Source: Calcarisporiella thermophila CBS 279.70
Lineage: Eukaryota > Fungi > Calcarisporiellomycota
Assembly: GCF_041956535.1 (NCBI RefSeq)
Contig: NW_027192209.1
Coordinates: 511,408 to 575,407 of the forward strand
DNA: 64,000 nucleotides
Direction of reading: 5' to 3'
Shown one piece after another: positions 1 to 64,000 of the stretch. A program made the position numbers and the translations under genes. The stretch's first letter is position 1. Each line of letters starts with the position of its first letter. Below the pieces are notes generated by a model. The model searched no databases. It saw nothing but the letters and a program-made list of their open reading frames with translations, and had not been told where the DNA came from.

Positions 1-1250
1 CCTTAACAAGTATTGATTAATATTAATTTATAGACAATTACGAACACTTTTATTTCTATTTGTATGACCATTTCAATGACCAAATGAATTAAACATTCTT
101 CTAGAACTCATAAATAAATCACATCTGCGTTAGATAAATGATATAACTTTGCAGGATGTGAGATAAGGCTATCCAGAGAATTTAAGGCTCATCCCTATGA
201 ATATACCTCTCAATCTTACTCTTGCAGATTTCTTGCTGAAACCCATGCTATTTCCTTGTTCTAATTATTGAAAATCGTTATGAAATCGTTTCCGAATATT
301 CATCTCAGAGTTAGATTAATATTTACTCCTTCTTGCTACCTATTTTATTTCCTTACTGATTTCATTTTGTCATTTCCATGTCAGAATCAATATCTGCATA
401 AGTTTCCCATTGGCTCATACCTTGCAACTCTCACTGGTGTCTTTACGCCCATTTCATATCTCGCGTTCTCACTACCTCCAGCTATCGTTAAGTTTAAGTT
501 AATGTGATTTTATTCATACAAAGTCTTAACTGGTTAAATTTAAGAACGAATATACGATTAAATCGAAATCTGTGCATTGAACTGTTGACTATATAAAAAA
601 GCTATTAGGTCATTTGCTCTGGGATTTTTCCAAAATCAGACATTATTTATCTTATGTTACTCTTTCCAAGCTTCTGACTCTATCTGACCCGCTTACAGTA
701 TATCTGGCTGATTTACAATACTTGATTTTTAACGCAGCGTATCCCTGATAATGCTCTTATTGGCTAGAGGATGATGAGTAACATGAGGGTTTGTGATATT
801 ATGGAGTAGCTCTACGAAATCAGATAAGCACTACCCCCTTTCAAGTCATTGATTCTTGCAAAAGTTTATTGTTTCACCGTGGGTAAATCAAATGATACTT
901 TGAACTCAGACCACTTGATTTTCCACAAGAGGGAGGGGTAAAATGAAAGTTTTGATTAATCGGCCATGGTATCATAGTGCCTTTTTCAAAGTAGAACCTA
1001 ATATCGTTATACTTCAAGTATTAGGTGGAGTGACTTATATTCAGCAGATTTATCATTTTGTAAACAAAAATTTGGATATAATATGTTTTGAAATAAGCAC
1101 TGAAGTTGAATGAATTGCTATATGCATTTCCATGGTAAAGAAATCGACAGGGAATGACGTGGATACATAAATCGGAAATTTATAGCTACACAATATGTAT
1201 TAACTCGATTTGGTAACCACCAATGTGCTTGTGGCCAGCCCAAGAAATTC

Positions 1251-1836
1251 CTTGGCTAGCCCATGGATTAAGAAATCGCGAGCTATTAGTCTCAAAGCTA
1301 TGAGTTATTGTTCGGTTATCAGCATATGAGAGCACTTCAAGTTCATTACTTTTACTCAATATCCGTTATACTGGCAAATACCATGGCGTCATTTCAGTCT
1401 GTTGGTTTTAAGCGGCTAGTCTCTACCCATTGTGGAGGCATTTATACAATGCCCTTCGACTTATCCTTCGAAGAGGATATTTCAGATTCTTGCTGCGGCA
1501 TTTTCTTGGCACAGCCAAGAATACTTGCAAATCAAGCCGTTTGCCATATATGGCGTGTTCTTTTCGACGGATATTAGCAAAGTTCGGAAATCAGCCAAGC
1601 CAAGCAAAAAAAAATACACGCTATTTTCTTGGGGGTGCTTGTGCTCCAAGGAAGCTTCGATGGAGAATGCCTGTTAGGTTCCCCCTGTGCCACGAGAGTG
1701 GTGCTCTCTCTAGAAAATTGCCCTTCTTGTTTCTAGCACCGATTGCAGGCAATTATGAATTAGGTAAAATCCTTTGCTTGGCACCTCATAGAGGAAGAGC
1801 TTGTTTATATGGAGTTGAAATTCGCGGATTCTTGGC
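1251..1836. promoter_or_regulatory. Cluster of 7 GCCAAG/CTTGGC (PacC/Rim101-type) motifs upstream of HSF
   Basis: Motifs start at 1251, 1505, 1514, 1594, 1599, 1777 and 1831, including the inverted pair TTCTTGGC-ACA-GCCAAGAA. Confidence 0.55.
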
Positions 1837-1953
1837 AATGTCAAACTGAAATGTCTTATTAAAGAAAGATAAACCATTTTACCGGTGTTTTTAATATTTT
1901 CGCATTTCATTTTGTCTTTGTAAGAATAGCCAACACGATAAAAGATTTCTACC

Positions 1954-3292
1954 ATGGATGTAATGGAACAAACACTTTTTACTGCAACTGAAGGTCTTAT
2001 GACTCCGAACTCTCCCTTTCTGCGGCAACGCTCGCGGTCCTCATCTACAAGTAGCGCTTCCAATTCTTTACAATCGTCCCACAATGTCTCCCCAGTCAAC
2101 GTCAATACTACCTCGAAACCGATTAGCTCATTCGTACGGAAACTTATAAAGTAAGGCTAAATTAATAAGTGGATATAAGCAAAAGAATCCGTGAACTAAT
2201 CCAGACGATGAAATCAGCATGGTCAATGATGAGAATTTTCAGCATCTCATTTCTTGGTCCTACTCGGGGTCTTCATTCATAGTGTGTAATGTGCAAGAAT
2301 TTTCGCGATCAGTACTACCAGTTCACTTCAAAGTAAGATTCTTCAATCACAAATCCTTCTCTGTCAATTCGGTTTAACGTATTTGCTTCCCCCTCCCTTC
2401 CCCAATTTCATTCTCTCTTCTCTAGCATAACAATTTCTCGAGCTTTGTGCGTCAATTAAATATGTAAGCTATTAAGAATTCCATTTTTTCCTCAATCCTG
2501 CGGTGTTTTTAACCGTTTTTCACCTATCCAGGTACGGCTTTTATAAAGTAAACAAGAGCCCGCGAGGACATCGTTCACTAGTAAGTATCCTTGTCTTGCT
2601 CTCTCCTTCAGTACTACCTCTGATCATTTCTCTAACTCTAGTCCGATAATCAAATCTGGGAATTCTCGCACCAAAATTTCCTTCGCGACTGCCCTGACCT
2701 GCTTCCCTCCATTAGGAGGAAAACCGTCGACCCCGACCCGTCCTTACGGCGGGAGGATCTATACGCGCGCCTCAACTCCCTGCAGACAGCCAACTCGGAA
2801 CTCAATCAACGGATGATGCAGCTTAGTGGTAATTTCGCAGAGATGCTCAAGGTGGTGGAGGATATGAGGAAGACACAGGCAATGCAGCAGAAAATCATTC
2901 GGCAGCTAGCCCTTCTCCTGGCAAAACAAAAGCTACAAAACCAACAAAACCAACAAAACCAGCAACAGTTGCAACAGTTGCAACAACCAGTTCAGCAGCA
3001 GGAAAACAATATGGAGGGATCGCTTGAGAAGGAGATGGGTTTCTTTAAGAAGTCTTTCTACTCGCCTTATCTCATGAATGATCTCTACCTGCCCTTGAGT
3101 AATGCAAGTGGGGAGGTTACGGGGGGCGACACAGATATATTACTGAATGAGCAATTAAGCAATACTGGAATGGACCAAGGCGAGGAGAAGAGGTTATTGG
3201 CCGCAGGCGTGCCATTGCCGCCAAGTCCTTGTGGAAGCGTGGTGGAAGAAGAGTGGGAAGATCATCGGATGGGAATGCAGTTGAGCGCATGA
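1954..3292 (+). CDS. HSF-type DNA-binding transcription factor (5 exons)
   Basis: Spliced translation gives FVRKL..MVNDENFQHLISWSYSGSSFIVCNVQEFSRSVLPVHFK/HNNFSSFVRQLNM/YGFYKVNKSPRGHRSL/SDNQIWEFSHQNFLRD (HSF winged-helix domain), then a coiled coil and a Q-rich tract; four GT-AG introns. Confidence 0.95.
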
Positions 3293-4452
3293 TTGATTAG
3301 TTTTTCTTTTATCCCATGTTACCTTTTTCAGCATTGTATTAATGGATGGATCCTTTTGTTACCTCACCCCATTTCAACTGTAATATAGCTTTTTCTCTTT
3401 GTGTTCTCTGAAATAATGAGCGAAAAAAAAAAAAGAATCCTACAACAAAAATAAATATTAATTCCGATACTCTCATTACCTTGACTCTCCTTCCGGAATG
3501 AAACGGTTTTCTTGTCGAGAAGATGATCGCAACTAGGAGTAGGGTTGCGTGAAATCGTGGGAAAGTTGGTTATAATATGGACATATAGTGCGAAGGGCTC
3601 ATGAACGAAATATAAGCCACGCACCCGAATCCAGCCTCTCAAATTGTCGAGAAAAGCTTATGCTATCGAAACCTTCGTGCTAAATGGTGGCAAACCATAG
3701 GGTCTAATAAAACAAACAAAAACAGCCCGTGTACCCCAATTAAAAACGAAGATCGTAAAATGAAGGGCGATGACGAGATGCCGATTGTCGAGCTCCTCGT
3801 GCTCAGTTTCCATTTTATAGTTGTCCTCTCTTTTTTCCTCTCTGGCTTGTTGCATCGGGACTAGAAACCTTCTATTTGCGTTTAATATGCACCTTTTCGG
3901 ATGTTCGCACTCGCTCGACTCTTCTCTCACACTGCCGCTTCACTCAATGTGACGTGAGTTTTCCTTGCTAGTTCTGGCTTTATTTTTATTGATGGGGATT
4001 AAAGTTTCCTGCGAACTTTGCGTCTATGGCGAGTATACTCCCTTTAACTTGCTTTTTTTCTCTCCTTTCTCTTTCTCCCTCTCGCTTTTTTGTTTCGCAA
4101 GCGCTTTCATTGCCCATATTTGAGTTTCCTCCCGGATCACAATACTACGGCAGAGTCCCTTCTAAAGCACGCATCACTAATCACCCCTCTCTTGCCCTCC
4201 CTCTATCTCATTGTTCTCCATCATTCCCCGCCATTCCTATAGTTTGTACAGATATATATAATTACTAACCTGCCCCTCTACTGTCAAACCCTCTTTACTA
4301 TTGTTGTCAAAGGGTAGGTCCTTCTTAAAGGAGATTGACTGAAACACTTTTCTGAACATCCATATAAGCCCCTTCTCCCCGCCTGAATATACGGCGCCTC
4401 TCTTGTTTCCCTCCGACATATCACCAATCTACTTTCTCTCTCCGTTCAACTC

Positions 4453-5637
4453 ATGGAATATGGAGGAGTATCTAATGGAGCAGACGGCGACATTCCGAGG
4501 CACAATTGCTCTGAAGCAAGTGGCGTTGCCACCGCAAAGTGGGAACAATCACCGGAGAATCCCAGGGCACCTTCAAGTGGCTTTAGACAATCAGCTCAAA
4601 GGTCTTTTTTACCCTCGATGTCTCCTGAATACTTGGGGGGAAGCTATTCTCAACCGGTGCCTAAAGCCTCTTCTATATCTACTGGTAAATACTCGACGAG
4701 GGATAAAAAGCTGGTTGACCAATACTATATATTTACTTTTTATTTTGACCACGCAGGCATATACTCTCCAGATCTTCCCAACCATTCATTCCAGCCTCTA
4801 CAGGACATAGAAATTGGCTTCGCTCCCTTTCCTCCTGATTGCCTTTCCCACCCCCAGCCAATTTCCAGCACTATTAGCACTATGCATAGCATTGGTCTTG
4901 GATTGAAATCTCGTCGAGCTGCACAGAACCGCGCAGCCCAGCGAGCTTTTCGCCAACGTAAAGATAGATATGTAAAAGATCTGGAGGAAAAAGTCAGAGA
5001 GCTGGATACACTTCAGTTGGCATTCCAGGAAAAATGCAGGGAAAATGAACAGCTGTATGATATGGTACGGGAGCTTCAGGCAGAAATTGCGCAGCTGAGC
5101 GGGGCAGGAGACCATGAAATGGCACGATCTGCTTCGACTTTCCGGACAATTCCAACTTGTGTGACACCTACCCCATCCATATTGACGCACACTGCCACAG
5201 AATCTTCTCAAGACTTCATAGATCCAAGTGATGGACTGTCATCGGCCTTTAACCAGCTCAAAGACACAAAGCTTCTTGCGCCTCACACCGATCTCTCCTT
5301 ATCAAAATCTTCTCTCTCCTCCTCTTATTCTCTCCCCGGCTCTTTTGACAGCATTTCCCCGCTAACTAACCACTGTCAACCGAGCTTCGATCGTGAAATG
5401 CTCGAAAGTCTCCGCGTAAAATTCTCAAGATGCCCACTTAGCTCTTTTTTTGAGCCGGTTGATGCGGGATATATTCGAGACGAGAGTGATAGCAAGGCGT
5501 CGACGATGGAAGGAACAAGTGTGAGTATCGAAGAAACAATTGAGCCATTGGAGGTGAATGAAGAGGTAGAGAAGGTAATGGACAATTTCTGCGAGATGTT
5601 GCGTGCTAGGCCACCCCCTGAGCTTCTCAATGATTGA
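4453..5637 (+). CDS. Yap/AP-1-like bZIP transcription factor
   Basis: Basic region SRRAAQNRAAQRAFRQRKDRYVKDLEEKV plus leucine zipper; C-terminal MDNFCEML resembles the Yap1 c-CRD; probable 72-nt intron at 4685-4756. Confidence 0.9.
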   Translation: MEYGGVSNGADGDIPRHNCSEASGVATAKWEQSPENPRAPSSGFRQSAQRSFLPSMSPEYLGGSYSQPVPKASSISTGKYSTRDKKLVDQYYIFTFYFDHAGIYSPDLPNHSFQPLQDIEIGFAPFPPDCLSHPQPISSTISTMHSIGLGLKSRRAAQNRAAQRAFRQRKDRYVKDLEEKVRELDTLQLAFQEKCRENEQLYDMVRELQAEIAQLSGAGDHEMARSASTFRTIPTCVTPTPSILTHTATESSQDFIDPSDGLSSAFNQLKDTKLLAPHTDLSLSKSSLSSSYSLPGSFDSISPLTNHCQPSFDREMLESLRVKFSRCPLSSFFEPVDAGYIRDESDSKASTMEGTSVSIEETIEPLEVNEEVEKVMDNFCEMLRARPPPELLND

Positions 5638-6078
5638 GATCCTTTTCCTTGTAACAAAAAAAAAAATGCGTCTTTTATGACGTTTTCAGCTACCACGATG
5701 ATCAATTCGATCGGCACTTTTAATTTATTTTTGCTTTTCCTTATTCTGTTGCTGTTGCCTTTTTTTTTCTTACTGTGATATTTTAATTGCTCTTAATTAT
5801 TTCCTTGACAATTTATTTACATTCCTCTCAATTCAATTTCACCGTTTCACTCCAATTTTTATAATCCTCGATGACTGTGCCCAGCCTCATTTCTCCTGTC
5901 TCCTGGCGGTCTTTTTTTATTCTGTAATAAATAATAATTCCAATGAGCAGCGAAATTTGGTAACTATTTTATATATTACTTGAATGGATGAATGCCCATG
6001 GACTCAGGATCCATTACTATTGCAGTAACAAATAGAAGAGTATGATTCAGAAAGAACAACATGCTACATAAGAAACCT

Positions 6079-8058
6079 TCACAAAGAGTTCGAATATTCG
6101 CTTCCCACAAAGTTCATTCTTTTCTTGAACACTATGTTGGACATGGGGGGTCGCCGGCCACCAGAGAATAATTCTGGTTCATCTGGTTGCTCAAGGCGAA
6201 ACTCATACTCACGAAGCAAAATAGCAGTAATGTACTTGATCTCATTGATGGCGAAGAAGCGACCAGGACAAGTATGCCTATAAAATGAACCAAATCCGAG
6301 TGCAAAATGGTGTTTCATTTGGCGTCAAAGGGGCTGTGGTAATCGGAAATACACATTCATCGATCCACTTACTTTCCAAAGCCAAAAATAAGATAGTCCG
6401 TTGCTGGTCTGACAGCCGTCTTGGACTTGCCCGTAAAGCGGAATGGGCGGAATTCTTCGTCATATTCGTCGTTCTCATTGGTCCAATGGGTTGAAATATA
6501 ATTGATGTATATGTGGGCACCTAGACAAGAAAAGGAGAGTAAACTTCACTCGTTATTAATTGTAAGTCCAACAACAACAAGATCACCTTTGTCAACACTC
6601 ATCCCATTAGGCAACTTCGTGTCTTTCAGCACTTTATGTGCCAAACCAAGCGTTGAATTTGACTTTCTCAGACACTCCCGAATATATGAGTCCAACTTGA
6701 CCATGGACTTGAGCGACTCTACCGTGATGGCCGGGTCAACCGCATAAAGTTCGCGCTGTTCTTGAACCAGCTCATCCGTAAACTCCGTATATTTAGCCAT
6801 TGCATAAACTACCATAGCGCCGAACTTGGAAGTTGTGTGCACTAATTAACATCAGAGCAAAGGACCGAAATGAAATCAACCGTGCTACTCAAAATAAATA
6901 TCGTTAATTACTGGCCAAAAACGCAATAGCATGCAAGCACTTGGACGCGTATATCTCCACGGGAATGTCGGGCGGACACTCGTCGATGCAATCTTGGAGA
7001 AGATCGCAAGGTCTATTCCAAGACTCGCCCAGCTCCTCTCTCTCACGCCTTCTACGGTCAATTTCAGGCTTAATGATGGCACTTATCCCGCGAATGTTCT
7101 TGTTTGGAACATCGTAGTACCAAAATAGAAAACTAGATTGAAAAAGACGGTGAAAGAAAGCGTCAGCCAACCCCGTGGGGAAGCGTCGATCGAAATCAAT
7201 AGAAGGACCTTTCCCAGAACTTTGTGTAAGCAGGAAATGGTCTCATAAAGGTTGGACTCATGTCAACAACTACCCTCATAAAAATCCCTTTCAATCTTTC
7301 GTCACAACAGAGCTCCTCCCCCACCAAGGCGCTTGAAGCTGCCGTCACGACAATATCCCGTACCATCGCAAATCCGTTGAGTGTTTTCTCGCCATTGAGG
7401 TCACCCAGCCATTTCTCGAAACCTCGTTGAACAAATTTTGCCACGCGAGGCACATAAGTGTCGAGTCGGCGGGTTAAATTGCGTTTGACAAACCCGGATA
7501 TAAACTCATGGTTAGACTCCTGGTTCGGTATCTCTAGAGCGGTGCTGAGGTTAGTGATCTATAATTTCTTCTCATCATCAATATTCAATAAAGTTCCATG
7601 CAAAATATTTGAGAAACAATTACATCAAACAGAGCCTCCATAAAGTTGAGATATTTTTGACCGGTGGTATAGACAACGAGATGCTTATCCACTATCACCA
7701 TCTCCATCCCTTCAATCATCACTCTAAAAACAGGACCATATTTCTCAGTACAGGATCTAATAAAGGCTTTACGATCCTTCTTGTACATCCATGTGTGTCC
7801 AATTAGGGGGAGGGTGTAGGGAACCATTGGGGGGTAATTCTAATCGGAGAAGTTGAAATTAGCGGCTGGATTCTATCATAAAGGTACCATATTATTCGAG
7901 AATACCTTTTTCTTTTCTGTACGGAGCAGCACAGCGACACCCACAACTGCTAGGGTGCCAATTATGTATCGAACAGATGCACTATCAAGATTAATACTAC
8001 CAACGTACTGGGTAAGCCATTCCTTTCCCGAATTAAGGAATTTTTCCATGCCGACCAT
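6079..8058 (-). CDS. Cytochrome P450 (paralog A, 7 exons)
   Basis: N-terminal TM, I-helix AFLAMHTTS, ExxR (RECLR) and heme motif FGFGKHTCPGRFFA assembled across introns. Confidence 0.93.
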
Positions 8059-8639
8059 TTCGAATAACTATTTTTGAAATTAAAGAAAAGAAAACAATAC
8101 CAAGTCAAAAACAGTGTGATGCACTGCTCATGCTTCTAAGAAATTCTTTTCTTATTTTTTCTTATTCGAATAATCAAGGGATGTGAAACTTCATGATAAC
8201 TCTCTTTTAACTTTCACTCGGTCACGTTGCTTAAATAGGAAAACAGCCAATTATCGATTTGGCCACTCTCTTCTCCTAACCCAAGAACCAGGCTTCATGT
8301 GAATTTCGCTGATATGAATAGCATTTGTCTTTACTACAAGGATGGCTGCTCCTTCTAAACCTTTCTACTACGCGTACTACTTGTCACAAGAAAATGATAA
8401 GGAGCGTGTGTTATCGGTATATCGTTACAAACCTCAATAGATAGTCACAGTTTGCTATAGAAGGAAAAGGAGAGTTCAACAATAGTCTAATTTATTACAT
8501 TTAGCATTTGAGCCCTTGGAGATGGCTAAGAAGCCTCCAATGGTATACAGAAAGAACGGATATAGTAAAACTTGTGAGATTGTTTTACATATAAGAAATA
8601 GCAAGGAGTCTCTTTAGACAACTAACCACCATTTTAGTC

Positions 8640-10617
8640 TCACGCGAAATCGGTTCGCTTCTTAAACACAATGTTGGAAGTAGGAACTTGTTGGAAATAG
8701 GAAAACACTTGCGACGCGGGGTCCTCCAGGCGGAACTCATAACCACGTAGAAGGATGGCTGCCAGGTATTTAATCTCACTGATAGCAAAAAAGCGGCCAG
8801 GGCATGTGTGCCTGCGATAGAAAAATGACACCATGGAAATGAAGTTTTTGGGGATCCGAGTTAGTAACAAAAAAAAGAAGGAATAAACCTCCTATTAGCA
8901 TCTACTCACTTTCCGAATCCGAAGCTGAGGAAATCGACCCCCGGCTTTACTGCCGTCTTGGCCTTGCCAACAAAGCGGAAAGGTTTAAACTCGGCGTCCA
9001 TCTCGCCGTTCTCGTCTGTCTCGTGCGTTGAGATGAAATTAATGGAGATGTGGGCGCCTGCCAATAAAAATAGTGAAACAAAATAGAATCATCAGACAAC
9101 ACTCCACTCTCCAAAAGGATGGCTCGGCGTACCTTTGTTCACATCCATCCCGTTCGGCAATTTGGTGTCTTTCAACACCTTATGTGTCAAGCCAATGGGG
9201 GGATTAGACCTTCTCATACTCTCTCGGATGAAAGAATCCAGTTTGACCATCTGCTTGAGGGTTTCCGAGGTAATTTCTGGGTTGACGGCATGGATCTCAC
9301 GCTGTTCCTGCACCAACTCCTCAATGAACTCTTGGTATTTGGCCATGGCATAGATGACGATAGAGCCAAACATGGAGGTGGTGTGCACTATTTGGTGTGA
9401 AAAAGACTTCGATGTAAGTATCATGGCATCACGCTCAGTCTTTCTACAGTGAGCATTTACTAGCAGCAAAAGCAATTGAATGCAAGCCCTTAGTCACGTA
9501 ATAATCAACTGGGACGTTGGGGGGGGAATCATCCATAAAGTCTTGTAGAAGATCATTGGGGCGTACCCAGGAGGCTCCTTGTTGTTCGCGCTCGTGCATC
9601 CTGCGTTCGACCTCGGGCTTTATGATGGCACGCAGCTCTCGCAGGTTTCTGTAGGGGACATCGTAGTACCAAAAGAGGAAGCTAAGTGGAGAGGTTAGGA
9701 GCAACATGTCAGCTACCTTCTGAAAGCAGAGATAGGTCCTGAACCACCCTACCTTTCCCAAAGTTTCGTGTAGGCTGGGAATCGCCTTGTAAATGTCGGA
9801 GCGATATCAGACACCACACGCTTAAAAATGGCCTTCAGGCTCTCGTCGTTGCAGAGTTCCTCCCCTACCATGGCGCTTCCAGCGGCGGCCACCACCACAT
9901 CTTGCAACATTACAAACCCGCACAGCGTCTTCTCGCCTTCGATATCACCCAGCCATTTGTCATAGCCTTGCTGAACAAGCTTCGCCACTCGGGGCACGTA
10001 GACTTCAAGGCGACGGGTTAGGTTCTGCTTGACAAACTCGGCCACGAACTCATGGTTAGACATATTGGTTGGGACGGGGAAATCGAGGACGCTATGGATG
10101 TTGGTAGTCTATAGTTCGATGAAAGAAAATGAAAGATTTAGTATGTGAGGCCTCTGCACCCCCATACTTCCGCCATATAAACTACTCACCTCATAGATTG
10201 CTTCCATAAAATCAATGTGCTTTTGGCTGGTAGTAAAGACTACGAGATTTCGATCCACGACCACAACCTCCTTCCCTTCGATGATGAGCCTAAACACGGG
10301 CCCATATTTTTTGGCGCATGATGCAATAAATCCCTTGGGGTCCTGCTTGTATAGGTTTGTGTGTCCTACCAGGGGGAGAGAATAGGGGACCATGGGGGGG
10401 TAATTCTAATAAAGATATAAGGATTGAGTGTGCCAGCTCTTCTTGGACGGATTGGAATGTTTGGAACTGGAAGGAAAAAGCTAACCTTTTTCTTTTCTGT
10501 GAAGAGCAAGGCTGCGATACCTGCAGCCGCTAGCGTCCCAGCGACATACCGAACTGGAACTTTGTCGAGGTCTGCCGAGTACTGGTTGAGGTAGTCTTTG
10601 GCTAAATCTAATAACAT
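8640..10617 (-). CDS. Cytochrome P450 (paralog B, tandem duplicate of A)
   Basis: Same intron positions as A; AFAAMHTTS, RESMR, FGFGKHTCPGRFFA. Confidence 0.93.
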
Positions 10618-11071
10618 AGTGGAGCCTGTGGAAACAATAAAAAAAAACACGCTTCTGAACTTCTGGATAAAGGGAGTTTGACATGCAAACAAAAAGGCTT
10701 TTTATAATAGATGAGTAGTGATGAACTTGGGGAGTCCTTTAGCTAATTTTGGCAATTCTAGAGCCGATGGAAAAAGTGTAAAGCCTTAAGGTCTGTGATG
10801 GAGTAGCGAGTCTTCTTCGGGGAATTGATTTTTCCACCCCAATTCGAGCCTCCTCTGAGTGGTGGAATTGGCAGGCGTGTCAATTTGCCCAGCGTTCTGA
10901 ACAACTTGACGCAAGAAAAAAAGGGAGTCTCCGCAGTGGAAAGGAGCCCAAGGTAAGAATGCGTGCCGATTCGAGGAAGGTCTTGAAGAGAGACGACCTT
11001 GATATTGTATAGGATTCTTTGTCCCCTTCTGACCACTATTGTTCAAACGGCCAATCCCCTTCATGAGATCC

Positions 11072-11085
11072 TTAGTCATGAGTCA
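11072..11085. promoter_or_regulatory. Adjacent Yap-type (TTAGTCA) and AP-1/Gcn4-type (TGAGTCA) sites upstream of P450 B
   Basis: Sequence TTAGTCATGAGTCA about 455 bp upstream of the ATG at 10617. Confidence 0.4.
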
Positions 11086-12703
11086 ACAGCGCCCTATCAT
11101 AAGAAGTTCTCTGGGTTTCGTAATAAAATTTGTGAACAAACAAAATAAAAAATAAACATATATATTGGGCGGGGAAAAGCATGATCCGCTTGCATAAGAG
11201 ATGAAGTACAATATCCGCAGAATATTGGGCTCCATTTACTGCTGAATTTTGTGCACTTGCAGTCATACCGGAGTAGAGGAGGGGGCCCATTGCTATTCCC
11301 CCTCATCTTCCATGTAAGTCTATAGATTTTTGATCAGTTGAAATGCATCATAGAGTATTTGTAACTAAAAAAAGGCTCCTTTGATTCTACCATTCATTTC
11401 AGATGTACGAGGGATGCACAAGCATTGGGAGCATATGTCTACATCCAGCTTAAATTGCAGCAACGCTGGGCAGGTGCGATTGGCCTAAACGGGTAGACCC
11501 CATGAGAGCAGCTCCATTTGACAGCTTGCTGCTCCCCAAAATTACCACGGGCAAAGATGTGGATAAGCTAATTCAAAAGATGCACGGCAAATATGCCTTT
11601 TCCCGTCATAGTTCAAACCAAGCGGGATAATGGAAAGAGCGAGATTGTGCCATGGGCCGCACTCTTCGTGGGGGGGGGGGGTGGTGACACATCGATATAG
11701 GAATAAGATTGAAATAGGCTGAGCGTGACTGGTGGAGAAAAGTTTTCTATGAACTTGGCAGAACAATCCAAATGCTTTCCAGGGCATCTCACTCCAGAAT
11801 TTCGAATTTCAGTCATCCAATGTGATTCTTGACATCATACACAACTCATCAGACAATGTGAAGGGGAGCATTTAATGAATGCGTCAGACCAAGGAAGTAT
11901 TTGGCAGTCTCCGGTGGAGTTCAATTCCCTAATTTTGTAAGCTCCGCCCCCATTCCAAACTCAAAGGTAGAGTTCAAGGGTTTTCATAACGCCGGAGATT
12001 GCGTGGACGGGTTATCCGTCAATAAGATTGCCTTGAATTCCGGGAAAAACACTTTACGCGCTTGGCTTATAAAGGGGGGGACCGAAGAGGTGGGGGTGAG
12101 TAATTCCGAATCGCTGATGTATGACTAGAGTCAATATCGGCGACCAGCCACACATATGATTTTGGATGCGGAAATTCGAGCGATCTGCATGATGAATAGG
12201 TCCAAGTCATCTGAACTCGACCCTCTAACATGAACGCCACTGAAGCTTTTTCTAACTCGGAGTGCGTCATGCGAGTAGGTGGTGGATGGATACGGAAATC
12301 TTGTAGAATAGGATCCGAATCCCTCTCTAGGGGTATTATTATAATGTGAGCCAGGGGACGCCTGGACCCTTTTGTTAGGGGATAATGCTCCCACCGGATA
12401 AAGCTTGTTTTGAATTTGATACTTGACACAGTAATAGACATGTGTGTGGAGTTCCAAATTGAGGGATAAAATAAAAAGAAATAGCTTATATTGGGAATGA
12501 AATGGATGAGGTAAAATGGGAGATACTCAAAATAGGTCCAAGGTCATACAGAGAATAGATATTTGGGTGTATTTAGCCATTAGAATTGGGTTGGTCTATT
12601 GTATACTTATAGTACAAGTTAAAATAAAGGTACTGACGCGTTAAATATGAAGCATGTTATCTGGATTTCATAGTGGATAGGCTTATCCAATGGGGGTATA
12701 GGC

Positions 12704-14113
12704 TTATGCGATGGTACAGGAGTCGGGGGCCGATGCAAGAGCTTGTTCCCGCGCCCGCCCAAGCGCAGCGCTGACTTCTTCCCTCTCTCCGCCCTCCCAG
12801 CTATCTCGCATCCTTTCGGCTTGCGCCCTACTGTCTGCTCTTGCATACTTCAGCCACTCTAGCCTCTTGGCCGCCCGCTTTTCGCCATGGTCGGCTGCAC
12901 GGCAATACCAACGGATCGCCCCCGGCAAATCCTCCTCGACCCCGATTCCTCTCTCCAAGAAATAGCCCACCGTGTATTCGCCGCTCGGGTGGCAGAGCTC
13001 TGCCGCCCTCAGCGCCCAGCAGTATGCCTCCAGATCGGAGCAGGGTATCTCGTCGTCGCCCATGAGATAGCAAGTGGCGAGGGCAAAACAGGCCTCGGGA
13101 AGTTGGTGTGCGGCGGCAATGAGGTAGTAGTGGATGGCGAGACCAAGGTTGGGCTCGGCCCCCATCTCGCCCCGATCGTAGCAGCATCCGATGCGGAAGG
13201 CTGAGAGGGCGTGTCCCAGCTCGGCGGCGCGAGCATAGAGCGACAAGGCATACTCCTCATCCTGGAAGATCACTCCGGGGATCCCGTTCTCGTGGAACTT
13301 GGCATAGTGGTATATTCCCTCGGGGTAGAGTACGTTTCCTGCGTCTGCCGCGCGGTGCATCCACTTACATCCATTTCGGACGTTCTTCGCCCGACCCAGC
13401 TCCCCGTTGAGTTCCGCAAGGGCGAGGCGATAAGCAGCGCCCGGGTGGCCGGCAGAGGCGGCCTTCAGGTAATATGAGTAGGATTTGCAAGCGTCTCGGC
13501 GAGTGCCTATCCCCTTCTCGTAGCAGCGAGCGGCCTCGAAGGCGGCGTCGACATGACTCTGCTTGGAGGCCTGGATATACAATGCTAGCGCGTCTTTTGC
13601 ACGTTTACTGGCCAACTTTTTGTTGGGAGCATTTTTCAACTCGCAGAGATAACACTCGGCGAGCAGGTATTTCGCATCGGCTAGCCCCCGCACGGACAGC
13701 ACTCGGAGGACTTTGATAGCCTCTTGTATCGTCGTCTCTCTCTCCTCCCCGTCCAGCTGCTTTGCCATATCCAGTAAATAGAGCGAGAATTCCATCTGCA
13801 TGCTGACGTCTGAAGTGCGCTCTGCATTCCGCCGGTAGAGGGAGAGGGTCTCTTGAGCGGAAAGGAGCGAGGCTCTATTGCCGGGTTTAAGGTGCGATTG
13901 GGCATGGAATGATGCCACGGTGGAGTTGCCGGTAGGGGTGGCGACGGCTGTAGAGACGAGGGAGGAGGTGAGGCTGGAGGAGGATGAGTTGAAGGTGGCA
14001 TTGGAGAGAGTGGGGGATGAGAGGGGAGAGAATGATTGTATGGACGGCGATTCGAATGAAGTGTGCTTTAGTGACAGCCTCTCGTCGCAGAATCTCGAGA
14101 ATTCTTCTGTCAT
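12704..14113 (-). CDS. Sel1-repeat chitin synthase activator (Skt5/Chs4-like), intronless
   Basis: Multiple Sel1 repeats (e.g. AAELGHALSAFRIGCCYDRGEMG), Ser-rich N-terminus, C-terminal CaaX motif CTIA. Confidence 0.88.
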   Translation of the reverse strand: MTEEFSRFCDERLSLKHTSFESPSIQSFSPLSSPTLSNATFNSSSSSLTSSLVSTAVATPTGNSTVASFHAQSHLKPGNRASLLSAQETLSLYRRNAERTSDVSMQMEFSLYLLDMAKQLDGEERETTIQEAIKVLRVLSVRGLADAKYLLAECYLCELKNAPNKKLASKRAKDALALYIQASKQSHVDAAFEAARCYEKGIGTRRDACKSYSYYLKAASAGHPGAAYRLALAELNGELGRAKNVRNGCKWMHRAADAGNVLYPEGIYHYAKFHENGIPGVIFQDEEYALSLYARAAELGHALSAFRIGCCYDRGEMGAEPNLGLAIHYYLIAAAHQLPEACFALATCYLMGDDEIPCSDLEAYCWALRAAELCHPSGEYTVGYFLERGIGVEEDLPGAIRWYCRAADHGEKRAAKRLEWLKYARADSRAQAERMRDSWEGGEREEVSAALGRAREQALASAPDSCTIA

Positions 14114-15310
14114 GTTGCCCGTATACCGCAGCCGTATGATAAATAGGAGGGAACAGAGATTGGAAGGAGAGGGAGGGAGAAGGGGGGAAGGAGTGAAAAC
14201 AAAAAAAATAAGTCGAGGATGAAACCACTATTAAGGTTAAATACACAAGCAGGATCTTGAATCTCTACGGTTGCATCCTTGGGCGTGCAGATTGCCACGA
14301 ATCGGAGAGGTGAGAAAAAGGGAATTAGAAATAAAAACAATGGCCGTTGCTGTGCATTGGCAATGTGAACGGCAATTACTAAACAATTAATCTCATAATA
14401 AACAAGAACCACAATTGCAACCTCGATCCCCCCTCCCCCGCTCCGGCTTCCCAACCTCGGGCCTTGGTTCCCATCTGCAAGCAGCAGAGGTGTTAATTTC
14501 TACACTGCTGCCTTGCCTTCCTTTCTAGACGGCAGGGGACCATGCATAGTATCCATAGCCGCAAAGCTAACCTCTTCAGCCGTCTACCTATTTATCCGAG
14601 TGTTTAGCACGGATGAGGTCCTATAGGTCTCTTTTGCAGACGCCTTCTTCAATTTGTTCCCCTTGCTGCTAGAGCATGCGGTGCCCAACCTAGGGTTCGA
14701 GGATACAGTGCTTAGATTATTTCGACCTTGGCAAAGGGCTGAAGGGGTTAGCTTTTTTTCATATCTTTACAGTACCTGGATGGCTGGATTATTACGCCCA
14801 AGCTATTACTAACAAATTAGCAGCTTGCAACCCAACCTTCCTCTCGAATGCGAGCCAAGATCACACAAATGTGGATCTTATCCCTTATTAGGACTTCAAA
14901 AAGATCACGCGAGGGAGCATTGCAAAATAAGATGAACGGCATGTATAAATAGTCACTACCGTAGTAAAAATACAATTGAATGAAGAATCGGTTTGGATTG
15001 CAATCCTATCCCCTCCTGCACTATTTCATGCATGCGCATTTCTAGATCAGTAGTTTTGGGTCCAGCAGACAGGATCCAAGAGGGAGGCAAAATTCAGGGC
15101 AGGCTTTGGGCAGGAATGCGTTACGGGGGAGGATAGTGGCGGACACAGAGCTATGGCTTGTGGGCAATATCCAGTGCTCCCCGAGCAATCGTTCATCGTA
15201 GTATTTTATTATGTCTCATAAAGCAAGAAGAGAGGAAAGTTCAGGGGGGAGGAAAGAGCAGGAATAAACCGCCTCATAGGAGGCCGAAAAAAAAATATCC
15301 AATAGTCTTT

Positions 15311-16759
15311 CTAACGGGTACTCATTCGCCAGTTTCGCCCTCCAATCTCTTTGTATCCCTTGGTCCGCAACTCATAATAATTTAGAAATTCTATCTTCTC
15401 ACGAGCTCCCATTTTCGTGCGTCTCAGTCGGGAAATTTGTCCCATAAGGCGTTGACATTGCATGCCAACGACATCTTCTTCCTTCTCGTCAGCGCCGGAG
15501 GGTCCATCGTTCGAGGTCTGACGTACAAATATGGGGGAGGAAGGAGACTCGAGGGGCGGAAGGAACTTGACTCCAAGAGAGTTGGTAAACTGTTAATACA
15601 GAACATATCAAGGTCAATGGTGCGAGGAATTGAGCTGAGTAAAGCCGTCCTATTTACCTGAGAACACAACTTGAATACATGTGCGCCCAGTGATCCAACC
15701 GTGTAGGAAGGAGAGAACCCTTGGCTGTCATACCTACAGTAACTCGAGCGTTAGAGAGCCTGAGGGGGCGGGAGGGTGATATCATTTTTGCAAGTGTCTT
15801 ACTTGAAGGCCATCACGTATAGGTTGAACTCTTTCACTGGTAAGGTGCACTCCTTGAAGAGAGGCACGAATGTCAGTAGCGCCCGTCCATTTGAGGTCGT
15901 CCCTTCGGGGAAAATCACCAGAGGTCGGCCCAGTTTCTTGGCCTCTTTGGCCAGTTTAGAGATATCCAAGTCCTTGGATCCTTGTGGAGGCTCTAGATCC
16001 GGCTTATGGGTTAGGTTAAGAATTGCAGTGAGAAGCGAGATGGGTCGAAGGGTTGCGGTTTGTACAAAAGTGTGAGTGAAGATTGGATCATAGCTATTTA
16101 AGAGGACGAGGTGAGACTCAAGGCTAGAAATCGATCGAGAAGTGAACGAATTACCGGAATGCGAGGTAGACAAGGTCAACATAGGAGCAAGCGTTCGCCA
16201 CTATTACATCACCTGGTTTCACTCCACCTCCCGGAGGCCAAGAGGTTTTACTCTCACTAGTTGCGCGGCTGATAAGGGCAAACAAGGTAAATAGAATTAA
16301 TACGTTTAGATGGGCAGAGCTAATGCTACAAACAACAACGGATGGTAAAGAAAACTGGATTCTACCCTCGCCGTAAAGAGACTGTTTCGGTGGGAATATA
16401 AAAGAAGCCCATCAACAATAGTGCCGTTCTTGCCAAGCAAAAAACAAACAGCCTTCTCCATAGCAAATACAATGGTCGGATTGGATAGAGAATGAGTCCT
16501 AGGATCTCTACCAATATTATCCATAGAAGCGAGATGCACACGAGCTGCAGAATTCGTATCGCAGCAAGCAGCGAACATGGCACAAGCAGCAGATAATCTA
16601 GGATAGTTTGACCTATTGAGGCATCGATGCGGGGCGGAGTAGGCGGAAGAAAGGGATGAATTCCCGTTCCTGGATCCTGAAAACGATGGGTTTGATAAAT
16701 GAAAGTTTTTACTACTCCTACTAAACTCTACTTACTCTCCACCTGGAGTACTTCTCCAT
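15311..16759 (-). CDS. LOA1: Lysophospholipid acyltransferase, Loa1/Vps66-like
   Basis: N-terminus MEKYSRWR/DPGTGIHPFLP typical of the family; PLVIFPEGTTSNGRALL motif; motif I reads NACSYVD. Confidence 0.85.
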
Positions 16760-16852
16760 CACGATATCTCGATTCTCGACTAGATTAAACAACGGTGGAG
16801 GAATAGGAGAAGTGACCAAATAACCCAAGCCATTGAATGCACTTATGGTATT

Positions 16853-16860
16853 TGTGACTG
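16853..16860 (-). promoter_or_regulatory. Homol-D-like box (CAGTCACA on minus strand) upstream of LOA1
   Basis: TGTGACTG about 95 bp upstream of the ATG. Confidence 0.45.
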
Positions 16861-17805
16861 GATCAGAGTCTAAAGTTTAAAGTTGGCTCAACTTAGTGAG
16901 CTGTGCTTTCTAAATACCTCGATGATGTCCATTACAATTGAAAATAGACTGTATCTAATCTAAGTCAAATATGCTTTGGCATAAAAATAAAAATCCCATG
17001 CCCATGGTAATAAAATATATGAAATATGACTGAAATAAGTTAGTTGCGTTGGAAAGAGAGGGAAGAGGATGGGGGGGGGAGGGTATACAAGGTGAGAGAG
17101 AGGGGTCTCACAGGTATAAATAAAGGCAACTAAGGCTCTGGTCCAACTGATTTCAAACATATCGCATGCTCGCATACCCAAGACGCTTAAGCTTTTTGGT
17201 GCAACCTATTTTCACATTATGCTAAGAACTCGTAATATATTTTCGCCATGAGGCTAGGGTTATTGTCATTGGTAAGAGTTCAAACTTGGAGGCAAAAGTC
17301 AATGGACAATGAATCAGATGGCAGATGCGGTAGAAGACGCCCTGATGCTCTATCGTGAATGATGGTACTCAACTCATGTGAGGTAGTTGGATCAAGATGC
17401 GGATTGCTATCGAGTGCCTTCAAAGAGATCAGAAGCAGGAGGCTTTATCCATCGAGTGTAGAGATTTGGGGCGAGTTACCATGCATATAAACGAGTAATC
17501 AGGATCAGCAGAAACATACAGCAGAAAATACCGAGCCATAGCACCGGCTTCATTTAAATCTTTTTTCGAAAATTTTACCACGAGTATCTCACGGAAGAGC
17601 AGAAATAGTTGGGTATATTGATCATCTTCCTCGTGTCCAAAGTGTTGTTAGCCGATAAATTACATATTGGGTGGAGCGGGAAATTTGATATGCCCTCCAA
17701 AACAACGAAAGGATACAAATCCAGGATGCTTCTCCTTGCAAGATTGATGGTTGGTTCCTTGAGCAATAGTTCCTTGTACACGCATGCAAAAGTGGAGGTT
17801 TAAAA

Positions 17806-18748
17806 TTAGTCGGAAGTTGTAAAAAGAATCCCTGTTTGAAGATTGGCTTTTTTCCTTTTTTTCCGCAACTTTCGCACCCCTAATTCTTCTTCTGACGAGA
17901 CGATGGCTTTTTCAGCTGCTTTTTCTGCTCCCATATTTCGAGATAACTCCAATGCGAATGCAATATCCTTCGAAGTCAACCCTCTCCCGGCATTGTGGGC
18001 TGTCAGCTGGTTATTCTCACATACCATTATGGGTTTACAATAGTTAATACAGTCGTTTATCAAATTTTTCAAATACCACTGTAACATAGAATACGTTATT
18101 AGCGAGTTTATAATATAACGGAAGAAAACCAACTCACTTCCAATGCATGGTTCATTAGAGTCACCGTCTCGTCTGATACGCCGCCATATAATCCATTCTC
18201 TAAAGCAATGGATACCATACGCTCCTTACATGTTTGCAAGCTTGGCAAAAATTTGGCTCTAGCACATGTCCCAGTTGAATTGGAGGCCAATTTTGATTCG
18301 CTTTGATGGTGGGATAGATCGCTCTTAGTTACGGCAGCATTATCAACTTTAGCACTACGATTCTTCTTGCGTGATCGCGAGGCAGTGCCCGTGGAAGAGG
18401 CAGCAGTACCTTTTGCAGAGGATCCAGAAATGCTGTGAAGATTGGCAAGGATAAATTTGCTGTGCAAATGGGCTAATATCAAAAAATATTAATACATTCG
18501 CTATTAAAATATCAGTATAAAATAGAGATATAACCATTCTCCCGACTTAAATACATGTTGGCGTAGAAATCCAGCTCAGCTCTATTCAATTTTCCATGAA
18601 CAAAATCGGCAACGGAACCCCAATAAGCGGCTGCATTATCACCCAGAGCATTGGCTAACTGAAGTTTAAGGGTGCGAACATCCTGCGTAGCCTGTGAATG
18701 GCAGGATGCATTCGAGACGGAGCTTGAACAGGGTGCATTAGGAGGCAT
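17806..18748 (-). CDS. SAGA complex subunit Ada1/Hfi1-like (3 exons)
   Basis: LKLQLANALGDNAAAYWGSVADFVHGKLNRAELD...HLHSKFILANL; histone-fold part LPSLQTCKERMVSIALENGLYGGVSDETVTLMNHALE/WYLKNLI. Confidence 0.82.
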
Positions 18749-18933
18749 GTCATCCAGTTTTAATTACTACGTAAAATTTCCGAGTTCCATTAAGATAAGA
18801 AAAAATATAGTCTATCTAGAAATTGAATTTTTAATAACAGTGGCTAGTAAAAAAACTCACCCTCAACAACATGCCCAGCATTCTAAGGGATCCATCATTG
18901 CTCTGTCCCTCTCTCTTAAGCTATAGATACGAG

Positions 18934-19967
18934 ATGGTGGAGCCAATACCATCAACTTCATCAGCGGCGTTAAACGAAGAGCCCTTTACCCTCCATATCC
19001 GCTTTGCGGAAGGCGGAGATCTCTCCCTCAGTGTGCGATCTACAGACACGGTTTCACAATTAAAAGAAAAGGTATATGCGAAAAAAATCTAAATTGCTCT
19101 CCTAATTTCGGCATCTTGGTTGGTAACACTAATGCAATTATTGTTAGGTTCAACGAGCAAGGCCAGCTCTCTCAGGGAAATACCTCCGCTTTGTATACCA
19201 GGGACGCCTTTTGCGGGATGCAGAAACACTAGAGCAGACAGGTGTATCAAAAAGAGACATGTCATTACCTATATATATCCATTGCTCTGCATCAGATTCA
19301 CCTCCCTCTCGCACATCCGAGTCGCAAGTAAGTTGCACTGCTTTGGTCAGCGTGCTTGATCATGTCTAACCTACAAATTAAATTACTGAATTAACAGATA
19401 AGACAGATTACACCCCTCACAGGATTTGATCGGTTACGAGAAGCTGGGTTTTCTGAAGAAGACATCCGGAATATCCGCACACAATTTCATCAACTTCACG
19501 GGACAAGCGTTAATGGGGGTAAGCACACACGATGGCATAGCCCTTTTTTGATGGAAAGTTGAGATAGTATTATCGCTATAGAAATCAATGAGCAAACTCT
19601 GAATATGGAGGAAGATTGGATTGAAAATGCCGGAGAAACACTGCCCGATGGAAGTACGTGTATTTCCATTATTTTGTATTGCAATCCTTCAATAGCACTT
19701 ACCTCTCGATATGAATTACCGTAGCCGTTCAGGGCGCCTATTATGACATGGTTATTGGGCTCCTTTTCGGATTTTTCATGGGGCTGATCGTACTATTCTG
19801 GTTTAAGGAGCAGGCATTTTCGCGGAGACAACAAATGGGTATGGATTTCTTGAACAATTAGGCTTGTATGGGATGGATCGGATGCTGATATATTACTTTC
19901 TATAGGCATTGTGGCAGGCCTACTAATTAATATATCGTTTGGCATTCTTCGAGTGTACTATTACTGA
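18934..19967 (+). CDS. DSC3: DSC E3 ligase complex subunit Dsc3-like (ubiquitin-like domain + C-terminal TMs)
   Basis: LHIRFAEG..DTVSQLKEK..YLRFVYQGRLL..YIHCSASD; GFDRLREAGFSEEDIRNIRTQF; MEEDWIEN; TM hairpin ending RRQQMGIVAGLLINISFG. Confidence 0.88.
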
Positions 19968-20876
19968 TCTAATGTTGAATTTTCTTGTGCTTATTCTTTC
20001 CTTGTTTATTGATCCATGTTTTTGTTATTATTTTGTCGACTCAAAAGGGAAAAAACTCTAAATTCTTCGAATCAACCATTTCCTCTCCTATGCCCTTTTT
20101 TCGTTACCCTCTTCTCAACCATGGCTAATCCCCAACCCACTTTCAACCATTTATTAGAAATAATACGTTCCAGTTGCTTTAAAAGTTATCCCACGATGAT
20201 CCCTTTTCCTTTCATCGTACTTGATGTAGCGGTAACGTTTTCTATGATTTTTTTTTCGAATTTGAAGTAGGTTAGGTTACTTGTAACATATTCGTAGAGA
20301 CCAAATATTTTATTTTTATTTTGTTTATCTTTTTCTCCTTTGTTTCTCGGTTTTTGGCATTTTCCCCAAGAACGTCTACGGGTTTTCTTCACGACAGTAC
20401 AGGATCGCTACTTCATACTCTACATTTCTCATTATTTAATTTATTAATTTAACGGGAAATCGATCTTATTTATAATTCACTTCATTTCCGCCGTTCGAAG
20501 ATATATCTTGATCTCTTGAACGATCTCGAGCAATCGCATTAGTTACAACGGCATTTGTTTTCGACATCTTTCGATCGCTTTGAATCTGTGCGCATCCAGT
20601 CTCAGATCGTTGTAATCTCTGCATTCCGCTGACACACTCTTTTCCTTATTAGACATACTGAGATATCTTGTTTCGCATTGATCAAATCTGATCGTCTCCA
20701 TTAACTCCTCATTCACGTTCTGCTCAGATATATTTGTATACCCGGATCCATACGCAAACTCACGCATATATAATCAGCCAAAACGTCTTCGCTTTATTTC
20801 GATTACTTGTGTTCACTGGACCGCTCCTTCCCCTCACTCCTCATAACTTCCCCTATTCAAGTATAACACAGAGACG

Positions 20877-21982
20877 ATGGAGACTTCCTGGGCAACTGTT
20901 GGAAAAAGATCGTACGTAGATTGAAGCTTTTATTGTCCTGAGAACCTTGAATTAAACAGATGTTTTATTGCAGTAGCAAATCTGCTAATAGCAATGCCTA
21001 TGTAAAACCACCTACAGTTTCTGGTTCCAAACTAATTCAGCTCCAACGCAGCAGCACCGGCGGGGGCTTATCGGGAAGTGTCGGTGGTGGAGGGGGAGTC
21101 GGGGGAGCAGGTGGGGCAGGGAGTGTGCCTGTGACGGGATTTTCGTTGCTTGCAGCGAGTGGACTTACACAACAGGGTGCTGGAAGTGGTACCAGTAAAT
21201 ACACCGTATTGAAAAAGTCTTTAGGGGGCGGGGAGGAGAAAATCAACGGTTCTTCCGCCACAACAACAGGACCCTCTTCTCTGCTTAATAGTGCCGGAAA
21301 TATTAATGCACCGCCACGGTCAATTAATACCCTTGTGCCGACGGCCCCAACCCCTACTCCTTCCAATATTCACCCGCTTAAATATACTTGGATCTTCTAC
21401 TTCATGCATCGATCTCCAGGGGCCAAAGTTGCCAACTATGAGGGGGCCATGAAGCGGATTGCTGCTTTTTCTTCGATTGAGGATTTCTGGGCCGTGTATT
21501 CGCACTTGAAGAGGCCGCATGAGCTACCGAGCGTGAGCGACTACCACCTGTTCAAGCAAGGGGTGCGTCCCGTGTGGGAGGATGACGCCAACATCAACGG
21601 CGGAAAATGGATTGTACGACTTAAAAAGGGGCTGGCGAGTCGGTTATGGGAGAATTTGGTGAGTGCTCTATTCATGCGATGACTCTATTGAGAATCCAAC
21701 GCTAATTGTTTTATTTTTTTGGCCTGGCAGTTACTTGCCGTCATTGGTGAACAGTTTGATGTGGGCGATGAGATCTGTGGGCTAGTCATCTCGATCCGCA
21801 GCTCGGAGGATATCCTTTCTCTTTGGAACCGATCAGCGAACGAGGGCCGCATCAACCTAAAGATAAGAGATACGTTGAAAAGAGTTCTGGGACTACCGAT
21901 GGACACGGTCATGGAATACAAAGCGCATACAGATGCTTTAAGGGATAATTCTTCATTCCGGAATACGGACGTTTTTCGATGA
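20877..21982 (+). CDS. Class II eIF4E (4EHP/eIF4E2-like) cap-binding protein
   Basis: HPLKYTWIFYF, NYEG (Tyr at the first cap-stacking position), EDFWAVYSHL, VRPVWEDD, GGKWIVRLKKGLASRLWENL; 2 introns; Gly/Ser-rich N-terminal extension. Confidence 0.9.
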
Positions 21983-22357
21983 TTTTATTTTAATTTGTTC
22001 AATTATATATATTTTTTTTCTTCACTTTGTTTTTCTATTAAAGGAAGAATACAAAAGTTTTATTTTTATTACATTGCTTACTTTATTAACACTTTTTCTA
22101 CTTATTCAGTTTTGCGCATAATTGCAAGGGCATGACGGGATTTACTTTTTTTTTACCTAAAAAAAGGAGTTGATTCACTCTATTTCATGCACTTATTTTA
22201 TCCACTTTACGAAATAATCTCTTTGACTTGTGGGGGAGTAGTTTTGGCTGGGCGCCAGGGAAAGTGGCCCAAACTTACCGCTCCTCTTGAAGGAGTCGGC
22301 TTGATCTTCCGCCCACAATTTTACGGTCGCAAAATTTTAAACTTTTGAAAGGTTTAG

Positions 22358-22365
22358 CAGTCACA
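22358..22365 (+). promoter_or_regulatory. Homol-D box of the RPS3 promoter
   Basis: Exact CAGTCACA about 110 bp upstream of the RPS3 ATG. Confidence 0.65.
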
Positions 22366-22473
22366 TTTGGTGTCTTTAGTCCTCTCCTCAGCGGCTCAGT
22401 CTTGTTCCTCCTCTTTTTGCTTCCTCACGTTTGGCATCCCTATTTAGGAACAAACAACGAAAACAAAGTAACA

Positions 22474-23510
22474 ATGGCCGCAACCCAAATTTCAAAGAAG
22501 AGGAAGGTGAGGACGGATGGATGAATAGGGAGGGATGGATGGATTGGTTTGTGGGTTGAGATTTGGATGGTATATGGCATTCAGCATCGTGAATCAATCA
22601 TCGCAATCAATGCTTCATCGCCCCTCATTTCTATTATCCTCAATATTCTTTTTGCCAATCGCATGCGGCTATTCTCTGACTTACCATTTCTTTTTTTTTC
22701 TGATCGGATGTAGTTTGTTGCCGATGGTGTCTTCTTTGCCGAGCTCAATGAATTCTTCCAGCGCGAGCTCGCTGAAGAGGGTTACTCCGGCGTTGAAGTT
22801 CGTGTCACCCCTGCTCGTACTGAGATCATCATCCGTGCCACTCACACACAGCAGGTGTTGGGAGAGAAGGGCCGTCGCATCCGCGAGCTGACTGCTTTGG
22901 TCCAAAAGCGCTTCCGCTTCCCCGAGAACACTGTCGAGCTCTATGCTGAGAAGGTCAGCAACCGTGGATTGTGTGCCGTCGCTCAGTGCGAGAGCTTGAA
23001 ATACAAATTGTTGCAGGGTCTTGCCGTCAGAAGGTAAATGGGCTCTCCATGTGTTTCAGATCACAACACTCCTTCTTTGGACTCTAACTCCATTAACCAA
23101 TTAGGGCATGCTATGGTGTTGTTCGCTTCATTATGGAATCCGGTGCTAAAGGTTGCGAGGTCGTTGTCTCTGGCAAGTTGCGCGCTGCCCGTGCCAAGTC
23201 CATGAAGTTCGTTGATGGATTCATGATCCACTCCGGTCAGCCCATCAAGGACTATGTTGATGTTGCCATCCGCCACGTTCTCCTCCGCCAGGGTGTGCTC
23301 GGTCTTAAGGTGAAGATCATGTTGCCTTGGGATCCCACAGGCCGCGTTGGTCCCAAGACTCCTCTTCCCGATGTGGTTACCATCCTGGAGCCCAAGGAGG
23401 AGGCCCCTGTCACCGCCCCCAGCTCAGAAGACTTCGGAAAGGCTGCACAGCAACCTGTGCCTGGACAAGACGAGGCATCAGCACACCAGCAGGTTGAGGC
23501 TCAGTTCTAA
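22474..23510 (+). CDS. RPS3: 40S ribosomal protein S3 (uS3)
   Basis: [26 protein letters not shown]...[13 protein letters not shown]...[20 protein letters not shown]; 2 introns. Confidence 0.98.
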
Positions 23511-23823
23511 ACGAAGTGTTTTGTTGGATAAAAAAATAAAAATTTGCCATTTTTTTCAACTCTAATATACCCTTTTCAAGGCTATCAATCTATCCACCTA
23601 CGAATGTGGGCTCTCTCGGGGAGGAGAGGTGTTCTTACATGCCTCATCCATCTTCGTGCCTCTCCCCATGGATGTCTTAGAGAACGGGCTTATGCATTAA
23701 AATTTATTTGAAAAATTGTATCCTCACAGAGTAATATGATGTTATTTAGTAGTATTACTTCCAATGTTGTATTTGGAAAACAGAGTATTCATCGGGAAAC
23801 AGCCAATAAGGACTCTCCATCCT

Positions 23824-24541
23824 CTAGTATCTATTCATCACCCCCACGAACACCGCGATGGCGGCCGCGAATCCCAGGTTTGCAACCAGGCCTACCGCGT
23901 CGCTACCCTGGTTGAAGATGGAATTAGTGGATGTGGTGGAGCGTGGGCCAGTTCCAATTGTGGTCTGCGTGGCGGTCCGATTGTACTTCTTGGGGTGAGT
24001 TGCAGAACAGTTCGTCGAGCGACATGCGTTGTAACATGCAACATCGCCAGAGCTGCACCTTCCAACGCACGCCTGTTGGTCGTATGTGCACTGGAAGTAG
24101 GGAATTGTCTCTGTATACTCCGAAGAGTTGGGTGCAACATTATTATTACAAATGCAGTGGTACACAAGAGTGGCCGGATCGCAGTCGTTCTGTTGGACCG
24201 AGTGGCCACTGTCTTGACAAATGCCCTCACAGGTTGATGTTTGACTATATGCAGTCAGAAAGACAAGGAATAACACAATTAATCCAAATCAGATGGTGAC
24301 CGATTTCGAATAGGTACACATATAAAAACTGAGCTGAGTAATAACCACAACTTACAGAGTACACCATTGTCCAAAATTGGCCTTGGTTACGTTATCAACG
24401 GTGTTGACTATGGAATTGAGACACGTAAACATCAAATGGACTATATTAATTCATATGAACAACGTTCATGGGCTTACTATCAAAGGCCTGAACCGCTGAG
24501 ATAGCTAAGAGAACAAAGTAGATGCAAACAAAGCGTGTCAT
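23824..24541 (-). CDS. Secreted, probably GPI-anchored 12-Cys protein of unknown function (3 exons)
   Basis: Signal peptide MTRFVCIYFVLLAISAVQA; WC..QTSTC..IC...NDCDPATLVYHCIC..TIPYFQC..C...C..C...C..C; S/T-rich linker; hydrophobic C-terminus. Confidence 0.85.
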
Positions 24542-24811
24542 TATGCTGATGCTAAAAGTGATTTTTGAAAAAAGAGAGAGAAAGTTAAAAAAAAAAAGAT
24601 GGAACAAGTAATGGAGGAGTAGAGCGGTATAAATAGAAAATTCATCAACTGAATTTATTTCGGGCATAATTAATATAGCCAAATAGTCAAACTAATAAAT
24701 TATCTTGATGATATCAACAAAGTGTCGTCACCAATTTCATTTTACTAACTCCATCGAGAAATCAATTCTGAACACTGCAGGATCCGATCAAACTCCAAGT
24801 AATCAGAGAAA

Positions 24812-26678
24812 ATGGTAAAGTCAAAACCTGGGCGATCGATCAATCCGGCCGATGCGCATCGTAAGTATATTGATTCTTAGGTATGAATCAATGGCCCTTG
24901 ATGTCTGAGTCAATTTCAATCGATAGGCAAGGCGATGCGAAAGAGAGAACTGAAAAAGGTAAGTTTTCAATGCTACCAATAATTCGCTTAATTGTAGAGA
25001 TAATTAAGTGATTCTATCACTATATCTTTATTAATAGAATAAATTGGAGCGAAAACGAGTACGAGAAATTACCATGGCCCAAAAAGATACTTCAAAACTC
25101 GAGGGTGAAATCAATAGATATAAAGCTTTGTGTAAGTTTGGTTGTTTAATGTCGAGGTGTCTTGGATTAATTAAATTTCATCCTAAACTCATAAATCAAA
25201 TAGTAAAAGATAATAAACTTGACAAGAATGGACGGGCTAAGCTGCAGCAGCTACAGGATCAGCTATCACGTATAAAGAAGATCAAAGAGGAACATGGGAT
25301 TTCAACTCAAAAAGAGTAAGACTGCCCTCCTTGTACATAGATTGCACTAGCACAGAATAGTTCTTAACCTCTCTATATTCAGGGCTGAAGATACTACGTC
25401 AAAAAACCCTTTTGAGAAAAACCCCGAGGCTTCGCCCTACTACCACCCACTCTTTAACCCTACAGGGATGCCTCCTCCGGGCGCCTTCCCTGTGTATCCA
25501 ACTGGGTATGAACAACAGAAAGATGAGGAAAAGGATGAAGATGAAGATGAAGATGAATATGAAGAGAGTGATGACGAAGATATGTCTGAAGATGAATCAG
25601 ATGGCAATGGTAATAAACTCTCCGAGAATGAGTGATAAATATCTTAGTTCTTATTTGTTTTAACCTTTTAGAAGATTCGCAGAGCGTGGCAAGCGGTGAA
25701 TCCCTTCCCTCATTGCCTGATGGAGAGCCGCCACAAAAGTCACAGGACGATTTAGACGACTTACCTGATCTCCCACCAGAACCCGCACCTAATGAAGTGG
25801 GAGAAGAGCTTCCTGAACTTCCCCCAGGTCCCCCTCCTCTACCGCCCGGACCTCCTCCTGAGTTTATCCCGCATATAGCCCAATTTTCTGCACCCTCTTT
25901 TCAAGCTATCCCTCCTTATCCCCCCTCTCGGCCTCACTTCATACCCTACCCTCGCCCTCCCCCATCAAGTCAATTTCAACCCCCTAGCCGCCCGCCACCT
26001 CCCAGTGCCTATGGCCCACGCCCAATACCAATTGGTCAATTTCAGAGACCTCCACCTGCTTTCCATCGTCCGCCTCCTCCCGGCCACTACGGTCCTCGAC
26101 CACCGTTCCCTGGGCGCCCCCTGCCTGTAGGACTACCAACAGGCCCACGGGGTGCTGTCCGACCTCCGCCATCACAACCACCTTCTTCCTCAGTAAAAAC
26201 CACGTCATCGACTACAATTGCCAAGCCAAGCCCTACTGCCGTAATCTCTGCCGCTCCGCAACTAAGAAATCTTCAGAAGGAGCTGACAACCATGGTACCA
26301 ACGGCTCTTGCACGCAAAAAGCAAACAGCAAAATCCACGAAACAGACATCTGCAACTCCGTTATCCTTAACATCAACAACTTCTGCAACAACCAAAATGG
26401 GAGCAGGATTGGATAAAGTGTCTAGACCAGGGATTAGGCGGCCAGTTATCAACGCAGCTCCTGATCTTGAGGATGACGATCCAATCCCTGAAAACTTTAA
26501 TCTGAAGGATCTATTTAAAGGGGTTGTAATCCCCCCGGCAGCTTCATCCTCAACCACCCAGTCTTTATCCGCTTCCTCGAGTGGTTCGACGGCGGACGCG
26601 GGAAATACGGAAGTTAAGAAGCCAACCAGAAACGAAGAATACGAACGATTTATGAAGGAGATGGAGGGGTTGATCTAA
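24812..26678 (+). CDS. WBP11: WW domain-binding protein 11 (splicing factor), proline-rich
   Basis: INPADAHRKAMRKRELKKNKLERKRVRE; YYHPLFNPTGMPPPG; ISAAPQLRNL; C-terminal EEYERFMKEMEGLI. Confidence 0.9.
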
Positions 26679-26956
26679 AACTATTTATTGCTCATATCTC
26701 TCAACAATAAAATCAACTGCTTCTATTGGTACAATCCCCGTTATTACATGAAATTCAGAGAGAATATGACCTGATTTGACAGAATTGAATGCGCAAGGAT
26801 GCGATAATACCGCACGTTCTCCTTATTGGATTTATTGCAATTACTATCCAACTTGATCTTTTTGCGTCCGCAAGGACAGATAGTTTTTAAATTTTATTGC
26901 CATTTTTAATCCGTGGGAAGTTCAAAGAACGGTTGATTCAAATGGTCTGGGCTGTC

Positions 26957-27614
26957 TTAGGAGATATGCGACCCAGCCGAGTTGCATAGCAAAATGGAGA
27001 TAGGACGAGTACAAGAGTGATTCTTGGGAGAAAGGCCGTCAGAGTAAAGGAACCATTGATTGGCTTTCTGAGGGGGGTAGGGGGAACTCGGCTGACGGTT
27101 TGGGTCAAACCCGAAATATTGCAATGATTCAAAGGTATTACGGGAATCCAAAGAATTTCGATTGAGATTTGTACACATCCGCAATAATACGCTATCCAGG
27201 AATGCCCAGTCTTCTTCAATTGCGCTGCGCAGCACATCGTGGCACCCGTCTCTTGCAACTCTCCTGCTCTTGCATGTCGAAACCCTATTAAAACTTCCCC
27301 ACTTTTTATCAGCCAATGTGAAACAACTAAAACCGTGGATGCTGCCACAGAGATCGAAAATAAATTGAATTTTAAACAGATGAAAATCGATAGATAAAAA
27401 CTCCCTTTCGCTTTTTTCCAGCCCTTTTGAATAAAAATCATTAGAAAAATGATCGTCATTCGGACGCTCAAGTGCATCAACTCTACGCATACCCATACTC
27501 CCTGCAACAACGACGAAAAGCCATTATGCAAGCTGTGTTGGGCTCGGCACTTTGCCCATGAGCAGTGCTATTGGTAGATGAGGATGAGGAGCAATCTGAA
27601 TTCTCAGAGCACAT
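26957..27614 (-). CDS. Hypothetical orphan Cys/Ser-rich protein (about 150 aa, 2 exons)
   Basis: Exon 1 27614-27493 (MCSENSDCSS...FRRCCREYG), intron GTATGC...GCTGAT...TAATAG 27492-27285, phase-compatible exon 2 to TAA at 26957; no recognisable domain. Confidence 0.35.
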
Positions 27615-29194
27615 ATTCCCAAGACGACTATATTCTTTCCTCTTTCTTTACTCCCTAATTTCCCGCCATATTGTATTTTATCACCATGGGCATTCCGATT
27701 TTCAGCTCAAAATGCATGTATTACCTTATAATGTACTCTCATTTATAAACTTGCCCACACCCACACTTTATTTTTCTATATGATGTGTTATTTACATTCA
27801 CTATTGCTATTGGGATTTTTTTTTATCATAGTTGTATTTAGTTTGTATAAAGCCAAGGTCGTTAAGCTTCTTTCAGATTAGCACAGTTGAAAATACTAAA
27901 TATTGTTCAGAATAAATTGTAATTAATATTTATGAATGAAAATCTATAACATATATGATTCGAACTGAATAGCATATGGCATGGGATGACAAAGAACAAT
28001 ACTCTACAAAACCTTCAAACTTCTATAGCACTAATCCTTCGAAAGCAACACGATTGACGCCTATATCCAACTAGAAGTATGTTAATATGTTCATTTATAA
28101 ATATCTCTCATGAAGGAATATATGCGCTCACTAACGAATCGAGATTCATGAACACCTAAGACGTCCCTTTATTGAAGTCTTCATGATATGTACAATTTAG
28201 TGCTGAATGAGAATGGAGTAGAATCTTATAAAGCAGAATCAATAAACACGGGTTCTAAGAGATAAATTTGGAGCTATTCGCGCGGTTGTCAAGTAAACAG
28301 TTCTATTAGTCATATAATATTCACCAAAATATAAGGGGGTACTTGAGGGAGGAAAAAAAGAGTAACAAATCTTCTATGGAAGATAAACCGCTCAATACAG
28401 ACAAGCAACTAAGAATCTCACACTTCATACATCCTTTTTAATAAATATTAACATTTATTTCTTTATTAATCTCGTTTAGGTCAAATATTGCAAAGTTTCA
28501 GCCTCCATCTCAGAAAAAATACCTACCGTTGTCAAAATGATGTTGCGAAATTGTAGACTAAATCTAGAAGTAGGGATAGCGATGCTTCAGGTTAGGGTGT
28601 ATTCGATCTCCGGTAATATATTCTATACTGGTTTTGCACTTTCGTATTGAAAGTAAGGGCCTTGAAAATCTGAAGTAATGGCTAGGTTCAGGTAAGGATA
28701 CCGAGGTGGAAAGATAGTAGGATAGGGATTTCTCTAATTATTCTAATAGCTCTTCATTCTCTATTCCAAATACAGCATTCTAAATTTCAGCTCTTTGGAG
28801 ATAAAAACAGCATTTTGCAGGTATTGATGGTTGGAGAAAAAACAATAGTCATATGTTAATATTATTATCCAATGCTTTCAAGCGTTTGCATATATCGAAC
28901 TATAATCTTTATAATCTTTAAGTGTTCCTTTAGTGCCAAGATTTTTTTCCTTTTGCTTCAAGAAGCATTGTATAAGCCTCGAAATATGAGCCAGTTAAAT
29001 TTATTGTGAATTTTTTACTATGGCACAAAAGTGTTCAGAGAGTGAAGTGGATATTCCATTAATGACGCAGTGTACAATGAGAAAATATGACTTACAAATG
29101 TGCACACCTCTCAATTCTTATAAAGCCAATGAATCATTTTAGAAGATGGGTTTTTTTTAACTATTTCCCTTGATACTATTCAAATCATTTCAAA

Positions 29195-30349
29195 ATGATC
29201 CACTTACTAACTTTGTCAGATGGCTCGAAGATGCCGTACCGGATTCTAGGGGAAGATTCAGAGGAGACGCCTCTGATAATGGTACAGCGTCGTTTTGCGG
29301 ACAACATTATAGTGACTCTAATATTGGCTCATTTTTAACATTAGATAAGCGGACTGTAGGATTAAAAATCCAAATATGATCAGATTAAATATATACGATA
29401 ACATAGGATGTATTTGATATAGGGGGCAGGATATGACAGTATGGTATCCTTACTGCCATGGTAGAGCATATAGAAATTTACACCTCTCTTTCTAGCCACT
29501 AATTATTCTTATATCAGAGTTTGCTAAGAGCCGTCAGGTTTTAATCTTTGATAAACGCGGAAATGGTGAATTTGTCCTCGTTCAAGGAGGTCGCATCACT
29601 CTTGAAAGAATAGCCCAAGATGTGGTAGAGCTTGCGAATCATTTGAATTGGAAAGACGTTAATATCCTTGGTTTTTCTATGGGCGGGCTGATTGCACAAA
29701 CACTAGTGACAAAGCTGGCAAATCCACTTCGTATACATAAACTGATTCTCATGGGAACGTAAGTAGTTCTCTCTTGAGCAACTATATCCTTTATACTCCC
29801 ATTTCTTGTGGTCCTTTTCCCTCAAATTACCATTTTTCAATGCCTTTTTCTTTCTTCCTATATAGTGCGCCAACTGAGCCTACTTGCTACCCATTCCTCA
29901 AAATTCTTTTCAAGACTCGAGAAATTATATTTGAAAACAATGTGGACACCCCAGATCTTTCTATTATAGCGGCTACATATCTTGCTATAGATTACACTCC
30001 ACAGTGGATCAGTGAACATCGTGAGTATTTCGATCAGGTTATTAAAGAATTTTTCAAGAGAAAACTCCCAGTCAGAACTATTTGCGCGCAGGCGGACTCT
30101 GCATTAAATTTTGATGTAAGGAGAGAATTACAAGATCTGAGAATCCCTACCTTGATTGTGCACGGAGAACATGATCGAATGGTGAGCGCTGAGCATGCCA
30201 AAATAACCCATCAGCTAATCTCTGGCTCACAATTGGTGCTATTACCCGGAGTGGGTCACACTATTTTTGAGATGTATCCAGAAATTACCATTAGGATAGC
30301 AAAATTTCTAGGAGAAAAGGTGGATTCCGCCTTTGAGAAAAGTGCCTGA
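29195..30349 (+). CDS. Alpha/beta hydrolase, 3-oxoadipate enol-lactonase-like (5 exons)
   Basis: PLIM/ISGL/GQDMTVW..FAKSRQVLIFDKRGNG, nucleophile GFSMGG, acid HGEHD, His GVGH. Confidence 0.88.
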
Positions 30350-30510
30350 ATATTTCAGTCAATTTCTTTTTATTACTGCGGCCAAAAATTAGGCTAATAA
30401 AGGAAAAATTACAATACTAACTTGATTGGCTGCCCAATTTATGGCGAAACTGAAAATACAAAGCAACGTATAATCAGAGATAATAGTTGATTAAGATATT
30501 TTGCCCTATC

Positions 30511-32028
30511 TTAACTTAGCACTGTTCCATCACGCACACATCTCCATACTCGTTCTGCTAGTTGTCTTGATCTCTTGGTGACCAAACTGGTTGCTTTCCC
30601 TCGCTTACCCGCACGGGCCGTTCTCCCAACACGGTGCAAATAGTCCACAACATTGGTTGGGAAATCATAGAGAATGATGTGTGAGGCCAGGGTATCAACT
30701 CCCCGGGATGCAATATCTGTACAAACGAGGATATCCATTTCGCCCTGTCTGAAGGCATCGAGGGTTGCCTCGCGGTCCTGGAGGCCACCGTATAAGGCCC
30801 CGGATGGATAGCCTCGGTCTTGAAGAAACGAATGTAGCAGAGAGGCACCATGCCGAGTGTTGCAAAAGATCATCGTTTTTTGTGCGTTTTGACGTAAAAC
30901 ATCGAGAAGCGCAAGCTGCTTGTTACCATTGTACTGCTTGTTGACATCGATGAAAACTTGTTGTAGACGCGGAAGTGGGCGGTGGAGTGAAGGTGTAGTG
31001 ATGCGAACGAGATGGGGGAAATTTTCCGTCAAATATGCGTGCAGGGCTTTGGGCAGGGTTGCTGACACAAAAACAGCCTCGCCACCTCTCTTTCTCACCG
31101 TCTCTACTGCTTGCTTCACCTCCGTCGCAAATCCGCCCTCCTTTTCAAGCATCGTATCGGCTTCGTCCACTATAATATACCTGGTATCATTTAAAGATAG
31201 CTCTCCCTCTTTGTACAAATCAGCTAATGCTAGAGGGGTAGAAACTAGAACATCGACTGGTTCGCTCAATGAACGTACAATGCGGCGCCGCTCCATGCGG
31301 TTTGTAAGCTCGACGGCCCGAAATTTTACGATATGTGCCAACTTCTTGCATACTTGCAATAGCTGATTAGAGAGCTCTCTGCTTGGGACTAGTACAACGA
31401 CCCGCGGTTTTCTTATTTGAGTCCTTTCGTTCACTTCGTCATATTTTATCCTCGTAATTGAGGGTAGTAGATAAGCCAGTGTTTTACCACTCCCTGTTTC
31501 TGCTGCACAAAGATATGGACCTGATTGCTTATTGGGTTTTGGAGAAGCGGAGCCAAGAAGAGAAGGAATGGCAAGGGCTTGTATGTCGGTTGGCTTAGCA
31601 TCGGGGCCGAGAAGGGTATGCACTGCAGTAAGTAAGGATGGGTAGAGATTCAAATCTTCGAAGCGTGCATTTTGCACTAGTTTTTCCATTTGTTTAACGG
31701 TAACCAGATTGGCATTGCCATCGTTTTGAGATTCAGTTTGCGCAGTCATCTTCGATTTCGCAACTTTTCGGATCGGGTCCCCGCGCTTTTCATATTTACG
31801 TGCGATTCCTGGCTTCCCGACATCGGATTCGATGGGTAGCAACTTGAACCTAGCCGGAATATGTCCTCTTGTTCGAGAAGAAATAGGGGTTGGCTTCCTC
31901 TCTCCTTTTCTTAATTTTGATCCCCGGCCCGTCACATAACGTATTGTCACATAGGAGAATAATGTCGGGGGTTGTGGTTTAAGAGGTATATGATTAAAGA
32001 TATTGGTAAGATTTCGCGATAACAACAT
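30511..32028 (-). CDS. Mitochondrial DEAD-box RNA helicase (Mrh4/DDX28-like), intronless
   Basis: AETGSGKT, PSREL, DEAD, SAT, RGVD, HRVGRTAR; basic N-terminal presequence. Confidence 0.88.
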   Translation of the reverse strand: MLLSRNLTNIFNHIPLKPQPPTLFSYVTIRYVTGRGSKLRKGERKPTPISSRTRGHIPARFKLLPIESDVGKPGIARKYEKRGDPIRKVAKSKMTAQTESQNDGNANLVTVKQMEKLVQNARFEDLNLYPSLLTAVHTLLGPDAKPTDIQALAIPSLLGSASPKPNKQSGPYLCAAETGSGKTLAYLLPSITRIKYDEVNERTQIRKPRVVVLVPSRELSNQLLQVCKKLAHIVKFRAVELTNRMERRRIVRSLSEPVDVLVSTPLALADLYKEGELSLNDTRYIIVDEADTMLEKEGGFATEVKQAVETVRKRGGEAVFVSATLPKALHAYLTENFPHLVRITTPSLHRPLPRLQQVFIDVNKQYNGNKQLALLDVLRQNAQKTMIFCNTRHGASLLHSFLQDRGYPSGALYGGLQDREATLDAFRQGEMDILVCTDIASRGVDTLASHIILYDFPTNVVDYLHRVGRTARAGKRGKATSLVTKRSRQLAERVWRCVRDGTVLS

Positions 32029-32212
32029 TAAGAAGAGATTATTCTATTGTGTGAGAAGTGAAAATACAGGCAGATATTGAAAACTAGTCACAATAACTGT
32101 CAACTATTCGTGACTGTACATTACAGGACGGCTAAATCGTCGTAGTAAACAATATTTTGCTACGCTTCGGCATCTCTTCAGCATCCCCTATATCCCTCAT
32201 TTCAGTAGTAAA

Positions 32213-35181
32213 ATGCCACCAAAATTAAAATCCAAATCCTCACGACAAAACTCTTCTTCCGCCAAGACTAAAGCCTCGTTGCCCTCTGCAACCAATGGTT
32301 CCAGCACTGGCAAGAAACGGCGTGCTGCGGAAACAGAGGAGAAGAAAAAGCGGGATGAAGAATTTTCGAATGTGAAGCTGGACATGGCTTCCGATGAGGA
32401 AGCAGAGCAAGAAGATGATAAGGATAATGAGGAAGAAGATAGTGCACAGTTACCATTTGTATTTGGAAGTGATGAGGAGGACGATGAGAATTATAGCGAC
32501 CATGGAGATTCAGAAGAGGACGAGGATGACGAGGAGGAGGAATTCGAGAGTGATGAGGAAGAGGAAGATGAGGAAGACGAAGAAGAGGAGGAGGACGAAG
32601 ATGAAGAGAACTATTCGAATGAGAATGGAATTGATGAAGCCAATTCAGATGAGGTCTCCACAGAGGTGATCCCTGAGGGCTATGTACCTTCCTTTGCAAA
32701 GCCGGGATATCTTAGAAAAGTAAGGCCGGAGATCGAGGGTGGTTATGCTAGCGATTCATCAACAGAAGAGGTAAATCATTTTCTATATTTTATCTAATGC
32801 CTGGACTATTAATTCAGCCCCATTTTAGACGACAAATACAGTCGGCAATATTCCTATGGAATGGTATGACGACTACCCCCATATTGGATATGATATTAAT
32901 GGCAAGAAGGTGATGAGACCTGCGAAAGGTGACGAGCTTGAGAAATTCCTTGCGAACATGGATGATCCAGACAGCTGGAGAACTGTGCCAGATAACTTGG
33001 AGCAACGAGATGTGAAACTAACAGAGGAAGAGTTGGATATCATCAGGAGGATACAAATGTCCGAGTTCCCGGATGCAAACTATGATCCATATGAGGTATG
33101 TGTGCTTTTGTTAATCTGTTCGAATCATTCCTGTAAAACTTATAATTAATTAACGATTTTTTAGCCAACTGTTGAATGGTTCACAAGTAAGACTGAGGTG
33201 ATGCCGCTCACGGCCAAGCCGGAACCTAAGAGTCGATTCGTTCCCTCTAAGTGGGAAGATAAACGCGTAACTATACAATTTAGGGTATTTCTACAAAGTT
33301 ATCAAAGTCTCACCGTGCTTATTCCTAGATTATGAAAATTGTTCGCGCAATTCGCGAAGGCCGCATAGTTCCTGGTCGTAAAGCACAGCAAAAGCCCCGT
33401 TTCTACAATCTCTGGACAGACAATGATACCCCTCGTCAAGACCACGTGATGCATCTTCCTGCTCCGAAGATGAAGCTTCCCGAGCATGATGAATCGTATA
33501 ATCCCCCTGCAGAATATCTGCCAACCGACGCTGAGCGTGCTGAGTGGAACGCGATGGATCCGCAGGATAGGCCGAAGAACTATCTTCCACAGAAATTCAA
33601 GAATTTGCGAAGCGTGCCAGCCTATGCGAGATTTATACAAGAGCGCTTCGAACGCTGTCTTGACCTGTACATGGCGCCTCGTGTCCGGAAGCATCGCCTG
33701 CAGATTGATCCGGAAAGCTTGATTCCCAAACTACCAAGCTTGAAGGACTTGCAGCCCTTCCCGTCACAACTTTCCATCACTTATAAAGGCCATGGCGGCC
33801 GAGTGAGGAGTATCTCGGTGGACCCCACTGGACTCTGGATCGTGTCGGGTAGTGACGATGGCACTGTGAGAATGTGGGAAGTCACCACTGGTCGCTGTGT
33901 GCGAACCTGGCAAATGGGAGGCGTGGTCCAGGCGGTGGCATGGGGAACGAATCGTGATGTGTGCGTGTTCGCTGTTGCTGTGTAAGTAGTCAAGTTTTTT
34001 TAAGAGCTGGAATAATGCAAGAGTTTATTCATGGATTTCATTCCTTTCGGTTGAATTATATATTCAGCGATGAACAAGTATTTCTCATTTCACCACCCAA
34101 GGTGTCCGATCCTCTCAAGCAAGAGTATACCGACCAATTCGTCCGAGCTGGATACGCGAATATGCCAGATGATAGCAAGTCGCATGCGAAATGGCTACGC
34201 CCTTCAGCTGCGCAAGAGGAAGAAGGCTATCGAGTCATTGTACAAGTGCCAAGGGTATTTTGCCTTAAATTATTCTCTTACAAGTTTATTTTTTGATTTA
34301 TCTGGTAAACTTGCTTTTTAGACTATCAAGCAAATTACATGGCACAGAAAGGGAGACTATTTCGCAACTGTGTCCCCTGATGGTGAGGAGTCTCTATCCT
34401 TCCTAACGGTTTGCTTGTTATCTAACTCTTCTTCTAATACCATAGCATCCAACATGTCACAAGCGGTGCTCATCCACCAAATTACCAAGCACAAATCACA
34501 ATCACCTTTCCGCAAGACTAAGGGTCTGGTTCAGCGTGTTAGCTTCCATCCTGTTAAACCACACTTCTTTGTCGCGGTACGTGACGCGTTCTTTTTTTTT
34601 CGTGAGAATATTTTCTGTAATTACTGATGATTTGGGCCATATTTTATTAGACACAAAGATATGTTCGTGTATATGACTTAATGCGACAGCAACTGATCAA
34701 GACACTGCAACCCGGTGTGAAATGGATATCTAGCGTGGACGTTCATCCTCAAGGTAAAACATTAATCTGTAGAAGAAGCACCTCTGTACCATCAACTTCA
34801 GATCCATCCTGACACATTCTACTCAACGTTTTAGGGGATAACGTTATCATCGGAACTTATGACAAACGCCTCTGCTGGTTTGATCTTGATCTTTCCGCCA
34901 AACCCTACAAGACCCTCTACTATCACACTCAGGCCATTCGCTCCGTCTCCTTCCACAAACGCTATCCCCTCTTTGCCTCCTCCAGCGACGATGGGACAGT
35001 GCACCTATTCCATGGCATGGTCTACGGTGACCTAATGCAAAATCCACTCATAGTGCCCGTTAAGGCACTGCGGGCCCATTCTCGGGTAGAGGGCTTAGGC
35101 GTGCTTGGGGTGGAGTTCCATCCGACCCAAGCCTGGATATTCTCTTGCGGCGCGGATGGGCTTATCAAGCTATGGACATAG
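32213..35181 (+). CDS. ERB1: Ribosome biogenesis protein Erb1/BOP1 (9 exons)
   Basis: Acidic N-terminus; [25 protein letters not shown]; [12 protein letters not shown]; [14 protein letters not shown]; WD40 repeats. Confidence 0.97.
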
Positions 35182-35398
35182 AGTTTTGTATGTGGGAGCG
35201 GAATTTTAAACTGTTATACTCTAAAACTATCAATGCTAATAAAGAGGGAAATAGAACCAATTCAATACGGTTGTTACCGCCCAATGTTAGTAGAAGGAAA
35301 GGAGGCTGCAATACTTCGTCATCATCTTAAGCATCATCTCTTGTTATACAACCAGGATATTTACTTTATTTAAAACTCAAAAAATATTTCTATAGCAT

Positions 35399-35812
35399 CT
35401 AGTATTCGGACATCATGATCTTCACAAACTCCTCATAGTTGATCAGACCATCACCATCGACATCTCCCTCCCTTAAGATGTCTTCAATCTCCTGCTGGGT
35501 CAAATCTTCACCAATAGCCTGCATCACCACCTTAAGGTCGTCACCGGAAAGCTGGCCATCACCGTTTTTGTCGAGAAGGGCAAAAGCCTCACGGAAAGTC
35601 GCCTCAGAATCGTTCTTTTCGTTGGCGAGATGAGCCTTAATGAGCTCAAGGAAAGCGGACTGATTGACATTGGTGTTCACATTGGAGGCGGGCTTTCCCA
35701 CGGCAGAGAGCAGGGCATTGACATCAGATGCGCAAATGCTGCCGTCCTTGTTCTTGTCAAGGATGGCGAAGGTATCCTTGTACTGGTCGACCTGAGAATC
35801 GGTAAGAGTCAT
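35399..35812 (-). CDS. Calmodulin-like EF-hand protein (137 aa, intronless)
   Basis: EF loops DKNKDGSICASD, DKNGDGQLSGDD and DVDGDGLINYEE; EF2 region deleted. Confidence 0.9.
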   Translation of the reverse strand: MTLTDSQVDQYKDTFAILDKNKDGSICASDVNALLSAVGKPASNVNTNVNQSAFLELIKAHLANEKNDSEATFREAFALLDKNGDGQLSGDDLKVVMQAIGEDLTQQEIEDILREGDVDGDGLINYEEFVKIMMSEY

Positions 35813-36266
35813 GTTGAATGAATTGTTTAGGGAGGAGAAAGAATCAAAAAAGGAGAGGGGAGAAGAAAGCGGGAAGAGATAGGGGGAAATGGAAACAGAA
35901 AATCTCTTTAGAAATAGAGGTGCAGCATGTTTACCTTTTGCCCATTCTCGGGTGAAACGGCATCCAATCAACATTTATCGAGGTCACGAAACCAATCTGG
36001 CTAAGTTGGTAATACGAGCGGGAAAATCAGTGGGTTAATTCGTCGAACTTAGGCATCAAAAGTTCTCTATTAAGAATACTGTGGTCATGAAAAAGAAATT
36101 CAAAAAAATAGAACAACATAAGCAATTTAGAAGGAGTAAAAAATAAAAAAAGCTTTGAGGAGAGAAACCCGGGTTGTTCTCCCATTTTTGTGTTAACAAA
36201 GGGAAAAAGAAATATATGTATATATACAAGAGAATACTAGAAGATACGAATAATAGTCCAAACATA

Positions 36267-38191
36267 TTATGAATACGACATGTGCATTCCGTGAGTCCAA
36301 TGGGTTTTCACCGTATATCCCACTAAATCCGCGACTCCGCCCGCAACACTTCTAAGACTCCATAGCCCTACTCTCTTCAACCTTCGCATCCTAGCCCGCT
36401 CGTCACGGGCCAGTTTTACGAATGCCTTGCCGACCTCTGCGCTAACCTCATTGACCAGCGTAGAGTCGTAGAAGGTCCAAGCGCCGTCGAAATTCGAAAG
36501 CCCGATTGAGATCTTACATTCTATGGGTACAACCGTCTCGTGGTTGTTCATGTATGCAACTACGGGGCGAATCACCGCGTTGTTCAGGTACGAGAGATCC
36601 TCATTAATCAGCGGAACAGACGCGCGCATATTGTTGAAGCGAATGGTCACGTCCATCTCGACCGCTCGTCCCTCCTCGTCCTCCTCCTCTGCACCCATCT
36701 CTCCCCCAATAACAATCTCATGTTCGCGCCCAACCCCTACCACCACAGGGCTCCCATATCCGATCAACTCTCTCAACCTGCGCCCAAGGACACGCTTGGC
36801 CTCCGAGAAGGCGTTATCTGTCCGGGTAGAGCAGTCAGGCGGGTAGAAAATGTCGGCCTGAATATCGACTGCGGCTGAAGTGATCCAGCCAAAGGGGCCT
36901 ATAACACCGCGGTTGAGGTGGTCAATGGAGACTCCATCGATTTTGAAGCGTGACTATCCAAACATTCACACCATTCACTTAGATTTGTAGCACGGTTAAT
37001 AATAGAAAGACAAATCTGCACTTACACATCGCTTAAATTTACCCTCATTCACTTTTCGGATGGCTGCCGGATCTTGGTTCTCGTATAAACTAAACAGACA
37101 TCCATCAAAGATCCCACTGATTGATTTTGCAGACAAGATGTCATAAAACAGCCACTGCTTGTTTAGGCAATCCAACTCGGCGCTAAAGATGGAAATGGGA
37201 TAAGGCCGCATACCCCCTGGCTGGTGCATTGTGATGTACACATCTTCTACACGAACTGAGGTAAGTTCGAAATCCTCCGGGGTTGCTTTACGACGCAGAG
37301 TTGCTGGGTCCGGGTAGTCTGTAGGATCGATTCGAATGTGTGAACGATCAACAAATCCGCGCACCCCCTTGACGCTAATATCCTGTACCAGTCCTTTTCC
37401 ATCCAGCCAACGCAGAAGGCTAAGAGTAACGTCAATCTGTTCCACCGTCAGGTCAAACTTCATTAGGCTCGTATTGGCCTTCTCTGTCGTTGTAGGTATA
37501 TCGGGGGATCTATCAGGTGACGAAGGAATGGCTAAAGGGGTCTCGTTATTTCGCAAAAGGTGTACATTTCGTACTGAAATCATCCCATCCTTCCAGTTTG
37601 GGACAATCGCAGACTCAAAGACAACTTCAATACCGGTCTCTCTGGTCAAATAGTTTCCTACTCTTCGCGCAACAAACTCTGTACATTTAATAGAATCATT
37701 AGGGCTCTTTATCTCAGTACCAATCCTCAATATAGTAGGAGACTACCTTGAAATTGCAGTGTATTTGCAGTTAATAAAACGACGCCAAAGAAACTCGTTG
37801 TTCCAGCAAGCACCCAGAGCGTATTACCGACAAATATCCACGAGAATAAGGCCATTATGTCATCGGTAGTCCACGGACGAACTCGCCGCATCAGAAGCCA
37901 CTTCACCCGGACACCCATGCGATTAAAAAAACCAGAGGTGGTCGCTAAAACCTCTTCGCGTGTTGGAGTAGTACGGGCATGGCGTACATTAAATACAAAA
38001 TGGGGAGGAAAATGGTGAGGAATACGATGGAGGCGATGGCGGAATACAGGATGTAAAGAGGAGAAGACGGGACTTGGCGGAAAGTTTCGGGGTGTGACGA
38101 ACAGAAATCTTTGTCGCGTGCATAAAGGAGAGCGAGTATGTGCAAATAGTCGTCCGGTGCGAAAGGTATTAGAGGAGAATGATTTCCACAT
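36267..38191 (-). CDS. MDM31: Mitochondrial distribution and morphology protein Mdm31/32
   Basis: RVKWLLMRRVRPWTTDDIMALFSW, GTTSFF, VVFESAIVPNWKDG, LFYDILSA, RRLKRVGLWSL; 2 introns. Confidence 0.93.
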
Positions 38192-38536
38192 ATAGACGAG
38201 ATGTCGTGCGCGAACGGCTTGTAAATAGCATTCGCCTCTTTTAGTTTTGTCTTTATTTGTCTATTCGAAGGTTTTTTTTTGAAGGCAAACAGTTTGCCGC
38301 AAACTAGCACGTTTACTTTTAATGCCAAGCCACTTTGAAAACCTAACCTATATCGGTTAAAGCGGTTGCGTTGAGCTGGTATGACAGCTGGGATTTTTTT
38401 TCTTTCGCTCTTCCCAATTTTTTTCATATAGGCTTCTAAGCACCGCTTTCCCCTTGAAGTTCCCCACAAACTTTTTCTATTCATTTACTCTCCTGCATCC
38501 ACTTCACCAGTTATATTGGTTTGCACACATTTAATA

Positions 38537-39672
38537 ATGGTTTATGAGAATGAGAAAAATGGCGAAATGCAATTCAAATTTCTCAAAGAAAAAACGGTAG
38601 GAATAGTCGGCGTGCCCTTCTCTGGTGGACAGGTAATGTTTCTTTGGTAGACTTGGTTTCCTCTTGCTGTATGCCTCTTATTATACGTACATATTCTTTT
38701 AATTGAGTCTCTGCTATTCGGTGGTGCGTGGGAGAGTTATGGCGTTAATTTTAAGTTATTTCAAATAATAATTTTATATATTCATTCTACTGTGAATTCT
38801 TTCCCTAGCCAAAAGCAGGAGTAGAGGAGGGCCCTGTCCGTTTAGTTGAATTTGGTCTAATAGATCAGCTGAAGGATCTCGGCTGGAAGGTTGAATTTAA
38901 TGGACATCAGGACTTCACTTTGTTGCGACCCGCCTCCGATCCTGATGTCGGTTCGCTTAAGAACCCCCGATATGTTTCACGCGTCACACGCGAAGTGTCT
39001 CGCCTTGTTGCCACCCATGCACACCAAAACCATATGGTGCTAACACTGGGCGGTGATCATAGTATTGCGCTTGGGACTGTAACGGGGATATTTGAGGCAT
39101 ATCCTGACGCATGTCTGATCTGGGTCGACGCCCATGCTGACATCAACACCCCTCAGTCCACGGTCAGCGGAAACCTGCACGGGTGCCCAGTGTCCTTTTT
39201 GCTGGGCCTTGCGGGTGATGTCCCTGAGTTTGAATGGATACGCCCCGTCCTGCAACCCGACCGAATCGTGTACATCGGACTGAGAGATGTCGATTCACCT
39301 GAGAAGCATATACTACGCAAATATGGCATCAAAGCCTATTCGATGCACGAAGTTGACAAGTACGGAATCGGTCGAGTGGTCGAGATGGCACTCGACGATG
39401 TCAACCCTCAACGTGACCGGCCAATCCATCTTAGCTTCGACGTTGACGCCCTTGATCCAAGCGTGGCACCAAGTACGGGCACCCCGGTCCGTGGAGGGCT
39501 AACCTTCAGAGAAGGACATTATATTTGCGAAGCACTCAACGAGACCGGCCTGCTTGTAGGGGTAGACTTGGTAGAAGTTAACCCAAGTCTTGCGGACTCG
39601 GATGCTGTGTATCAAACGGTCACGATAGGATGTTCGTTGACTCGGTGTTGTCTCGGAGAAACCCTGCTTTGA
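38537..39672 (+). CDS. CAR1: Arginase
   Basis: [44 protein letters not shown]. Confidence 0.97.
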
Positions 39673-40283
39673 TTTATTTAACCTCTGGTTTACTATTTAC
39701 CTGAGAGGGCAAGTGCTATCTGCCCAACTGTTTATTCTGCAGGATATGTAAGAGTACATTTGTATAGTAAAATGGCTTTTCATGCTTTTTTATATTTTTC
39801 TTTCCACAAGTCCGCTCTTTCGATACAGGTTTATTTTTTTCATTCCTTGTATTGCCTTCGCAGTTGTTTTCTCTATTAATCATGATCTGTTCAATAGCAG
39901 CTTGTTTCAATTTTGCCGAAACTCTTGTAATTTTCGAGACTTGATCCACTTTCATGGCGAGAATAGAGAAAACCTCCCTCATATCAATTAAATCTCCAAG
40001 ATACTACCTAGCTCCAACTACAGAGCTATATGGATGTTCCTTGTGAAAGCGGGTGGATGGTTAGAACTTATCCGAATCTCTGAAGCCATTGAGAAGAAAT
40101 ACTTTCGACTCGTGTACATGTTTGTTGATATAGGACCCGTGACTCAATTCACCAAAACAAACATCTTATGATAAGCCGTCGTTTATTAACCGTCTATAAA
40201 ATAAAATTTCGTTCACAAATTGGAAAGGAAAAAAAAAACAATAGCAATAAAAAAAATAAAAAAAAACCTCAAGATAGTCTAGT

Positions 40284-41993
40284 TTAATACTTCATCTGGC
40301 TGGCTTCAAAACCAACTACAGGGAATTTCCGAGAAAATTCTATTACATCTCGGCGAAGTGCCTCGACTTCCGCGCCTCCTGTGGTACCAATGGCGTCCTT
40401 GAAGTCCTTCAGCTTGGGGCCGCACTTGCTCTTCACTCCCAGGGCAATTTGCACACCGCGGTCAATATATTCGACGATTTGCTCGAAGTCCCTTTCTCCC
40501 AGTCCGCGAGAAGTCATGGCGGGGGTTCCTACACGTAATCCACCAGGGATCATAGCGCTCTTGTCACCGGGAACCGTATTCTTGTTGGCCGAAATGTTGG
40601 CAAGCTCGAGGACGCGTTCTACTCGGGCGCCATCGATGCCCTTTCCACGCAGGTCAACCAGGAGGAGATGGTTGTCAGATCCACCACTTACTAAGTCATA
40701 GCCTCTCTGCTGGAATGCGCGTGCAAATGCTTGGTTGTTGTCAAGCACCTGCTGCTGGTACTCCTTGTAAGAGGGATCCTTGACCTGCTTCAAAGCCACA
40801 GCAAGGGCAGTGATGGTGTGATTGTGGGGACCACCTTGATGCCCGGGGAACACGGACTGGTTGATGGCGTTCTCGAGATCGTACAACACCTCATTGCCCT
40901 TTTTGTCAACTCGGCGTACGCCCTTACGGTAAAAGATCAAGGCTCCACGGGGGCCACGGAGAGACTTGTGAGTGGTGGTCGTCACGATATCCGAATGTTC
41001 GAAAGGGGATGGTAGCACGCCTGCAGCCACCATACCACTTATATGCGCCATATCAGTAACCAAGTAGGCGTTCACCTTGTCGGCAGTCCCCTTCATTCTT
41101 GCATAATCAATCTTGCGCGAATACGCACTTGCTCCGGCAACTATGACCTTGGGGCGATAGAGAACGGCCGTGCGATCAAGCATATCGTAGTCAATAAGTC
41201 CGGTGCGCTCGTCAAGACGATAAGGCATCGTTTCAAAATAAGCAGACACTTGAGAAATCTTCTTTGTGTCGGTTTGATAACCATGGGAAAGATGACCCCC
41301 ATGAGGGAGGTCAAGGCCCATCAATCGCTCGTGTGGCTTCATAACCGATGCGTAACTATAACGAGATAAGTTTATATTAGTTCAGTTCATCATTGCTAAT
41401 GGCTCACTATTAAGCAAATAACTTCGGCCAAAAAATACTCACACGTAGAGATTGGCGGGTGCGCCGGACAAACTTTGCACGTTGACACCCCAGCGCTCTG
41501 GATCCAGATTGAAGGCTTCCAATGCCCGCTTCTGACAAAGTCGCTCTGCCATGTCGATGTATTCATTACCGCCATAATACCTTGCTCCAGGGTATCCTTC
41601 GCTATATTTGTTTTGCATCACGGATCCGAGGGCATCCATGACGGCACGTGAAGTGAAATTCTCAGATGGAATCAGATCAATTCCATCGCGCTGCCGTGCT
41701 TTCTCTTTCTCGATAATATCGAAAACTTCCGAGTCTATTTCTTGCAGGGGTTTGTTAAGAAGCTAAAGCAGATGGAATTAGTTAGATGATAGAGGACAGG
41801 ATGGAGAAGAAAAGTTAATATCAACCTCTGTTTGGCCGGCTGGGAAGGCATATCCTCGCTAAGCGATCGGAAGGAAAATAAACACAGAAATAAATTATCT
41901 AGTCAAATGTGGGTATCAATAGCAACTCACTAGAGGAATGCGCATTTGCAGTGACCGGTTAGCAGCTGTGCGTTGTAGAATTGTCCTGAACAT
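40284..41993 (-). CDS. SHM1: Serine hydroxymethyltransferase, mitochondrial (4 exons)
   Basis: Presequence [18 protein letters not shown]; [35 protein letters not shown]. Confidence 0.97.
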
Positions 41994-43155
41994 TGCGGTG
42001 CTTATCAACAGATAAAAGAAAGGGGGAGAGCAAGTGCGAAAAAGAAAATAAAACGTGGGAAATCGGGCCACTTGATTATCTCACTGCGCATTTTTGTTGA
42101 GTAAACTTGATGGTCCAAATGGAGTATTGAATGGATACCAAAATACTTTAATGGTAACTAGAGTAAACACTGTTTATATATAGACATTCAAAGCCTGCCA
42201 ATATTGCATTTGTATCATTCTTTATCATCCACTATCGAAGGTAATTTCAAATAAAATGCAATTGGCCAGATTGAAGTCGGAATGCGGCCTCCATTGAAGA
42301 GTAGTTAAGGAGCTATCTTGCCAACATCTTTCTGCAGGGTAATAGGCTAGCTTCATTTGGACTTTAAGCCTATTTTTTCCGAGCACTTTTGCCCTTTCGT
42401 TATAGAATGGTTCGTTAGGATGTTTTTTCTAAAGAGATAGTTTGTTGTTAGCAACTAATTAACCAATTTTCGGCCATGTGTGCGGGATTATTAAATCCAG
42501 GAAAATCCGAATTGGGGATATTAAAACAACCTTGTTGAAAAAGGTTAGCCTTTATATTCTACATTCAACGAAAGACTACCGTTCACGTCCAAAATAAATG
42601 TACATCATACCCAAGTGCTTTGAATCAACTAACTTTCTCATCTTTGACCCCATCCTTTTCCTTGTAGCCTTGTAAATCATAAACCTAATAATAAAAAAAA
42701 AAGAATATGATGTGATAGGACAGCAATCTAACAATTAGATTCGCATCGGAATAGGTTTAGGTGAGGGTGCATGCGAAAAATGAGAAAATGCGAACTCAAT
42801 GCTTTGTTAGCGCTCCAATATTTTTTAGAGTAACCAAGATCCATACATATGATACCTCTTAGGATCGATAGATTAATCCACCCCATCCAATATCTAATGA
42901 AACTATATCTGACTATGATTAATATCCATTCAGGTAAATGTGGGAGTAGAGGCAGCATAGGGTGAACAAAACATCTTTTCTTGTTAATTCCCAATTAGTG
43001 AGATACATATAGTGAGAATGATAGATATTATGAACTCAAACGTGTATAGGTGTTTCAATGTCCAACAGGTAGTTTAATTTAGTTTTCTATAAGAAATGGC
43101 TGTTCAAGCCCGTTTATTAATATAATATACAATGTTTTGGCCAACTTGTCCGAAT

Positions 43156-43431
43156 CTACTCCTCGTCGATGTTCTGGTTAAGGGACCCGGAGTCAGTGTT
43201 AGAGTTGAGGTTGTTGTTCTGGTTATTAGAACCAATCTAGGGAGAAATAAAAATTGTATCAGCTCGTCTCTCAAGTAATGATTTTTTTTGGCTAGGCTTT
43301 ATAATGCTCACCTGTTGGCTACCACCCACGGTATTATCTTTACCGATTTTAATGTCGCGACGATCGAATGCGTCGTTGTTAGCAGCGACGAGAGCAGTCA
43401 AAGCAAGGATGCAAAGGAGAGAAAACTTCAT
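43156..43431 (-). CDS. 66-aa secreted pre-pro-peptide with Kex2 site and N/Q-rich mature peptide
   Basis: Exon 1 43431-43312, intron GTGAGC...GCTGAT...CCCTAG 43311-43237, exon 2 43236-43156: MKFSLLCILALTALVAA-NNDAFDRR-DIKIGKDNTVGGSQQ/IGSNNQNNNLNSNTDSGSLNQNIDEE*. Confidence 0.85.
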
Positions 43432-43531
43432 ATTTACTGTTCAAGGATTGGATTGAGTATTATTAGAAGGGATGGAGCGAGAGAAGAATTATTGATGAAG
43501 AAACTGTCAGAACGGATATAAGATTAGAGGG

Positions 43532-43539
43532 TTTATATA
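43532..43539 (-). promoter_or_regulatory. TATA box of the peptide gene
   Basis: TATATAAA on the minus strand about 100 bp upstream of the ATG, followed by a pyrimidine-rich leader. Confidence 0.6.
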
Positions 43540-45084
43540 GACAATTTTCTCAGGGTGGCAAATTCAGCAAAATTATAACTGTTTTTAGTCACTACAATTA
43601 TAGTAGGTACCGAGAGTTTCATTTGCCCCTTTCACGACATCGGGCCAAATCTCCAAGACAATGCCCTGCTTGCGGCTCACACGCGAGGGTATTCATTTGC
43701 CTAGCGCGTTCCGACCTGATTCGACCAAAACCTGACTGTACTACCTAAAATATTCTTCCGAGGAAGCGTTTTTCTCAAAAAGCAAAGATAGACACTGGAA
43801 CGCTATGTGCCCGTACTCATTTCCATCGTAAGAGGTTACGGCAAAGATATTGTACTTGGGCTCCTAGTCTATTATTTTATAGGGCCTACACGAATTCTTC
43901 TAGATGGAGATTGGTAATCAACTTTTAACTACATATATACATATGCACATAACTATACTTTATAAATATAGATGTACATCATGAAACCAGTCTGTTAAGT
44001 TAGTAATACATATGAACCGAGCACACTTCGAAAACGGAGAAAGAAGGCTAGCGGCAAAGATATAGCGCAAGAGGTCTTATTTCTAATTCTATTATAATCA
44101 ATAAATTCTATTTGATAAGCGGCTTAGAGGGTATCCCTGCAAAAGAGTTTCGGCATAAGATTTTGACTACGAATCCCACTATTGGAGTTGATACAAGCAA
44201 ATCTAAACCATATTTAGGCAATATTCCTAGATTGAATACGAGATTATTGATAAACTGTGAGCTTCAGAACATTTCCATGGCGCATAATAACTTGTTTCCA
44301 AATTCTTGCTGATTTCAGAGCATCTTGTCTGCTACACGTTCAGATTATCTAATAATGAGAGCAGATTTTTCCCAAAGTTCAATTGACTCTATTCAAAGCT
44401 CTAGGTAGCATTCTTGCGGTTAGGTGTCTCTTCGAGTCATCGCCATCAAGACACAGGCTACGGTTGGCAAATCTCTTCTGCCGCAGCCCAAAATACCCTT
44501 AAGCACAGCCTATTCTACGCGTAAAGTTAGTGCAGGTAGATTTCAATGTGTATAGCTCGTTCAAATTATAGGATTACTGATGCTGGGTGTCATAAAAAAT
44601 GAAGGATAAAACTAGTTGCATGTTAATCTGAATATGGTGATTTTGGGACGCAGCATAGTGTAAGTGATCGCATGGAAATCAGGATGTGCTTGTAGAGTTG
44701 TCTGGGAGCATCCAATCGCGAATAAGCCAATCTAGTTAACTTTTTTATAGTGCACGTGCTATAATATCTTCAGGAAAGCAGTCTCAATGCGCTAGTTCGA
44801 TCGGCTCAAGTGATCATTTTCCTATTTTGACCAACATAGAAAGTAATTAAAAAAAAGTATCAGTGCGCTGTCTATCAATGTCCTCCGCACACTCTTTTAT
44901 TATCTCTTTATCCCTTCCCCTCCTCCTCATTCCTTCATTCAATCCTTTGCTTCGCATAATATTTGTCATCCCGCATTCACATTCATCTCGCACTTTTCTC
45001 CGTAATCTCAATTAGTCACATACCTTCATTTTCATATTTGTGTTCTCCAACTTTCAATTCCATCAATTCTCATTTTCACATAAC

Positions 45085-47266
45085 ATGCATTTCGGTGGTT
45101 TTCTAGTTTTTTTCTTTTTTCCTACTGCAATAGCCTACTACGATCCTCTAAAAACCTACTATGCCATAGAGCTATCCCCAGAAACTTCCCCTTCTTACGT
45201 GTCGAGCGCGTTTGGCGTAGAATGGGAGGGTCCGGTTGGCCAACTCCCACATCACCACTTGTTTAGCACCCGAGGTTCCCACCATAGCGGACTTGAAGAA
45301 TGGAATGGTGCACGATGGATGGAGCGACAAATTCCGCGTTGGCGAGCTAAGCGAGGAGTGATCAGAAATAGCGAAAGAAGTGTGTGTGTTGCAGGGTCGG
45401 TGTGTTCGAGCGAAATGGCCGACGGGCGGCAGTGGCATCTTCGTAATACCGAACAACTTGGCCACGACCTGAATGTGACGGAGGTGTGGAGGCAAGGGGT
45501 GACAGGGCGAGGCGTTATTGTGGCTGTGATAGATGACGGCATCGATATGGAGAATGAGGATCTGCGCAGCAATTATTATGCAGAGGGCTCGTACGATTTC
45601 AATACCCATACGGCAACCCCGCGGCCAAGGGGTCCTGCTGACACCCATGGAACAAGGTGCGCGGGGGAAATTGCAGCCGCAAGGAATGATATGTGCGGTG
45701 TGGGGGTCGCTTACGAAGCAAAGATATCCGGTGAATATTTTTCAACGCTAAACTAAGATTATCCTGTTTTCAATGAATATTTATCAAGCTAACATAAAAA
45801 CCATCCGTTTTACACAATAGGGATAAGAATGCTCTCTGGGGCGATTATTGACGCCGATGAGGCTGCGGCACTTACTCACGCTTACCATGACAACGCCATA
45901 TACACCTGCAGTTGGGGTCCCCCCGATGATGGTGAAACGCTTGAAGCACCCTCTCCCCTTATCCAGCGCGCGTTGGAGCATGGGACGCAGCACGGTCGCC
46001 ACGGCAAGGGGAGCATCTATGTGTTTGCGTCGGGAAATGGCGGGTGGGAGGATAATTGCAATTTCGATGGGTATGCGAACAGTATCTATACAATGACGAT
46101 TGGCGCGATCGATCGTTGGGACAATTTCCCGGCGTACGCAGAACGCTGTGCGGCATTAATTGGGGTGACTTATAGTAGCGGAAATGAAAGCTTTATTGTG
46201 AGTATCGAAGAATGCAATTCGGCCAATTCATGGATCATTTAAATTAACAAGGATCTATTTGCCCCTATCAAAAAAGACAACGACCGATGTGGGAACAGCA
46301 GGTTGCACGGAGCATCATGGCGGAACTTCCGCAGCTGCCCCACTTGCCGCCGGAATCTTTGCCCTAGTCTTGTCAATACGGCCTGATCTCAGTTGGCGCG
46401 ATGTCCAGCGCCTGGCCATTGAGAATGCCGTTCCGTTTGCTCTCGAGGACCCCGATTGGCAGCCCACAGCGGCCAAGAGGATGTTCAACCACAAATTTGG
46501 ATATGGAAAAATGGATGCATTTCGCATGGTTGAAGCTGCTCGCAATTTTAAACGCGTAGGAAAACATGCTAGGTGGGAAATCCCGGAAAAAGTCGTGTCC
46601 AAACCCGTACCGCGTTCTTCGAAGACGGGACTAACCTCCTCGGTGCATGTAGAGAGGGAGGAGGGGGTCTCCAGCGCAGTATCCAGGATTGGATACGTTG
46701 AACATGTATCCGTCACACTGACCCTTGAGCACCCGCGGCGAGGGGACGTAGAGGTTTTGCTTATAAGTCCTTCAGGGATTGTGTCGCAGCTCGCGACTCC
46801 GCGAAAGTACGATTCCAGTTCGGAAGGCTTCACGGATTGGACGTTCACAAGCGTCAAGCACTGGTAAATAGCGCAGTAGTCTAAGTATGGCACCGGATGT
46901 ACTGAAGCTTCTATTGTTGGCTTTTCTAGGGATGAGAGCCCATATGGCACTTGGGCGCTTCGTATTTTGGACCATGGGAGGAATGGGGCGCTCCCTGAGG
47001 GCCGGCTGGTTACATGGAGACTCACCTTCTACGGAGAAGAGTATCCTAGAGTGAATGAGGGCGAAGATTGGCCAGGCTCGCGCCTTGGAGGTGAAAGGAA
47101 AGTGCTGGAGAGAGTTGAGAGTGCAAGCGAAAGGGCCGTGTCATGGCGATACGTACTTTTGGTTATGATGGGATGCGTGATGTGTAGTGGAGCGTTGGTA
47201 TTAAAGCGGATATGGATGCGGCGTCAGTCGGATATGATTGCCTTGAGCGAAAATTTTAAACAATGA
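45085..47266 (+). CDS. KEX2: Kexin/Kex2-like subtilisin proprotein convertase (4 exons)
   Basis: Signal peptide, prodomain ending RWRAKR, catalytic D (IDDG), H (HGTRCAGE), N (SGNGG), S (GGTSAAAP), P-domain (VEHV..HPRRGD), TM and 20-aa tail. Confidence 0.93.
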
Positions 47267-47362
47267 AATACCCCTTCTTAGTGTTGATCCAATTCAGACA
47301 TTAGTTGTTTATTTTTTGCCACCTATTTTATCTCCTAAAACTGTAGCAAAATAAAGCCGAGA

Positions 47363-48557
47363 ATGGACATTGGGCTCCAGTGCGATGTCAAAACTTGCCA
47401 GCAACTAGACTTTCTTCCGTTTCAATGTCCCCTGTGTGATCACTCCTATTGGTAATCATCCGTCTGCAGCCTCTAAGGCATGCGTCTAAATATGGTGGAG
47501 AGTTTAGCTTAGATCATCGATTTCCATTGTCCCATTCGTGTCCCAATTGGGAGGGGAGGAAAGCTCTGGTGTGCGAGCGATGCAATGGTCTTGTCGTGGG
47601 AGAAGAGAATATTCACAAACTTGTATGTAGATCACATTTGAGAATGTTGCCCAAGAGTTTGAGCGTAGTAATGAGAATTTCATACATTAGCTAGAAGAGC
47701 ATAAGTCTTCGGGCTGTAAATCCAATCTTTTCGCGTCACAAAAGCAGGCTACCTCCGAATGTCATGTCAATGGATGCGGGCCCATTGCTCTCAAGAAAGG
47801 GGTCGTCTGTTCTGGGTGCGGGGAAACATTCTGTTTAAAGTAATTCTATGTGATGTTCCTCTTTATCTTCACTCACAAAAAGACTTTACACACCGTCCAT
47901 TCTATTAGACATCGCCACGTTTCTAGTCATGCTTGCCCTTCGCTCCACATGCTCTCCGCTCAAAAGCATCTCCGTCGTGAGGCGGCCCTTGCTGCTACCT
48001 CATCTCTCGTGGATGCTTCTGCCAACAAGGAGAGGAAAACATGGACGCCAAAGAAGGCTGGGTCAAAGACATCCCGCATGGTGGAGCTGATGCGAATTAA
48101 GTCGCGGGCTGAAGGTGATAAATCTGTGCCGTTGTCATCGAGAGTTTATGTCAGTGTGGAATTTCCAAAGGAATGTGGGCTTGCCGCTAAGCCTATGTTT
48201 TTTGATAAGGTATTTTTGAGCAAAGTAAGCCGAAGATTTGGTCAGCAGAGTTTAAGGAGATCTGGTTTCATATAGACCTGGAGCCTGGGGAGGGTGTTGG
48301 ACCGAATCTCGCAAATAGCCAACGTTTCTAACTCCAACAATCAACTGGGTGCAACGGACCTTCAGGTAAGAGACATGAGCGTAAGCTCTGATTTCCTTTG
48401 CTTAGGAACGAGTGTTTATTTTTGGTTGATATTATCGATGAGATAGAGGCTTGTGGTGTTAGTGGATGGCGAGCAGGCTGCAAATGATTCGAAAATCGAC
48501 GAGGTCGAAAATGGGGCGACTCTCAAGGTCGAGCGGCTCTCGGCTCTCCAGGAATAA
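47363..48557 (+). CDS. AN1-type zinc finger protein (ZFAND1/Cuz1-like)
   Basis: IGLQCDVKTCQQLDFLPFQCPLCDHSYC/LDHR..HSC; second AN1 finger CSGCGETFCLK/HRH..HAC; C-terminal ubiquitin-like part KPMFFDK/TWSLGRVLD. Confidence 0.9.
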
Positions 48558-48963
48558 ACGACTGCTTTGCTGATTTATAATAGCAGGCGGCCATTTGCTT
48601 CGTCATCCTATCTTGATTTATAAGATAAAGTCGGACAAGGCCTGATGTGGGGGGGGGAAAGCTTAAATGATTGACGGCTCGGCGCCCAAGTACTGGATGA
48701 AGTAGAAAGACTGAGAATGAAAATCGAGCACGCAATTGCAGAATAGAACCATTTGTTCTGCACCGGCGAATTGTAGCAGACCCTGGAACTCTATTTCCTC
48801 GATTTCAGTTCATATATATATATTCCAGGCAGACCCCTACCAAGAAGGGACCTTGCATAAACATAATTCAAACCTTCTCACATTCAATTCTACTCGTCTG
48901 TTTATTATTTCCTCTAATCCTTTGACACTATTTATTATACCTCCCTCCTGACCAACTCACATC

Positions 48964-49852
48964 ATGGCCACAGCCTGGGAAATCATTTCACAAGTGATCG
49001 GGTGGATATACTTTCTCGGTACTTAATCTCCTCGAATCCGCACCCCCTCCCCCGGGGCGATCATCGCACTCTTGCTAACCCTCCTCTTCCTCACTAGCTT
49101 GGACAATAAGTTTCTATCCACAGCTCATCCTCAATTTCCGCCGCAAATCCGTTTCTGGCCTTAGTCTCGACTTTCTCTGGCTCAATCTCTGGGGCTTCTC
49201 ATTCTATACGGTCTACAACGCTGCATTCTACTGGAACCCTGTCATCCAGGCCCAATATCGCGCACAACACAATGGCAATAACAACACTGTGGCACCTAAC
49301 GATGTGTTTTTCCCGCTCCATGCCGTAGCAATCACTCTCCTCACTATCCTTCAGACCTTTATCTACAAGCGAGCGCCTGGACAGCGGGTATCGTGGATTG
49401 CCTACACGTACATTGCTGTGACCGCGATCGGGTTCCTGGTGTACGTCGGATTAGCTGCGACGGAAAAGGTCGAGTGGATCAATGTCCTGTATTACATGAG
49501 CTATGTCAAACTCGTTGTCTCGTTCCTCAAATACTGCCCACAACTTTATCTCAACTTTGTGCGCCGATCGACGGTGGGCTGGAGCATCGTCAACATCTTG
49601 CTCGACTTCACTGGTGGGCTCCTCTCCATTCTACAGCTTGTGATTGACTGCGCAGTGAGCGGTGACTGGTCGGGCATTCAAGGCAATCCCGCCAAGCTTG
49701 GCCTTGGGCTCCTATCGATCTTCTTCGACATACTGTTTTTGCTACAGCACTACGTGTTTTACAGGGGGCGGAGAGACCCAGACTTGGAGGCAAGAAAGGG
49801 AGACGAGTCGTTGGAGAAGGGGATCGAGACCGTGGAAAACGTCAAATTGTAA
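48964..49852 (+). CDS. ERS1: Cystinosin/Ers1 PQ-loop transporter
   Basis: IGWIYFL/AWTISFYPQLILNFRRKSVSGLSLDF; KYCPQLYLNFVRRSTVGWSIVNILLDFTGG; NPAKLGLG. Confidence 0.95.
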
Positions 49853-49943
49853 AACTTGTAAATAGTATATTCTGCATCCTTGTGTTCATACCTCGTCTAT
49901 CCTCGCGCGAGAGGGGATAGTGCAAGATTCCAAAGAGGAGAGA

Positions 49944-49977
49944 GAAGAAGGAGGAAGAAGAAGAAGAAGAAGAAAAA
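49944..49977 (+). repeat. (GAA)n microsatellite
   Basis: Imperfect run of GAA/GGA units. Confidence 0.8.
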
Positions 49978-50393
49978 GTCCAACATCATCAATATATTTT
50001 ATTATGTAAATAGTAATAAAGGGAATAGAATAATGTATTATCCTAGTGGTTACTTTTCAAGAAGCTAGCCAATGGGTTGAAACGAGTTAATAGTGGAGAG
50101 GAGAGGTGGTCGGCAGGGGGAAAATACAATATAGATAGTAATACATAACATGATTGCGAGAGCAGAGGAGGGGGTACTAAGATTAGTGTATAGTGGATAT
50201 CATGAACAAGAAGATAAGGAAGAAAAGTCCAGTCATGGTGTATATATACTGAGGATAGAGATATATATGTATAAGGGTGCGTGTGTATGTGTATCTGGGT
50301 TGCTAATGGAGAAAGGGATGCAAAACAAAAAAAAAAAAATAGTAGAAATAAAACAAAAACAAGGTAGTGTCAGAGGGTGGCGGATTTGCTCAT

Positions 50394-52179
50394 CTATGCG
50401 AGGCCTAGTACTTCTGGCACCGTGGGATGACGCGGTACAAATCGAACCTTGTAGGGGGTAGGGGCAAGGGCAAGCCCCCCAATGCCAGAGTCGATATCGA
50501 TCTCTTTATTGGAGGGACCACGGATGCGGAAACCCCAGAGAATGCGCGCCACTGCCAAGAATACCTCGCGCTCGGCGAGGTGTTGGCCGATACAAACGCG
50601 GCGCCCTGCGCCAAATCTGGCGTGGAGGCGATGTAGGGAAGGGTCCTGGGTGAGCGAGTATGGGGGAAAGAGTGTAAAGGGAAAGTCGACTACTTACGCC
50701 CAGTGTTCCTTGACGCCTGGAATTTTTGCCGGCAGAGCGCCTGGAGTCCCCCTTGTGCGAAGGAAGCGCTCCGGATCAAATTGGTTTGGATTCGAGTACA
50801 CGAGCGGGTCATTATGGATTGCATCTATGTTGAGGATGACATCTAGCCAAGGCAAAAGAGGAGCCAGTGAGTCAGCGAGCTCTCTTGGAGAACACGGCAG
50901 AGACTTTACTTGTGTTCGTTGGGATCGAGAAGCCCATATATACATCGTCATCCGAGGTCGCATGCGGGACCCCAAGCGGGGCAGGCGGCCTAAACCGTAG
51001 AATCTCCTTCACCACTGCCCGAACGAAGGGCAGATGGGGCTCGTCGCTAGCTTCGGGGAGCCGGCCAGGCCCCACGATGTGCATCAGCTCCTCATAGGCC
51101 TTCTGTGCCACGAGAGGGTAGTGGGTTAACACCGCGAAGAGCCAGGTGAGGGTCGATCCCACCGTTTCCAACCCGCCCGAGAGCACCGCACCGCACGTGT
51201 AAATAACGTCCAGCGCATCCATCTCCTCCTTCTCGGCGACCCGCAGCACCTCCGCAGCCATGCATTCCTGTGAGTTGGGGGTTGGGGAGGGCGAGTCGAG
51301 CTTGATGCGAAGTTCATCGATGAGGCCGCCCCACACGCGGATGCTGGTGTCCCGCAGCCGCTTGCACCGAGACAGAACGGGGTTGGGGATCCATCGAAGG
51401 AACGGGAAGTAGTCCATAAGGAAGGTGATGGGCCCACTGAGCACGGCCATCTCTTCGGTGATGTGCACAAGGGACTTGAAGAGGGGGTCGTCGAGGGATT
51501 TGGTGCGCGCATCGAAGATCACGCTCAGGGCCACGTTCATCGAGTAGCGTCGGCAGTAGGTGGCGGGGTCGATGGGCGCCGCGGCCGAAGAGGTCAAGAG
51601 GGACTTGAGCAGCTCGCGGGATTCGAAGTCGATCACGCCGCGGTACCGCTCGACGGCCTTTGGGTTGAGGCTGGCGTGGGCCACGCGGCGAATCTTCTTC
51701 AGGTAGTGGTTGTAGGGGGTGGGCAGAAACCCGCGGGCTCCGGGCATAATCACATCACTCCAGGTGTAGAAGCGGGCGCGAGAGCTGTATTTGGCGCCGC
51801 GTGTCTCGAGCAAGTCGTGTGCAGCCTGTGCGCTATTGACCACGATGGTGTCGGCGACGGCGGAGATGCGGGGGCCGAGTTGGACGTGGTAGACGGGGCC
51901 GAACCGGCGGGCCAGGCGGGTGAAGACCTTCTCCGGCTGGGAGGGGGAGAATTCGAGGATGCTGCCGAGGAAGGGGAGGCCCCTTGGGCCCGGCAGGGCC
52001 CTACCGAGGGCGGGCTTGTTGGCGACGAGGGCGACGTTGAGGGAGAAGCGAAGGAAGAGGAAGCGCAACAGGGCCACGAGGCACCCGATTGCAGAGAGGA
52101 GGGTCATGGCGACACTGAGCGTCTCGACACGATGCCCTAAGGAGGAGAAGTGCTGGCCCAGCGCGGTGAAGTCGAGCAT
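50394..52179 (-). CDS. Cytochrome P450 (third, unrelated to A/B; 3 exons)
   Basis: LPGPRGLPFLG, GGLETV, KEILR, DPERF, HWA/FGAGRRVCIG. Confidence 0.95.
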
Positions 52180-53753
52180 TTTTGTTGCGGCCGTGTTTTG
52201 GTTGGTGTGGCTTGATTGGGAACAAGTATTGGGTGGAGAGCAGTGGCGGGATTGGAAAGCAGGCCTTTGTCGTTATTATTGGGGAACGGCGGGACACCCT
52301 GCGGAAAAGAGCGCTAAAGAGCAGCGGAGAATGGAACAAGCAAGTTTTGGATTTTTTTTTTTCCCGCAAGGTGGAGCTCATTTTTATAGCCATTGGTGAT
52401 ATTTAAAGAGCGGCTCAGGCCGGAGCGGTGGGGAGGAAGTAGAAGGGAACAAAATCACCCGCACGGACTGATGAATTAACGCTTCTTTAGGAAAGAATAA
52501 AACAGTCCGTATATTACTCATGGAAGGGGGGATTTCTCTTAGAATTTATTAAACCTAGTTTGATCTTTTTCCCAGTGAGGGCAAAAAGAGTTGACAGTGT
52601 GGTTGCGACTTGTAGGCTCCGCTTTTGGCATGACCTTGAGACCCGGCACTCTCCCTTTCCGGTTAGAGGCTCTGCATGGGAGCGCAGAGGAGCCATGCGT
52701 GCATGGGGTGTGGCCTGTGAGCGCAATGTGGCTGCCATGTTTATATTTTCGTTAGCGCCGAATAGCTCGGGGAGGTTTGGTCAGCGACGGCGGCTAAAAA
52801 AAAAGACAAAAAACTCGTTTTCCTTTTCGCCGCCAGCTCTCAGTCCGCCAGGAGTCACGCTGAAGCTAAATCGCCTTTAGGTTGCAGGCCTGTTCACATA
52901 TAACGCTACAACCATCGCCAAATCGTGTCATTGTTGCGCAAGCTTAGGGGCGCGGAGAAATGAGCCGCGGCGGCGGCGCTGCCTTGCGAGTGTCATGGGT
53001 CTTGCCTGTGGGCCTCCCATGCCCACTCACGATCTGCCGCCTCTGGCGCTGCATCGGGGATCGAGCGGATCGCACTCGAAACACTAGGGGCCCGAGGGCG
53101 GCCCCGTCCGCTCCGTCCCCCATTTGTAGGAGGAGGGTGCATCGCCTTGCCTGCCGCCCATTGCCCTCGGTCGCTTGAGGGGCAGCGGACACTAGCGGTT
53201 TAGGCATGAGCAACTTTGATCCGCATAGACGCAATGTTGTCAGTTGATATATGCGTTCGGAACTGACACCAGCGGAGGTGAATGGGCGGAAGGGCAGCAG
53301 CCGCGCAAACACAAAAAAGGCATTGGCCAAGGAGCGCGAGGATGAGAACTCTCTTTTTTTCGATCTGGGCCGGTTGCATCTGGAAGCAAATGGGAAGAAT
53401 GGGAAAATGCAAGTGTGAAGGCCGTTTCCTTTCCAACCCGGGCTGCAGCTGCAGCTTTGGGACCAAGGCTGCGCCACGGAGTATCAGACCGGTGTGAAGC
53501 ACACCGATGGCGTCACCCCCGTGTGATGTCTCCCGCCTCCGTCATGGAGGGCCGAGGCGTGAGCTACCACTTGACTAAGTTTCTTGGTTTTTTCCTTTCT
53601 TTCGTTTCCTGCATCTACCCCCTTTCCTCCCGTTTTTCCATCACTTTCTCGCTCTAATTCCAACCCCTACCCACGCCAAGTCTCATTTTCCCCAAGAAAA
53701 CTTGAAAGAAGCGGAGGATCTCGATAGAGCGCGCGTCAAACCAAGAATTAAGC

Positions 53754-56700
53754 ATGGCGTTCCCCTCGCATCATCATCCTTCGCGACCGGTGGATCGCGA
53801 GAAGGCTGAAACCGAGCTGGCCCTCAATGTCAAGAAGGCGACGAGTCCTGATGAGACTGCGCCGAAGCAAAAGCATGTCCGGAGTAAGCCCATTGCTAGA
53901 ATTAGCTGAGATTTGCGCGTCCACGCATCCATTAACCTTGTCTTTCAAACCCGTGCCCCCATTAAAGGCTGCATCGTATACACATGGGACTACCACACCT
54001 CCCAATCGATCTGGACGCTTCTCAAGATGCAGCCCATCTTGTCAGATGAGGTGCAAACCTTCAAAGCCCTCATCACCGTGCACAAGCTCCTATGCGATGG
54101 CCATCCCAATGTATGCTTTATCAAGCACTAATCTAATCTCGCGCCCCCATCCTAGGCTAACCCTCATCGTATTCCCATTTCTGTTACAGATTCTCAGAGA
54201 GGCACAGGCGGAGCTGCCATGGGTCCAATCTTGTTCGAGATCGGTCATGGGCGATGGCTCGCGCGGGTATGGCACGCTCATTCGAGCCTATGTTGAATTT
54301 TTGCTCGCTAAGCTGAATTACCATCGCGTGCATCCGGACTTCACCGGCAATTTCGACTACAAGGAGTACGTCAGCTTGAAGGGAATTGATGACCCCAACG
54401 AAGGGTAAGCCATTTTTGCTCGTCTCTGTTGTCAGCCCATCTCTCTCCAAACGACTTCTAACCTGTGCTCTTTGCCCCTCCTCCTTCCATTTCCCTTCCA
54501 TCTTAGCTACGAAACAATCAGCGATCTCATGAATCTTCAAGACCAGATAGACGCATTCCAAAAGCTGATTTTCTCACAATTCCGCCCATCCACTAACAAC
54601 GAATGCCGAATTGCCGCCCTGGTTCCCTTGGTGGAGGAGAGCTACGGTATCTACAAGTTCGTAACAAACATGCTCCGTGCGATGCACAGGCGTACCGATG
54701 CAATCGACGCTTTGGAGCCGCTTCGGACTCGCTTCAATGCCCAACACTACCGGCTTCTGAAGTTCTACTACGAATGCTCGAATCTCAAGTATTTGACTAG
54801 TTTGACGAGCGTGCCAAAGCTTCCACAGGTATAGCCCAATGCCTCTTTGCGTTCTCATTGAAATAAAAGAATACGGACTAATCAGTGGACGCTCTAGGAT
54901 CCCCCCTCCCTCATGGATACATCTGGCCCGCCCTCACTTCCTAAGCGCCAAGCCACTGTACGCGATCCCACCCCTACTCCACCACCCCCCCAACCCGACC
55001 CCGAACCTATCATCGATTTTTGGTCAGAAACACAAGCGCAGCAGCAGCGCGAATATGAAATGCAGCAACAGTTGCTCGCGCAACAACACCAGGCGGAGCT
55101 CGAGCGCCAGCGCCAACTGCAGCTGCAACAGCAACGTGAATTTGAGGAGCTGCAGCGCATCCAAGCAGAGCGCGAACGGCAGCAGAGAGAACAGCTGATG
55201 CGCGAGCAGATGCAGCGGCAGACTGAAGGTCGTGTGTTGGAGCTGGAGAGGGAACTTCTAGGGCTGAGAGGACAATTTGAGAGGGACCAACTCTCCCTGC
55301 AGCAATATGACCAGGTGAGTAGTAGTCGCACGGATGTGGATCGCCTGGGATAGGAATATTTATGTGTGTCCTTTATTCATCTATAGCGAGTGAAAGCCCT
55401 TGAAAATGAACTGAGCCAGTTGAATTTGAATGCCCAACAGCGCGACGCCTCTAAAGACGAGCTAATCAAGTCGCTTCAGGGTGAGTTGTCTCATTTATTT
55501 TCCCGTGTTTTTTACTTTTTTAAATACAAACACTGATCTGTGTTAATGTTTTCCATTTTTTCCTTTTTGTCTAGATCAAATTGCTATGTGGAAGAATAAG
55601 TACGAAGCCCTTGCTAAACTCTACTCGCAGCTACGTCAGGAGCATCTGGAGCTTCTGAACAAGACAAAGCAATTGCAGCTCAAGGCAAACTCGGCACAGG
55701 AGGCAATCGAGCGCATGGAGCGGTTGCAAGGCGATATGAAAGCAAAGAACATGGAGCTTGCGGATATGATCCGGGAGAGGGATCGGGCAAGAAATGAACT
55801 TGAGCGATTGAAATCGGTATTTTTCAGATCCATTTTGAACCCAGCACCCATATTGATTCATCTTACCCCCCACCCTCCCTCCCCCTTTGTAGAGCCATTT
55901 GGACGAACTGAACCGGCTTCGTCGCGAGCTCTCGGATGCGAATACCCGCGTGGAAGAGCTCGGTCGCACGAAAGGCGCTGAGGTGGAGCGCTTGCTCTCC
56001 AAATTCAACCGGGAGAAGAGTGAGTTGGAGTCGGTAGCTCGCGACAAACAGCACACGATTGACGATCTGCTGAGGCAGTTGGAGGAGCGCCGTGCGGAGG
56101 TGGAGCGTATTCAACAGGAGAAGGACGAAGAGATTGCGATCATGCAAGCGGGAATGGACCAAAGCTTGCTGGCGCTGGCGGATCTGCAGCGGAATTCGGG
56201 CGATAAGGAGTCTACCCTGCAAACCCAGCTCGATTCCTTGACACGGCAGCACATCGCGAAGCTGGCCCAAATCCTCGACAGCATCCTGGCCTCCTGCATC
56301 CAGAAGGTGGCCGATGGCGTCTATGACCTCGAGGTGGGCGGGCCTGGAAACCAGAACGCCACCCCGGAGTTTGCGCTCTCGCTGATTGAGATGGCGACGG
56401 CCTCGTCGAACGAGTTCTCCACCGCATTCAGCATCTACCTGCAGGGGGGGAAGAAGGGGGGCGATCCCACCGACGTGATCTCCGCCGCGACCAACTTGGC
56501 GCAGGCCATCGTCGACGTGATGGCCAACCTGAAGGGGGTGACACGCCTGGCGCAGAACGACGAAAAGGTGGAGGAGCTGATCACGTCAGGGAAGAGCGCG
56601 GGCGAGCGGGCCATCTCCTTCTTCTCCAGCGTCACGTCGAAGAAGATAGACGCGCTGTCGGCGGTCCAGCGGCCCGAGGTGGTCCTCAAGAGGAACATGG

Positions 56701-57503
56701 AGCTGCAGCAGGCGTTGCAGCACGCGTCGCAGCTCACGGAGAAGCTCGTGGGCAGGCAGGCGGGCGTTTCGTCGATGGCGGACTCGGAGCTGGGCGACCT
56801 GGTCGAGCGGGAGATGTTGAGCGCGGCGCGCGCGGTCGAGGAGGCCACCGCCAAGATCCAGGCCCTGATGCAGGCGCCGCGCCCCGAGGTGTCGAGCACG
56901 GAGTTGCAGGTGCACTCGGCCATCCTGGACTCGGTGATGGCCATCACCAACGCCATCGCGCACCTGATCCGGTGCGCCACCGACGCGCAGCAGGAGATTG
57001 TGGCGCAGGGGCGCGGCACCAGCTCGGCGCAGGCCTTCTACAAGAAGAACAACCGGTGGACGGAGGGACTGATTTCGGCGGCGAAGGCGGTGGCGGTGGC
57101 GACTAACATCCTGGTGCAGGCGGCGGACGGGGTCATCCACGACACACACTCGCTGGAGCAGCTCATTGTCGCGTCCAACGAGGTGGCGGCGGCCACCGCG
57201 CAGCTCGTGGCGGCCTCGCGCGTCAAGGCGACCTTCATGTCGCGCACGCAGGAGCGGCTCGAGGCGGCCGCGCGCGCCGTCACCGACGCGGCCTCCGCCT
57301 TGGTCAAGGCGGTCAAGACGATTGCGCAGCAGCGCGCCGAATCCAAGAGTCGCACGGACTATGCACGCATGGCGGCCCACGAGTTCAAGGTCAAGGAGAT
57401 GGAGCAACAGGTGCTGATCCTGCGGCTCGAGCAGGAGCTCACCAATGCCCGCAGGGAGCTCGCGGAAATGCGCAAGGTGTCCTACCACCAAGACGAAGAC
57501 TAA
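53754..57503 (+). CDS. SLA2: Sla2/End4 (HIP1-like) endocytic adaptor, ANTH + coiled coil + I/LWEQ
   Basis: KKATSPDETAPKQKHVR, FKALITVHKLL, FYKKNNRWTEGLISAAKAVA, EMEQQVLILRLEQEL. Confidence 0.97.
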
Positions 57504-57506
57504 ACC

Positions 57507-57572
57507 GCTTCCTCCCTTCCCCCCTCTCCCCCCTCTTCCCCCTCTTCCCCCTCCTCCTCCCCCTCTCTTTCC
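57507..57572 (+). repeat. Polypyrimidine/polypurine tract just after the SLA2 stop
   Basis: About 60 nt almost purely C/T (CCCCCTCTT-like units). Confidence 0.75.
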
Positions 57573-58484
57573 AGCCCTACCGTGCTTGGGGTGACCGACC
57601 CATCTTCGGCCATGAGCGCGGAGTGCATCTCTTTTCTTTTTCTGCTTTTGCATGATTTTACGCTTGATAACGCCTCCCTATTTCTCTATCTCTATCACTT
57701 CCCCTTATATATATATATGTTTTGGCCTTTCCTCTTTTTTATCCCTTTCGGAGTGTATGATTTTTTTATAACCTTTTTTTTTTTCTCCCTAAAAGACGTC
57801 TTTTTCCTAAGAAAGCAATTGGGAGAGGGTGCTCCATTCGCTCTGTCGATGTATACTTTGACGAAGATCGAGTGGAAAAAGAAACAACTTTTCCTTCCAT
57901 TTTCCATGAGGAGGAGAGGAGAGAAGGGAGGAAAGGCAATGAACAATGGGAATGGGGTAAAAAAGATAATAACACACTATTACTATTTCAGATGGAGAAT
58001 AAAAAAACATAGAACCAGGTATGCTTCAGAATCATCATTATAGATAAACGAGAAGAGGAAGAATAAGAAGACTATAGATATACACAAAACGACAAAACAA
58101 AAACTCTAAAAAGCTAATAATATGATATTATGATAGGAGGATATAAGAGAAAAAAAAAAGGAGAAAAAACTATAGCTAGCATTATATAATGAACTCTTTT
58201 TTTTAGGGGGGGGGAGAGAAAAAAATATAAAAGGCAGTCGGAATAGATAGTAAGCTGAAATAAAATATATATATATATAGAAATGTATATAAAAGAAAAA
58301 AAAAGAAAAGATATACAATATGGAAGCCTCGCCCTTCTAAATCCAACATGGAGAGATAAAAATAAACTAGAAATAGAATGATAGCACTGAAGGGGAAAAA
58401 AAAAAGAAGAGACATGCACACAACATGGATGACGAGTCATAAGAGAATAGAAAAGCTCAGAGTGCAAATGAAAAAGCGGCGAAT

Positions 58485-60366
58485 TCAGCTCTCCACATGC
58501 CCGTTTATCGGCTTCATCCCAGGCTGGTTCGTCACCAACGAAGGGAACATACAGCCTCCACCCGGCGGAGGCATTGGGATGGACACCTGCATCGCGACAG
58601 CAGGGGCCAAGCCCTCCTGTATGGCCGAGGCGGAGGAGTAGTAGTGGTGTTGCTGAAACGGGGGTTGCTGCTGCTGCTGCTGCTGGAGGTGATACGGAAT
58701 CCCAGGCTGCGGCGAATAGGACAATGGAGGTGCTGGTTGCGGATAAGACCGCGCTGAAAGCGAGGCGTTACGCTGTGGGGGCATGATGGAGGGGGTAGCC
58801 TGTGCATCCACCGCTGCGCCGGGCTTCTCCTCCTCCGAGCCGGAGCTGGTGTCTGCTTTTGGTCCACTGGCGGATTCCGTAGCACGGAACTTTTGGTCGG
58901 CCGACGCAATCGTTGGGGGCGGCGTCAGGATGGACGCGGGTGGGTGCGCAGGGATCTCAGGGGGGGCAACCGACCCATTTCTTGGCAGTCCACCTCTCAA
59001 TCCATCACAATGCAACGGCTCAGCCGGGGCGTGGCAAATGGCCGGATGTGTGTATGCCGAGTGATACACCTCTGTTGGCGTGGGCGGAGGGAGATGTGGC
59101 CGGTAGTGGGGGGGATGCACGGGCGGAGGAGGCGGGCGCACCATGGGGACGTAGATGGAGGGCTGTTCGACCTGGCTTACCAGATTCACAGCTGGGAGGG
59201 GCGGGTGCGGGGGAGGGTTGGAATAGAGCTGCGATCGCTGTTGCAACTGTTCAGGGCTGTCAATGACGACGATGACCTCCGGGGTCCTTGCAGTCGTGAT
59301 GCCGAACTGAGAATGAAGCGGCTGCGGCTGAGAGCGAGGGGAAGTGTAATGGGGGGGAGTACGCATCATAGGAGGACTAGGGGTTGTGCGATCGGCAGAG
59401 GGCGAGTGATGGGAGGGCTGTAACTGCTGATGAGGCATCATCGCCTTGTGTTCTCCTCTAGCTCTGTAATGCGGGGACACTCCATTCTTTCCTCCATTCG
59501 CTGATTCCGCCGCATTCCCACCCGCATTCCCACTCCAGCTTCCCCCCGCTCCATTATTAGCTTGCTTTGACCGCGTTGGGGATACCGGCGCTTGCTTTCC
59601 TGGCGACCCTGAGCGCTCAGAGGGGGGTGTGGCAAGCAGTTCTCCAGGATAGTTGGAGAGGTGATTGCGGCGATGTTCCTCCTCTGCCAGCCAGTGACGC
59701 AGCAACTGATCACCATAATTCTGCAGCTCCTCAATAGGCACTGCAAGATGGAATTCGCACAGGACCAGAAATTCTCGCTCCAGGATATTGAGCTCGTGTA
59801 CAGGGAGGCCTCCAACCTAATGGGTAGGAATCATCCATGATTAATTCCCGTCATGGTTAGAAAGAAAGAGAGGAGAGAGGGGGGCGGAGAGGGAATACCT
59901 TTGCGTAGCGTGAGTTGGTGTAAAATACATCTGAAAAATACTTTGATGCAATCACCACCCCCGAGATAATTAGCCGGTGAATGTTGTATGAATTGATGGT
60001 AAATGGATGGCCAGTTTTTTGGACCGTGTATCGAGCCATACGGTCAAAATAGACCAGCAGCGACAGGAAACATTCATTGGGGCAAGGGCAATATTTGAGA
60101 ATGCGTACCAGATACGCGTGGATGTCGATGGCGGGCAGTGAACGCGCGTGGAAGCGAGTGTAATTTGGGTGCACCCAAGATTCGTCACCCTCACGCGTTG
60201 ATAGAGCGCGAGTGGGGCTTTCTGGAGCACCAGAGCCGGCCACAGCGGTAGAAGAGCTCAGCGGCTTGAGCAGCTGATCATTCGCTTTTGTGATGCGCTC
60301 AAGGCAGCACGCAAGCATGCGCAACATTTCAAGGGTTGGGAAATTGGCAAGATTGAGGTGGTGCAT
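58485..60366 (-). CDS. Pho80/Pcl-family cyclin (Pcl6/7-like) with long Pro/Gln-rich tail
   Basis: FHARSLPAIDIHAYLVRILKYCPC, NIHRLIISGVVIASKYFSDVFYTNSRYAK/VGGLPVHELNILEREFL. Confidence 0.92.
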
Positions 60367-62935
60367 TTTATGATTAATGGGAATGTTGAATTAGAACTAA
60401 AATCGAGAGAGGAAAGGGGGTAGGAGGGGGGACGGCAAGCAGGAAAGGAGGGAAGACAACAGGAAGCAAGTGGTGATATTTCAACTAACAAAGATTATCA
60501 CGAAACACCCCTTCACAGACCAATCTTTCTCTATGATACAATGGGCTCTTCATTCGCGTACACGAACATAAAATGGAAAAGAGGCAAGAGAAGAGCAGAG
60601 AGAGGGGGGGGGGGAGGGCGGAGAAGATGGAGAGTGGAAACTGGATATTTTGTCCCCCAAAATATGAGATGTTCCTAGGAGTGAGATGGACTCAAGATGA
60701 AACTAGTTTTTGATTGATTTCTTTCGCATAGAAAAAAATTTTTTAAAGGTATCAAACGAACTTTAGCAGAAACATAAGAGGGGGGGAGGGGGGGCGAGAA
60801 CGTCACAATGTATTACGTCATGCGGGGGAGGCCTATAACTGTGGGCGATAGAGCCGAGGCTCTTAAGCCATCTGGAAAACAAAAGCTTAATTAAAAAATG
60901 CATTGAGGATGGATGTGCTGTCCCCCTTTTAGACTTAGGTTGGATCCGGCAGCTGTAATGGCACTCATTGATGCGATAACTTGTTAGTTGCAGGACCCCT
61001 TCAAGAACCGGTCTTCGGTCGAGGAAGGTTTCCTCGAGGGTTAGGTAGCCGAAGGAGAGGCGGCTCGTTTCCAAAGGGACGCGGGCGGCTAGGACTTGTG
61101 CTCCCCGTTTGAAGTCAGATTGCAAACTAAAGTAGGAAGAAAATAGATCCAGAGCCCGGCTAGGAACAAAAATGTCGGGTTGGGCTTAAATTCTGAAATA
61201 ACCTTCATATGCAGCAGAGCGCCGAAACATTACGACCAATCCCTAGCTTCCCCTTTCATCTCGGCTCCCTCCCCTCTCCCCACCCGCGGTCCCATTATCG
61301 CCAGCGCTGGCCGCACGCGCAAGGATAAGGAAAACCCCTCTTTCCCTGGCCTCCTATGGTGCCAAAACGCTTTGACACAGCATAAGCAACCTCCATACAG
61401 TAGTCCTCGTCGCGATGGCAAGACGGGGTTACTGGTTAGCTGACAATCCAGCCTTTTGCAGCGCTAATGCAGCGTTATACAGTTTAGATATGGAAAGCAT
61501 CTGTGGAATTAATTATGGGAGCAGGGTGTGGTTGCCGAGCGCGTCAGGACTTGTTTAGCTGTGCATTGCCCGAATTAAAATCCGGTCTGTTCTGGTCGGG
61601 TAGGCTTCCCATCTTTAATTGCTTGCGCCTATAGAGAATAGGTAGGGATCCTCAGCACACGCACCTATAAGCCATGCATTCCGCCCTCGACTCCTACACC
61701 ACGGCTCAGATTGGAAGCATGTGCGTGTAGGGGGGGGGGGGCGGTTCGGATCGATGCAATAGGCCCTCCGAGGGATGGGGCTGCTATTTAGAATTTCAAA
61801 GCCGTGTTCTCCAAGTGTCAGCTGTACAAAGGAAGGTGATACCCCCGCTTTTCATTGTTTGGGCTGAAATAATAGAATTCTATCCTTCGTGATATCCAGC
61901 ATGTTAACATAGGGAGACGAGGGAGAGCCGGACTGGCCAGGGAAGCCCATAAATTCACACATGGAGCTTCCTTTCATACTTGCAAATCCTCTACATCGAC
62001 GCCAGCAATAGGGCAGCGCCCCTCTTATCGCATTTGGGCGACAAGCTGGATGGCGGCTGGCATTTGCATTATAAATTAAGAAAGACTCCATTGCATTGGT
62101 TTAACACGGTTTGCATAAGCTTTCTTCCTCTAGTCCATTATCGGACCTTCACAGCTGACAAGTGTGAACACGGTCTGAATATACCAAAGGAATGGAGGAG
62201 CCTGCCTAATCACGCGGATTCGTACTCTATTTGAGGAATGGAATCGCGGTGGGCGAACAGGAGGACAGAATTAGAAGGGGCGCCACCGAATGTACAAGAA
62301 AATTTTTGTGTCCATTTAGCCAGAATGAAATCCGAGGCGACGTTTCTGGCTCGCATTGGATAATGCTCAAAGAGCAACAGCAAAATTTATGTTGCAATTA
62401 AGAAATTTAATGCCCATTACAAATATGAACCCGCCGGCTCATATAATTCGAGAAGATATGGAGAGGAATCCAGAGCACGCTCCACCATGGATGCAAATTG
62501 AACTGCCATGCCAGTTTCTTGACGTGAAGCTGGCACAATGAAGGCCTTTGAGCATCACCATCCTCGACACACTTTGTATTGGTCCAAGCTCGTTTTTTTT
62601 TTTCCAGAGTGTGCGATCAATATTTTTCTTAACCCTTGTTTCGAACGGAAAGATTTATTAAAATCGATTGGAAATGAGGCAAGCCTCGATACCATTCGTT
62701 ATGAGGCGAAAACTTCATAAAAAGAAACAACCGCTCTCTCAAATACTCGCCAGCCAAAAAAAAAAAGCTTTCGCGAAGTTTCCCCCTCTGCAGGTTTTTT
62801 TTTTTGCTCCCTCGCGCCAGCCTTCATTTCGCCTCTTGTTCTATTTATTATGTAAATTCTACCCCCATCATATAGCGTGTCTAGTTGAATTGTAATTATA
62901 GCCCTGCTGTTGTATTTCAATATTTATAATCCACC

Positions 62936-63893
62936 ATGGCAGAAATATCTCATCATGACCTATCCATGGTAAGTCCTGTACTTGGCTGTATATTTTCCCC
63001 ACGGGCGGACTCGCAATCATGGATCTTGACATCCTCTCCCCCTCACTTGCTATATATAGACGCTGCGGCGGCTGCGCACCCGCCTGGTGTTCGCCAGGCT
63101 CAAGGCCCAGAAGGGCTGGGAGCACCTTGATATCGGGACGCTCGAGAGGAAGTATCTCAAGGACACAACCAAGTCCAGCCTGAGGAACTGGCACCACTCG
63201 CCACGGTTCCCGCTGAGCCCCGAGCCGCCCTCATCGGGCGTTCGGCAGTACCGGCAGCCGCAGGAGCTGGAGAGCGTGAGGAGCACGCCCCCGCCGCCCG
63301 CCCGCTCGCATCCCCCCCGCACCCCCTCCCCCGCAAGATCGACCAAGGACGAAGAGGATGCCGCCCACATGATGCTGCTCCTCTACCACTCGCCCAGCCC
63401 CCGCCCCGCCACCACTCCCCCGATCTCGTCGGGCAACCCCGGGCATCGAGACTACTTCCCGGCGCTGCCGTCGGCCGCCTCCGCCTCCTCCGCCTCCAAC
63501 GTCTACCTCCCCGCCAAGCGCTCGCGAACCCTGACCGAGCCGGCCGGCGGAAGCGGCAGTCCGCTCCGGTTCAGCCGCACCGCTGGCGACGAGCATGACG
63601 ACGCCGAGGAGACTAGCCCGACTCTAAGGCTCGCCACCCTGCCCACCTACGAGTCCAAGTCCGACACCGAGGAGCGCTTGGAGGGCGGGCGGCTGGGCAA
63701 TGCGGCGGCGCACCGGCAGTTCTTCACGCCGCCGCCCTACACCGAGTACCTGGAGTTCTTCCACAAACGGCCGCTGGAGCATAGAAAACACCTGGACGCG
63801 GCGGTGGAGGGCCAAGGCGAGACGAGGTCCGACCCCGAGAGCGCTCGCCAGCAGGTCCTCGCCCCCATGGCCATCAGCAATCTGATCATGTAG
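62936..63893 (+). CDS. Whi5/Nrm1-like G1/S transcriptional repressor (2 exons)
   Basis: MAEISHHDLSM/TLRRLRTRLVFARLKAQKGWEHLDIGTLE resembles the Whi5 GTB motif; many SP/TP sites; EEDAAHMMLLL motif. Confidence 0.72.
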
Positions 63894-63970
63894 ATTTAAA
63901 TAGTGTTAGCCACTGTGTTGTATTTTTTATTTGATTGAGTCTTGTGTACAGATTTATCTCATTTCGTTAT

Positions 63971-64000
63971 CCTCCTCCTCCTCCTCCTCCTCCTCCTCCT
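63971..64000 (+). repeat. (CCT)n microsatellite, runs off the window end
   Basis: 10 perfect CCT units. Confidence 0.95.

Follow-up and report, generated by a model that had tools for sequence, protein, structure and literature searches.

Our results suggest that the short gene VTP21DRAFT_4036 of Calcarisporiella thermophila encodes a kexin-matured member of a larger peptide family, and that its position beside an atypical kexin gene, VTP21DRAFT_4037, is coincidental. We consider this, taken as a whole, the best explanation and a probable one. The two genes (hereafter 4036 and 4037) carry consecutive public locus tags and lie head-to-head in the window, the whole stretch of 64,000 nucleotides that was analysed (Table 1). 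The first-pass annotation had proposed that they may be a substrate and its dedicated convertase, regulated together. Part of this reading stands, in that the peptide gene is real, its kexin site very probable and the kexin not the single housekeeping Kex2, whereas co-regulation and dedication are unsupported.

In the proposed mechanism, the 4036 precursor would enter the secretory pathway as a pre-pro-protein with a signal peptide and an Arg-ended pro-piece. A kexin would cut after this Arg in the late secretory pathway and thereby free the N-terminus of the conserved module. The product would be a 41-aa peptide (DIKIGK...DEE) that may be secreted or joined to the wall.

Table 1. Features of the 4036–4037 locus, in positions of the window
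Feature	Position	Strand	Details
Peptide gene 4036, exon 2	43236..43156	(-)	Reads IGSNNQNNNLNSNTDSGSLNQNIDEE*; from translation
Content of exon 2	43156..43236	(-)	Remaining half of the module, ending in acidic DEE; stop codon
Peptide gene 4036, intron	43311..43237	(-)	75 nt; GTGAGC...CTGAT branch-like site...TAG
Peptide gene 4036, exon 1	43431..43312	(-)	Reads MKFSLLCILALTALVAANNDAFDRRDIKIGKDNTVGGSQQ; from translation; P0001 residues 1-40
Content of exon 1	43312..43431	(-)	Signal peptide in aa 1-17, then pro-piece NNDAFDRR and the first 15 module residues
Arg24-Arg25 codons	43357..43362	(-)	Predicted kexin cleavage site (P2-P1); from family alignment
Spacer between the two start codons	43432..45084	(.)	1,653 bp; no detectable gene
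TATATAAA box	43532..43539	(-)	~105 nt upstream of the 4036 ATG
Family promoter word GGCAAAT, three copies	43557-43564 (+), 43621-43627 (-), 43695-43701 (-)		Within 43557..43701
Further GGCAAATC	44466-44473		619 nt upstream of the kexin ATG
Kexin 4037, exon 1	45085..45730	(+)	Signal peptide, prodomain, catalytic Asp and His
Sites in kexin exon 1	45343-45354; 45532-45534; 45637-45639; 45646-45648	(+)	RAKR; Asp; Ala for Kex2 Asp210; His
Kexin 4037, exon 2	45821..46197	(+)	S1 acidic residues; oxyanion Asn 46036-46038
Kexin 4037, exon 3	46277..46863	(+)	Catalytic Ser 46328-46330; first half of the P domain
Kexin 4037, exon 4	46930..47266	(+)	Remainder of the P domain, short linker, transmembrane helix (47150-47203), tail of 20 aa, stop

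The peptide gene and its module family

The first-pass annotation described 4036 as a two-exon gene for 66 aa, comprising a signal peptide, the pro-segment NNDAFDRR and a mature peptide of 41 aa. The translation agrees with this description, and the spliced product is letter-identical to the public protein P0001. Cleavage of the signal peptide is predicted between VAA and NN, which leaves residues 18–25 as the pro-piece, and a cut after RR25 would yield the 41 aa that begin with DIKIGK. Removal of the intron rebuilds the family motif QQ-IGS-NN, and C26 and C28, two paralogs that lack an intron, show it uninterrupted. The other modules carry their own intron, and that of 4036 lies three codons upstream of its position in other paralogs. 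Exon 1 aligns with 12 paralogous A-halves and exon 2 with the B-halves. A search for contigs encoding P0001 returned no match.

In C. thermophila, ~17 genes with at least 20 modules make up one family, and 4036 is its shortest member. In the common layout, a signal peptide comes first, then a short pro-piece with Arg as its last residue, and then a conserved, Gly/Asn/Gln-rich module of ~40 aa with the consensus x-I-x-I-G-G-x-N-x-V-G-G-x-Q-Q-I-A-E-N-N-I-N-N-S-N-N-S-G-x-G-x-G-S-L-N-Q-N-I. The module heads a Pro/Thr/Cys-rich, wall-protein-like tail in most members and is fused to a poly-gamma-glutamate-hydrolase domain (Gamma_PGA_hydro) in P0126. In a paralog on contig 12, four modules are strung after ER, KR, KR and KR sites, and in 4036 the module stands alone.

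This module family is previously undescribed and was found only in C. thermophila. A profile search among 1.84 billion representative proteins found no member outside the species; its 11 matches were 10 C. thermophila proteins and one unrelated metagenomic repeat protein, which covers only half the module. Pfam searches with E values up to 1 assigned the module to no known family. A resemblance to curlin repeats and PIR proteins, seen by eye, was not confirmed by these searches either.

Across the 20 aligned modules, the residue at P1 is always Arg. At P2 we found Lys (11), Arg (2), Glu (4), Gln (1) and Pro (2), and P4 is aliphatic in 14 of the 20. Hence, 13 sites are dibasic; at most of the seven others (ER, QR, PR), P4 is Leu, Ile or Val. 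These sites agree with the Kex2 rule LxxR/KR/RR (bioRxiv 10.1101/2020.05.27.120113). Judged from the aligned sequences, the RR of 4036 is very probably a kexin-type cleavage site, at which we infer that cleavage takes place. The invariant Arg in KR, RR and LxxR contexts, together with the four-module paralog, supports this inference well.

The neighbouring kexin

Earlier, 4037 had been described as a complete, divergently transcribed kexin gene. Indeed, its four exons on the (+) strand comprise 648 codons and encode the catalytic residues and a P domain. Searches with the spliced models took one exon at a time, while full-length analyses used the database entries P0001 and P0132. Pfam identified Peptidase_S8 (PF00082) on exons 1–3 and P_proprotein (PF01483) on exon 3 at 3e-17; in the genome search the latter scored 76 bits across exons 3–4. 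The best solved relatives are yeast Kex2, which is the top structural match of each exon, and then furin.

The protein starts with MHFGGFLVFFFFPTAIA and continues with YYAIEL...WEGPVG...RWRAKR, followed by Gly, ahead of QWHL, which indicates a signal peptide and a dibasic prodomain end. All four catalytic motifs (VIDDG, HGTRCAGE, SGNGG and GGTSAAAP) are found, and the S1 residues are kept (PPDDG, DNCNFDG, YAERC). In line with yeast Kex2 and other fungal kexins (MEROPS S8B; PDB 1OT5, 1R64, 2ID4), 4037 thus combines a RAKR prodomain end, the Asp, His, Asn and Ser residues, an acidic S1 pocket, a P domain and a single transmembrane helix. Unlike Kex2, it lacks the Ser/Thr-rich stalk, only ~35 aa separating the P domain from the transmembrane helix. 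Its 20-aa cytosolic tail, KRIWMRRQSDMIALSENFKQ, lacks YEF, while the tails shown for three paralogs (P0045, P0005, P0004) carry xYEF. A further difference lies in the S2 motif PADTHGTRC, where Ala replaces Asp210 of Kex2, a substitution unique among the 16 kexins compared; three residues before this position, 4037 has Gly where the other kexins have Leu. From its residues, 4037 looks like an active yet atypical kexin.

Most fungi have one or two kexins, whose precursors are scattered through the genome. In C. thermophila, a profile search detected six P-domain (kexin) loci, which fall in two species-specific clades. Paralog count and tree show that 4037 is a divergent paralog, one of six, and not the sole housekeeping Kex2. 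It groups with P0045 (SH-aLRT 96), is sister to the kexin copy on contig 17, and, as the fastest-evolving of the six, has the longest branch among the Calcarisporiella kexins (0.88 versus a median of 0.26). The kexin alignment used omits exon 4 of 4037. A profile built from the 4037 exons and the sister paralog found no protein from outside the species above the ordinary kexin level (~800 bits, versus 1,194 bits for 4037 itself). C. thermophila itself has been placed sister to all other Mucoromycotina (PMC10079182).

Spacer, promoters and gene neighbourhood

The two start codons had been reported to lie ~1.65 kb apart with no gene in between. This holds, as the spacer has no Rfam match and no ORF longer than 66 aa; its sequence is unique in the genome. 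Of 16 family promoters, 15 have GGCAAA between -90 and -300, compared with 21 of 79 background windows, and GGCAAATT is 26-fold denser in family promoters than genome-wide. A TATA box between -65 and -160 is likewise found in most family genes. Judging by these shared elements, a common GGCAAAT-plus-TATA promoter seems to coordinate the expression of the family genes. In the spacer, the TATA box and the three promoter words are all no further than 270 bp from the 4036 ATG; the kexin ATG is over 1.3 kb away from them.

The locus is otherwise surrounded by housekeeping genes (MDM31/32, arginase, SHMT, ZFAND1-like, PQ-loop and P450), and we found no tailoring genes near 4036 and 4037. A genome search for UstYa (PF11807) gave no match, a weak negative, as the control genomes gave none either.

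Among the family members, only 4036 adjoins a kexin, and the other five kexins have no family neighbour. The six kexins have ~8 neighbouring positions that are not taken by another kexin. For ~17 family genes in a genome of at least 10,800 genes, a random gene order would place ~0.013 family genes beside a kexin, a value to be read with the idea having been formed after the pair was seen. The expectation rises to ~0.05 once every Kex2-type precursor gene reported for the genome is included. At 0.013 to 0.05, pure chance is not a comfortable cause of the adjacency.

Competing explanations and known systems

Several properties of the peptide gene might suggest a mistaken gene prediction, or the remnant of a longer family member that has decayed. 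Its product is very short, lacks the Pro/Thr-rich tail of most paralogs and is predicted to be disordered: AlphaFold2, run on P0001 with the family alignment, gave a mean pLDDT of 61 and modelled the signal-peptide helix but no fold, and the ESM Atlas entry has a pLDDT of 0.35, with structural neighbours that all have TM < 0.45 and are meaningless. We nevertheless regard this explanation as very unlikely. The undamaged reading frame encodes a signal peptide, the site and an entire module, and the TATA box and all three GGCAAAT words are kept in the promoter. The GC contrast between exons (0.46) and intron (0.35) and the strong preference for C-ending codons (GC3 of exon 2 is 0.74) point to coding sequence. 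Moreover, the contig-12 paralog also stops directly after a module and has an acidic tail; products made up of modules only are hence nothing unusual in the family. An alternative that accepts the gene gives the conserved Arg a structural role within the module, the proteins being secreted with their short N-terminal piece and the kexins playing no part. Glu, Gln or Pro at P2 in 7 of 20 sites is poor for canonical Kex2, and the pro-pieces of some members are very short (5–8 aa). Yet the other 13 sites are dibasic and these seven mostly follow the LxxR rule. Furthermore, conservation begins directly after the Arg, while the residues ahead of it vary in number and identity. Each variable spacer of the four-module gene ends with this Arg (…GLNFKR, …VEEKKR, …EPKNKR), just as in Kex2-processed repeat proteins. 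A structural role of the Arg is accordingly unlikely in our judgement.

If the Arg is a kexin site, 4037 might still be a private or family-specific convertase, co-regulated with 4036 from the common spacer, like kexB and gigA of Epichloe. The genes are indeed head-to-head with nothing between them, their adjacency has a low chance expectation, and a precursor beside a second kexin has a published precedent in Epichloe gigA-kexB (PMC10540207). A specialised convertase would be expected to be a fast-evolving, atypical copy like 4037, which has neither the stalk nor the YEF retrieval motif, Ala in place of the S2 residue Asp210 could go with the unusual P2 residues of the family (R, E, Q, P), and one GGCAAATC word does occur upstream of the kexin. 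However, the ~16 other family genes, which have a similar site, are found on other contigs or at a distance of 470 kb from the closest kexin, and the contig-17 sister kexin has no family gene nearby. The promoter motif clusters next to 4036 and not near the kexin start, the single GGCAAA in the 800 bp upstream of the kexin matches the background level, and the spacer is long, given that the next gene begins 96 bp past the kexin stop. Codon usage also diverges sharply, with AAC:AAT ratios of 10:2 in the whole peptide gene and 3:18 in the kexin, which points to very different expression levels; the absence of tailoring genes nearby adds to these objections. With ~17 scattered look-alikes and no other one beside a kexin, a private pair is possible but unsupported, and we consider it improbable. 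Most simply, we infer, the head-to-head position is a coincidence in a genome with an unusual wealth of kexins and kexin-type precursors.

A more elaborate scenario would have the kexins multiply to six in an early-diverging, precursor-rich fungus, where a fast-evolving copy without the Golgi-retrieval tail and the S2 acidic residue became the private convertase of the module family or of the 4036 peptide. The two genes would then form a non-RiPP module of a precursor plus its own convertase, with the 41-aa product as a surface or wall (repellent-like) peptide. This seems to us distinctly improbable. If proven for a precursor that is not part of a RiPP cluster, such a pairing would show that duplicated convertases can become linked to particular substrates. 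The six kexins and the ~17 pre-pro-protein genes with a common promoter motif offer defined enzymes and substrates for a test of kexin specificity.

In Ustilago maydis, Rep1 is matured by Kex2 into secreted units of 35–55 aa. Yeast PIR wall proteins carry a Kex2-removed pro-piece ahead of their Gln-containing repeats. The module family resembles both by analogy only, with no sequence similarity detected.

The closest parallels are the secreted Kex2-processed pro-domain proteins (K2PPs) and the Kex2-processed repeat proteins (KEPs) of fungi, which, like 4036, have a signal peptide and then a pro-piece that ends in KR, RR or LxxR right before the mature part (PMC6339444; PMC7329392; bioRxiv 10.1101/2020.05.27.120113). 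KEPs tend to form lineage-specific families, with a mean of ~9 per strain in Mucoromycota. As in K2PPs, the pro-piece of 4036 ends directly at the mature part (NNDAFDRR before D), and the position of the site is conserved across all paralogs. Several core peptides between KR or RR sites, typical of KEPs, are found in the contig-12 paralog, whose four repeats are separated by ER and KR sites. In contrast, 4036 has one module and one RR site, and is thus not itself a repeat protein. The family further differs from K2PPs and KEPs in that its modules have introns of their own, in that the module also heads larger wall-like proteins and one enzyme, and in having no relative outside the species.

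In the gigA-gigB-gigC-kexB cluster of Epichloe festucae, the precursor adjoins a second, non-housekeeping and partly specific kexin. Co-expression and knock-outs have been demonstrated there, and a DUF3328/UstYa protein and a methyltransferase make a cyclic RiPP (PMC10540207). This differs from the 4036–4037 locus, with its housekeeping neighbours and a genome in which the UstYa search gave no match.

A minor observation concerns the public annotation. The kexin model P0132 (917 aa) joins 4037 to the ZFAND1-like downstream gene via a predicted intron at 47198-47356. This model, which we flag here, probably represents two merged genes.

Peptide gene and its module family

The two-exon, 66-aa gene spliced in the first-pass annotation matches a public entry letter for letter. 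In a word search, exon 1 matched only the 66-aa 'uncharacterized protein VTP21DRAFT_4036 [Calcarisporiella thermophila]' (P0001), which joins exons 1 and 2 exactly as in that model. Spliced models were searched exon by exon, while full-length analyses used the database entries P0001 and P0132, the public kexin model. The reading frame and the entire module, a conserved ~40-aa Gly/Asn/Gln-rich unit, are intact. GC content is 0.46 in the exons versus 0.35 in the intron and flanks, AAC:AAT usage is 10:2, GC3 of exon 2 is 0.74, a TATATAAA box lies ~105 nt 5' of the gene, and the exon junction restores the family motif QQ-IGS-NN. Taken together, frame, GC contrast, codon choice, box and junction motif provide good sequence-based evidence for a real gene. 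Its intron (43237-43311) is shifted upstream by 3 codons (9 nt) relative to the position common to the other spliced paralogs (between QQ and IGS versus after QQIAE), with equal intron phase and total module length. The shift would reflect sliding of the intron or, alternatively, a re-made splice pair. Given the family alignment, AlphaFold2 modelled the signal helix alone (mean pLDDT 61), and the ESM Atlas model has a pLDDT of 0.35; judging from these models, the monomeric mature peptide is probably disordered.

When the genome was searched in six frames with exon 1, a second, weak match appeared on contig 26. This intronless 223-aa ORF consists of a signal peptide, APNKR, AIGIGGNNSVGGHQQIAENNINNSNNSGPGAGSLNQNI and PPVTVT repeats; it is 51% identical to P0001 residues 3-63 (E 8.5e-10) and continuous across the P0001 splice position. 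Iterated searches, followed by a search of the 28.2-Mb assembly with a 47-column profile (A1) built from 13 modules, yielded 36 exon-level matches, or about 17 gene loci. Ten members are annotated as public proteins, with splice patterns that agree with the pattern derived here. Every member has an N-terminal signal peptide and then a variable pro-piece closing in Arg, and family conservation starts at the residue directly after this Arg, which indicates that the module would be an N-terminal head exposed once the pro-piece is removed. In two genes the module appears to be the whole product. Most members carry Pro/Thr/Cys-rich repeats C-terminal of it, and in P0126 (VTP21DRAFT_10800; contig 7 ~1.228 Mb) it precedes a secreted poly-gamma-glutamate hydrolase domain (PF05908, 1.5e-42). 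Family genes often reside on small contigs or ~100 kb or less from contig ends (contigs 12, 11, 20, 7, 36, 38, 39, 41 and 42), among them the three near the contig 7 end (10796, 10800 and 10801); the window copy is internal.

Coordinates of the genes and loci discussed (window positions unless a contig is named)
Feature	Location	Strand	Remark
Peptide gene (VTP21DRAFT_4036)	43431..43312 + 43236..43156	-	two exons
Window kexin (VTP21DRAFT_4037)	45085-45730, 45821-46197, 46277-46863, 46930-47266	+	four exons
Merged-model region	47198-48300		kexin end + ZFAND1-like gene
Four-module gene	contig 12 ~33.7-34.6 kb (L019:1377-2278)	-	
Second contig-19 precursor	contig 19: 352500-357000 (L060)		large secreted Gln/Asn-rich protein
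Family loci	contigs 26, 28, 38, 18, 10, 12, 20, 19 (window), 42 (two), 7 (three in 12 kb), 11, 14, 39, 41; perhaps 36		

The residue preceding the predicted cut (P1) is Arg in 20 of 20 modules. P2 is K in 11, R in 2, E in 4, Q in 1 and P in 2, and P4 is Leu/Ile/Val in 14 of the 20, nearly all non-dibasic sites included. This pattern fits the KR, RR or LxxR rule for Kex2 sites of fungal pro-domain effectors (bioRxiv 10.1101/2020.05.27.120113), the class to which the peptide gene conforms. This paralog comparison, with its invariant P1 Arg, lends good support to the earlier prediction of a Kex2-type precursor. The contig-12 paralog fits the class of Kex2-processed repeat proteins; these are common among fungi, where they are lineage-specific, and Mucoromycota have 9.15 of them per strain (PMC7329392). 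Its four successive modules are preceded by VVIER, GLNFKR, VEEKKR and EPKNKR, each has one intron, and its C-terminus (...LLEEEEK) resembles that of the peptide gene (...NIDEE). All four introns occupy the equivalent place, which would imply that module and intron were duplicated together. The profile matches include no protein for this gene, which may therefore lack a public annotation or be modelled differently there.

Searched against 1.84 billion representative proteins, the module profile gave 11 matches at E up to 0.001. The family is confined to C. thermophila in public data, because 10 of these come from this species and the eleventh, P0130, a 1,202-aa JGI metagenome protein with ten NGDNVVSSSQQI repeats, is similar to the module's first half only. 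The likeness of P0130, a tail-fibre-like protein and the sole non-Calcarisporiella match, is probably convergent, yet hints at a possible beta-strand repeat structure of the half-module. Because all other Mucoromycotina form its sister group (PMC10079182), C. thermophila lacks a close genome for synteny comparison.

The window kexin and its paralogs

The claim of a complete kexin across a spacer free of other genes was borne out. Pfam assigns Peptidase_S8 to exons 1-3 and P_proprotein to exon 3, the closest solved structure for each exon is yeast Kex2 with furin second, and the catalytic Asp, His and Ser and the oxyanion Asn are kept. The 1,653-bp spacer is single-copy across the genome and contains no ORF >66 aa and no Rfam match; in the public annotation the two genes flanking it carry consecutive locus tags, 4036 and 4037. 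The public model P0132 (VTP21DRAFT_4037, 917 aa) splices out 47198-47356, joining the transmembrane helix to the downstream gene. The latter starts from an ATG of its own at 47363, and its complete ZFAND1-like product carries a UBL_ZFAND1 domain as well as two AN1 fingers. P0132 is probably a merged gene model, not a true kexin-ZFAND1 fusion.

The paralog count and tree that the first-pass annotation had called for place the window kexin among six P-domain loci, as convergent pairs on contigs 5 and 7 and singles on contig 17 and in the window, which holds the lowest-scoring copy. In a tree of the catalytic and P-domain region it groups with its contig-17 paralog P0045 (SH-aLRT 96) on an end branch of 0.88 versus a median of 0.26. 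The remaining four form a second clade (SH-aLRT 97), neither clade includes a foreign sequence in this tree, and an exon-3-only tree is consistent with it. A profile of the window-kexin exons plus P0045 found nothing above the general kexin level outside the species. Its sister relation with P0045, long branch and negative profile indicate a species-specific, fast-evolving paralog rather than the single housekeeping Kex2. The enzyme is an S8B member whose C-terminus and S2 site are atypical. Unlike the other five it lacks a Ser/Thr-rich stalk, and its 20-aa tail is without the YEF present in the paralog tails compared (P0045, P0005, P0004). It reads PADTHGTRC versus (L)xDDxHGTRC or ED in the other kexins compared, so that Ala takes the place of Kex2 Asp210 in the S2 site; the S1 residues are kept.

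Are peptide gene and kexin a pair?

The proposal that peptide gene and kexin form a co-regulated pair of substrate and dedicated convertase has a published precedent. A second kexin, kexB, shares both cluster and expression with gigA and is required for one gigA product (PMC10540207); the 4036-4037 pair is like this arrangement in layout only. With 8 neighbour slots, 17 family genes and at least 10,800 genes in random order, a family gene would adjoin a kexin by chance ~0.013 times, rising to roughly 0.05 if all Kex2-type precursor genes reported for the genome are counted, for a hypothesis formed after the pair had been seen. Against this, no other family gene lies near any kexin (on contig 7, 470 kb separate the gene trio from the kexins), and none adjoins the sister kexin on contig 17. 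The spacer is long for this genome, where the next gene begins 96 bp past the kexin stop. Codon choice is opposed, with AAC:AAT at 3:18 in the kexin versus 10:2 in the peptide gene. The neighbours encode MDM31/32, arginase, SHMT, ZFAND1-like, PQ-loop and P450 proteins, and a genome search found no UstYa gene, a weak negative since the control genomes also gave no match.

Promoter words are likewise not shared at comparable positions. Of 16 family genes, 15 have GGCAAA at -90 to -300, compared with 21 of 79 background windows (p 4e-8), and GGCAAATT is 26-fold denser in family promoters (10 in 8 kb) than in the genome (1,354 in 28.16 Mb). The 270 bp next to the peptide gene ATG hold three word copies and a TATA box, whereas the window kexin has a single GGCAAATC at -619, not above background. 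Thus, the co-regulated, dedicated-pair part of the interpretation is not supported, and we consider such a pair unlikely. Other kexins have the word at -237 in one case and -31 in another. The 1,354 genomic copies of GGCAAATT compare with 397 of a reversed control word; the word is therefore generally over-represented in the C. thermophila genome, and is possibly a common transcription-factor site, not special to the module family.

The sister kexin, VTP21DRAFT_3337, has a divergent small ORF ~1.9 kb upstream (L057:226-630, minus strand). It encodes 135 aa with a signal-peptide-like start, is single-copy, ends in ...KFKRSSCEFEFE, is unrelated to the module family and has no Pfam match. A second Kex2-type precursor lies on contig 19 itself, ~157 kb upstream of the window (contig 19, 511408-575407), and ends in a repeated ~40-aa acidic peptide (…DDLNSDDPFADVVIDENEF…GTTQFKR) whose repeats close in FKR. 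Calcarisporiella combines six kexins with many Kex2-type precursors. Basidiobolus meristosporus, which is reported to have the most Kex2-processed repeat proteins among fungi (43; PMC7329392), contributed at least four distinct kexins to our search matches. The number of kexin copies may follow the precursor load.
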